A DNA stretch of 64,000 nt from Octopus vulgaris (Eukaryota). Shown here piece by piece: positions 1 to 64,000 of this stretch; position 1 is the stretch's first letter, and each line of letters starts with the position of its first letter. Where the stretch lies: positions 76,012,001-76,076,000 of the forward strand of contig OX597814.1 in NCBI GenBank assembly GCA_951406725.2. The letters are read 5' to 3'. The translations under genes were made by a program, and so were the position numbers. The notes below the pieces were generated by a model. That model saw only the letters and a list, made by a program, of their open reading frames with translations. It made no database searches and was not told the origin of the DNA.

Positions 1-252
1 ACTGAAAGAAGCCCATCGTATATATGTATATATATATGTTTATATGTATGTGTGTGTATATGTTTGTGTGTCTCTGTTTGTCCCCCCAACCGATGCTGGT
101 GTGTTTACATCCCTGTAACTTAGCAGTTCAGCAAAAGAGACCGATAGAATAAGTACTAGGCTTACAAAGAATAAGTCCTGGGGTCGATTTGCTTGACTAA
201 AGGTGGTGCTCCAGCATGGCCCCAGTCAAATGACTGAAACAAGTAAAAGAGT
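1..252 (+). mobile_element. SINE family A, 3' portion
   Basis: Body 'actgaaagaagccc..(tg)n..gatagaataagtactaggcttacaaagaataagtcctggggtcgatttgc..aatgactgaaacaagtaaaaga' recurs at 11930, 21500, 37465 (-) and 48082. Confidence 0.85.
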
Positions 253-269
253 AATATATACACATATTT

Positions 270-490
270 TTTCTTTTATCTTTGCTTTTATTTGCTTCAA
301 TCTGCAGCTATACTGGGACACCACTTTCAAGGGTTTAATTGAACATATAGAACCCAGGACTACTTTTTTAAAGCTTGGTGATTATTCTATTGATCTCTTT
401 TGCCAAATTCCTAAGTTATGGGAACATAAACACACCAATACCAGTTGTCAAGTGGTGATGGGGAGACAAACACAGACACAAAGACACACA
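270..490 (-). mobile_element. SINE family A, degenerate copy, tail-to-tail with the previous one
   Basis: Reverse complement aligns to the family A 3' body. Confidence 0.65.
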
Positions 491-494
491 CCTA

Positions 495-570
495 GATATA
501 TACATACATACATACATACATACATACATACATACATACATACATACATACATACATACATACATACACA
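495..570. repeat. (TACA)n microsatellite
   Basis: Direct reading. Confidence 0.95.
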
Positions 571-1347
571 TGTATTTCGATGTATTTTTCAGAGTTTATG
601 GTTCCAAAACATTGAATCAGCTCAGAATGACCATTGCTGATGACAGCTCCCCATACCATTACAGAGATACCGCCATGTTTCACAGTTGGTTGGAGTTGTT
701 TCAAATCAAATTCTTGATTGGGAAGCCTCCAGACCCAAACATGTCCACTGTCTGAAAATTATGCAAATCTGGATTCATTAGAGAAAATCACTCTATCCCA
801 AAATGAACTGGATTTTTCTGACACCTCCTTAGTCCATTTCTTTCTATTCATGATATTAATTGGTTGAAGGAGAGGTTTTCTTCTAGCTGCTTGTCCATAA
901 TACCCAAGCTTATGCAGATATATAACAGACATTCTTGGACTAACTTCTAGCTGTTTTGCAATGTCAGAAGCCTTCAAATGGGGTTCGTTTTCCGCAATTC
1001 TCTTTAAACAATGAAGCTTCCTTTCTGAGGGCCCAGGTCGGCCGGGACAAAAATCTGTTGATTCTTTTCCTTGGCTTTTGAATTGCACTATAATTCTATG
1101 AACAGTAGCAAGAGGAATTTGAGGATTTTTGGCAATTTTTCACTGGCCAAGACCAGCCTCAGATTGCCCAACAATATGATCTCTTTGAAAATCTGACAGT
1201 GGTGCTGATTTTTTTGTGGGTGGCATGGTTACTCTTCGCAAATGTTTAATATAATGGCACCTGGAATGAAAAAGAATAATTACATTGTAAATTATACACC
1301 ACTGAAAACATATTAAGACGCTTAAATCAGAAATTTCGAAAATTATA
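571..1347 (-). pseudogene. Tc1-family transposase, 5' half (inverted relative to its 3' half)
   Basis: MPPTKKSAPLSDFQRDHIVG..., ARRKPLL..., [26 protein letters not shown] motifs; stops and frameshifts. Confidence 0.9.
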
Positions 1348-1702
1348 TATGTGTGTGTGTGTGCGTGCATGTACATATATGTACCTATGCATATATGTGA
1401 CAAAATCATACAACATAAGTTCCTGATTTATTAGAATCATTTCTGCCTTTAGGAGATGTATCACAATTGCTAAATGGCAATTGAAACTAGCTCCATACAA
1501 TAAGGGCAATTTATTGCAATCAAGACAAATACAAGTATTTGCAACATCTGTATTTGCTTATGTTACTCATATACAAACCCCTGGCCACTGTTTTATTTCT
1601 CATTGCTCAATTTTGTTTAAATTATGCAAATTGCCTACCTATTCTTACCTACCTACCCACATACATATATACATAAACACATACATACATGCATATATAC
1701 AT

Positions 1703-1933
1703 ACATCAGGTGTTTAACCTCTAAGGTGGTGAAACACCTGGTGTCCTCACTTCTAAATGGAACTGAGGGTGAGTTATTGTGCCTGTCTATAAACCTGAGG
1801 TGTTTTAACACCGGGTACTCCGAGAGTGTATATACTCCACCACGCTATTGCAGCCACCAGAAAATACATGAAGCATATACAGTAAGTATATGCAGTTAAT
1901 AATATTTATTATACTAGAGCTGCTTTATTTCAT

Positions 1934-1937
<4 letters not shown>
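1703..1937 (+). mobile_element. Putative Penelope-like terminal fragment with half hammerhead and 5' fold-back
   Basis: GAAACACCTGGTGTC (hammerhead 3' half) at 1731-1745; inverted copy at 1703-1719; ends in (TA)n. Confidence 0.45.
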
Positions 1938-1985
<48 letters not shown>

Positions 1986-2177
1986 GAGTGTATTTTTACC
2001 TTGTTAACAATTAACACGGAAAAAATAAATAAATAGTTACCAGGGCAGCAAAAATCTCACAAGTAAAGGTGTTGTAACTCCTTGTTTATAAAGGCAGAGA
2101 CTTCGTTTTTACGTTGAATATTTTGAATAATATGAATTAAAAAAATGGAGTTAACGCAGGTGTAATCAAATATTTTT

Positions 2178-2263
2178 ACTTTCGACACATGTTTCAAAAA
2201 TTCCACTGATACTATTCAAAAGAATAAATGGTATAAACAATGCAATCTTCTCCTCAGGAAAGT
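2178..2263 (-). ncRNA. Minimal type I hammerhead ribozyme
   Basis: Minus strand reads ACUUUC-CUGAGGA-GAAGAUU...AAUUUUU-GAAAC-AUGU-GUC^GAAAGU; stems I and II pair; core intact; palindromic ACAUGU in stem III. Confidence 0.8.
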
Positions 2264-2464
2264 GAAAAAAACGAAACTCATCAATAAGACATTTTAGCAA
2301 AAAATGATGGATTTGTATAGCGATAGACAGAACGCTATTAATATTGTTTAAAAAAACGTTATATGATATAACGTCATAAGTAGCTAACAGAAAGAGTAGG
2401 GATATTAATAGTGAATGTTAAATATAAAGGAAATTAAAGTTTAAATTATATATAATGATAGAGA

Positions 2465-2848
2465 CTACTTATATGCACTAAATGTATGTTTTTGCCACTG
2501 CTTACATCTGTATGCTCGCTCTATAACCGTGTTTACTAGAGTATTTTTAGAAAAAATAATGAAAAATAGCTCAGAATTGCAGAGAAGACAGAATTTCTTG
2601 CCTTTGTCATATGGTATCGAAATTGAGAGAATCAACCATTCTAAATGAAACTGTTCATTGTGGTCTTTTAAATCCCAAATCAGTTTGCAGAGACCGGTAC
2701 TATTCCGTTTATTTCTATCCCTAAATGTTGAGTAATGGATAGAAATTCTTTTAGATAACTCTAACGATGTGCTTCCAATGTAAAATCGTACTTTATTACT
2801 GATTATACACTGGTATATAGAATTTTTAATCTTATAGTTACTTGACAT
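2465..2848 (-). pseudogene. Penelope GIY-YIG endonuclease C-terminal fragment
   Basis: SIYQC...FYIGSTSLELSKRISIHYSTFR...LCKLIWDLK...FCLLCNSE; no RT upstream. Confidence 0.85.
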
Positions 2849-3070
2849 AAACTTAATTCTATATAGAATTACTGATTATACACTGGTATATATACACTGG
2901 TATATAGAATTTTTAATCTTATAGTTACTTGACATAAACTTAATTCTATTGGAATTGACTTCAAATACAATAACCTTGTTATTAATATTTCTAGAGGGTT
3001 GGATGGTATTAGCTAAATTAATGTTAGTATTAGTAAATGTATTAATATTTAACAGTTTGTTATTATGAGA

Positions 3071-3768
3071 TCATTTTGGGATAGAGTGATTTTCTCTGAT
3101 GAATCCAGATTTGCATAATTTTCAGACAGTGGACATGTTTGGGTTTGGAGGCTTCCCAATCAAGAATTTGATTTGAAACAACTCCAACCAACTGTGAAAC
3201 ATGGCGGTATCTCTGTAATGGTATAGGGAGCTATCACCAGCAATGGTCATTCTGAGCTGATTCAATGTTTTGGAACCATAAACTCTGAAAAATACATCGA
3301 AATACTTAAGCAAGGACTACTCCTGATGTATTCACACGATAACATAATGAAATATGAGTTATTATTCATGGAAGATGGGGCTCCATGCCACACAGTGAAA
3401 AGAAATCAACAATGGCTGACTGAAAATGGAATCAAAAAGTTTCCTTGGTCGAGCCAATCTCCTGACATGAACCTGACTGAAAATCTTTGGAGCATACTAG
3501 ATAGAGCTATACGAAAAACTCGACAGAAACCTAAATCTAAAGATGAACTGTTTTGATTGTTGTGTGAAAAGTAGGCAGAAATTCCACAAGAGACAATCAC
3601 AAAGCTCATCAGTTCAATGCCAAAAAGAGTTTCTGAATTAAAAACTGCAAAGGGAATGTCAACTAAATACTAGTCCTACCTATCGATTACATTTCAATTG
3701 TTTGCTTTGCATATTAAATAAAAGATTTTGAAAATTAAAGGTGTCTATTTACTTCCTGCTTGTCTGTG
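3071..3768 (+). pseudogene. Tc1-family transposase, 3' half, with right end
   Basis: FSDESRF, FMEDGAPCH, WSSQSPDMNLTENLW (DD34E), ...SMPKRV...KGMSTKY*. Confidence 0.9.
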
Positions 3769-3840
3769 TATGTATATATATATATGTATACATGCACACA
3801 CACACACACATATATACACATACATACATATATATATATC

Positions 3841-5105
3841 TTGGGTCATCCCATAAATATTGCAGTTTTTCAATTGCGTGAAAAGTCAGAGAGGGACAGG
3901 ATAGACTACCTGCATCAATTTGCTATAAAAACAGGTAGTAATTTTACTTTGTCCTTATTCTTAATGCAAGTTTTGAAGAGTGCAGTTCCATTTTAACAGT
4001 TATTTTTTCAAAGCTATAATGGAAGTGACAAAGGAGCACATTCAGCATATTTTGCTTTATGCATTCAATAAAGGCAACAATGCAATGGAAATTGTGAGGA
4101 ATATTAATGCAGTATATGGAGATCAGACAATAGGTGTAAGCCAGTGTCAACAGTGGTTCCAGAAATTCCCAGCCAGAAACTACAGCCTAGAAGATGAGCT
4201 TCACCTTGGAAGATCTGTAGAGCTCAATGAGGACGTCCTGCAAGCTCTGGTGAAACAAAATCCCATTGTAACTGTTGAAGAACTAGCAGAGAAGCTTGGA
4301 TTTAATCTTTCAACCATTCATCAACACCTGTGTGCCATCAGAAAAGTCAACAAATTGGGTCAATGAGTTCCTCGCAAACTTTCCAAGTCTAATCACACAC
4401 AAACAGTGAATATATGCTCTTCTTTGCTGTCACATCTCACAAATGACCTGTTTTTGGACCAAATAGTGACTGGTGATGAGAAATGGGTTCTCTATAAAAA
4501 TGTCAAGTGCCGAAGACAGTGGGTAGGAAAAGGTGAAACACCAATACCCTAAACTAAAGAAGGTCTTTATTCACATAAGGTGTTGTTATCTGTTTAGTGG
4601 GATATGAAAGGATTAGCCCACTTTGAACTTTTAAACCCAAACCAGACAATAACAAAGGTGATCTACTGTGAGCAGCTTGAGCAACTTAAGTCAGCACTAG
4701 AAGAAAAATGATCATCTTTGTTTTCAAGATGAAAGGTGTTAATGCTCAGCCATATACAGTGAGGATGACATTCCAAAGGCTGGAGCAGTTTGAATGGGAA
4801 ACAATGCTCCACCTACCATATTTGCCAGACATTACCCTATCTGTTTATCATTTATTATGCAGTCTTCAAAATCATTTGGATGGAAAATGTGAATTCTGTA
4901 GATGAGATCAGAACAGTACTGGAGGAGTATTTTTCATCATGGACAAGTGAATTTTGGAAGAGGGGTCTTGCAAATCTACCAGAGAGATGGAAGAGCATTG
5001 TAGAAAATGAAAGAGAGTATATTTTAGATTAAAAAAGAACTTTGTTTATCTTAATTTTAAAAAATAAAAGTATAAATAAACTGCATTATATATGAGATGA
5101 CCCAA
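3841..5105 (+). mobile_element. Near full-length mariner (DD34D-type) element with a defective transposase (4019-5031)
   Basis: TIRs ttgggtcatcccataaatattgcagttt / aaactgcattatatatgagatgacccaa + TA; MEVTKEHIQHILLY, IVTGDEKWV, HLPYLPDITLSVYHL (YSPDLAPSDY-like); several stops. Confidence 0.92.
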
Positions 5106-5365
5106 TACACACACACATACACACACACACACACACACACATGCACACACACATATCATTATCATCATAGTCATCATCATGATGTTAGCATCTATTTCTC
5201 AATGTTTACATGAGTTAGATGAATTTGATGAAGCATATTATCTATGCATATGTTCTTCCTATCACTAAAACTCATCAATTTCCAAGCAAGGTGGAAATTA
5301 ATCATGATGACTGAATATGTTTTCATGAAATAGTGTCAATAATGCTTTTTCCCATTTATATATTA

Positions 5366-5640
5366 TCATCATCATCCTCAACAACATTTAACATTTGTTT
5401 TCCATACTGGTACGGGTTGGACAGCTAAACAAGAACTGGCAAGGCTAGGGGCTGCACCAGGCTTCATAGTTAGTTTTGGCTTGATTTCTACAGCTGGTTT
5501 CCCTTCCAAATGTAAACCACTTTACAGAGTGTACTGGATACTTTTTTACGTAGCACTATCATGTGTGCTTTTTACATGGCACCAACACCAGTGCTTTTTA
5601 TGTGGCACCTTAGTTTTAAGATCTCCTTTCTGTTGTGGTG
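5366..5640 (-). mobile_element. RTE LINE 3' UTR fragment (old)
   Basis: Diverged match to the (cat)n-tttaacgtccg..ccatgctagcatgggttggac terminus. Confidence 0.6.
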
Positions 5641-6104
5641 GGAGGGTTTTGTATATGTGTGTGCATACATACACACACACACATGCACACACACATATAT
5701 TTAAAACTTTATGGTCTTCTTTCTGTTTCTATCCATCAAATCCTTTCAGAGTTTGTGGTTGGCCTGGCACTATAATCGTACAAGACATTGTACAGCACAG
5801 AGTGACACACAGTGTAACTGAAATTGACACCATGCAATTACACTCTTCTCAACAGCACAGTTAGTTTGTATTAACATCTTTGTTAATGCAATCAGAAAAA
5901 ATGGTATTCCATATGCAAGGTAATATATAAAGTAATAATAAGAGCAATAGAAAAACTGGGTTTTCAGCAAGTGTTTACTCTGAGTTTCATGTTTCTGCTT
6001 TTCAGAACATTTCAGGTGGAAAGTCATTTTGAAAAGCAGAAATTAAAAACTCAGAGTATATGACCATTGAAGACCTAGTTCTGCTGTTGTAACTAAAGAA
6101 GCTT

Positions 6105-6330
6105 CATGAAGCCAAGTGAAATTGTAGTCTAGGCCGTTGCCGATGCTGGTGGCATATAATAAGTATCCATTACACTCTTGGGCTGGTAGGCATCAGGAAG
6201 GGCATCCAGACATAGAAATCATGCCAAACCAGACTGGAACCTGGTGGTGTCCTCCGGCTTACCAGTTCCAGTCAAACCATCTAAACTATGCCAGCATGGA
6301 AAGCAGATGTTAAATGATAATGATGAGGAT
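6105..6330 (+). mobile_element. RTE LINE 3' UTR fragment
   Basis: aggaagggcatccag...ccagcatggaaagcagatgttaaatgat tail. Confidence 0.65.
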
Positions 6331-6717
6331 AATACAAACACACACACACACAATATACATAGTACGTTGATAGGGTGTCCTCATGAAGCACATCTGCATA
6401 TTCCAGTACACCAAAATCGTATGTAGTTGTTATATTTGTGTGAGGAAAAATGTTTAGCGTTATATGTTTCCAATTTGTGCAAGACAGAAGATTGGAAACA
6501 TTTTTGATATTATTTATTTCCCATCTCACTTATTTCCTTTACTAATAGGAGTTACAAAAGTGTACATCTAGAAGAAATATGTAAGATATCTCCTATTTGA
6601 AATTCTTCAGATAGAGAATCAAAAGGATACAAAATTTACATTTGGATGAAGTTTTAATTTATAATCAGTAATAATCAGGAGACTTATATAGGATCCCTGA
6701 TTATATATATATGAGTG

Positions 6718-6766
<49 letters not shown>

Positions 6767-6770
6767 ATAT

Positions 6771-8474
6771 CATCATCATCATCGTTTAACGTCCGTTCTC
6801 CATGCTAGCATGGGTTGGACGGTTCAACCGGGGATCTGGGAAGCCAGAAGGCTGCCCCAGGCTCTGGTCTTATCTGGCAATGTTTCTACAGCTGGATGCC
6901 CTTCCTAACGCCAACCACTCCGTGAGTGTAGTGGGTGCTTTTTACATGCCAACTGCACTGGAGCCAGGCAAGGCTGGCATCGGCCACGGTCGGATTGGTG
7001 CATTTTACGTGCCACCTGCACAGAAGCCAGTCGAGGCGGCACTGGCTTCGGCCATGATTCAGATGGTGCTTTTTACGTGCCACCGACACGGAAGCCAGTT
7101 GAGGCGGCGCTGGCATCAGCCACGATGCGGATAGTGCTTTTTACGTATCTCCAGTCCAGGGGTCCTGGTATCAATTTCGATTCCGATTTCGATTTCGATT
7201 TCACTTGCCCCAACAGGTCTTCGCAAGCAAAGGGAGGTAGGCATAGGTGCCTGTCGTCGGATGAGGTTCGATATCGATTTCGCTTGCCTCAACAGGTCTT
7301 TGTGTGTCCAAGGGAGGAAAGGCATGCATAAGTGGGCTGGACTCACTTGTCCTGCCTGGTTTTTTCACACACAGCATATTTCCAAAGGTCTCGGTCGCAG
7401 GTCATTTCCTCAGTGAGACCTAAAGTTCAAAGGTTATGCTTCACCACCTCGTCCCAAGTTTTCCTGGGTCTACCTCTTCCATGGGTTCCCTCCACTGCTA
7501 GGGATTGGCACTTTTTCACATGCCTATCTTCATCCATTCTCGCCACATGACCATACCAGCGCAATCGTCTCTCTTGCACACCACAACTGATGCTCCTTAA
7601 GTCCAACATTTCTCTCAGGGTACTAACGCTCTGTCGAGCATGCACACTGACATTACACATCCATCGGAGCATACTGGCTTCATTTCTCGCGAGCTTACAC
7701 ATGTCCTCAGCAGTCACAACCCATGTTTCACTGCCATGTAGCATGGCTGTTCGTACACATGCATCATACAGTCTGCCTTTTACTCTGAGCGAGAGGCCTT
7801 TAGTCACCAGCAGAGGTAAGAGCTCTCTAAACTTTGCCCAGGCTATTCTTACTCTAGCCGTTACACTTTCAGCACACCCACCCCCACTACTGACTTGGTC
7901 ACCAAGATAACGGAAGCTATCAACTACTTCTAGTTTTAACCCCTGGAAAGTGACGGAAGTTGTTTTCTGCAGATTTTCAGAGGTTAATGCTCCCGAGCAT
8001 CTGCCACACACAAAAACTATCTTCCTAGTTAGCCTTCTTTGATATTGCTGCACCTCTTATGTGTCCATAGCTTACACTGGGTACATCTTATAGAGTTTCT
8101 ACCTACACCTTTTCTACAGATCAAGCAGGGCCATCTTCCTGAAGACATTTGTGGATTGTCTACCTTCCTACTTATTAGTACTTTGGTTTTAGCTAGGTTG
8201 ACTCTAAGGCCCCTCGATTCTAGACCCTCCTTCCACACCTGGAACTTCTCCTCCAGTTCTGTTAGTGACTCAGCAATTAGAGCAAGGTCGTCAGTATATA
8301 GGAGCTCCCAGGGGCATCCTGTCTTGAATTCCTCCGTTATTGCCTGGAGGACTATGATAAATAGGAGGGGACTGAGGACTGAACCTTGGTGGACCCCAAC
8401 CTCTACCCAGAATTCTTCACTGTACTCATTGCCAACCCTCACCTTACTAGCAGCGTCTCTGTACATGGCTCGCA
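6771..8474 (-). mobile_element. RTE-clade LINE, 5'-truncated (RT C-terminal half + 3' UTR + (GAT)n tail)
   Basis: GVHQGSVLSPLLF, LLYTDD, FRYLG, LHGSETW, RRLRWYGHV, GRGRPRKTW in ORFs 8029-8505 and 7427-8053; frameshift near 8040. Confidence 0.95.
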
Positions 8475-8480
8475 CATATA

Positions 8481-9010
8481 TCATCATCATCATCATCATC
8501 ATCATTTAACGTCCGCTTTCCATGCTAGCATGGGTTGGACGGTTCAACTGGGGTCTGGGGAGCCCGAAGGCTGCACCAGGCCAGTCAGATCTGGCAGTGT
8601 TTCTACAGCTGGATGCCCTTCCTAACGCCAACCACTCCGAGAGTGTAGTGGGTGATTTTATGTGCCACCGACACAGGTGCCAGACGAGGCTGGCGAACGG
8701 CCACGCTCGGATGGTGTTTTTTATGTGCCACCGACACAGGTGCCAGACGAGGCTGGCAGACGGCCACGCTCGGATGGTGTTTTTATGTGCTACCGACACA
8801 GGTGCCAGATGAGGCTGGCGAATGGCCACGATCGGATGGTGTTTGTTACGTGCCCACAGCATGGAGGCCAGTTGATGCGGTACTGGCTACGGCCACGTTC
8901 AGATGGTTTTCTTGTGTGCCACCGGCACTGGTACCACAAAGATACAAATTCCATTGATGTTCATCTATTTTGATTTGTTTTGATTTTGATTTTGATTTTG
9001 ATTTTGATTT
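8481..9010 (-). mobile_element. RTE LINE 3' UTR copy at the 5' junction of the previous element
   Basis: (cat)n tail and UTR closely similar to 6771-7200, with ~60-bp internal repeats. Confidence 0.9.
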
Positions 9011-9236
9011 TTATATATATACATACACATACATATATGTGAATGAAGAAATAAAAAATAGAAGCACTCAATAGAATTAGTAGAAGTTACATGTATTATT
9101 ATTTAAAACAGTTTGATTCAGCTCCATATGACATAAAGTTTCATGGGCTTCTAACAGGAACCATTCCATAATCTAAGCCTGAAAGAGATGGGCATCTGTT
9201 AGAGGCCTACAAAACTCTAGCTGAATCAAAATAATA

Positions 9237-9245
9237 ATGATGACA

Positions 9246-9322
<77 letters not shown>

Positions 9323-9341
9323 AATAATAATAATAATGATG
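9237..9341. repeat. (GAT)n/(AAT)n microsatellite
   Basis: Direct reading. Confidence 0.95.
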
Positions 9342-10156
9342 ATATATATATACACACCTACACTCACTCATTTATATAAATACATGCATACACTCACATA
9401 TATACTTGTCAATATATATATATGCACATAAGAACATTTGTAGAGGTGTATGTATGCATAAGTGTAAGTGTGAATATGTATGCATATGTGTAAATATTTT
9501 ACTATAACAAAAGAATATCTTCTCTTCCTAAATTAGATTTAAGCAAGAGTATCTCAAATCAACATTAGAAAATATTTGCTGTAAGAAAATAACGATTATT
9601 ATTACTGTTGTTGTTGCTTTATTTATTTCGTTTTTCATTTATTTCTTTTTTCTTTTTTTTTAGGCAATATTTTTTCTTTCAAAAGTGTCCACGTATATTA
9701 TTTTTGTTTTTACATTTATAAAAAAAAAATGGAATATCATCAAAGAACATGATTCCAACAGGAAATTAAAGATTTCATTTGATGAAATGGAGCAAACAAA
9801 ACAGTTTGAAAGGAAATAAACAGAGAGCATTGGGGATCAACTAATGACACTTGGAATTGAGATTTCTTTGTCCTACTGGTTTATATAGCAATTGTACATA
9901 TTTTCCTGAACTGGTACTGAGCTAGTGAATTGATAGATGGAATGTGGTGTGGGAGATAAATGTTTATGTAGGGATATGTGGATGAATAGATACATATGTC
10001 TATGTGTATGTGCACATGTATGTGTGCATATATGCACATACATCCATATACATGTATGCATATCTATATGTATGCATATCTGTATATGCATACACACATG
10101 TGTATGTATATATGTATGCATATGTCTATGCATATATAGATGTTCATATAACCATA

Positions 10157-11050
10157 TAAGGTGTCCCCAAAAAAGTTAACAGCTGATTTTCATTTCACTT
10201 TAGAATTAAGCTATTAGAAATAATCTTTTCTATTCTAGGCACAAGGCCCAAAATTTTGGGAGAGGGGACCAGTCAATTAGATCAACCCCAGTGCACAACT
10301 GGTACTTAGTTCATCGACCCTGAAAGGATGAAAGGCAAAGTTGACCTTGGAGGAATTTGAACTCAGAGTGTAAAGACAGACGAAATACCGTTAAGCATTT
10401 CACCTAGCGTGCTAATGTTTCTGCCAGCTCGCTGCCTTAAGTCATTAGAAATACTGAAAGAAACCAAACCAAGCTGTGAATAAAGGAAATTTTCCCTAAA
10501 GTGCTAAAGTGCTACTAGAAGTGTGAAAATGTCTTTGAAGTGCAAAGACAGTTTAAGTGGGAGTTTGAAACATATCCACCTATGCAACTCACCATCATTT
10601 GAATAAGTAATAAGTTTGAAGCAGATGAAAGTGTTCATAATGTCCACAAGAAATGTTCTTGAAGCCCCACAAAGCAAGAAAGGGTACTATGAATCAAGAG
10701 TCCATTACATTTTGAAGCACTGTCATTGGAAAATTTACATTGCAAGAATCGTCTATGCTCTCAGTGAAGATGATCCAAACTGAAGAATGGAATGGTGTGA
10801 GTGGTACTTGGCAAGATGTGTAGAAGATGCACCACCATCCAACAAAGATTGTTTGAAGTAATAAGGCTACTTTTAAATTTGATGGCTTGATTAATTGCCA
10901 CAATTGCACCTACTGGGAACCTGAGAACCCACATATAATGGAAGAATATATTAATTTACCAGAAGTTACAGTGTAAGTGTGGCATATCTTCAAAAGGATT
11001 AAGTGAACCATTCTTTTTTATGGTATTGTGACTGGTTCCATTTGCTTGAG
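10157..11050 (+). pseudogene. Tc1/mariner-superfamily transposase with DUF4817-type HTH, degenerate, interrupted by a SINE
   Basis: Manual translation gives ..ENVFEVQRQFK.EFETYPP..., KFEADESVHNVHK, ALSEDDPN.R, ..[24 protein letters not shown].. Confidence 0.7.
10223..10436 (-). mobile_element. SINE family B (Meta-domain-like core) with 17-bp TSD
   Basis: Core 'gtcaactttgcctttcatcctttcagggtcgat..aagtacc' on minus; flanks ttaagctattagaaata (10206-10222) / ttaagtcattagaaata (10437-10453). Confidence 0.88.
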
Positions 11051-11621
11051 CCTGCTTTGACAATCTGTCATGTCGAAGATTGGTTATTTCTAGTAGAGTC
11101 TCCCTCTTTGGTTTGCCAACAGCTGTTGCTTAACTTCAGTTTAGTCCTGATTAAGCAACTGAATTGTGTTCTAGTTGTAACCATCTAATTTTCCCCTTTT
11201 TTGGCTGACACAGTGTACATCTATGTTTACATTATCCAATGCATCTGTCCTGTTTTTATGTGTATAATATGAAGAAAGTTTGGTTGCTATTTCTAGCAAG
11301 TTGAGCAACTGTATAGAATTCATGAGTACTAGTTATCTACCACTTGCTGATCTGTCACACATTCCTATGTCAAGCCAGACATCAATCTCAAAAAGTCTCT
11401 TCTACTACTGCTGCTGCTGCTGCTGCTATTTAATGTGTGTGTATGTAATTTAGGTTACTGCTGTGTAGATCAGTTCTGACTGAGCAGCCCTATAAGTGAA
11501 GGCATTCCAGTCTGCAGTGTCTGGTCCAGTGTCAGCCCCTCTTTTAAAGCATCTTAATATGTAATTTAGGGTAGGTTTGGTTACTGTGTCTAGCAAAGTG
11601 AAATACTGTTGTTTGTTTGTG

Positions 11622-11669
<48 letters not shown>

Positions 11670-11929
11670 TACCTGGAAATAAATGGTTACAGGTGCAATG
11701 GAAAGAGGAAGTCTGTTATGATGTCAGTTGTGATAGTTTTCTATAAGTAGTAAATAACTTCTGCTAAATTAAAATTAAAACTTTTAACCCAGGTGATGTA
11801 TTATCATTACTAGGGCTAGAGGTAGTGGTCTGAGGGCTAGATTAAGGTATCAATTGACTTAAAGCAATTCAGAGAAATATAGGTTTACTTATCATTGATG
11901 AGATAGTAAGCAGATAATATACATAAGCA

Positions 11930-12102
11930 CAGAGGCATAGCTGTGTGATAAGAAGTTTGTTTCTCAACCACATCGTTCCGGGTTCAGTCCCACTGTGTGG
12001 CACCTTGGACAAGTGCCTTCAACTATAGCTTCTGGCTGACTGAAGCCTTGTGACCAGATGTGGCAGAAAAAAACCTAAAAGAAGTCAGTCATACGTGTGT
12101 GT

Positions 12103-12187
<85 letters not shown>

Positions 12188-12410
12188 TGTGTGTGTGTAT
12201 GTGTGAACGTCTTTGTGTCTGCTTGACAACTGGTGTTGTTGTGTTTACGTCCCCATAACTTAACAGTTTGGCAAAAAAGATTGAAGGAATAAGCACCAGG
12301 CTTAAAATAAAATAAGTACTGGCATCAATTCATTCAACTAAAGATTCTTCAAGGTAGTGTCCCAGCATGGCCACAGTCTAATGACTGAAACAAGCAAAAG
12401 GTAAAAAGGG
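11930..12410 (+). mobile_element. SINE family A, full length, with internal (TG)n
   Basis: tRNA-like head (gctgtgtgataag..ggttcagtcccactg) plus family A body. Confidence 0.85.
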
Positions 12411-12429
12411 TATGAATGTAAGAATTGTT

Positions 12430-12640
12430 GATGTTGTTTAGCCCAAGGTCATCCTTGACAGACCACAACTATGATCAAGAGCATTCCAACTAACAAGCCT
12501 ATCTTTCTTCTAGATATCTAGCACAACACTACCTAATATATCATTCATTTCCTGCTTTATTAAAACAGAGAGGTGTGATGTGAGGGAGATTTAGCCATTA
12601 ATTCTAAAAGGCTGAGTAACAGTGTAAAGTTTCCCTTATT
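12430..12640 (+). repeat. Old unclassified interspersed repeat (other copies near 11455, 27520, 27770, 43915 and 55370 (-))
   Basis: Shared 'tatgatcaa.g.cattcca..' and 'gtgtgat.tgagggagattt.g..g.t.tt.tctag' motifs. Confidence 0.5.
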
Positions 12641-12644
12641 TACT

Positions 12645-12870
12645 AATATTGGTTTCAAATATTAGCACAAGGCCAGCATTTTCAGGGAAGTGGGTAAGTC
12701 TATTACATTGACCCCAGTGCTCAATCGGTGCTTATTTTATCAACCCAAATACGATAAAAAACAAAGCTGTCCTTGAAGGAATTTGAACTCAGCATGTAAA
12801 GAAGGACGAAATGCTGCTAAGCATTTTGCTCTGGCTTGCAAATAATTCTGCTAACTTGTTGCCTTTCCCT
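12645..12870 (-). mobile_element. SINE family B
   Basis: Aligns to 10223-10436. Confidence 0.75.
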
Positions 12871-12908
12871 CCCTCATTAACTAATATAAAAAGAGAGATG
12901 AAGTACAG

Positions 12909-12942
<34 letters not shown>

Positions 12943-13290
12943 TGCCATCATCACCACCAACGTTTTTGCATCTGCTTTTCTCAAGCTGGGGTAGGGTGGA
13001 CAAGACATATTGGGGCTGTGTTTTATCACAAATTGCCCCACCTGTTGCCGGTTCTCATTCGTTTTCTAAGTTGTTTCTGTTCTCTTGAATTTTGCATGAA
13101 ACCTTGAAAATTCCTGGATCATGGGACATATTGTTTACAGGAAATGTGTAAACAAATGCACCATTGTTTAAATGGTACCAATATATAAAGTCAATACAAC
13201 TTGTGCACACACCCATGCATATACTAAATTGTATATATGTATATAAATGTACACACACACACATACACACACACATATATATATATACGT

Positions 13291-13461
13291 TATTAAAAAG
13301 AGCAGATATATAACAAAAACTGTTACTCAGAGTTTCACATTTCCAGGAATGTGAAACTCTGAGTAACAGTTTTTGTGATATTTCTGCTGCTTTTGATAAA
13401 ACATATTACTCTACCTCTGGTATTTGAGTATTCTTTTTCCACTTTGTTTCACATTTATATG

Positions 13462-13463
<2 letters not shown>
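13291..13463 (+). mobile_element. Putative Penelope-like terminal fragment; palindrome 13291-13398 containing a half hammerhead
   Basis: Perfect 29-bp arms 13313-13341 / 13348-13376; GAAACTCTGAGTA motif; flanked by (TA)n. Confidence 0.55.
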
Positions 13464-13509
<46 letters not shown>

Positions 13510-13510
13510 T

Positions 13511-13875
13511 AAAAAGCACAATCCGAACGTGGCCGATGCCAACACCGCCTCGACTGGCTTCTGTGCCGGTGGCACGTAAAAAGCATCATCTGAACGTGGC
13601 CGATGCCAGCGCCGCCTGGACTGGCTTCTGTGCCGGTGGCATGTTAAAAGCACCAACCGATCATGGCCGCTGCCAGACCCCCCTGGCACCTGTGCCGGTG
13701 GCACGTAAAAGGCACCCACTACACTTGCGGAGTGGTTGGCGTTAGGAAGGGCATCCAGCTGTAGGAACACTGCCAGATCAGCCTGGTGCAGCCTCCTGGC
13801 TTCCCAGACCCCAGTCGAACTGTCCAACCCGTGCTAGCGCGGAAAACGGACGTTAAACGATGATGATGATGATGA
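13511..13875 (+). mobile_element. RTE LINE 3' UTR with (GAT)n tail
   Basis: Reverse complement of the 6771-type terminus; tail-to-tail with the next element. Confidence 0.9.
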
Positions 13876-13889
13876 TCTATATATATATA

Positions 13890-16800
13890 TCATCATCATC
13901 ATCATCATTTGACGTCCGTTTTCCATGCTAGCATGGGTTGGACGGTTCGACCGGGGTTTGGTAAGCCATGGAGGCTGCACCAGGCTCTAGTCTGATTTGG
14001 CAGTGTTTCAACAGCTGGATGCCCTTCCTAACGCCAACCACTCCATGAGTGTAGTGGGTGTTTTTTACGTGTCACTGGCACATGGGCCAGAGCAGACTGG
14101 CAAACAGCCACAATCAGTTGGTGCTTTTATGTGTCACCGACACGGATGCCAGTCGGGCAGCGCTAGTATCTGCCACATTCGGACAGTGCTTTTTACGTGT
14201 CACCGGTACGGGTGTCTTAACTACAATTTCCATTTGAATTTTTATTTTGATGCTGCTGTACTTGACTCAACAGGTCCCCTGTGAGGCTCAAAGTACGAAG
14301 GTCATGCTTGACCACCTCGCCCCATGTCTTCCTGGGTCTACCTCTACCCCAGTTTCCTTCAACAGTTTGGGAGTGGCACTTCTTCACACATCTCTCCTCA
14401 TCCATCCGTAGTACATGACCATACCAACGCAATCGTCTCTCCTGCACGCTGCATCCAATGCTTCTTATGCCCAACATTTCTCTCAGGACACTTACACTCT
14501 GTTGTGCATGGACAGTGATATTACACATCCAGTGGATCATGCTAGCTTCATTTCTTTCAAGCCTACGCATGTCCTCCGCAGTCACAGCCCATGTTTCACT
14601 GCCATGAAGCATGGCAGTTCGCACACATGCATCGTACAATCTACCTTTCACTCTGAGCAAGAGACTCTTTGTCGCCAGTAGGGGAAGAAGCTTCCTAAAC
14701 TTTGCCCAGGCTATTCTTATTCTAGTGGTAACGCTCTCTGAGCATCCACCCCTGCTACTAACTTGGTCACCTAGGTAGCAGAAACTATCAACTACTTCTA
14801 GTTTCTCCCCAAGGAGTGTAATGGAATCTGTTTTCTGAGTATCTATGGTGTCTATTGCCCCTGTGCATCTGCTGCACACGAAAGCTGTCTTCTTGGTTAA
14901 TTTTCCTTTGATATTGCTGCACCTCTTATGTGTCCATAGCTTACACTGGGTACATCTTATGGAGTTTCTACCTACACCTTTTCTACAGATCAAGCAGGGC
15001 CACCTACCTGAAGGGGTGTGTGGTGAGTTTGCCTTCCTACTTACTAGAACTTTGGTCTTTGCTACATTGACTCTAAGGCCTTTTGATTCCAAACCTAGCT
15101 TCCACACACGAAATTTCTTCTCTTGTTCCGGTAGTGATTCTGCTACGAGGGCTAGGTCATCAGCATAGAGGAGCTCCCAAGAACAGCCCATCTTAAATTC
15201 CTCTGTTATTGCTTGGAAGACTATGATGAATAGAAGGGGATTGAGGGCTGAGCCTTGGTGGATGCCAACTTCTACCCGGAATTCTTCACTGTACTCATTG
15301 CCAATCCTAACCTTACTAATAGCCTCTCTGTAGAGGGCTTGTACAGCCCTTATTAACCATTCGTCAATCTCCAGTTTCCGCATCGCCCACCAGATAAGGG
15401 ATCGGGAGACCCTGTCAAAGGCTCTCTCCAAGTCCACAAAAGCTAAGTATAGGGGTTTATCTCTGGCTAGGTATTTCTCCTGCAGTTGTCAAACCATGAA
15501 TATGGCATCAGTGGTGCTTCTGCCAGGCACAAAACCAAACTGCATCTCATCTAGGCTAACTCTCTCCCTAATTAGTTGGGCTATGGCCCTCTCCATGACC
15601 TTCATTACCTGATCCAGCAGTTTGATGCCCCTGTAGTTATTTCTATCTAGAGCATCCCCTTTACTCTTGTAGCAGTTGACTATGGTGCTGCTACGCCAGT
15701 CATTGGGTATGACTCCATCATGAACTACTTGGTTTACAATGTGGGTAACTAGGCCGTAGCCCACACCGCCAGATGTTTTAAGCATCTCAGCAGTGATTCC
15801 TGATGGGCCGGGGGCTTTTCCTGGCTTCATACCCTTAATTGCTTTAACTACTAGGGAGCTATCTATACGGATAGCTGGTCCTTCTACTGGGTCAACATTT
15901 GGCAGGCTCCCCTCCTCCAACTTATTCTCCACATTCAGCAGTCTTTTATAGTGGCTTCTCCAAGCCTCTTTCTTTTCAGAATCACAAAAAGCAAGTGCCC
16001 CATCATCCATTCGAACACATTTCTCTCCTGTGACATCACAATTTTCTCTCACACACTGTCTTGAACCTCAGTTCTTTGGTCCTCATGTCTCTGGACATTG
16101 GCAAACTTCTTTTCCACTACACTCTTGGCTATGTATATCTGCCGCCCAGCCTCCCTTCTGGCTACCTGGTACAGTTCCCTACTACCCCTCATCCTTCCAG
16201 GCTTTCCAGGCCTGTTTCTTTGCCCTAATGGCCTTGTCTACTGTACTATTACCCATCACGTAACTCTAGGTCTGGTAGGGACTTTGCACCAGCCACAGAC
16301 TTGGTCTGTGGCGCTCAGTAAGCTGTCCTTTAGGAATTTCCAGCTACCTTCTATGTCCGATGTCTGTAGCTCCTCCTCCCTCTCTTAAAATTTCTTGATG
16401 AGGATGTCCCTAAATCTCTGACCATGTGAAGGGTTCTTTAGCTTCCAAATCCTTCTTTTTAGGATTGGTTTGCTTCTTGGTATCCTTCTGGCCTCGAGGC
16501 TAAAGTCACTAATGACTAGCCTATGCTGGGGGGTACATTCTTCACCTAGGAGGGTCTTTGCATTTAAGAGCAACCCTGTGTCCCGCTGTCTGGTGAGGAT
16601 GATATCAATCTGGCTAGCAGAGTCCCCTGATTGATAGGTTATCAGGTGGCTGTCTGGCTTCCTGAAGTTAGTGTTGCAGATTAAAAGGTTACATGCACCA
16701 CAGAACTCCAGTAGCCTAGTTCCCTCATTGTTTCGAGTGCCAATACCATGGCCACCGTGTATCCCAGTGAAGATACCTGCTTCCCGCCCGACATGCCCAT

Positions 16801-17340
16801 TAAAGTCTCCAGCCACAAAGATGAGGTCATTGCCACTCGTCTTTGAGGTAGCCTGTAGAAGGGTGTCATAAAAGTGGTCCTTCTGATCATTTGGTAGCCC
16901 TGCATGTGGAGCGTAGGCGGAGATGATAGTAGCTGTGCTATTCTGCAGGACTAGCCTAAGCTTAAGTACTCTATCAACCTCTATAACCTTATCCACCCAT
17001 TTCTCTGAGAGGAGAATGCCTACATCCCCTATACCATCCATGTTACCTTGCCAGAAGAATTTGTACTTATGTGCCTTGCCTGTGAGGACCCTAGCTGAAG
17101 CTCCTCTCCATCTTACCTCTTGTACACAGCATACATCAACCCGTCTCCTTTCAAGCATCTCCACAATCTCACTAGACCTACCTTTCATTGTGCCAACATT
17201 GACAGTGCCAACTCTGAAAACTGGGAAGGGAATGTGGGGTGAGGTTTGGGGTGGAGGGATGCTATTCAGCACCTGAAAAGAGGAGGGTTGTGGTGGTGAT
17301 GTTCGTTTGTTTGGCATGCTTCATCCTTTCTCTTTTTCTT
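13890..17340 (-). mobile_element. RTE-clade LINE, nearly full length (APE endonuclease + RT), disrupted
   Basis: ORF 16385-17317 has GTVNVG, QEVRW, AYAP, AGDFNGH, SQIDII, QHRLV; 15489-16052 has KAPGPSGI, NYRGIKLL, QFGF; 14217-15437 has QGS, YADD, YLG. Confidence 0.96.
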
Positions 17341-17448
17341 TCTACCTCTCTTCCATCCTGACAACATTCAAGCATATATATATATATATATGTATGATAT
17401 ATATATATATGTATATATATACACACATATACATATATATATACACAT

Positions 17449-17758
17449 GACCCTGTCAGTGCAGGTGCCACTTAAAAGCACCCAGTCCACACTGTAAAGT
17501 GGTTGGTGTTCAGAAGGGCATCCAGCTGTAAAATCCTTGCCAAAACTGACCTTGCCTGTGCTTGTGTCACGTAAAAGGCACTAAGTCCACTCTGTGGAGT
17601 GGTTGGTGTTAGGAAGGGCATCCATCTGGAAAAATCCTGCCAAAACAGTTACAGACGTTTGGTGCAGGCTTCTGCCTGACTGGCTCTTGTGAAACCGTCC
17701 CACCTATGCTAGCATGGAAGGCAGACGTTAAACAATGATGATGATGATGATGATGATC
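17449..17758 (+). mobile_element. RTE LINE 3' UTR fragment with internal duplication
   Basis: Two copies of 'gtggttggtgtt..gaagggcatcca' followed by a (GAT)n tail. Confidence 0.75.
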
Positions 17759-18329
17759 ACATATATATATTTATCATCATCGTCGTCGTCATCGTTGTTT
17801 AGCGTCTGCTTTCCATGCTGGCATGGGTTGGACAGTTTAACTGAGGATTGGCAAGCCAGTACTTATTCTATCAGTCTTGTTTGCCAAACTGCTAATTTAC
17901 AGGGACGTGCACACACCCACATTAGTTGTCAAGTGATGGTGGGGTGACAAACATAAACACACAAATATATACATACATACATTTTTACAGTGGGACTGAA
18001 ACTGAAACCATGTGGTTGGGAAGCAAATTTATTACCACACAGCCTGTCTGCATCTGTATATGTACACACGAACACACACACATATGTGTGTTTGATAGAC
18101 TTTCATACAGTTTCTATCTACCAAATATCTTAGCTCAGTCTGAGGCCATAGAAAAAGATACTTACCCAAGGTGCTAAGCAATGTAGTCTTTGCAGACACA
18201 TAGCCATTACTAAAATAACACCATCCAAAATAATGGAAAACACAAGCTAACAAGAAACTAAAACTGCTGGGAGCATGCTAGTTTGTTTATGTCATCTGTT
18301 AACATTTGTCAAGTACAGATAACGTCTAA

Positions 18330-18630
18330 TACCATGCTGTATTTTAAATAACAACATCTGATAGTCTGGTAGACCTACCAGACTATCAAATACTGTTACA
18401 CATCGCTTCTCCCAATGCACTTTGCATTGTTTTAGCTTTCAAATGATGTCACTCTGCTGGCTAAGTGAGCAGGCCAACACTCCACCCCATCCCCTGATTA
18501 AAAGGGTGACAGGAGCAACTTTAGATGAAGTTTTTTGTTCAAGAATACAACATGCTACCTGGTCTGGGAATTGAACCTACGATCTAGTGATCATGAATGC
18601 AACACTTTTACCACTAGGCTATGAACCTTC
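18330..18630 (-). mobile_element. tRNA-derived SINE (family C)
   Basis: Minus-strand head 'gcctagtggtaaa..ggttcaattcccag' (A/B boxes); body shared with 50397-50497. Confidence 0.6.
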
Positions 18631-20634
18631 ACATTTTATTCATAAGGTACAAAAATATCAAAAAAAACAACAACAATGAGGTAGAAAAGCAAAGAAACAG
18701 AGTGTATTAAGTTGACACTCAGGAAAACTGGAAGAAGTCTTTCGCATTTTGAGCCTATGCTCCTTTATGTAAAGAGCAGATGAGGAGAGAGAAAAATAAA
18801 GAGAAAAGAACAAGCATATCTCAAATAGATGGTCACTGTATCCTGAAATGATCAGAAGAGGAAGAAATGGGCTTGGGACATGGTTGACAAGGGGAACAGC
18901 AATATGCATGAACATGATGCTAATGTGTGTGTGTGTATGTGTATATATGGGTACATATGTGTATGTGTGTGTGTGCAAGGACAAGTGTTATGTGTGTATG
19001 AAGCTAATGTGTGTGCATGTATGCGTGTGTGGACACATGTGTGTATGAAGCAATGTGTATTCAGTGTACACATGTGTATGGACATGTGTTTGTGTGTATA
19101 AAAATATCTGATGTGCGTGTGTGTGTGTGTGCGTGTGCGTGCGTGTGCAAGCACACATGTGGGGCAAGAGTAAAGTGTATTAACCAGGGGTGGTGGAAGA
19201 GATAGGTGTTGTGATCTCGGATGGGACAGAATGGAGGAATAATTGGTGTTGTAGTATTTAGTGTAAGCAAGAAAGTCATGGAGAAGGCATTTGATGTGGA
19301 GAATGAAATGGAGAATGGAGTCGGCAATGAAGTGTGAGTAGCAAGAAAAGAAGATATAATAGGCAAGTGGAGAAGTTGGTCAGCGGTACATATTTTGGAG
19401 AGATTAGGGCAGATGGTGGCATGCATGAGGTGGTAAGATGCCTTAAAGTCATTTAAATAAATCCATCAAAGTGCATCTATAAACCAAATAAATTTAGTTA
19501 AATTTATATTTAAAAGTTTTCTCCCGTGTGCTTTTGATCATGCTAATGATCTCTGTCTTCTTTATAGGTGTAATTGTAATTGACTGAAAGTTCTTTTTGA
19601 TTTACTATATTTAGAACGTTATGTTGCATACTATATATCATAAAAATTGTCCTAAGGTCTGGTAGTTTTCTGTTAAAATATATTTCTCTGAGCTTAAATA
19701 CATTTGAAACATGTCTGGAGTTATCATTATAACTGCCAAAGATTGAACTCTCTCCTCCTTGCATTACTTCATTAATTTTTAATATTTTAAATATCAGTTC
19801 TTTCCCTTGGCCCTTTTGACAAGATTTGTCATTAACACATAATTTTTTTTTTCCATTAAAGAAGTCATTTCTATTGATTAAATATTATTTTGCAGGGCTC
19901 ATTAAATTCATTGTGGTTACCCATGCTTAAAAACAGATCAAAAATTCATAAGAGAGAATTTATAATAACTTTTTGAGTGTAAAATTTCTTTTTCCTTTTC
20001 ATTTGAAAATGTTTTTTTTACCTTTAAAATATTTGTTTTGCTCACTTCCTGACTGTGCTGCATTATGAACATATCAATATTATCATATAATGAAAATTAT
20101 TTTGTTTTATTTATTTATTTATATTTTGACTGATATTTTTTTTAAATTGTCCAAATTGCCTAGAGTGCAAGCTAATAAAGTGGTACTAATTATTAATAAA
20201 TTGAGTGTTAACATACTTAATGTATGTTTTTGTATGTGATAGGATAGTTAGATAGATTTTGTTTTTTACATTTTAGTTTGAAGAGGCAGGACAGTACCTG
20301 TGACCTTTGCATACACATTTCAATAAACAAGATTTATATCATTTTTTTTTTACAGATAGATGCTTCTTTAGTAATGTTAGTAGAGATAATTATGAAAATG
20401 AAGAATAGTTAAGTAGGTTGTTTGCCAAGCACAGTTTTTTTTTTGGTTTGATTCCACTGTGTGACACTATTTAACATCATGTTTTCTATAAGGGTTACAC
20501 CCCAAAACTATCTTAGAGTTAAGTTAGAAATACTTGTTTTATACAGAATTAATTAATTCATATGCTATCTAATGTGTTATATCATTTTCTTCTGGCAGTG
20601 AATTGTTTTCTCATTTAGGGTACAACATAAATAC

Positions 20635-20957
20635 AAATTATTGTGATCAGTTATTTTTTACACCCCCTTTTCCATGCTGATTTGGTGGGATGAGATTTCT
20701 TAAGGCTGTATTCTATGGGCCAAATGCCTTTCCTGATACTAAACCTTCAATATATTTCTTTAAAACTAAGACACTTTATCTTACATTTTGGATATTGAAA
20801 AGCAAACAGTGTCAATACAAACACAAGCAGAGACAAACACACACGAACATGCATGCATGCACATACACACATGCAAGTGTGCGTGCACACACACACATAC
20901 ACATACACACAAGCACACACACACATACACACCCACACAAACACCCACACAAACACA

Positions 20958-20989
<32 letters not shown>

Positions 20990-21108
20990 GAAGCTTCATA
21001 CAGTTTCTGTCTACCAATGCTCACAAGGTATTTGTTAATCTGAGGCCATAATAGGCCTCAGGTTAACAAATACCTTGTGAGCATTGGTAGACAGAAACTG
21101 TATGAAGC

Positions 21109-21147
<39 letters not shown>

Positions 21148-21444
21148 TGTGTGGATGTGTATGTGTATGTGTGCTTGTGTATGTGTGTGTGTGCATGCAC
21201 ACGTGCATGTGTGTATGTGCATGCATGCATGTTCGTGTGTGTTTGTCTCTGCTTGTGTTTGTATTGACACTGTTTGCTTTTCAATATCCAAAATGTAAGA
21301 TAAAGTGTCTTAGTTTTAAAGAAATATATTGAAGGTTTAGTATCAGGAAAGGCATTTGGCCCATAGAATACAGCCTTAAGAAATCTCATCCAACCAAATC
21401 AGCATGGAAAAGGGGGTGTAAAAAATAACTGATCACAATAATTT
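20635..21444. repeat. Long near-perfect palindrome (~400-bp arms, 6-nt spacer at 21048-21053)
   Basis: Mirror ORFs 20690(+) and 21389(-) begin identically (MRFLKAVFYGPNAFPDTK); arms differ mainly in the (CA)n tract. Confidence 0.97.
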
Positions 21445-21499
21445 TCTATTCTTGTACTGAAAGTTGTGTGTTACTGAGAGGTGACAATTGTGTGTTACT

Positions 21500-21676
21500 G
21501 AGAGGAGTGGCTGTGTGGTAAGTAGCTTGCTTACCAACCACATGGTTCCAGGTTCAGTCCCACTGTGTGGCACCTTGGGCAAGTGTCTTCTACTATAGCC
21601 TTGGGTCAACCAAAGCCTTGTGAGTGGATTTGGTACATGGAAACTGAAAGAAGCCCGTCATATATATATATATATA

Positions 21677-21715
<39 letters not shown>

Positions 21716-21960
21716 GAGTGTGTGTGTGCATGTGTGTGTGTGCATGTATATGTTTGTGTGTCTGTGTTTGTTCCCCCAACATCACTTCACAACCGATGCT
21801 GGTGTGTTTACGTCCCCGTAACTTAGTGGTTCAGCAAAAGAGACCAATAGAATAAGTACTAGGCTTACAAAGAATAAGCCCTGGGGTCGATTTGCTCGAC
21901 TAAAGGCAGTGTTCCTGCATGACCACAGTCAAATGATTGAAACAAATAAAAGAAAGAAAA
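21500..21960 (+). mobile_element. SINE family A, full length
   Basis: Head ggagtggctgtgtggtaagtagcttgcttaccaaccacatggttccaggttcagtcccactg plus body. Confidence 0.9.
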
Positions 21961-22140
21961 ACAAAAGAAAAAAAACAAAGTATCATGATTTCTACCTTGT
22001 TGGATTACTTTGTCTTTGTCTTCTTACCATATGATTTATTCCTGATGTTGACTACTATATGAATAGTTTGAAAGAACATGCAAAGTTCTAACTGCAACAA
22101 AACTAAGATCTAAATTGGTCGAAACCCTGATCCCGTGATC

Positions 22141-22304
22141 ATCATGTTTTCTATAAGGGTTACACCCCAAAACTATCTTAGAGTTAAGTTAGAAATACTT
22201 GTTTTATACAGAATTAATTAATTCATATGCTATCTAATGTGTTATATCATTTTCTTCTGGCAGTGAATTGTTTTCTCATTTAGGGTACAACATAAATACA
22301 AATT
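22141..22304 (+). repeat. ~164-bp segment duplicated directly at 20476-20639
   Basis: atcatgttttctataagggttacacc...acataaatacaaatt appears identical in both copies. Confidence 0.95.
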
Positions 22305-23064
22305 GTTTTGTGAAAAGATTAACATAATATGCTTTATTTTTCCTATCTTTCTAACAGATGAAAGGATAGTTTCATCTATACACTGCTTCAAAGGATCTAA
22401 GAGAACTACTGTATTGTGAATTTGTTCCATAATTTTCTTTTTTATCTATTGCTGTTTTACTATAAATGCAGAGACAAATCTGAACTAAAACTTACTGTTT
22501 CTAGTCTACAATTATTGTATACTGTTATTGCTTTAGGAATCAACATCAATGTTTATTTTTTCTATTGTGTTTCTACTAATGAAGTAGAATAGATCATGTA
22601 GAAGCCTCAAGGAAAATATCCAGTCCCAATCTAACTCTCAAAATTTAGTGTCATTCACGATATATAATGGCGTTTCAGTTGCATTTCCCATAAGAACAAT
22701 GCAAAAACTTAATTATAAACCAATTTTGTTTGGTTCAGAGTCCAATACATTAATAATTAAGTTATGCTGAATGTATCCCTGGAATAGTTCAATTTTAGTA
22801 AATTATTGGAAGCTGGGCTCTTTTATTACTTGTTGTTCATTTGTGGCACTGATTAACCTTAAAAACTAAAAGGGCAGTTACAATCTTATTTATCTGTTTC
22901 TCAGAGTGCAACTGTATTCACATTGTGTTGTATATAACAGATTTCATACCGTGTCCTGTATGAATTCTTCTTATAGTGTTCTATATAACAATATTTATAT
23001 TATGTTTCTTATAACATCCTTCATATTGTGCTCCATATAACAATTCATCATAATGTATTCCATC

Positions 23065-23215
23065 TTTATGTTCTGAGTTCAAATTCCACCAAAGTCGACT
23101 TTGTCTTTCATCCTTTCAAAGTTGATAAAATAAGTAACAGTTGAGTACTGGGGTCAATGCAATTGACTTACTCCCTTCCTGAAATTGCTGGCCTAGTGCC
23201 AAAATTTGAAATCAT
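23065..23215 (+). mobile_element. SINE family B, 5'-truncated, (TTA)n tail
   Basis: ctgagttcaaattcc..gtcgactttgtctttcatcctttc core. Confidence 0.75.
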
Positions 23216-23259
23216 TTTTATTATTATTATCATTATTATCATTATTATTTATCCAAAAA

Positions 23260-24385
23260 TATATGGCTGCACTTGACTTTCAGCAATCTAGAGAATGCCT
23301 TTGACAGGGTCTCTTGCTCCCTGATCTGGTGGTCACTGTGAAAGTTAAGAGTAGATGAATGGTTTGTTAAAAACCATACAATCCATATACAGGAGTTTAG
23401 TCAGTAAGGTGAGAGTAAATAATGAGTACAGTGATGAATTAAGTGAACAGATACATGTTTCTCCAGGGCTTGACTCTCATTCCCCTCCTATTTATCATTG
23501 TCTTATTACCAATTACAGAGTTATTTAAGACTGGTTGCCCATGAGAACTTCTCTATGCTGATGACCATGTTCTTATAGCTGAATCTGTAGCAAAATTAAA
23601 AAAGAAATTCTCAATGTTGAAGCAAAACCTGGATCCAAAAGGCCTAAAATGTAACTTATCAAAGACCAAAGTTCAAAGCAAGAAAGCAGACAGTATACTA
23701 ATCCCTTCAGGAAAATTGCCTACTTTCATCTGTAGAAATTCCATACAGTATATTTAGTACAAACTATGGACACATGTGAAATACAATGGAATCACAGAAA
23801 GATTAACAGAAACTACACTTTGTTTGTGACAGATGCATAGGAGCAATAAGCACTGAGAACATATGGAAATAGATTTTTCAAATGCCCAAGAGGATCTGTA
23901 GAGGTAGTAGATACTTTCTGTACCCGAGATAATTAACAGTAAAGGAGGACGTTCTAAAAGTATAGCTGCTAGAATACAAACCACTTGGAGAAAGACCAGA
24001 GAGTTATTACCTCTGTAACAAAAGGCCTCTCTCTGAGTGAAAGGCAGATTTTATGATGCTTATGCATGAACAGCAACACTATATGATAGTAAAGTGTGAA
24101 TTGTGGATACAGAGGACATGCAAAGACAAGGAAGAAGTGAAGTTAGCATCCTCTGTTGGATGTGCAATGTCAGTGTACACATACAATAAAGTACAAATGT
24201 GTTGAGAGAAAAAGTTGTGCTTAAAAGATATCAGATATGGTGTGTAAGAAAGAAAACTGTATTGGTTTGGTTATGTAATGTATATGGATGAGGACAGCTG
24301 CATAAAGAGGTGCGGATTGTTAAATATGAATGGAACATATGGGAGAGGGAGACTCAGGAAGACATGGGACAAAGTTGTGAATCTG
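23260..24385 (+). pseudogene. Old RTE LINE RT relic
   Basis: LENAFDRV, LLYADD, GRGRLRKTWD recognisable through many stops. Confidence 0.85.
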
Positions 24386-24599
24386 CATAGGCTAATTAGA
24401 TTGAACTCAGAAAGGGGTCCAGTTCTGGAAGTTAAAAAGGTCTTTCTCAGTGTGCAGATACTACAATTTTTGAATTAGTGAGCTAGACAATTGGCAATTG
24501 AGGGAAGCAGTTGTCAACAACAGCTGGTGGGGGATACCCTGAAGATGTTGACTGAATATGAGTTGGTAACATTTAGTAATGAGATAGTGATAGAATATA

Positions 24600-25960
24600 G
24601 AGAAATAGATTAGAAGGTAAACTAGTTAGCAAGCTAGAAAAGGCAATTAGCCAAGGCATTGCAACAAGCATGCAAGAATAGCCATTTCTTCAATACAAAA
24701 CTTGAAGGCTGTGTTTTCAGAGCTGGAGCTTTTCTACTGAAACCAGCCAGAACAAAACCCATTTGGTGGACATGGTTGCAGAGGTTTGATGTGGTAACAG
24801 ACACATTTCAGTCTTTGATGGACCAGGATGAGCACTTACTATTCTGTTCAAGCAGATACATGCAGCATTCCAGTAGCACATTTTCTTAACTATTTTGAGT
24901 GATACCAGAAGCAGTTATAGACTTTAGTGTCTAACTCTTGGCAAAAGGTACAAGGTAAGAAGACATGAAAGGCTAATAACAGCAACTAAAATACAGGGGA
25001 TAGTGAATGGTTGTATGAAGGACAAATTGCCAAGTTTGGAAGGTCTTTCCCTATGAGTTTTATGGTATTATGCCTCTTGACAAATATCTATCACAACTGG
25101 CAATAGATCAATCTACAATATTCACCTCATGAAAAATCATAGAGGGGCATGGTAACAAATTTGGTTTTGATGAGGCCCTAATTAAAATGAGTCAGTAGAA
25201 AGCATTTGATAGCCAAACAGACTTCGCAACAGTTTGGGATCCATTTTTAGAGGCTGGATCACAGCAATACACAAGAACATTTGCTTGATGAAATATTTAT
25301 AGCAGCCTCTTTTTGGAATCTTTTCATATCATGTGTTCAATCCACCATGGTTGTACTCTCTCATCTCTTCTATACATATTGGTTCTCAAACCATTGTTGA
25401 GGTGTGAGAGAGCTGTGTTGGCATATGCAGATAACATCAGTATGATAGCAATGGACACCTTAGGAGTGGAATTAGTTAACATCATTCTAAAGGAATACAA
25501 GGCAATGGTAGGAACAAATATAAATACAGACAAATGAGTGAGATTACATGCTTAACGCCTGGGAAAGTAAGTCTATGTCATTGAACAGTGCTGTGGATTG
25601 AACCAGACCCCAAGCAACTAAATGGCTCGGGGTCTTGTTTGGTCTGGACTTCCAGGTGGACAGGAACTGAAATGAGGTGATGAGCAAGATGGTCAGCCTT
25701 TCTTAAAAATAGGCCAAGAAAAAGCTATCCTTGAAAGGTTGAGCTGAAGTAATGGTGAATGCCTACATAGCCTCCATAATAATTGACTGCCTGACTCATC
25801 CCCCTTTTGGCTAGAGTGGAGCATCTGCCCTTCTGATTCCTGTGGAAGGGATGTGTTCCACTGGACAGATAGTCCATCTCAGAAAGGCAGGTTTGGTTGA
25901 TGATGCATAGATATGCACTGAGACTGTGCCATCTGCAGATTTTCCTGGAGAGTAAGCAGA
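24600..25960 (+). pseudogene. L1/Tx1-like non-LTR RT relic
   Basis: SIHHGCTLSSLLYILVLKPLL...AYADNI resembles the L1/Tx1 QGCPLSPLL..LEPLL..AYADD. Confidence 0.65.
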
Positions 25961-28531
25961 TGTAATCTTCATTTGTAAAGCACGTTTTTCTTCCATTATG
26001 AGCCACCAATGAAGTGGGAGTGGTTTCTGATGCAACACTTACATTTGGAACTGTCATTAATAGCATATTCATTGCTCATAGAGATAGCCATAGAAACAAA
26101 GAACTCATGCTGTAGTCCAGACTATCTTAAAGAGAAAATTCCTGTAAAAATCATAGATAATCTTCCCTACCTCCGACACACTGAAATATTCTAATATTCA
26201 TTATTAATCTCATAAAGAAAATTAAAGAAAATGTCGATAATACTTTAATAAAACATTTTTATTATGTGAAATTATTTTGCTTTTGCTTTTTAGAAAACCA
26301 TAACTGGCAATAATTCAAAGTATAGGTCAACAATTTCAATAGTCATTCAATTTACTTCAATTCTGAGGTTATCTATGAGGATAAATTCTTCTTTATTGTT
26401 TGTAACTAATATACTCTAGAAAAATAAAATAAAATATAACATTGATGTAATAAATTAAATTTCCCAGACTATAAATGTAATTTTGTTTATTTTTAGGTTT
26501 TATACTACATTTCTAATCTACGGTTAGTTTAATTATAGTATTTCTAAATACACATTTTTTTCCCGTTGAGTTAGATTTTTATTTCTAAAGCACTACAATT
26601 TAGTAATCTTTCACATAGAAATAGAGGGTCTATTTTGAACTTAGTTGAGAGAAATGTATACATGTAAGAATATAACTGGAAATGCTTGGGAATTGCACTG
26701 ATTGAAATATAGCATAATCACATGAAAAACAAGGTTAATAAATGAGAAATATTATTGTAATGATACTTTTCAGAAATTTAGACATATTAACATCTTAATG
26801 CTCTCTTTAGTTAATGAGATACTCAACTGGACAAGACAAAGTTTCAAGGCTATTAATTAGTTATTTGCTTGCTCACATCGTGTCACAGCTGCTGTGCTCT
26901 GTACCTTAATGTCATAAGTATACCTTGCTATAAATATTTCTTCAATCCTGTTTCAAATGTAGGTATATTATGTATTATTTTAGGCTTATGGATATATACT
27001 TATATAAAAAAAAATGTGTGTATATGTAAACCCTTGAAAATTTCATTGCAAAAAAAGCTGACACACCCAAATACTAAGTTTTTAAATACTGGACTCAACT
27101 TTGAACTTTGAACTTCACATTGTCAAAGCAAAGGATTAAATTTAATAAAGCTAATGACTCATCCACATATCAAAAACCTTACTCTACCTACTGACTTCCT
27201 TTTTGAGAACAACTAAAAACCAATCTCATGACCTGAAGCTGACATACCAAAATATACATACCTATTTGCAAAGTCCTACAAGCATGAATAAAATCTGAAC
27301 TAAATCATAACCCCAAATTTAATCAATAGCATATTCTCCACAACACCTCTTTGTCACAACCCACCCTAAAACATGACCCCCACAAGCATTTTGTTAGCTT
27401 GCATGTCCCTCTTACACCACAACACAAAGAAGAATCCTTCAGTGACACTTCAATTCCTTCACCATATTCCTAACCTTCAGTACTCCAATTACTCACTCTT
27501 CTATATTGTTGTTGCTACGTAACCTTATATCAGCTTTATCACACAGACTTATGATCGAATACATTTCAGCTGTAACAATCTTAACTTTTTTTGCATTTTA
27601 TTCTCCCAGTGTATCTAAGATTGCATCAACAAACATGTTCTTTCTTTTATGATGTTGGGAGAGCATGGTTTGAATGGAATTTGCTGCTTCTTCTAGCAAA
27701 GCAAGCAACTGTATAGAAAGACCCTCGTTGGTTCATCTCTATTGTTGTTGTTTACTTAATCATCTTCAATTACCTGACTGGCAATATCTATGATCAAAGA
27801 CATTTCAACCATGGCCATCTCAGTTTTTTTGATTCCATCATCTAGATGTATTTCCTTCTTTTTAAGATGGCAATGTGTGATTTGACTGCCAGTATTAGCC
27901 ACTCAAGTAACCAACATAGTGGTTCCCTCATTGGCTGATCAATCATCGATGTTATTCCCCTGGATAATCAAACATATTATAGACTATTTTCAGTATTATG
28001 CACATTAGCTGAATGACTATGTTTATTATCACTAGCAAAGAATTGTGCAAAAGTAATCTTCAGACTGACAGATATTTGGAATTTACTGTCTGCCATTACA
28101 ATTCAAGACAAGATTTATTCAAATTCAATATATAAAATATATATGAATAGTCATGCATGCATACAGTTACACATGCAAACCTAAGATGCAAACTCATTTG
28201 TGATTGTCTGCTCATATGAATATATGTTTGTGATTATGCAATAGCAGAGGCTTGTGAAAGAAAAACCAAAGTAAAAGCATAGGATAAATCTTTAGCAAAA
28301 TCATAGTTGCTTCATGGTTGGAATGGTTGCAGCTACTCCTAGTTTGATGTGGTGGTTGCATGGATAACAGGAGGTGGTGGGGAAATGTGATTACAATATG
28401 GACAAAGAAACAATATGGTAGGAAGAATTTGATAGAATTGGCAAGAATTGAAGGTTGAGAGTGCCCAAAATTAAAATTTATGGAGAGAGAGAGAACAGCT
28501 TTAATCAGCAGAGAGGGAGAAGTGACTAACA

Positions 28532-28871
<340 letters not shown>

Positions 28872-29154
28872 TATTTCATATCTGCTTTCCATGTTGGCAT
28901 AAGCTGAATAGTTTGACAGTATCCAATGGTTTGAAGAATCATATCTTACTCCAGTGTCTCAGTTTTTAGTCTGATCACTATTTTACAAAATGTACTGGGT
29001 GCTTTTTTTCATGGCACCAGCACTAGTGATTTTACCATTTGTATTTCCAGGCTAAAGAACCCCTTCAACTGGGTGGGAGTATATTAGAGAGTAAATTTGC
29101 TTTATACTAAGTGTTGATAATTAAAGTTGTAGCAGAAGTGATTTACACTGTCAT

Positions 29155-29742
29155 TGTGTGAGCTGTTTTCCTTTTGCCTCTTCTAGGCTTAAATACCCCA
29201 ATATTGGCTCCACAAGGCCTTTTTGTTCCAACGGTCACATGACCTCGTGATTAAACGAACCTGTTGTTTGCATTGGTCACCTTCCAGCTGTCCAGTCGTG
29301 TTGGCGCAATAGTTTATTTTTCCTTGCGTGGGAAATTAATCATCAGCTTCTGGGAGCCCACTATTCCCTATAAGTACAGCAGTTCAACTATTCTAGGTCT
29401 TTGGCACTCACCACTAACCACATGCACAACTTGTCTCCAGCAACGATGTATCTAACACCAGCCAGTCTCCGTTTTCATCTCCATCAGATGCCTGTCTCCA
29501 TCACTGCTGTATGAACATCATATGACCAACAGCTACCTCTACGCAACACCAACAGTATGTCAACTATGTCTATGACATCAACAGTCCAGCCTAACCACGA
29601 AGTTCTTTCACACATCTTTGTAATAACCTGTTGTTATGTTATGTTAATTCATGTATGGTAATCATTGTATTTTATGACGGAGAATAAAATGTCGCTTACC
29701 AGTTTAGTTTCAATCTCAAGTTGTATATATTTCTCTCCAACA
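29155..29742 (+). mobile_element. Probable solo LTR
   Basis: TG...CA ends, TATA-like ctataagta, aataaa ~60 bp before the end; shares ggtcacatg, ttggcgcaat and aggtcttt..ccact.accaca motifs with 50892-51898; TSD imperfect (tcat/ttat). Confidence 0.55.
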
Positions 29743-29920
29743 TTATCCTCATTAACCATCTTCATTATAAAGTATTGAAAAGACAGGAATAGGTTTGTTG
29801 TTGAAGAAGAGATACATGGCTACTCCGCATTATATAAAGTTGAGTGGGGTTTAATTGGTGTGGAACTGGAAAATGAGGTAAAGATGGCAATAACAAGGTA
29901 TCAGTGCATACGCTCAAGGT

Positions 29921-30160
29921 AAGGTGGTGACCTGGCAGAAGCGTTAGCACGCCGAGCAAAATGCTTTGCAGTATTTCGTCTGCTGTTATGTTGTGAGTTC
30001 AAATTCCGCCGAGGTCGACTTTGCCTTTCATCCTTTCGGGATCGATAAATTAAGCACCAGTTACGCACTGGGGTCGATGTAATCAACTTAATGCCTATGT
30101 CTGTCCTTGTTTGTCCCCTCTATGTTTAGCCCCTTGTGGATAATAAAGAAATAGGTATAA
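29921..30160 (+). mobile_element. SINE family B, young full-length copy
   Basis: aaggtggtgacctggcagaagcgttagcacgccg..gtcgactttgcctttcatcctttcgg; CpGs retained. Confidence 0.88.
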
Positions 30161-30789
30161 GATGAACAGAAAAGAGTAAAAGGGCAGAAGATAAGCAGAG
30201 TATGTGGGTAAAAGGTGCAAGAGTACGGGAAGAGGTTAGACATAAGGATAAGGCTGAATGTAGTGAATGATGAACTGGGGTGAAAAGGTAGTCAATGATA
30301 AATATGAAAGAGAAGAAGGCGATAAGAATGAGAAGCAAACTTCTTAGCCACACTACCACATCTGTGCACATATGAGGTGCATTCAAAAAGTATCCACCTT
30401 TATTTTTCCCTACTACAAGTAATGTTGCATGGGCAAAATCCTTTGAATAGGAGGTGATGCCACTCCTCCTGCACATGCATGAAAATTTTGGCACTGGTAG
30501 GCCATGTCAATTTTGGGCTGTTATGCCTAGAGTACAAACGTGTGTGTGTGCGATTGTCCTCTTCCGCTTTTCATTATTTAAATTCTTCTTCTGAGGAAGG
30601 AACTGGTTTCTAATAAAGATGCAGAACTCCATCATTAGAATATAGATAACAAAAACAATCACATTTCAAACTTGAGAAAAGTCTTGCATATTTTTTTACT
30701 ATCTCGCTTACAGATTGTATTTGTAATATAGAAGTTAGTTTGTTGATTTCCTTTTCATTTATGTATGCATGCATGTATGGGTGTCTGAC

Positions 30790-30940
30790 CAATTTTGAAG
30801 GAGGGAATAAGTTGATAACATTGACAAGGATGAAAGGCAAAGTCAGCTGCTGCAGAATTTGAACTCAGAACTTAAAGATGGACAAAATACCATAAAGCAT
30901 TTTGCCTAGCCTGTTAACGATTTTGCCAGCTCATGGCTTT
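30790..30940 (-). mobile_element. SINE family B fragment
   Basis: ggatgaaaggcaaagtc..gaatttgaactcagaac. Confidence 0.7.
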
Positions 30941-31049
30941 CTTCTTTTTATATATTAGTATTCTTTCTAGAACAAGGGAATCAGTTCCTAACAAAGAAAC
31001 ACAAGTTCCATCATTTGCATTTGGATATTGACAATTATAGTTGTTATAT

Positions 31050-32300
31050 ATTCGACTTTAAGAACTCTATTGTATTCTTTCTGTTCTACATACAGATTTC
31101 ATCTTTATAGTTCAATTAGCCACTTTCTTTCTTTGGTATTCCTAGCTTCTCTAGATTATGGCTTAGAAATTTACCAATGATTATTGCTATGAATGTAAAT
31201 TTATAATCAGGGAAGTGGAGTTGCAGGTTTTGAAGCAGTTGATAGATACTCTGTTTCTTGCTTATTTTGGAAGAGATGCTCACACACGCAGAGTAACTTA
31301 TCTGTACATCTGTACATGGCTTGTCTTTTCAGTCCCAAATAGCTATGTCAGGTCTGCTATGGTTGTTATGATGGGAATGTTCCACCAGTATTCCTTGTGA
31401 TGATATGTCTGTATTCCATGACTGCCCTTGGATAAATGTTAACATTTATCCAAGGGCAGTAATTTCTGCAGATGGTGTTGTATATTGTTTTAGCAACTTC
31501 ATGTCACAGTAGATGTTCCTTGATAACATTTTTGGACAGCAGCTGATTATATATGCTATATTCTTGATGGAAGAATGGCATAAATGACACAGTTGCATCT
31601 TTGGATTTTAAGAGCTTTACTGTTTTGTTCATGAGAGATTTTGTAGTTATCTCCTACTCTTAGACTGTGAAAACATAGCCTTCAAGATGTGATGTAGAGG
31701 TCACAAGTTATCATTGTCTAGTTTACGGGAAATATACCCACACATAACATTTTTAAGATGTGTAGGGTGTTTCTCTTCCACATCTTTGCCGAGATATGAG
31801 AGCCCAATTCATATGGCAGGTCAAGCCAACCCACATGATGTTTGTTGCTCATTTCATTTTACAGTACTTGGTTAATGTATCCATTTTTGCCACTATTATT
31901 TGGAAGGTGATGGATGCTGTCAGGGAGATATCACGTGGCACTCAAATGGTGTCTGCTTTAATTTTAAGCCTCTTCTTCAACTTTTCATAGGTAGAGCCTG
32001 TTGACGTCACTGTTTCTGCAGAAATTTGCAGTTAATGACAAGTTTTTATGTCTAGAAAGCAGATTTCCTCTGTAGATTAGTCAAGTATCCAAAATGTTGG
32101 TATTAGCATGGGTACTGCAAATGCATTGTGGGATATTGTCTGGTAAAATGAAATTTATGACTGCTAGCTCTGTTTAAGTCTGTTGTAATATATTCTTGTT
32201 ACTCTATTCTTGCTAACAGCACCTTTACATGATATATTTTTATTTATACCTATGTATTTTTAGCACTCATTTTGTGGAATAGGGAAGATCAAGAAACCAC
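31050..32300 (-). pseudogene. R4/Dong-like (restriction-like endonuclease) non-LTR retrotransposon relic
   Basis: Minus-strand translation gives KYIGINKNI..., SHNAFAVPMLIPTF.ILD, KEYWWNIPI, HSRPDIAIWD, LQLHFPDYKFTFIAIIIG. Confidence 0.7.
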
Positions 32301-32748
32301 TGGCACAAAAATTTAAGGTTTAGGGAACAGTTTTTCCACATTCAGTTTTGTGTATGTATATATATATATATATATATATAGTGACAAACCACTATGTATG
32401 TGTGTATATAAATGCATACACACATGCACACACACATGCACAAGTACACATCCTTAGCACAAGAAATCATTGAGAAGATATTTCTTATCATTCTTAATAT
32501 AAAATATAAATATTCAAAAAAATATCAGACTCAAAGAAAAAATTTAGTAAGGAAACCAAGAATAATAGTAAAGCTGTACAATCAATGTCAAAAATCTGTT
32601 TTACAGCATGAACAGAAGAAATTACACACATCCTCCTACTATTTACCAAATCCCATTGTAAGTGTGCAACATTAGCATTAACTGTACTCATTTCACAGTA
32701 AATAGCTCAGCAAAGAGTTTGTGTATGGTGCAAAAGTAATGTTAGAAG

Positions 32749-34782
32749 ACCAGAGATGCTCAAAATATCTGGCAGTGCCGGCTATAGCCTAGTCACCCGT
32801 ATAGTTAACCAGGTGATACACAAAGGAGTCATACCCAATGATTGGTGTAGCAGCACCATAGTCAACTGCTACAAAGGTAAAGGTGATGCTTTAGATACAA
32901 ATAATTACAGAGGTATCAAGCTGTTGGATCAGGTAATGAAGGTCCTGCAGAAGGTCATAGCCCAATTAATTAGGGAGAGAGTCAATTTAGACGAGATGCA
33001 GATTGGGTTTGTGACAGGAAAAGCACCACTGATGCCATATTTCTGGTAAGACAGCTGCAAGAGAAATATCTCGCCAAAGATAAACCTCTGTACCTGGCTT
33101 TCATTGACATGGAGAAAGCCTTTGACAGGATCCCCCGATCCCTTATCTGGTGGTCAATGAGGAAACTAAGGATAGAGGAATGGTTAGTGGGAGCTGTGCA
33201 AGCCATGTACAGGGACACTTTCAGTAAGGTGAGGGTTGGCAACAAGTACAGTGACAAATTCCGGGTAGAGGTAGGGGTCCGCCAAATAGCCCCCTCCTAT
33301 TCATCATAGTCCTCCAGGCAATAACAGAGGAATTCAAGACAGGATGCCCCTAGGAGATCCTCTATGCCAATGACCTTGTCCTAATTGCTGAGTCACTATC
33401 AGAATTAGAGGAGAAGTTTCAGGTGTGGAAGCAAGGATTAGAATCAAAGGGCCTTAGGGTTAACCTAGCTAAAACCAAAGCCCTAATAAGTAGGAAGGCA
33501 GACAAACCACAAATCCCTTCAGTCAGATGGCCCTGCTCGATCTGTAGAAAAGGCGTAGGTAGAAACTCTATAAGATGTACCCAGTGTAAGCTATGGACAC
33601 ATAAGAGGTGCAGCAATATCAAAGGAAGGCTAACTGTGAATATAGTTTTTGTATGTGGCAGATGCTCAGGAGTAATAAACACTGAAAATGTGCAGAGAAC
33701 AACTGCCCCACATTCCAGGAAGAAAAACTACAAATAGTTGTAGCTTCCATTAACTAGGTGACCAAGTCAGTAGCGGGGGAGGGTGCACTGAAAGTGTAGC
33801 TGCTAGAATAAGAATAGCCTGGGCAAAGTTCAGAGTATGATGCATATGTATGAACAGCCATGCTACATGGCAGTGAAACATGGGCCATGACTTCTGACGA
33901 CATGTGTAAGTTCACAAGGAATAAAGCCAGTATAATTCGATGGATGTGTAATGTCGGTGTGCATACTTGACGGAGTGTAAGTATCTTGAGAGAAGAGTTG
34001 GACTTAAGAAGCATCAGATGTGGTGTGCAAGAGAGATGACTGAGCTGGTATGGTCATGTGGTGAGAATGGATGAGGATAGCTGTGTGAAAAAGTACCACA
34101 CCCTAGCAGTTGAAGGAACCTGTGCAAGAGGTAGACCCAGGAATACCTTGGATGAGGTCGTGAAGCACGACCATCGATCATTAATCCTCACCGAGGCAAT
34201 GACTAGTGACTGAGACCTTTGGAAATATGCAGTGTGTGAGAAGACCTGGCAAGCCAAGTGAGACCATAACCCGTTGCTTATGTCAGGGGTGTAACCAACC
34301 CACTTATGCATATCTTCTTTCCTTCGTTGGACACTAAACTCTACTTGCGAAAACCTGTTGAGGCAAGTGAAATCGAAATCAAATCAAATTTGATAACTGG
34401 CATCCGTGCCAGTGGAGCGCTAAGAGCACCATCTGAGCACCATTTGAGCATGATCGCTGACTGGCTTCTGTGCCAGTGGCACATAAACAGCACTATTCAA
34501 ACATAATCATTACCAGCTTCGCCTTACTGACACTTGTGCCGGTGGCACATGAAAAACATTCGAGCAAGATCATTGTCAGTGCTGCTGGACTGTCTCCTGT
34601 GCAGGTGGCAGGTAAAATCACCCACTACACTCGCGGAGTGGTTGGCATTAGGAAGGGCATCCAGCCGTAGAAACACTGCCAGATCAGATTGGAGCCTGGT
34701 GCAGCCATCTGGTTCAGTCAAATCATCCAACCCATGCTAGCATGGAAAGCAGATGTTAAATGATGATGATGATGATGATGAT
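32749..34782 (+). mobile_element. RTE-clade LINE, 5'-truncated (RT + 3' UTR + (GAT)n)
   Basis: NYRGIKLL, MEKAFDR, WPCSICRKG.., UTR and tail; frameshifts and small deletions. Confidence 0.95.
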
Positions 34783-34970
34783 ATATAATGTATTTGCATT
34801 CAGCATAAATTTGTATACAGCAAAGACTTCTGTATAAATGTGGAAACATCACCTTTCTCTTTCTCTAACAGAATGTATGGCAACTAAAAGACAAAAGTAC
34901 CACAAAAATTGATAAACTGTACCAAATCATAATATGGTGGATCTGGATTGTGTTAGTTATGTATTGGCCA

Positions 34971-35418
34971 AAGGTGAAATTCCTTTGAATTTCTTTGATA
35001 TTCTTTACGCTTTTAGAATTCTCTGAAGTTTTATAAATATATGAATATTTGGATTCCTCTTTCCTAATTCAAAATTTCTATCAAAGGCTCTCCAATAGCC
35101 AATATGACCACCCTTCCTTTCTTATAATTGCAAAAAAAAAAACGTTTCTTATAACTGAAAAAAAAAATGTTTCATTTGGACATCTCTCAATTTGCTGAAT
35201 TTAAGATTTGAGCTAAATGTAATATGCCATCACCAAAATAAGTTAAACCTAAGATCCTTTTATATCTCCGAGCTAATTACTGTACAATTTTATAGGTGGA
35301 ATTCTTTTGAATTTCTTTGAGGTTTTAAAATTCTCTGAAGTTCCATAAATATCATATGAATATTTGGATTTCTCTTTCCTAATTCAAAATTTCTATCAAA
35401 GGCTCTCCAGTAGCTAAG
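34971..35418 (+). repeat. ~125-bp direct duplication (34971-35102 / 35293-35418)
   Basis: aggtg.aattc.tttgaatttctttga...aatttctatcaaaggctctcca.tagc occurs twice. Confidence 0.85.
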
Positions 35419-36169
35419 TGCTGTTCAAATGGATTTCACAAAACAGAAAATTATTAGAATTGCCTTGTCTCCTCTTGTCTTTTTTTCACCATTGATAAAA
35501 GAACCCAAAACTGACAAATAAATTATGTGCATGTTACTACTGCAGTTTACTATATTGCATTTTATTTGTTTATTTAAGCAATGATTAACTGTTTTTGCTG
35601 AACTGTAAATATAAAAGTCTCTGTCTTCTTCTTCATTCCTTTCTACTTTCTTTTTTCACTTTCCTTCTTTCTCTTACCCCCCCCCAACCATCTTTTTCCC
35701 CCATTTTCATTTTCCTTCATAATTTTACCTTCCCACTACATCTATATTCCATAAACCCATATTCTTCTTTTTGGCTTTCCATTCATAGCTAAGTCTTGTT
35801 CAAATGCATTTTGCAAAAGAATGAGAACCACTAAAAATATGACCTCTCTTCCCTTCTTATAACAGAAAAATTAATTTGAATTAGTCTACGAAATCTTGTA
35901 CAAACTTTAAATTCATTTCTATTGTATATTTATGGTATTGTGTAATCTCCTGTTTGGAAAAGGCTTGTATCCTTCAGTTACTCCCCACCACACACACACT
36001 GCCATCAAACTTTAAAATTTTAACAATAGCTTCAGAAACAACTAGCAGCACAACTACAAAATATAAAAATAAGTAGACAAAATATTTCTTAAACTTAATA
36101 GAATGAAGAACCTGCATGAATTAGATGATAATTCATAGCACTGATTTGTCTCCAACCCCTTTACTAAAA

Positions 36170-37280
36170 AGAAAATACCTGCAGGAAAACAAATGGGGAT
36201 ATCCAGAATGAAATCATTATCTAAGAGCAAAAAGACTACATACTTGCAAATTGATGACCAAACAAAGCCACAATAGTCTTCATCCTCATATCTGATTCTC
36301 AGAAATCATATAAAAATTTTGACTTGAACCTGTCCATTATACTTATTTATCCTTAGGAACATGATTCTGGAATAGTCAATAATCACTTATTAGATAGAAT
36401 CTTCCTGAAAGTCAAGGTGTTTCTTTAGATTTTATGGAACAAAACTCTAGAAGTTAATGATTAGTTTAAATCTATACCAAATAAGAACAGCACAACATTT
36501 CTACCATTTGATATTAAGGACTGTTATATTTCTATTGACTAAATTCTACTAATCAAAGCATTTGACTATATTAGATCCACAACTCATATCACTGATCCAA
36601 AAATAGAAATAATATTACATATTTGTAAAACAATAGTCAATTATTATAACTCTATTTGGATTCACAAATACTCTAAAATCTATTTCCATGATAGAATGAA
36701 GGCAAACCACTTAAGAAACATTTCGCCATAACACAAATATTAACAAATTTTTAATCAAAATACTATTAAAACTTTCTAACTTCAAAACTTTCCTAACTTC
36801 AACCAAAACTTAGTTCTTTTAATCTCTCAAAGCTGAATAACTTAAGCACAAGTTTATCATCAAATCAATGTTATTGTACTAATGTTATATCTTACTCTTT
36901 AAACTCACATTGTTTAGCCAAAGACAAAGTTGACCAATGTACAGTAATACAAGGAGCATCTCTAAAATATTCACTGAAATTACCTCAAATCCTTTCAAAT
37001 TTAGATATAATTTCCACAGCTACACCTTTAGAAACCCCAACAAATGCACCAAAGTTTTCTGACTAGCTACAGCTGAAATTGAAAAATAAATCCGTACTTT
37101 TTACAATCTAATCTGGATGGTATCCAAAGCCAGATCCTACCAAGAATAAAAAACTGTGTGACATTTGCATAACTGAAAGTTTGATGATACTATTTGTTAA
37201 AATCCTTAAAGGACATTCTGAAAGGATTCTAACTTGTATACAAATAGATTTTAAAATAAACTTTTTCACCTGCTTAATTA
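36170..37280 (+). pseudogene. Old Penelope-like RT + GIY-YIG relic with internal deletions
   Basis: ..FKSIPNKNSTTFLPFDIKD.Y.SI..LLIKAFDY (PLE RT motif) at ~36465-36570; ..KKLCDICITESLMI at ~37150. Confidence 0.6.
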
Positions 37281-37464
37281 TTTAAATAGTAACATCAGTC
37301 TATGTGCATTTTTATTCCACTTCATTTTCAGATTTACATTTCAACTCAGCATTTTTATAATGTGATTTATTCAAAATTTGACATGGTTCTAAATATAAAT
37401 TTCATTTCTTAATTATTATCTCTTCATTGCATAATCTAAATTCTTAGTTTTCACTTTACTATTC

Positions 37465-37720
37465 TATTATTTGTTTCAGTCATTTGACTTCAGCTATGCT
37501 GGAGCACTGCCTTTAGTCGAATAAATCGCCCCCAGGACTTATTCTTTGTAAGTCAAGTACTTATTTTATCGGTATCTTTTACTGAACCACTGAGTTATGG
37601 GGATGTAAACACATCAACATCGACTGTCAAACGATGTTGGGGGTACACAAACACACACACGCACACAAACACACACACGTGCGCGCACACGCACACAAAC
37701 ACACACACACAAACACACAC

Positions 37721-37800
<80 letters not shown>

Positions 37801-37938
37801 GACTGGCTTCTTTCAGTTTCCGTCTACCAAATCCACCCACAAGGCTTTGGTCAGCCCAAGGTGCCATGCAATGGGACTGAACCTGAAACCATGTGGTTGG
37901 TAAGCAAGCTACTTACCACACAGCCACACCAGCGCCTA
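37465..37938 (-). mobile_element. SINE family A, full length
   Basis: Reverse complement of 21500-21960. Confidence 0.88.
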
Positions 37939-39635
37939 TATCTAAATTCTTTCCTTTTATTAATTTGGCATTTATTGTCTTCTCTCCAAATAATACTTCC
38001 CTGGTTTCCTAGCTAATTAACTATATTGTTTCATATCTCTAGATTTATCTTCTATTACAAATTAAATACACACTACACACAAAGTCAGACAATTTAAATG
38101 TAAAGGTATGTTGATCCTATTTTTCTAATTAACTTAATTTATGAATTGCATCCTTTTCAACTAAACGAGTAAAAAATAATACATTGGCTTAAATTCTTTA
38201 ATAATTATGCTTTATACCTTCTCCAATCTATATCCTTTTAGATTTAAAATAATTAATACACTCTACTTTCTTCTGTTTTATCAATCTTTAGACTTATTTT
38301 GTTTTAAATTCACTCCCTGAGTTGATATTCTTTTAGGATATCTTCCTATTCCACAGTATTTTATTTAAATTGAGCAACACTGTCTCATAAATATTTACTG
38401 AAATTCCTGAAACATCACAGTCTCTTTTATATTCTATATTATATACTCATGTAGATTTAAATTAATCAAAACTGTTTTATCAAATTCCATTATTCTTCTT
38501 TAATCAATACTTAATAATCACTACATCAGATATACTAATTTAATTTAAATTCCTTAATCAATATTTACTTTTCAGATAATATTTAAAGAATTTTTCTAAC
38601 CAAATTTTTTTCATATCTTGTACTAGATTAAATTCTTGAATTAATACTTCCTAACTCCCATCTTCTAAACCCCATGCCCTTCTAGATTTAATTACTCAGT
38701 ATTTTTTCTTTTTCTTTTTAACTTTTTTGCCTGACTATTTTGCTTTAATTCTTGAACCATTTCCGTCCCTTCTATATTCCAGATTATATATTTTGTATAC
38801 TTTTAGGGATTTAAATTAATCCTTATTGCTTCATTACATTTTAGCTATATTTCCTTAATCTATACTTTCTAATCAAATCATCAGATATAGTCATTTAATT
38901 TAAAGTCAATTCCTTAATCAATATCTGCTTTTTCCATCTTCAAACAATTGCAATCAATACTTTCTATCCAATTTATTTCATATACCTGTTAAGATCAAAC
39001 TCTTAAATTAATATCATCTTACCCTATTTTCTAATATCTATGCTCTTGTAGTTTTAAATTACTTAACACAGTCTCATTACCCTTTCAGTGTAACCTACTT
39101 AATGACATTTATAAATTTAAATTAATTAATACATTATCACTTTTAATCAAATATGTATACTTTTATGACATAACATTGTAAGATTTCTTTCAACATGAAC
39201 TAAATGAGTTATGTCCTTTGCACTAAAGACTAACTATAAACTGCTTCACAAATGAAACTGTTGATTTTTCAAAATTTTTAAGAAACGTTCTTGAAATATC
39301 TACATTTTCTTCAATTTTTCCCTCATTTAAGTAACCATTTTTCATTTTCTAATCAGTCTACATCCACCTGTATTTATATCTACAGTATATTATATTTATG
39401 TAATTTTCAGAGCACGTAGTGTTATTGATCACGTATAAAACCATGCATAGAAAAAATTCACTCATTGAAAATTCCTCATGAATGAAACAGACAGCTTTAT
39501 GAAATAAATATCCAAACTCTACATTCTTTTTCTTTGATGATTGTGGTATATTGTGTTCACACAAACAGAAACTTCCACTTATGTGTGTGTGCGCTGGGCA
39601 TGTGTATCTGATTGTATGTATACATGTGTATACAT

Positions 39636-40310
39636 ACAGGGGTTGGACAAAATAATGGAAACACCTAGTATCACAGCATTATAATCTTGAAATATCTATA
39701 AAACTGTCAAAAGTTTGTCTATTTTTATGTTTTTGATTTACTATTAATGTTGCTTAATATGTTTTGCTAAAATTGCTGCTTCTTTTCAGATACCATCAGA
39801 AAAGGTAATTAAAATTCATTAAATGACAGATCTATTGGACTTTCAAAGAGGTAAAATTGTTGGTGCTCATATGGCAGGTGCTAGCGTAATGAAAACAGCC
39901 AAAATGTTTGGTGTATCAAGAAGTACTGTCTTGAAAGTAATGACAGCCTTTGAGAAAGAGGGAAAAACTTCCTTGTTGAAACAAAACTCCAGAAGAAAAC
40001 CAAAACTCTCAGATAGAGACCGTCAGGCTCTTACGCGAATTGTTAGAAAGGATCACAAAAGTACAGCTCCCAAGATTACTGCAGAGCTTAATGACTACCT
40101 TGAGAACCGAGTTTCCACAAAAACTGTTCGCCAGGAGATGCACAAAAATGGATTTCACAGGAGGGCTGCAATCAGAAAACCACTTCTTTCAAAAAAAAAA
40201 CGTTGCAAAGCATTTAGAGTGGAGTAAAAACCTACAGAATTGATCCCTAGAGCAGTGGAAGAATGTTCTTTTCTCAGATGAGTCATCCTTTACCTTATTT
40301 CCGACCACTG
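39636..40310 (+). pseudogene. Tc1-family element, left end + transposase N-terminal half
   Basis: TA-caggggttggacaaaataatggaaacac end; MTDLLDFQRGKIVGAHMAGAS..., RAAIRKPLL, WKNVLFSDESSF. Confidence 0.9.
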
Positions 40311-40329
40311 ATTGAGCTGCAGCTCCGTA

Positions 40330-40950
40330 ATTCCTCTTTGGTCATGGAAATGAAGGGCTCTTCCATTGTGATGACTGCTGCTTTGTTTCAGGGTCGTACC
40401 CATTGTCCCAACTCTTGTCACCAGTAATGATTCTCGACATGAAGGACAGGTCACCAGTGACATGCTGACAGAGATCTTTACAGACTTTGACACAATGTTC
40501 TTTTTGTTCAATGGTCAGCAGGTGGGAGACAAATATGGCAGAGAGACACTGCATGTTCAATTCAGACATTAGAATTGCTTCACAGACCCATACAACATAC
40601 CAACGACATCAGCGATGTTGTTGATTGTCCTCCGATAATCTTCATGTACAAGCTGATGAATTTTCCCCACCATTTCTGAAGGTGATGCTCAGGACTGGTC
40701 TTCCAGATCACTCATCGATGTCCAGGTATGTTCTCCTGCTTTTGAAGCGCCCATGCCACTTGAAACATTGTGTACGACCATTGCCTCATCATCATAAGCT
40801 TGCCAAAGCAGGCTCAATGTCTCCCTAGTTTCCCAAGTCTTTCCAAGTTTAACATAAAATTTCATGTTGGCTCTTTGTTTCAACTTCCTGTCTATGACAA
40901 AATTGCAGACTACAGAATCCACATGATTACAAAAACACAAATTTTTCACA
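40330..40950 (-). pseudogene. mariner transposase, N-terminal half
   Basis: LKQRANMKFYVKLGK, IITGDKSW..YDPETKQQSSQWKSPS. Confidence 0.88.
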
Positions 40951-42979
40951 ACTTGTAATTCTGTATTTGTGTTAACTAATTTTATGTTGGTTGTAAAGGT
41001 AATATTAAAGCTACACTGATTGAATGTCCTAACTAAATATATATCATACATATCTGGTGATTTGTGTGATATGAAACTGCAAGGCCATTGTCTTTGTCCA
41101 TTCATATATTTAGAGTTTTGAATATTGTTTTTACCATATCTAGAATGTATATATATTCAACATATATATTCACTGTAGTACAGGTGCCTACATTAAATGG
41201 AGCATTGCTATTTTCATCCACTTAAACTTACTATAACTACTAATGGTGCTGTGCTTCTTTCCAAATTCCAATGCTTTGGTGAAATGAGGTTTGAAAATTA
41301 ACAGATAAAACTTGAACTCAGTTTGACATTAAGTGCAAGTTCACTCAAAGTCAGACTGAGTAAACTTGCAACTATTTTTATTCTTGAGACTATTGAATCA
41401 TTAAATTGCTGTTATTTATTTATTGAAAGCTGATGGCTTTTCTTTTTCTCTTTTTTTTTACTTTTTATTGGTGTTAATACTGTTTAGATTGTGCTTACTG
41501 ACTATACCAAGTTCATTCTTTACGCAATTTATCAACCTGTATTTGAAGTTTACTGGCAAATTTTCTTTGTGATCATTCAGAGTAATATATGGCTTTTGTT
41601 TACACTTAGTTTTCTAAATTGCAATCTAATCTAAATTGTTTTGAGCTTTGCTTCCCTCTTGATTTCATCATTGTTGATGAAATTTGTCTCTCTAAAGGTG
41701 TGTATATGTCATTTATTAAGAGGTCATTGTAGGTGTTCATATCTCATTTATACAGGTTTTATGTGCGAACGAATATACTCAGCTAGATTTCTTTATTGTT
41801 TATATGTTTTTGTTGAGTTTGTATTGGAGAATATTTCTATGTATCTCCAACCTTACCTTACAAGGCATGTCTAGAAGCTCTGCTTTGAAACTTTCAAGAT
41901 TCTAGATATACCATTGTCATTGTGATCATTATCATCATCGTTTTAACATCCACTTTTCTATGCTTGTATATGTTAGAGGGAGTTTACTAAGGTATATTTT
42001 CTACTGCTGGATGCCCTTCATGTTGCCAACCCTTACCTGTTTCCAAGCAAGATATTTTCCCATTACTTGACATGCTTTGCAGAATACTGGAAATGAATGA
42101 CACTGCTTTTATGACAGTGATGCTCATACATACAGACAGACACATACACACATATTCACACATACACACACATACATACATACACACATACATACATGCA
42201 TACATACACATGCATACATACATACAAACATGTATGCATACATACATCACTCCATCCATCCATCCATCCATACCATACATACATACATACATACATACAT
42301 ACATACATACATACATACAATGGGCTTTTTCAATTTCTGTTTCCCACATCCATTCATAAGCTTTTGGTCAATCTGGAGCTATAGTGGAAGATATTTGCCC
42401 AAGGTGCCATGCTGTAGGACTGAAGCTGAAATCATGCAGTTGGGAAGTAAACTTCTCAAGGACACAGTCATAACTGTTGGAAATTTTTGCTTTTCTAAAT
42501 CAAAAGGTGTTTGTGGTTGATGAGTTTATATTGATATTTTCTTAAAAGTTGGTTTTCCATCTCATTCTGTCGCTAACATACTCCACTTTTTCTAGTTGTT
42601 AATTCATTTGTATTTTGATTGCAGGTATTGTAATATTCTTTAGTAAATATGAGCAGGTATATTTTTCCACTATCAGCCACCTTCTTTGGTTATTTAAAGT
42701 ATTCAGCTATACCAAATCTCTATAGCACTAAGCTTGCAAATACTTATATGCACAAACCAAACAGTACTCATTGATTCTTCTAGAGTAAATGAAGATTTGC
42801 TCTTGGACAGTCTTCATCAAATAATATATTGATAAAGACATTTTTGAAAATGTCAAGGAAAGTGTTTGCTGTTCACTGCCACAAAATAGTATGTCATAAA
42901 CTCGTAGTTAGTCTTATTTATTTGCACTGTGCAGTAGATCAAGCAGGTTCTGTTTGATGGGTTTTTTGTTTATCGTAGG

Positions 42980-43912
42980 TTAGTACTTGTAGCAGAGCTA
43001 CATATTACATAGTAATATGTGAGTCCACCTGCACAGCAGATGAATATATTGATGAGGTATCTAGCTTTGCTTTAATACACTAGCCTCACTTTGATACAGT
43101 AGCCTCATTCTGAAACACTAGCCTTGTTCTGAGCTACACTGTAGAAACTTCAGTTCCTGTCGCACACAATCTCCCATATGTGACTCACATGTATTTTCAC
43201 CTCAACACAAGATATATGGTTCATAAACAAGGATATTTTATCACACACACATTCTCAAAATGACTTTTCATTACACACATGCATAAATACTGTAATACAA
43301 ATATTATATGTTACTTCTTTCAGAGCAAAAGCAAAAACCAAAACTTTCTTTGTATGTAAACACACGATTTTGTATCATACTACATGCTTCCACCACAAAA
43401 GCTGAACACAGAATAAACAATATATTTATACGCAAAATGTCTTATGGTGATTCATACCAACTGTTTTTCCATTTAATAACATGCACTTGAACAGCCAATG
43501 ACAGCCGCTATAAAATGGGATTTTTGCTTTTGCACTGAAAGGAGTAACATAATATTTGTATAACAGTATGTATTCATGTGTGTAATGAGAACAGTCATTT
43601 TGAGAATGCATGTGTGATAAAATATCTTCATTTATGAACCATATATCTTGTGTCGAGGTGAATAGATATGTGAGTTGCACGTGGGAGATTCCGCATGAAG
43701 CTGCAGAGAAGACACGTGTCTTTGACTAAAACTTGGCAGGAACTAGAGTTTCTACAGTGTAGCTCATGACAAGGCTAGTGTCTTAGAATGAGACTACTAT
43801 ATCAAAGCGAGGTTAGTATATTAAAGCGAGGCTAGATACCTCATCGATATATTCGTCTGCTGTGCAGGTCGACTCACATATTACTATGTAATATGTAGCT
43901 CTGCTACATACT
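42980..43912. mobile_element. Non-autonomous long-TIR (MITE/fold-back) DNA element
   Basis: ~350-390-bp diverged inverted arms (tgtagcagagctacatattacatagtaatatgtgagtc... and its reverse complement at ~43870-43908); ~180-bp spacer; TA flanks. Confidence 0.85.
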
Positions 43913-46124
43913 AATTGAGCAAAGATATCAAAGGTATTCCATTCCTGACCGTTTAGGCTTTTTAAGTGCATCTAGAACTACATTATCTAATGTGTCTTCC
44001 CTATGCCTCATCTTTGATTTCATCATAGGTGATTGGATTTGTGTTATAGCATTTATTAGAAGTTCATTGGAGGTATTCATATCTAACTCATACAGGTTTT
44101 TAATTTTTAGAACATATTTTGAGAGAGATTTTCCTGCTGATTCTTGGGGGTTGAATAACTAAATAAATGCTTCGTAGAATTTGCTTTTTACATGGCAATA
44201 TTTTGTTTACCCTGTTGCCACTCTGAGTTTCTTGCTTTCTGCCCTTTCTTGGTATATTCCATCCATCCACCCATTTTCTCTGCCCATTATTCTTTGAGAG
44301 TCATGGGGGTAGAGTCCTTGGGCATCTTCTCTATAGGGTCATATCAGAAGCAAATATCATTACGCTTCCAAGCTGAATTCCCAAGCATGACCAGATGAGA
44401 CTATCTAACCATCTTATTCTTGGTCTACTCCAAGGTCTACTGATTGTTGACTCAGCTTGAAGAAACTGTCTTGCAATTCTTTCTGTCACATTAGGAATAC
44501 ACAAAATAAGTGTCAATGGAGTGAATTACACAATGTAACAAAATTTTTATATTTGTTTTTGTTTTTGGTCAGTAAGTGTTATTTCCTATTTGTTTCTATC
44601 TAGAAATCAAAGGAAATTACTACTATTCCCTTCAAACTTTACTTTTGTGATCTGGGCATCAATGTTTTGAAACACCTATTTTCCTTTACATTTCACACAG
44701 ATTCAGTGCTGAGTTGCTGAAGCAGAAATACTGTTATAGCAAATATTCTGCTCAATACCAGATTTGCTTGTCAGTTGCTTGACCTTAATGACTTGAGCAT
44801 GTTCTTTAGTGGCTGACAATATGTGCATCTCTGATCATGGGCAGGAGTAGTGGGAGGATATCATAGCTATGTGTTGAGAGGGATTTTGAGGGTGTAAATA
44901 AATGTACCAAAAGGAAAGTTTGAAGGAAATATTAGCCATTTTTCATACTTTCTAGGGGTAAGCAAATAGAAGATAACAGTTGCTGCCCAAGGACAAAAAT
45001 CATGTTTCACAGTGTTATCTGTTTCAAACAATGGGTGCATGTGTGTTTGTGTGTTCATGTGTGTATGTGTAAGTGCTTTCCATGTAATTTTGGTTGTTTT
45101 GTGGTGGCGGTGGTGGTAATGATGATAATGAAGAGGAGGATATATGTACGCATGCATATACATATATATATATATATGCCTGTATGTTTATATATTTAAT
45201 TGAACATGTGTGTGCATGTGTGTGTAATTGTTTTATCCTACAATTTGATATTGAAGAAATATAGTTTAGGTGGATATAAAAATCAAAAATATTATTTCAT
45301 ATTGGAACCAACATTGGTATTCAGTATTCAGTCTTGTATTATCATTCACCATTTTGGGAGAATAACACTTTGAAAATTCAATAAAATAAGTGAAATAATA
45401 ATGAAATAAATATTATAATTCATAAATTCTTATCACAAACTGATCTTTGGTCTGAGTTTAATAATTCATGAAATACATTCTTTCGTCTTTAGGTCACAAT
45501 TCAACTTACAGGTGATTAATATTTTTAAATCTTTGAAAGGGGGAAAAAAATGTTGTTTCTGACAAGGAAAGTTCATTCATTATTTTTTCTTTTTTGTTGA
45601 GTTAAAAAAATAGTTAGGAGACAAATAAACAAGTCACATGAACCATCAAATTTTTTATTTTGGCTTTTTTTTTTTAATATTTCATATTATATTTTACTAA
45701 AGAGAAAATAAACATAATCTTAATGGCTTTCTTATATTCAGTATTATGATGTTTTTAAATCTGATTTTTAGAGATGACATGATAGAAACAAGGTGGGGTA
45801 TCTTATAGAATGCTAGAGTGTTTTTATACACATAATATTCAATTTCAATATAAGCATGGAATTCAGACTGAAGAGAAGCTGGCTCAATCTTTAAGATGAT
45901 GAAATTAGAAACTGAACGTTGACAGAACAACTCAGTTTTGATAAAAATTTAATATAAAAACAATAGATAAAATATATATAAAAAATTTAATATGAAAAAT
46001 AAATAAAACATATAAAAAAAACTGATATATTGATTCACTGGTACTTTCAAATTTCACTAATGGTCTTACATAATATTCCCTATTATTAATATTATTATTA
46101 TTATTTTTATTATTATTATTATTA

Positions 46125-46240
46125 TTGCCTTTCATCCTTTCAATGTCAATAAAATAAGTAACAGTTGAACACTAGGGTTGATGTAACTGACTTAGCCTCA
46201 CCCTTGAAATTGCTGGACTTATGCCAAAATTTGAAACATT
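46125..46240 (+). mobile_element. SINE family B 3' fragment between (TTA)n tracts
   Basis: tgcctttcatcctttc..ccaaaatttgaaac. Confidence 0.65.
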
Positions 46241-46830
46241 TATTATTATTATCATTATTATTATTATTGTTGTTGTTGTTAACAAAAATAGAAGAGTGCC
46301 ATTGTTATCAAGTGAATGATATTTTATTATTATTATTATTATTATTATTATCAATAATATTAATATGCTTAGTTTTGTTTGTTTTTGTATGTACCTGTGG
46401 TGTGTGTCACACTTACTTCAAAGGAAGAAGTGAGTGGCAAAGCGAGAGAGAGGAGAACAGAGAGAAAGTAAGAGAGAAAAAGAGAGAATGAGAGAGAGAG
46501 AGAAAGAGAGAGAGAGCGAGTGAAAGAGACAGTGGTTAGTAATGATGTTTGTTTTGTGTTCTTAAATGTTTATCACATCGCAAGAAAAGTAGATACATAA
46601 ATCCAAAGAAAGTTGATACACATATTGTTAAATTAAAAGCGGGAGAGAGGAAAGACACAGAAGAAGTGAGAGGGAAAGAGAAAGAGAGAAAGTGAGACAG
46701 CAGATACATAGATCGAAAGAAAAGTTGATACATAGATACATAGACATTGCTAAATCAAAGACAAATAACTACAGCAAATATTGGCTCTCACTTTCACTTT
46801 TCATTACTGCACGAGGATAAAAGTAACTTG

Positions 46831-46972
46831 CATAGTGGCTGAGTACTCCACAGACATGCAAACCATTAACGTTGTTCTCAGGGAGATTCAGCCTCACACA
46901 GAATATGACAAGGCTGGCCCCTTTCAGTCACAGCTACAACTCATTTTGGCTAGCTGAATGGACTAGAGCAAG
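46831..46972 (-). repeat. Partial duplicate of the SINE at 47290-47582
   Basis: gtggctg.g.actccacagacatgca..gggagattcagcctcacacagaat.tgacaaggctgg occurs twice. Confidence 0.85.
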
Positions 46973-47289
46973 ATAAACCTTCAAATGATTGGAAGAAAAT
47001 GAAAAAAGATCCTATATTGGAACAGGAAAATCTTTTTAGGTCACTATGGGTGTTAATCTGGTCCTAACAGCGGCATTTGTGGGTCTCACAGATCTGGAGG
47101 CCAAGCTATCTGGAGGCCTAGATAAACATCGATGTGCAGGCTATTATCAAACTGAACATGAGTCAAGAGCAAATATATGACAGAATAGCAATTATTTCGT
47201 TTTATCTTCCGCTGCTTATACTAAACACGTGACAATATGGAACATTTCCTTTTCTTCCACTCTTTTTTAAAAAATGGCACTCTGATCGA

Positions 47290-47582
47290 TGGAACAGTTT
47301 ATCTGATCAATGGAACAGTCTGCTCATAAAATTAATGCATATGTGGCTGGGCACTCCACAGACATGCAGACCATAACGTAGTTCTAAGGGAGATTCAGCC
47401 TCACACAGAATGTGACAAGGCTGGCTCCTTTCAGTTACAGCTACAACTCATTTTTTCCAGCTGAGTGGATTGCAGTAAGGTGAAGTAAAGTATATTGCTT
47501 AAGAACACAGCGCACTGCTGGGAATTGTATTCATGACTTTATGATCGTGGGCTGAATACCCCTAACCACTGAACTATGTGCC
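47290..47582 (-). mobile_element. tRNA-derived SINE
   Basis: Minus-strand head ggcacatagttcagtggttag..caattcccag, then tgtgttcttaagcaatatacttt..ccactcagctgg. Confidence 0.7.
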
Positions 47583-48081
47583 TTCACTCTCTTGACCATA
47601 TAGAAAAGGAGTGAATCGATAGAGACAGAGAAAGGAAAGCATCAATCATTTTCAATGACAATTAGACTGAAATATGATTGATCTTTTCTAGCTTCTTTAC
47701 TTTTAACGATGAAGCAGAGGGAAAGACATTTAGTAATGAATGGAGGGAAAATCTTTCAGGCGTTTACGTTTTTATTCTGGGAGTTCTAGAACGATTGAGT
47801 GTTAGTTCTCTCTTCTTTCCCCCACCCTCGGTACTTATTTGCCTTCTTTCATAGTTCTTCATGTCTCTTGGTTGGGGGGAAAGACCATGTTTTTTTTTTC
47901 AGGCATGTTTAACATTTTCTCTACAAACTACAAACAAGCCCCACCACTTGCTTTTTCTTTTTATACAAAAACTAATGAATGGGATATAGCTGTTAAAAGA
48001 GCCCAGAAAAATGGGTAATTCTCCCTACAAAATGGGTAGGAGAGAAAAGTTGCCAACAGGTGGCTAAACGAAATTTAACTC

Positions 48082-48412
48082 TAGAGTGTCTTCTGCTATA
48101 ACCTCAGACTGACCAAAGCCTCGTGAGTGAATTTGGTAGACAGAAACTGAAAGAAGCCCGTCATATAAGTGAGTGTGTGTGTGTGTATTTATGTGTGTGT
48201 GTTGTTTGTAGCTGTGTTTGCCCAGATCACCATTACTTGACAACGGATGTTGGTGGGTTTGAGTCCCCATAACATAGCTGTTTAGCAGAAGAGACTGATA
48301 GAATAAGCATCAGGCTTACAGGGAATAAGTCCAGGGGTCAATTTTTTTGACTAAAGGGTTGTGCTTCAGCCTGGCCACCATCAAATAACTGGAACAAGTA
48401 AAAGAATAAAAG
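48082..48412 (+). mobile_element. SINE family A lacking its head
   Basis: Aligns to 21584-21955. Confidence 0.8.
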
Positions 48413-48672
48413 ACTACCAGAAGAACTTTCTGTACCACTACACCCAAGAAGGCTCTTTGAATATGTATGATGTATTTTAAGGCTAAATAGTAATTCTGCT
48501 TATATTTGCGTAACTGAGATGTTTTGGTTGGATTATATAGTTATCGGTTTTACATTTCTTTCTATATTCTGTAATTGTCACAATATAGAAACCTTTCTCA
48601 TGGCACCAGCACATAATTTACAGATGTTTACATTTTTTAATATTTTCAGTGAATTTTTCACGGGTCCAGCTG

Positions 48673-48995
48673 GTTATTATTACTATTACTATTATTACTA
48701 TTATTATTATAATTATTATATTATTACTTGGTTTGACTCAGGTTCCTGGTAGGATTTATGTGGGTAGTGAGTTACTAACTATAACTTTAGGTATTTGCAA
48801 GTTTTCAGCAGCCTTTCAAATGCTTAGAACCCTCCTGATAACCCTTGCTGTCCCTAAGAAACAAACATATTGTAGGAGCTCTACAAGACATTTTATTCCA
48901 ATCTCCTTCAGCCATTTATCTATATCTTGGCTTACTGTTCCCAATGCACCAATTTTTATAGACATGACTTCTACAGTTTTCATACATCAAATTCC
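48673..48995 (-). mobile_element. R4/Dong-like LINE 3' end with (TAA)n tail
   Basis: Minus strand gives VEVMSIKIGALGTVSQDIDKWLKEIGI...LLQYVCFLGTARVIRRVLSI*, then a short UTR and (TAA)n. Confidence 0.75.
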
Positions 48996-49019
48996 CCTGG
49001 TGGTTTGCTGTGCTTGAAA

Positions 49020-49330
49020 AGACATGTCAAATTAAGTAAAAGTATGGTTGTCCTTGCGTACAGGCTCATCCCATGTAACCCTCTCCAACTGAGCATCCCT
49101 AATCTCACAGGCTCATAGGTGCTATTGTATAAAAAGTACCTGCACCGATGCTGTGTAAAACCACCCAGTACACTCTGTAGAATGGTTGGTGTTAGGAAGG
49201 GCATCCAGCCATAGAAACCATGCCAAAATAGGCATGGAGCTTGAACAGCCCTTCAGCTGGTCAGCTCCTGTTAAACCATCCAACCCACACCAGCATGGAA
49301 AATAGACATTAAACAATGATGATGATGATG
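49020..49330 (+). mobile_element. RTE LINE 3' UTR fragment
   Basis: ggttggtgttaggaagggcatccagcc..(gat)n. Confidence 0.7.
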
Positions 49331-49696
49331 GCTTGCCCAAGGGGCCAAGTAGGGCAAACCTGAAACCACAGGGATTAAAATGAAGTTCTTATCTACAAAA
49401 CCCTGTCTGCACCTTCTTAACCACATTACAATGAATATTTGTAAATCCCTAAAATACAGGGTATTTACAAAAACAATTTGATAAACTTGATTATAATGTT
49501 TCCCTGCTAGAAATAGCAAATGCATCTCCATGAAATCCATTCACACCATCTAAAAGGAAACACTGTATAATGTAATTGCTGATATACCATATCTGAAAAT
49601 ATACCAGAGTAGTCATTTCTGGAATGCTTTTACCAGCAAGAAATACTTTTTATATCTGAAGATGACATTGATTTATGTGTAATCTAATAGACCTAT

Positions 49697-49905
49697 ATTA
49701 GTTTCAAATTTTGACACAAGGCCAACAATTTCAGAGGAGGGAGTAAATTGATCACTTCAACCCCGGTACTCAATTTGTACTTATATTATTGATCCTGGAA
49801 TGCAAAGTCAACCATAGCAGCATTTGAACTTGGAACACAATGACAGATGAAATGCCACTAAACATTTTGCCCAATGTGCTAACAATTCTACCAGCTCACC
49901 ATCTA
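49697..49905 (-). mobile_element. SINE family B, degenerate
   Basis: Aligns to 12645-12870. Confidence 0.65.
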
Positions 49906-50494
49906 GGATTATATTAAAGGAAATTTTATTAACTCTATGTGAAAAACTATTCTATTTATTATAAATATGTTGTTATAAATATGAAATGTAATTATAAATA
50001 AAAATGTAATTATAGATATAAATATCAAAATACAAAATAAAAATGTAAACTTGTTGTTAATGACTTTTTAAGAATTTAATATCATTTCAATAAATATAAT
50101 ACTATTTAATCAACTCAAATGTATATTTTAATGTAAAATACAGACTTCTTCCAGAAGGCCACACTTCAGGAACTCAAAAGTCACATGTAGCTTTCAGGCT
50201 AAGGTTCTTACTTTATCTCATAACATAAGTGTGTTTGATCCAGGTTGAGATGAAGCTTAGCAACAACAACTTCAATAGTTATAAAGGATTATATTAACTC
50301 TTCTTAAAAGGTGGTGAGCAGGGAAAAGCAGATGTTAAATGATGACGATTATCATTATGATAATGATTATGGTAATGACAATATATATATATATATGACC
50401 AGGCTATCAGATGTTGCTACACATCGCTGGTCACAATGCATTTCACATTGTTTTAGTCTTCAAATGACGCCACCCCGCTGGCTAAGCAAGCAGG

Positions 50495-50563
<69 letters not shown>

Positions 50564-50566
<3 letters not shown>

Positions 50567-50715
50567 AAGAGCTCACGAAAAAACAAAAGACGAAGACAGG
50601 TGGTGTACAAAACAAACAGATGTATTAGTATAACGCTCAGGAATAGAAAAAGTCTTTTATGTTTCGAGCGTACGCTCTTCTACAGAAAGGGACACAGATA
50701 AACAAGGAGAGTAAG

Positions 50716-50720
<5 letters not shown>
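50564..50720 (-). mobile_element. Short PLE-like terminal fragment in (TA)n with a variant hammerhead (50654-50689)
   Basis: Minus strand reads CUUU-CUGUAGAA-GAGC GUAC GCUC-GAAAC-AUA-AAAG; homologous to 18650-18780. Confidence 0.5.
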
Positions 50721-50768
<48 letters not shown>

Positions 50769-50891
50769 TACACACATATATATATACACACACACACATA
50801 TATATATATACACACACACATATATATATATACATACATATACACACATGTGAAATTCCTCTCCTCCCTATTATATATACATACATACGAA

Positions 50892-51898
50892 CGTAGTGGA
50901 TAACAGCTAGGTCTTTGGCCGCATTTTTGACCCTATTGTGTTCACTACTCTGATTGGTTGGTATTGGCGCAATTTGTCTCTTACTCTATCGTGCCAATAT
51001 GGAGTGTATAGCCAATCGAAGCCCCTAAATAAGGTCACATGTGATAGCCTGTTCTCAACTCAGTTTTGAGCCTACAACTCCTTATAAAAACCCAGCTTCT
51101 CCTTGTCTTGAGGTCTTTTGGTTCCAGACCTTTTAAGGTCTAGCCACTGACCACACATGACACAGCCAGTTCCAGTGACAACACAACAGCAACCACGTTG
51201 AGACTAAATCAACTTCGTCCAACAGCATTCAGCGACCTCCAGCTCCACTGCCACCATTCGTTCTAACGTCAAAATCTCTCTACGTACACAACTCAACAAG
51301 CAACTCACCCAGGTTACAACACTGTGCTATTCGTGAATTACTTCACTAAGGATCAACAGCAAATATACATCCTGCGAGAACTCCTGTACCAAGTGACCCA
51401 GGCAGCAGCCTCACAGCCACAACTGCACATATGACATGTACTGCAACCAGCTCTGCATCATCGCCGCAACTTCTTGATACGGTATTTCAACTATCGTGTA
51501 CAATTGACTACAAACTGGTATTTGTCATTCTTGTGTCTATGAACTTACTCCTCACTTCGATGGCTATAGACTCTTTCACTGTCTCTTCTTCATCGCCATC
51601 CTTATATGTTCTTAACACGCATACATCTATGCCTGCATACACATGCATACATATTATTCTTATGACGGCCTGTCTATTATTCTGTATATATGACACATGC
51701 ACAAACACACATGTTAACATATCAATAAATCTTCTCTTAAATATTCTGCCCGGTTGTGTCTCTTTTTTCCCACTGGCACATAAATGTATTATTCTATTTA
51801 TTGTGCCAACCATGGGATGTACTAAGGAGCCATTCTTGTTACCTTGCTTCGCATGGGCATTACAAATTGGTGACCCGTTCCAGCTCCTTGAAACTACA
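50892..51898 (+). mobile_element. LTR (probably Gypsy-type), ~1 kb
   Basis: cgtag (tgtag-like)...ctaca ends, tataaaa at ~51083, ataaa signals, tggtgaccc PBS-like motif at 51868; motifs shared with 29155-29742. Confidence 0.65.
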
Positions 51899-52140
51899 AG
51901 AATAATTATAATGGAAGAAGGAGATACTCCACAGGTACCATAAACCTTCCATTCCATTATTACACTAACAAGGACAATGCAGGTCCTTGTTAGTGTATAT
52001 GTTTTCATTCATGTGCATTAACCTCAGCATTAGAGCATTTTAGCTCTTATTTCTAGCAATGTAGGTGTTTCTTAACACCCTAGTCACATTTAGTGACAAT
52101 TATAATTCTCCTTTTTGGTGAAACATTGCAACCTGCTGTT

Positions 52141-52175
<35 letters not shown>

Positions 52176-52682
52176 TGTATATATTGCCCGTGTTACATGC
52201 AATTGAAGAATTAGACTTTTCTCTTATATTTTCTCTAATGAACTGGAATACCTATGGTTCGAATTTCATCAAAATTGCAGATGAGGGTTCTTTCCCTCTT
52301 TACACACCCTAAAAAAATTCTAATCACGACACATGTATCCCATACTACTGATCTTTATGTACAGATTCCAAAATTCCAGTCTTATGGAACCTGTTAAAAG
52401 GATTTTGCTCCTGAAAAATGGAGGTCATGGAGCTCTAAAATGTGGGAGTCAAGGCCCCTATTGGGAGTGGGTGTTTTAATGTCAACCAGAGAAGTTGAAT
52501 TGTTGAGAATTGTTTAAACTTGGGTCTTATATCTATTGTTTGAATTTCTTTGAAATAGGAAATATATGTATGTTCACTGGGTTTGTAAAAGTGAACATAA
52601 AAAAATGACTAAAATTTGGGAGTTAAGGGGGTCTTAGAATCCTCATGAGAAGTGGAAACTGAGAATACTTCTTGATGTATGT

Positions 52683-53052
52683 CAATTACCCAACAGCCAT
52701 GCTGAAATGGTGTTTTTAGGTATCACGTGCTCAGGAGCCAATCCAGCAGCACTGGTATCAACCTCGCTTGAATGTTGCTTTTCATGTGCCACTGGCACAA
52801 GTTCGAGTAAGGTAATGCTGGTAATGATCACGCTTGAATGGTGTGTTTTACATGTCACTGGCATGGGAGCCTGTCAACAGCCCTGGCAACGATAACGCTT
52901 GAATGGTGCTCTTTGTGCTCCACTGGCACAGATGTCATTGAATTTGATTTCGATTTCAATTTCACTTGCCTCCACAGGTTTTTGCAAGCAGAGTTTAGTG
53001 TCCAATGAAGGAAAGGTATGCATAAGTGGGCTGGTTACACCACTGGCATAGG
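52683..53052 (-). mobile_element. RTE LINE 3' UTR fragment
   Basis: Reverse complement of 34280-34590. Confidence 0.8.
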
Positions 53053-56000
53053 CTCTATCACTACTTAGGCTCTATCACTACATATCTGACACTCCTTTAC
53101 TCTTTACACTCTCATACCTTTCTCTCTCTATCAACCATCACTCACCCACCTCATTCCTTCTATCTGACACTCCTTTACTCTTTACCCTTTCATCTTTTTA
53201 CACCCTTATATCTTTCTCTCTATATCATCCTCACCTCCTCATTCCTTCTATCAATTAATCTTGATTGACCACTAACCACTAAATTGACTGACCACTAAAT
53301 TCCCAATCGTAAAACAATAAGACCATCATTGTTCTTTCTCTTCATCTCTTTATTATCTCTCTCCCTGCTTTTCTTTTTTGTTTTTTTTTTCCTCTCTTCC
53401 TGCTTTCGATTTGACCTTACAAATACATTCCCAACTTTTAAGGCACTTTAAATAAAACCCTCAATTCAATAACACTGTGAACAAGCTCTATACTTGGAAT
53501 GACCAATTTTAAATACTATTGGAACTTACTCACAAAGTACTAGAATCTTATATGTATACCATTCTGCCTAAATAATGGATCTACAGATGCAATATCACTG
53601 CATGTCTCACATATATTTTCATCCCTCCACTTCACTCTCTATTTCAAATCTTATCTAAAATAACTATTGCTTAACCATTTTCTTACACTTCTCTTTATAA
53701 ATGTTCTGTAAACTTTCACTGCCTTGGATTTTTTATCTCATTCTGTTAATATATATATTTCTTTGTTGCTTGGTAATAACCAGAAATAACTATGACAAAA
53801 GTAGCATTAATTTTTTAGGTCATTAAATTTTTCTCGACCGATCAATGGGCATTTCAGTAAAACTATCAATAACGAACCTATAATGACTACTGGAAACAGC
53901 TATAAGTTAATTTACTACAATAAAGAAAAATATGTAATGACCATCATTCCCGCTTTGTCTTGTATATCATTCTGTGTAAAAATCAGTATAACTGGAGCAC
54001 AAACATAGATTTACTATATAGAATGGTAATAAGCAGTAACCTTGGATGCAAGTTGTACAATGATTTTGACTCTACTCAGAGTCACCATGTCAGTAAATAG
54101 CCTGTTCTTATTCCTAAACTTACTTAAGAATAATTGCTTCTAATTTGGACACACGTTCAGCTATGTTGAGGAGAAAGTTTAGTTGATGCCCTCAACATAA
54201 CAACTTGACTATCATTTTGTTTTATCAACTCTATTTAACTGATTACTGTTTAAGAGAATCAAGGTCATATCTCCAACTTGTAAATAAAAGATTGAAAAGC
54301 AATGGCTAAAATGGATGGCTTGATATAGAAGCTGAGGATCAAGTCTTCAAGACGTGTTCTCTGTCTCAATAAATTAATTCTTCATAAAATGGATTTACAC
54401 CCAAAAATGTTCCTTTTCCATCTTCTTGTCATAATGGATGAAAGATAAATAGTTTTTAATCACACTGTTACTGAGAAAAGTTGCAATTTTTATGCCTAAT
54501 TTTAAGCAACCTAATCAAAATTCTTATCCTGAAACTAAATACCATCTGCTTGATTTAATACTATTTCTTTTAAGCACTCATATTCCATAAAGTATTTAGA
54601 ATTCTTTTTGACATTTAACTATTTTTAGTAACTAAACATTTTCAGTTATATAAGTGTTTTTCCCCCCATCTAAATTCCCAATCGCAAAACAATAATATAT
54701 TCTTGTTTTAAAGATACACTACAATAAAAATTGCAAATGTCTTTTGCCTTGCCAAAATTTATTCATTACTACAATAACTCCTTGCTTATTGTTAAGTGTG
54801 TTTTTCTTTATGGTCATTTATAATGCAAAATCTATACAAATGATAACCCATTATTATTGTTCATTTTACCTTGTTTTCATTTTCATAATGTGTTCAGCAG
54901 GCATTCTTATTCACAAGTTCTTAGTGTCAAGTTAGAACAATATAGTCAATCTGATGAATAAGAGCTCAATGTTCTTTCAATGTGCAATCATTTTACTTTG
55001 TAAAATTATCTTCTATTATGTTCATATTGTCAATTCAAGCAAAGTAAAATCTTTAAGTGGCAAGTTTTCAGTCTTGCACCACTTTTGTTGGTTCCACTCA
55101 ATAATTTGCAGCATTCTTTTAAATATAGATTCAGCTTTAAAATATATTTCCAATATAATTCAGCTTAGAAAATTGGAAAAGCAGAAAGAGCTGATTTCCA
55201 ACCATAAATCTAACTTCACATTGCAGATTTTTTTATCTTACGATAATATTGTAATAAAAGTTATTTGATATCTTCATTAAACATAATCAAAAGACAAATA
55301 CTAAAAAAGAATTCTAAAGAAACTTGATCTCACCCATCACACACACACACACACAAAGCTAAACGAAAAATATTACAAGAGAACCTCTACATGAGTGCAC
55401 AACCTGTTAGAAATAACTGCAAAATCTCCTTCAATTTACATCCTATTGTGTTTTGGGTTTTTTTTTAAAGAAAGATAAGATAGTCACAATCATAGGTCTA
55501 TTCAATCAGGGCTGGTCTAGATTTAAACAACAATGATTTTATCTTTATAATTCTGTATAAATTTACAAATAAAATGAAAGACAAAATTTTAATTTGGAGG
55601 TAATTTCATCTCACATACTCTAGACACACATAACCCACCAAAATATTGGATAAAAATTATTACAAAAATCAAGAGCACATATAAATATATGAACTACTTA
55701 TGAAATTATATTCACTCTGAAGTTATAAACAAGAGCCACTAACTCTTGTTAGATTAGTTGTTAATTTAGGGTAGCTGTGGCTGAGGGGACATAATGACAT
55801 AAAACACAGAGTGTCCCAAAGTCCATTTATGCTAATGAATTGAGAGTGTATTATGAGCATACAATTGTCTCAAAGGAGAAGGTATTTTCCATTGATGAGA
55901 TGCAACATTGATTAGCAGATTCATGTTTGAACTCTCAGAATGAATGGTAGTTTAAACATGAAGAGTGGAAGTTTAAAGATAAAGAAATATGAGTACTGCA

Positions 56001-56629
56001 AAACAGAATGTAGACCTTGCCTAAAAGTTTGGCCAGTAGGGAGGGAAAGTTGTAAAGCTATTTCTGGCCATTAGTTGATCCCTGCAGGAAGTTAATTTCT
56101 AGATATGATCAGATATTAAGGATGAGGTTTTGATACTTAGAACAGAACAAAGCAGGTGGTAATCTATTTGATCTCATGTCTCCAAATCAAAGATATTAGA
56201 CCGTTTTTATGACCAAAGTGATTTGTGAAGTAATATAAATTAATATGAAAAGATATAAAACGTCTATATTCCATGCAACCTAACAAATAAACAGTTAATA
56301 AATTTAATAAAATCTGTTCATGTCTGTTAAAGGCAAAAACTGATTTTTGTTGACTAGGATGATTCTATGAAGAAATGAGAAGTGTTTTGGAAAGTTGAAA
56401 ACCTTACAATATTTTGATTTTCTTCAAATAGACACCCTACCCAAAATAACTGAACTCATCTCTCCCCATGGTGCAGGATCTTATTTTTGCATATTTCTTG
56501 TAGCAATGACTGTGTAGTTAAGAAGTTCACTTCACAACAATGTGGTATTGTGTTCCATCCCACGCATGCCATCTTGGGCAGATGCTTTCTGCTATGGCTT
56601 CAAGCTAATCAATGCCTTGTGAGTGAATG

Positions 56630-56727
56630 CATATGAGTGTGTGTGTGTACTTATATATATATATTTATACATGTGTATATTTATATGTATATATATATAT
56701 ATTTATATATACATATATGTGTGTGTG

Positions 56728-56759
<32 letters not shown>

Positions 56760-56812
56760 AAAATATATACATATATATATATGTAAAAATATATACATAT
56801 ATACATATATAC

Positions 56813-56874
<62 letters not shown>
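56630..56874. repeat. (TA)n-rich compound microsatellite
   Basis: Direct reading. Confidence 0.9.
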
Positions 56875-56875
<1 letters not shown>

Positions 56876-57804
56876 CTCTTATTATAAAAGGCAGATTTTA
56901 TCTGCCTCCCTTTGTCAGTTATAGAAATCTACAATATAGGATTTCTTCAATTACAATTTACTTAGCATTTTTAAGAGTAGAATGCATCGGGTTTTGCCAG
57001 GTCCACTTTTTTAAATTTAAACTCCAATTAAGCAAAATTTACAGAAAACTCACATTCTGGTGTGTATGTCAAATGCTTTTCTTAATGTGGTTTACACCAC
57101 ATGCACACGCACACACACAGTGTGCAATGAATAAAATGAAAGTAATTCACCTTTTGTAGTGAGTGACTCTTTCAGTCTGCCACTTCCTCTTTACACACAT
57201 AGACACACAAATATATAAATAAAATTGTAAGCTAACGTGCGTGTGTGTGAGTGTGTGTGTGCGTGTGTGTGTGAGGGTGCGTGTGTGTGTGTGTGTGTGT
57301 GCGTGCGTGTGCGTGAGTGTGTGACAGGAAAGTTTTTTAGGACGAATATAAGACCTATATCGGCGATGTTTCGCTTGTCGTAGCACAGGTTTCCGTCGAT
57401 TTCCATAAAAAACTTTTATTTTTTTACATAAGTAATGAGAGCGAAAGAGACTAAGAGAAAGCGATTGTATGACGAGGGAAGTTCTTTTGAAGTTACCGTG
57501 CATGGGACGCATTGATGTACATGTGTGTGTGTGTGTGTGTTTTGATGGAGTGTGGGAGACAGACAGTATGTTGTGTAAGTGAAGTGCTTCTGTTAGTGTG
57601 TGTGAAGAGACAGAGAGAGTAATGTGTGAAAGAGAGAGATAACTGAATTTTTTTACTCGGTGTATGTGTATATGTATGTATGCATGTGTGTATGTATGTG
57701 TGTGTGTATGTATGTATGTATGTATGGCCGATTCAGTGTTTACATTTTTTACGGAAATCGACGGAAACGTGTGCTACGACAAGCGAAACATCGCCCCTAT
57801 ATCC

Positions 57805-58283
57805 AAGTAGCAGAAAGATCGCCCAAAAGTGTATATAGATAATTTAAATGTATTTATATATTCATCTATACACAGATGTATGTATAATGTGTGTGTATAT
57901 ATTTCCATACACGTAACCATTCACTCCGCACAAAGTTTTTTAGGACGAAAATAAGATCTAAAGTTATCTCTAAGTAGCACAGAGATCGCCCAAAAGTGTA
58001 TATAGATATATAAATGTATTTATATATTCATCTATGCACACATGTATGTATAATGTGTGTGTATATATTTCCATAGAGGTAACCATTCATTCCATACAAA
58101 GTTTTTTAGCACGAAAATAAGATCTAAAGTTATCTCTAAGAAACAGAAAGATCGCCCAAAAGTGTATATAGATATTTAAATGTATTTATATATTCATCTA
58201 TACACACATATATGTATAATGTGCGTGTATATATTTCCATAGAGGTAACCATTCAATCCATACAAAGTTTTTTAGGACGAAAA
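57805..58283 (+). repeat. ~166-bp tandem repeat x3 within the Helitron
   Basis: gatcgcccaaaagtgtatatagat at 57817, 57984 and 58150. Confidence 0.95.
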
Positions 58284-58688
58284 TATTTATATATAAAAGA
58301 AAGGTTGTCTGTCTATCTACTCCGATTTAGATTCCTAACTACTCCCACATTTTGCGATGCAGTTTAACCAAAACCGGGTATCTTATAGTCGTGATTCATA
58401 TCGAGCCCTTCTGGGTATTAGCGCACGTCTACGATGAGTCTATGATTTTACAAATAATTTACCATTATTTTTTTCCATTTTAATGCATATTTTTTTAAAT
58501 AAACGGAAGTAACTCTCAAACTTCACACCAATATGCGTGCTCATATGCGACGTAATATCACATCAGCAGCATTTCCTCACACCCTCCTTGCACTTGGCGA
58601 AGGCAAAATACCAGGGGATGAAAATGGTAATATTGCCATCGATTCCATTTGAACCATTGTTAAGACGCCTTCTGATCTCAGAGATGCA

Positions 58689-59030
58689 GTGTTCCCAGAT
58701 CTACAAGCTAATTATCAGAATATGGTTTGGATTGGCAAAAAGGCTATACTGGCCCCGAGGAATAAAACTGTTCACCATATTAATGATGAAATGCTAAAAC
58801 TCATTCCTGGGGAAGTCTATGTATATCAGTCTATCGATACAACTCCTGACCCAGAGGACGTCATCAACTATCCAGTAGAGGTACTCAATTCCTTTGAGCA
58901 CCCTGGACTACCACCACACTTTCTCAAACTTAAAGTTGGTGCCCCTATAATGCTCATCAGAAATTTGGTTCCCCCAAAACAATGCAATGGCACACGTTTG
59001 ATCGTTAAGTCCTTATCTCCCACCGTAAGC
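58689..59030 (+). pseudogene. Helitron Pif1-family helicase fragment
   Basis: AILAPRN..V..IN...YPVEVLNS..PGLPPH.LKLKVGAPIMLIRNL..CNGTRL. Confidence 0.92.
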
Positions 59031-59299
59031 TTATATCAATATTTGCCTGAATAATCATCATAATTCAGTGCAATCATTAACAGTACTTTCAAGCAATTCA
59101 GCCCCGAGCAACGCCAGGCAATTCTGCTAGTATATATATAAATATACACAAATATAAGAGAGTGTCCACTATGTGGTCGACTCTTGCGCTAAAAATAGAT
59201 CCGTTATGGTCTCAACCACCAAAAATTGTTTCCAAGGAGAATTAGCACAACCATTAATGTAAACGAGCAGGGCAAATGAAAAATAACAAAAATGAAGGG

Positions 59300-61365
59300 A
59301 TTTGTGGTTTGCCTGCCTTCCTACTTATTAGGACTTTGGTGTTAGCTAGGTTGATTCTAAGGCCCTTCGATTTTAAGGCCCTTCAATTCTAATCCTTGTT
59401 TCCACACTTGAAACTTCTCCTCTAGTTCTGATAGACTCAGTGATTAGAGAAAGGTCATCAGCATAGAGGAGATCCCAGGGGCATCCTGTCTGGAATTCCT
59501 CCGTTATCGCCTGGAGTACTATGATAAATAGGAGGGGGCTGAGGACTGAACCCTGGTGGACCCCAACCTCTACTGTGAATTCTTCAGTGTACTCGTTGCC
59601 AACCCTCACCTTACTTACAGCGTCCTTGTACATGGCTTGCACAGCTCTCACTAACTATTCATCTATCCCTAGTTTTCTCATTGACCACCAGATAAGGGAT
59701 CGGGGGACCCTGTCAAAGGCTTTCTCCATGTTAATGAAAGCCAAGTACAGAGGTTTATCTTTGGCTAGATATTTCTCTTGCAACTGTTTTACCAGAAATA
59801 CGGCATCAGTGGTGCTTTTCCCTGGCATGAAACCAAACTGCATCTCATCCAAGTTGACTCTCTCCCTAATCAGTTGGGCTATGACCCTCTCTGTAACCTT
59901 CATTACCTGATCCAACAGCTTGATACTTCTGTAATTATTTGTATCTAGGGCGTCACCTTTACCTTTGTAGCAGTTAACTATTATGCTGCTACACCAGTCA
60001 TTGGGAATGACTCCTTCATGTATCACCTGATTAACTATATTGGTGACTAGGCTATAGCTGACACTGCCAGATATTTTGAGCATCACTGCAGTATGATGGT
60101 TTCCCTGTCCTCATGCTTCTAATTGCCTTGACTACCAAGGAACTGTCAACACGGATAGCTGGTCCCTCTGTTAGGTCACTCTCTTTATCCCATGTATTTT
60201 CTTTATTCAGCAACCTTTCATTTGGCGTGACCACTCTCTTTGCATCATTTAGTGCAACTGAACCATCATCCATACAAACACATTTCTCTGCTACCACATC
60301 ATAATTCTCTCTCACACACTGTCTTGCAACACGAAATACCTCAAGTCTTTTGTCCTCATGGCGCAGAACATTGGCAAATTTTTTCTTATCAGCTTCCCCT
60401 CTGGCTAAATACACCTGCCTCCTAGCTTCCCTTCTGGCAGTCTGATACTCTTCCCTGCTACCACCATTCTTCCAGTCCTTCCAAGCCTGTTTCTTTTGTC
60501 TAATAGCCCTGTCAACAATATTGTTCCACCACCACGTTATTTTGGGTCTTGAGGGGACTTTGCACCAACCACAGATCTGGTCAGTGGCTCTCAGCAGGTT
60601 GTCCCTTAGAAACCTCCAGTTGTCTTCTACCCCATGTGAAGCTATATCCCATTCTATTTCGTCAAAGGCTTCAAGTAATATGTCTCTAAATCTCTGTCCA
60701 TTGGCAGGATCTTTAAGCTTCCAGACCCTTCTTCTCTATGTTGGTCGTCTTCTGGTCATCCTCTTAGTCCTGATCCTAAAGTCACTAACTACCAGTCTAT
60801 GTTGTGGGGTACATTCTTCGCCTGGGAAGGTTTTTGCATTTATAAGCAGCAATCTTTCCCTTTTTCTGGCAAGGATGTAGTCAATTTGGCTAGTATGTCG
60901 GCCCAATCGGTAGGTGACTAGGTGGCTGGTAGGTTTCCTGAAGTTAGTGTTGCAAACCATAAGATCATTCGCATCGCAGAACTCCAGCAGCCTGGTTCCC
61001 TCCTCGTTGTGGGAACCATAACCGTAGCCTCCATGTACGCCATGGAAGCCCCCAGCATGTTGTCCAACATGCCCATTGAAGTCACCAGCCACAAAGAGAA
61101 GGTCCCTGTCGTTCGTCAACGAGGTAGTCTGCAATAGGGTGTCATAGAATCGGTCTTTCTGTCCATAGGGTAGCCCTGGCTGAGGGGCATAGGCCGATAT
61201 AATGGTTGCTAATCCATGATGAAGCACTAATCTAATCTAAAGTATTCTGTCGCATACTCTGACTACCTCAATTACCTTATCTACCCATTTTTCAGCGAGA
61301 AGTATACCCACGCCCCCAACCCCGTCAGTGTTCCCAGCCCAGAAAATCTTGTACCTGTGTTCTTT
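59300..61365 (-). mobile_element. RTE-clade LINE internal segment (APE + RT), both ends missing
   Basis: AYAPQ, AGDFNGH, SQIDYIL, QFGF, GVHQGS, YADD. Confidence 0.93.
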
Positions 61366-61459
61366 GCCTCTCGCTTTGAGGCCGCGACCTGTTCACTGAC
61401 AAAGCTTCGTGCTGCATCTCTCTCTCTCTCTCTCTTGATATATATATATATATATATAT

Positions 61460-62731
61460 ATATTTCCAAATCAATCAGGTGCAACCCTTCAGTGTTATAT
61501 TCATCTACATGTCGTACTTTGCGGTCTTATTTATCGTATATTTTTATTATTTATAGATAAATATACAAAGTATCTGATAAAAGTATATATTAATTCAATT
61601 TTGTGGGGATTAATTGATATGCAGGTATTCTATTTCTAATAATACAAAAATAACCTAATGAGTATATCTTACAGTAAACTCATGGTATCAGTTTGTACCT
61701 CACGAAATAATACTTAAAGGATATAACCAAAATTACCATCAGAGTATATAATACACTTCATTAATTATATCGTACTTTAGTTAATACTTATAATTATTAA
61801 ATATGAAGGAACTACACATGTTTCAGTATTGGAAGATTACAATATATATAGATATACACAACTGTATACCCATATATATATATATATATATATACATATA
61901 TAAATACTTATATACAATCGTCAGATTTACACTCATCTTCAGGTTTTATTTCAAAATATTATAAATCTAATTTTACATCCCTTTAAAAATAAGCAATACA
62001 ATTAAGCATTAAAGATTAAAAATTAAGAATTAAAATTATACTTTGTAATATTAAGAATTAAAATTTATAAATTATACATTATAAATATGAATTAGTAAAT
62101 ATATATCAATCATGTAAAATCAAGTATATGTCAAATACAGAAAGTGAGATATAAGATTAAACATCAGAATAAAAATGTCTGTGTTTAAATGTAATATATA
62201 ACAAGAAAAATTCAAATACATATCTTCCTTTTTTTGCTGGTACTAAAATGGTGATTTGAGGAAGAAGATAACATGGAACTATAGGTGATTAGTACCAAAA
62301 TGGGTAATTACACTATACATAGTTTTAATTTTAAAGTATCCTTTATTATTATTTTCAAATTTACCTATATTGGGAGGTATATATAATTTGTTATTATATA
62401 ATTTTAGTAATATTTAATTCATATATTTATTTTATTTAAATTATTGCATTATTTTTTTATTTTTTATTTATTTAAAAAAAATTTATTTATGTAGTCTATT
62501 CAAGTGCTTTAGAAATAAAATTATGTGGTTATTTGATTCAGGAGTTGGGGGTTCAGTACTTCATTTGACTAAATGTAAAATTACTTTGGTGCTTACATTT
62601 AACAATACACTATATAAATAAATTTTTTTTGAATATATAAAAAATAAAAAAATAATGAAATAATTTAAATAAAATAAATATCTGAATTAAATATTACTAA
62701 AATTATATAATAACAAATTATATATACCTCC
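61460..62731 (-). mobile_element. Putative Penelope-like terminal region with a degenerate hammerhead and 5' fold-back
   Basis: Starts at (TA)n; minus strand reads AAC-CUGAAGA-UGAGUG...UACU-GAAAC-AUGU-GUA-GUU (61810-61945); inverted repeat 62373-62494 / 62609-62731. Confidence 0.55.
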
Positions 62732-64000
62732 TGAAACACTGCAAGCTATTCAAAAATACAGTAATCACAGCATTAAAATCAGAAGGTGAAATAAAAAATG
62801 TAATGTGGAATGTGGTATGCAAACTACCGGTGACCCTTGAAGACATAAAAGGAAATGCAGAAAAGGACAAATTCATAACAGAAATGAAAAGGATACTGTA
62901 GACAAGAAAAGGAAATAGGGACTGGACTGATGCAAAACGAAACTAAGATATGAACCTATTCTCAATTTGTGATGACGTACAGAGGGTAGTAATACCTGAA
63001 ACATTGCAAAAGAAAATGTTGAGGCAATTCCATGCTAGACATCCTGGTATTTCAAGAATAAAAGCTTTAATGCATAGCTACGTATACTGGTCAAAAATGG
63101 ATAGAGAAATCGAAAATTTAGCAAAAGGTAGCAGAGGATGCGCGCTAGTGACAAAATTACCAACAATGAAAAGTGAACCTTGGCCAAAAGTAGATGTTCC
63201 ATGGTCGAGATTTCATATCAGTTTTGCTGGTTCCTTAAGTGGTTCATACTACTTAGTGGTAGTAGATAGTTTCTCTAAATGGTCTAAAATTTGTAAGAGT
63301 AAAAAGCCAATCTCCTCAAATGCGACAGATTTTCTACACGAGCTGTTTGCAAGATTTAGCGTCCCAGATGCAATAGTGTCTGACAATGGAATGCAATTTG
63401 CATCTTTTGAGTTTAAAAAGTTTTCTAAAACGTTCATTTTAAAACATATAACTATGGTGCCATGCCATCCCAGATCTAATGAACATGCAGAGTACTTTGT
63501 TGATACGTTCAAGAGAACCCTAAGAAAGTTGAATAAGGAAGTTACGGAAGAGGTAACTCTACAACAATTCTTAAGAGTATACCATGTGACAGCAAATCCA
63601 AATACACCAGCAGGTATTTCATCAGCAGGTGTGCCACCAGCAGAGCTGATGTTTGTGAGGAAAATAAAATCAGTCTTCAACAAATTACTACCTGGTAAGA
63701 AAAGAAAAATTGAATTGGATAATACAGCAAGATATTTCAAAACTGGTGAAAATGTATTTGTTAGGGCATATAAGAACAGAAAACAAAGTTGGGAAGATGG
63801 CATGATTACCAAATGCATAAGGAAAATGCTATACTTGGTAAAAAGTAGAAAAAGTGTATACAAGAGACATGGAACCAACTGAAAAAAAAGATTCGTTGAG
63901 AGCAAACCCAAGAAAATGAAAGAACCAATGGAATGGTTATATGGTACTTTTCAAGGACCTACTCCACTACGAATAACTGAACTCAGATGCACAAGTGAAA
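62732..64000 (+). pseudogene. Gypsy/Ty3 pol relic, integrase (ORF 62950-63882)
   Basis: HARHPGISRIKALMHSYVYW (zinc finger), PWSRFH, VVDSFSKW, IVSDNGMQF, HPRSNEHAE; some conserved residues mutated. Confidence 0.92.

What the first reader, a model, noticed from the sequence alone, without database searches (positions are those of the whole stretch)
13291..13463. Palindrome centred on apparent hammerhead stem II: a recurrent fold-back junction
Seen: ~50-bp arms (29 bp perfect) each contain GAAAC-UCUGA-GUA-ACAGUUUUU (near-palindromic stem III, GUA triplet) and are joined through ACAUUUCCAGGAAUGU; CUGANGA is absent; (TA)n lies on both sides. The architecture matches 1703-1750 in an unrelated sequence. 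Inference: ribozyme stem II doubles as a self-priming hairpin for PLE cDNA and generates tiny palindromic insertions. Inverted PLE termini are known; I am not aware of their junctions being tied to stem II.
Basis: partly seen in the sequence, partly recalled or inferred. Interest (0 to 1): 0.72.

Follow-up and report, generated by a model that had tools for sequence, protein, structure and literature searches.

The report
Twin-primed Penelope stub, not stem-II foldback
This small DNA palindrome is an old, truncated head-to-head insertion of a Penelope-type jumping gene, one of about two thousand counted in this genome; their turning points mostly lie just in front of the hammerhead motif rather than in its stem II, and each was likely built from two separately primed DNA copies joined at a few matching bases.

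Summary
The palindrome is real (29-bp perfect arms). It is a decayed inverted stub of the 3' end (minimal type I hammerhead plus 71-nt tail) of a Hydra-clade Penelope-like element (PLE), set in (TA)n; relatives carry the full core and an RT/GIY-YIG ORF. The stem II self-priming idea fails. The window's join is a symmetric CG-centred join on stem II's 5' strand (31 loci genome-wide); the true stem II hairpin geometry occurs at 14 loci, against 398 for one join just 5' of stem I. Both ends lie in stem II in 0 of 63 and 3 of 63 loci of two samples. One arm has the tail and the other stops 71 nt earlier in 19 of 19 long and 61 of 63 short young insertions; either arm can be the longer, also at stem II joins (5:5), which one folding cDNA cannot give. 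Best reading: both target strands prime cDNA at two fixed RNA sites and the ends join by microhomology (inferred); the pile-up at -44 to -48 likely marks a short RNA's 5' end. Architecture known; mechanism not found in my searches. The scan reported this model before on other DNA.

The parts
13276..13287 (.). left (TA)n target flank (preceded by (CA)n)
13288..13345 (-). tail-less inverted arm: antisense copy of the PLE 3' end from site 2 (+36 from the predicted cleavage site) back to -22; one substitution near its outer end
   Evidence: same fixed outer end in 333 exact pattern matches genome-wide
13344..13345 (.). junction: 2-bp self-complementary word (CG in pristine copies, CA here after CpG decay) on the 5' strand of stem II, shared by both arms
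   Evidence: L032, L213; 31 loci, 22 exact
13344..13465 (+). tail-bearing sense arm: PLE 3' end from -22 to near site 1 (last about 6 nt missing)
13346..13374 (+). 3' half of the minimal type I hammerhead: loop II and 3' strand of stem II, GAAAC (13353-13357), palindromic stem III, GTA with predicted cleavage after 13365, 3' strand of stem I; core and 5' strand of stem I absent, so predicted inactive
13402..13465 (+). tail, present on one arm only (71 nt in intact copies)
13464..13499 (.). right (TA)18 target flank
1703..1719 (-). 17-nt inverted arm (15 of 17) matching 1728-1744; second, unrelated hammerhead repeat family
1725..1936 (+). 5'-truncated copy of the second hammerhead repeat family (about 333-bp tandem unit elsewhere), starting in loop II, ending in (TA)n

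Best explanation
The palindrome is a decayed 178-bp head-to-head insertion of the 3' end of a Hydra-clade Penelope-like retrotransposon, likely made when both strands of a cut in (TA)n each primed a cDNA on the element's RNA and the two cDNA ends were then joined at a 2-bp self-complementary word. Shown: family identity, ORF link, two fixed outer ends 71 nt apart (one per arm), either arm can reach further, junction microhomology, arms of one insertion share a haplotype. Inferred: the GIY-YIG domain nicks both strands; one 3'-OH primes at site 1 (tail end), the other at site 2; both cDNAs are antisense, so they can anneal only through short inverted words (CTAG/TTAA, CG, A/T runs, hammerhead stems); fill-in completes the insertion. 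Also inferred: most short stubs come from a short, uncleaved RNA that starts at -44 to -48, just 5' of hammerhead stem I; the window copy is one of the minority in which both cDNAs were joined about 22 nt short of that end. The template is probably one RNA copied twice, or two RNAs from one source locus.
For: Tail on exactly one arm: 19 of 19 long young insertions, 61 of 63 short ones, 0 with both. Tail-less arm reaches further upstream by more than 100 nt in 9 of 19, tail arm in 7, within 40 nt in 3; at stem II joins 5:5 (read by eye). 30 of 95 loci selected by the site-2 end show no partner arm within 520 nt, so site 2 is an end in its own right. Microhomology at clean joins: mean 2.3 bp in 40 of 63 against 0.94 for re-paired ends, 0 of 5000 permutations as high; 15 of 19 long insertions have no inserted bases, mean overlap 5.0 (BLAST-extended, may include mismatches) against 0.75. 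Target duplications of 12-15 bp where the microsatellite is interrupted in L242, L243, L247 and L297. Ends pile up at -46..-37 (60 of 119, 12.3 expected) and -48..-41 (60 of 126, none beyond -48). Arms share 222 substitutions, 37 differ, over 42.8 kb. In vitro, the Anolis PLE protein cuts and extends both strands and starts at two RNA sites that bound the tail (PMC11167929).
Against: No experiment; no RNA 5'-end data. Duplication is absent or short at several informative sites (e.g. L272, L278, L279, L285, L296). Shared haplotypes (42 locus-private changes in both arms) fit fold-back copying or later gene conversion equally well. 3 of 19 long insertions are nearly symmetric, more than independent ends would suggest. 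For a single symmetric locus such as the window, snap-back of one cDNA cannot be excluded. The gap limit of 60 truncates the end distribution, and the 61-90 class of the young subfamilies was not counted. The 19 long insertions were chosen for carrying the ORF's C-terminal piece on both arms, so they cannot measure hammerhead junction frequency.
Confidence: 0.72

Rival explanations
1. General self-priming: one cDNA (or an antisense template, as proposed for rotifer PLEs) folds back at any short palindrome and copies itself; the endonuclease then trims the copy at site 2.
For: Palindromic centres are common (398 CTAG-centred loci; 32 of 63 ends within 10 nt of each other); arms share private changes; proposed in PMC3846280 (passages).
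Against: The copied arm cannot hold sequence the template arm lacks, yet the tail-less arm is longer by 0.2-2.6 kb in 9 of 19 pristine insertions and the tail is never on both arms. Could still make a symmetric subset.
Confidence: 0.13
2. One reading: hammerhead stem II is the self-priming hairpin for the cDNA and generates these palindromes.
For: Joins with stem II pairing exist (14 loci, a lower bound because the pattern left out two subfamilies); the window-type join lies on a stem II strand and recurs (31 loci).
Against: About 0.7% and 1.6% of 1909 counted short junctions (patterns differ in stringency) against 25% for the CTAG join in its subfamilies (398 of 1592); no enrichment; wrong geometry at the window; 5:5 arm polarity; stem II is only 2-3 bp.
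Confidence: 0.04
3. The window's short form arose after insertion, by deletion across the centre of a longer inverted insertion.
For: Old copies show internal jumps that look like later deletions (L064, L127, L167, L169); the window copy is CpG-decayed and has lost its tail end.
Against: The identical join stands in 22 exact, partly pristine loci of several subfamilies; central deletions would be expected to break symmetry rather than create a perfect palindrome (general knowledge).
Confidence: 0.09

Closest known systems
EN+ Penelope-like element insertion with an adjacent inverted 5'-truncated copy and a one-sided 30-40-bp tail (PMC8557442 passages; Adineta Pen2a, PMC3846280 passages)
   Same: Head-to-head inverted pLTR, tail on one end only, palindromic or overlapping junction, microsatellite target, hammerhead in the terminal repeat.
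   Different: Tail is 71 nt; here junctions are counted (hotspot 5' of stem I) and argue against the self-priming explanation offered in PMC3846280.
Hydra clade of C-terminal EN+ PLEs (PMC8557442 section 11 and supplement hits)
   Same: RWK, DKT, CxCX5C, no CCHH, CxxC and CxH, (TA)n target; two published Hydra-set 3' ends carry nearly the same stem III and cleavage-site sequence.
   Different: Not the published Hydra-1_Obim family (its listed hammerhead and N-terminus differ, compared by eye); unit 3.36 kb against 'generally <3 kb'; no tree was built.
Poseidon PAc of Anolis in vitro (PMC11167929, parts 1-2 of 4 read)
   Same: Two RT start sites bounding the tail; both DNA strands cut and extended; AT-rich target; hammerhead cleavage not needed.
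   Different: Other clade; in the parts read the paper does not link the two sites to inverted insertions, and reports no start-site difference between strands, whereas here the two arms always use different sites.
LINE-1 twin priming and dual priming (PMC2837659 passages; original twin-priming paper recalled, not seen)
   Same: Both target strands prime; inverted fragments inside a target duplication; microhomology at the internal junction.
   Different: L1 twin priming gives non-overlapping fragments with an internal deletion; here both arms copy the same 3' region over up to 4.5 kb from two fixed sites, closer to the hypothetical dual priming.
Minimal type I hammerheads of metazoan PLEs (PMC4209133, parts 1-2 of 4 read)
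   Same: Type I layout, CUGANGA/GAAA/NUH core, palindromic helix III predicted to need a dimer; the paper also notes opposite-strand motif pairs 100-700 bp apart.
   Different: Stem II is only 2-3 bp with a GGAA or GCAA loop, older subfamilies mostly have C at core position 4, and the window copy lacks the core.

Membership tests
EN+ PLE, Hydra clade | Single ORF with telomerase-like RT and C-terminal GIY-YIG endonuclease | tested here: met
   727-aa ORF in young sister subfamily; YRDD at 360, GVVY..YTG at 596; model pLDDT 92.9, best Foldseek hit TERT 3du5, E 4.7e-10. GIY-YIG rests on motifs only: no Pfam or PDB sequence hit.
EN+ PLE, Hydra clade | Window-type hammerhead end belongs to this ORF | tested here: met
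   L229: ORF pieces 69-85% identical to the 727-aa protein, window-type end 1.2 kb downstream on the same strand; L166, L227, L228 link ORF end to the same 3' UTR. L090's ORF piece (34-46%) is probably another family and is not counted.
EN+ PLE, Hydra clade | RWK, DKT, CxCX5C linker, no CCHH, CxxC and CxH motifs | tested here: met
   All present or absent as defined; RWK 86, DKT 95, CxxC 103 of 103 aligned proteins. A GxKF/Y-like GNKY is present although described as not conserved in the clade.
EN+ PLE, Hydra clade | (TA)n insertion preference | tested here: met
   Flanks.
EN+ PLE, Hydra clade | Phylogenetic placement among Hydra reference families | not tested
   Reference proteins were seen only as cut supplement passages; no tree built.
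PLE inverted insertion with one-sided tail | Inverted 5'-truncated copy adjoining the 5' end, tail at one end | tested here: met
   Window; 19 of 19; 61 of 63.
Minimal type I hammerhead | CUGANGA core, stem II, GAAA, stem III, NUH, stem I in the family | tested here: met
   L249 canonical core; L026, L029 and others; long stem I in folds (z only -0.6 to -0.8).
Minimal type I hammerhead | Complete motif in the window copy | tested here: not met
   Core and 5' strand of stem I are absent in both arms.
Minimal type I hammerhead | Match to an Rfam hammerhead model | tested here: not met
   No hit in the window or in 4 loci of the family; second family L114 gave Hammerhead_HH9, E 3.6e-4, 29.7 bits, below the 52-bit threshold.
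Minimal type I hammerhead | Self-cleavage | not testable with these tools
   Needs an RNA assay.
Stem II self-priming product | Junction keeps loop II once between the two stem II strands | tested here: not met
   Window join is CG-centred and symmetric.
Stem II self-priming product | Inversion points enriched in stem II | tested here: not met
   6 of 119 ends, 12.3 expected; 20 of 126; 14 against 398 loci.
Stem II self-priming product | Tail-bearing arm always the longer | tested here: not met
   5 of 10 stem II joins; 9 of 19 long insertions.
LINE-1-type twin priming | Target-site duplication around the inverted unit | tested here: inconclusive
   12-15 bp in 4 loci, absent or short in several others, unreadable in pure (TA)n including the window.
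LINE-1-type twin priming | Non-overlapping fragments with internal deletion | tested here: not met
   Arms overlap over their whole shared length; it works like twin priming but is not the L1 form.
LINE-1-type twin priming | Microhomology at the internal junction | tested here: met
Animal non-LTR retrozyme (second family, 1725-1936) | Short tandem unit with a type I hammerhead | tested here: met
   About 333-bp period in L097, L102, L106; cores mostly decayed. Coding capacity and circular RNA not tested.

The most novel reading that the evidence does not exclude
Penelope-like elements make their hallmark inverted-plus-tail insertions by a strict two-primer rule: the two strands of one staggered cut start on the same RNA at two fixed sites 71 nt apart, never the same site, and a roughly 155-nt uncleaved RNA that begins at the front edge of the hammerhead acts as a built-in SINE-like parasite that seeds thousands of palindromes. 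This would replace the published self-priming explanation and give the tail a mechanical meaning.
Probability: 0.45. Interest if true: 0.7.

Novelty: new member of a known kind. Interest (0 to 1): 0.42.

Why it matters
The locus itself is an inert fossil, and the stem II claim does not hold. The family matters because the origin of PLE inverted repeats and one-sided tails is called unresolved in PMC8557442 and was ascribed to self-priming in PMC3846280. Here a young family with an intact 727-aa ORF and more than a thousand near-pristine junctions gives a quantitative rule (one arm per start site, either longer, microhomology join, wall at -44 to -48) that contradicts single-cDNA fold-back, ties the two in vitro start sites of PMC11167929 to genomic structure, and is directly testable.

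Tried and rejected
Rfam on the window: only sub-threshold miRNA-like hairpins and repeats, no hammerhead. Pfam found nothing on the family's ORF pieces or the 727-aa ORF (the one RVT_1 hit is a different element on the opposite strand of L090); PDB sequence search 0; homologue search with a 129-aa piece 0; 678 full-length homologues carry no informative names. My first clade guess, Neptune/Nematis (recalled), was dropped: no CX2-5CxxC or CCHH. RNA: no RNA holder listed; four runs of guessed type were contigs only and cannot show starts, ends or cleavage. Arms from different source elements: not supported, haplotypes concordant apart from single markers in L231 and L234 and differences in low-complexity stretches. 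Ends at the cleavage site: 9 of 63 partner-arm ends at -4..+8, about the uniform expectation and explicable by stem I complementarity; could not see such ends. L090 as ORF link: rejected as probably chimeric. Sequence look-up in earlier findings: nothing.

Full report
1. Observation. The sequence is as described: perfect 29-bp arms (13313-13341, 13348-13376) around six bases, an 87% inverted match over 13290-13399, DNA fold -42.3 kcal/mol, z -14.9, (TA)n on both sides, no CYGANGA core nearby. The right arm is 64 nt longer than the left. The window lies in a 2.8-Gb animal genome (G000:C1); earlier scan notes call it octopus, which I did not test.

2. Family. The right arm has 1539 first-look candidates (40 scored, 91-100% identical). 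In 30 fetched loci, 19 have an opposite-strand copy of the hammerhead end next to the match, and upstream of GAAAC lie the missing parts: 5' strand of stem I, a CYGAYGA core and a 2-3-bp stem II with a GGAA loop. With 0 the first base after GTA: stem I 5' strand -41..-31, core -30..-24, stem II and loop -23..-14, GAAAC -13..-9, site 2 at +37, site 1 (tail end) at +108. L229 carries ORF pieces 1.2 kb upstream of this end; L166, L227 and L228 link the ORF end to the same 3' UTR. A protein search (150 of 8161 candidates scored) exposed a young sister subfamily with a 3355-bp tandem unit, an intact 727-aa ORF, a canonical CTGATGA core and nearly the same tail. Its model (103-sequence alignment, pLDDT 92.9) matches TERT best, and it has RWK, DKT, CxCX5C, no CCHH, CxxC and CxH, the definition of the Hydra clade in PMC8557442 section 11. 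Two Hydra-set sequences in that paper's supplement end in nearly the same stem III and cleavage-site sequence; Hydra-1_Obim itself is another family (by eye). No Rfam hammerhead model matches this family.

3. Where are the turning points? Sample A: one search found 333 exact tail-less outer ends and listed 100; 5 were second ends of elements already counted; 95 loci were analysed, mostly of a sister subfamily. 65 had both arms, 2 duplicates were dropped. Both ends in stem II or loop: 0 of 63 (1 of 64 if L130, missed by the script because its outer end is truncated, is added). Of 119 ends in -60..+36, 6 are in stem II/loop (12.3 expected), 60 in -46..-37 (12.3 expected, p 6e-28). Sample B: all 63 junctions with gap 0-60 of the younger subfamilies on C1:1-173.7 Mb (L298 and L299 may be one duplicated insertion, kept): both ends in stem II/loop 3, stem II hairpin geometry 0, ends at -48..-41 60 of 126, none beyond -48. 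Genome-wide counts: gap classes 53, 184, 80 for the window's stem III type and 269, 1323 for the younger type; CTAG-centred join at -44, 398 exact; window-type join 31 with up to one mismatch, 22 exact, at least 2 of the other 9 being a different join; stem II hairpin geometry 14, a lower bound. The window's join is thus recurrent but minor, one of several recurrent words among the 50 listed of 53 short junctions.

4. The window junction. Undoing CpG decay, both arms end at -22 and share a CG; L213 is the undecayed twin. Stem II self-priming would instead leave the loop once between two stem II strands. The window is not that product.

5. Mechanism tests. (a) Outer ends: in 19 long young inverted insertions (all minus-then-plus pairs picked from the list; both arms had to carry the ORF's C-terminal piece) one arm ends at site 1 and the other at site 2 in 19 of 19; junctions lie from -3180 to +31, none in the hammerhead. 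In sample B the tail is on exactly one arm in 61 of 63, on neither in 2. (b) Polarity: the tail-less arm reaches further by over 100 nt in 9 of 19, the tail arm in 7, 3 are within 40 nt; in sample A 23 against 8, with 32 within 10 nt (some may be later deletions). At the 10 fetched stem II joins the tail arm is the longer in 5 (L252, L253, L257, L258, L259) and the shorter in 5 (by eye). One cDNA folding back cannot give both classes. (c) Microhomology: 40 of 63 joins have no inserted bases, mean 2.3 bp against 0.94; 15 of 19 long ones, 5.0 against 0.75. (d) Target duplication: 12-15 bp in L242, L243, L247, L297; absent or short in L272, L278, L279, L285, L296; unreadable in pure (TA)n. (e) Template: arms share 222 substitutions (42 private to the locus) and differ at 37, so they come from one RNA or one source locus; fold-back or gene conversion would give this too.

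6. Reading. Both target strands prime, one at each start site, and the two antisense cDNAs anneal through short inverted words. The wall at -44 to -48 likely marks the 5' end of a short uncleaved RNA; RT pausing or A/T-rich join bias are alternatives, and no RNA data were obtained. Confidence 0.72; general fold-back 0.13; later deletion 0.09; stem II self-priming 0.04.

7. The 1703-1750 case. It belongs to a second repeat (344 candidates, 40 scored) with a type I hammerhead layout and a roughly 333-bp tandem unit (sub-threshold HH9 hit). The window has only a 17-nt inverted arm. Of 8 distinct head-to-head junctions among 30 fetched loci, none has both ends in stem II and one has one end there (loci were ranked by likeness to the window copy). 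It gives no support for a general stem II rule.

8. Literature. Seen: PMC11167929 parts 1-2 of 4 (two start sites bounding the tail, both strands cut and extended, hammerhead not needed); PMC8557442 passages, section 11 and supplement hits; PMC3846280 passages (inverted pLTR, tail, duplication, self-priming proposal); PMC4209133 parts 1-2 of 4; PMC2837659 passages (twin and dual priming); bioRxiv 10.64898/2026.07.22.740005 part 1 of 5 (supplements closed). A two-primer account of PLE inversions did not appear in the listings of searches, but the library lacks most subscription papers and supplementary figures could not be seen. Earlier scan notes, unreviewed, reached the same model on other DNA, including this genome; my reading was stated before the first look-up, except for the Hydra clade, to which they led me.

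9. Verdict. Observation confirmed; interpretation partly supported; new member of a known kind; interest 0.42, carried by the family-level rule and not by this locus.

Noticed in passing
L249 (G000:C4:132437124-132445814) and one search list: Very young sister subfamily: 3355-bp tandem unit, intact 727-aa ORF, over 100 copies with identical scores among 150 scored; arms 98-99.9% identical. A candidate active PLE for in vitro work.
   Followed up: yes
hammerhead position -14 and loop II across subfamilies: The base before GAAAC is T, A, G or C in different subfamilies while CG-G(G/C)AA-CG is kept: stem II shrinks to 2 bp plus a GNRA-type loop in the youngest ones.
   Followed up: partly
L127, L169 (also L064, L167): The partner arm starts at the TTAA word, runs to about -25 and then jumps to the first bases of the tail; later deletion or template switch, unexplained.
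   Followed up: no
L078, L124, L129, L133, L137, L164, L170: T or A runs at the junction are longer than in the element, as if slippage occurred during joining.
   Followed up: no
L234, L243, L245: 3 of 19 long insertions have both inner ends within 40 nt deep in the ORF (L234 without clear microhomology); may mean one 5'-broken RNA copied twice.
   Followed up: partly
L089: Both arms end at site 2 (no tail): an exception to the one-arm-per-site rule in an older subfamily.
   Followed up: no
window 1725-1936: Second hammerhead repeat family with about 333-bp tandem units and its own inverted insertions; retrozyme-like.
   Followed up: partly
window 36276-36704 (+) and 41236-41589 (-): Decayed RT fragments 33-34% identical to the 727-aa protein: older PLE relics.
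   Followed up: no
window 13671-14102 and 17714-17816: Head-to-head pairs of a common SINE-like repeat around (ATG)n(TA)n(CAT)n; the SINE label is recalled, not tested.
   Followed up: no
window 20635-21444, 42988-43908, 62373-62731: Long inverted repeats (333 bp 95%, 172 bp 91%, 128 bp 95%); a loose hammerhead scan found no convincing core in them.
   Followed up: partly
window 5975-6060: Weak, decayed match to the younger-type stem III on both strands about 60 bp apart; possibly an old inverted stub.
   Followed up: no
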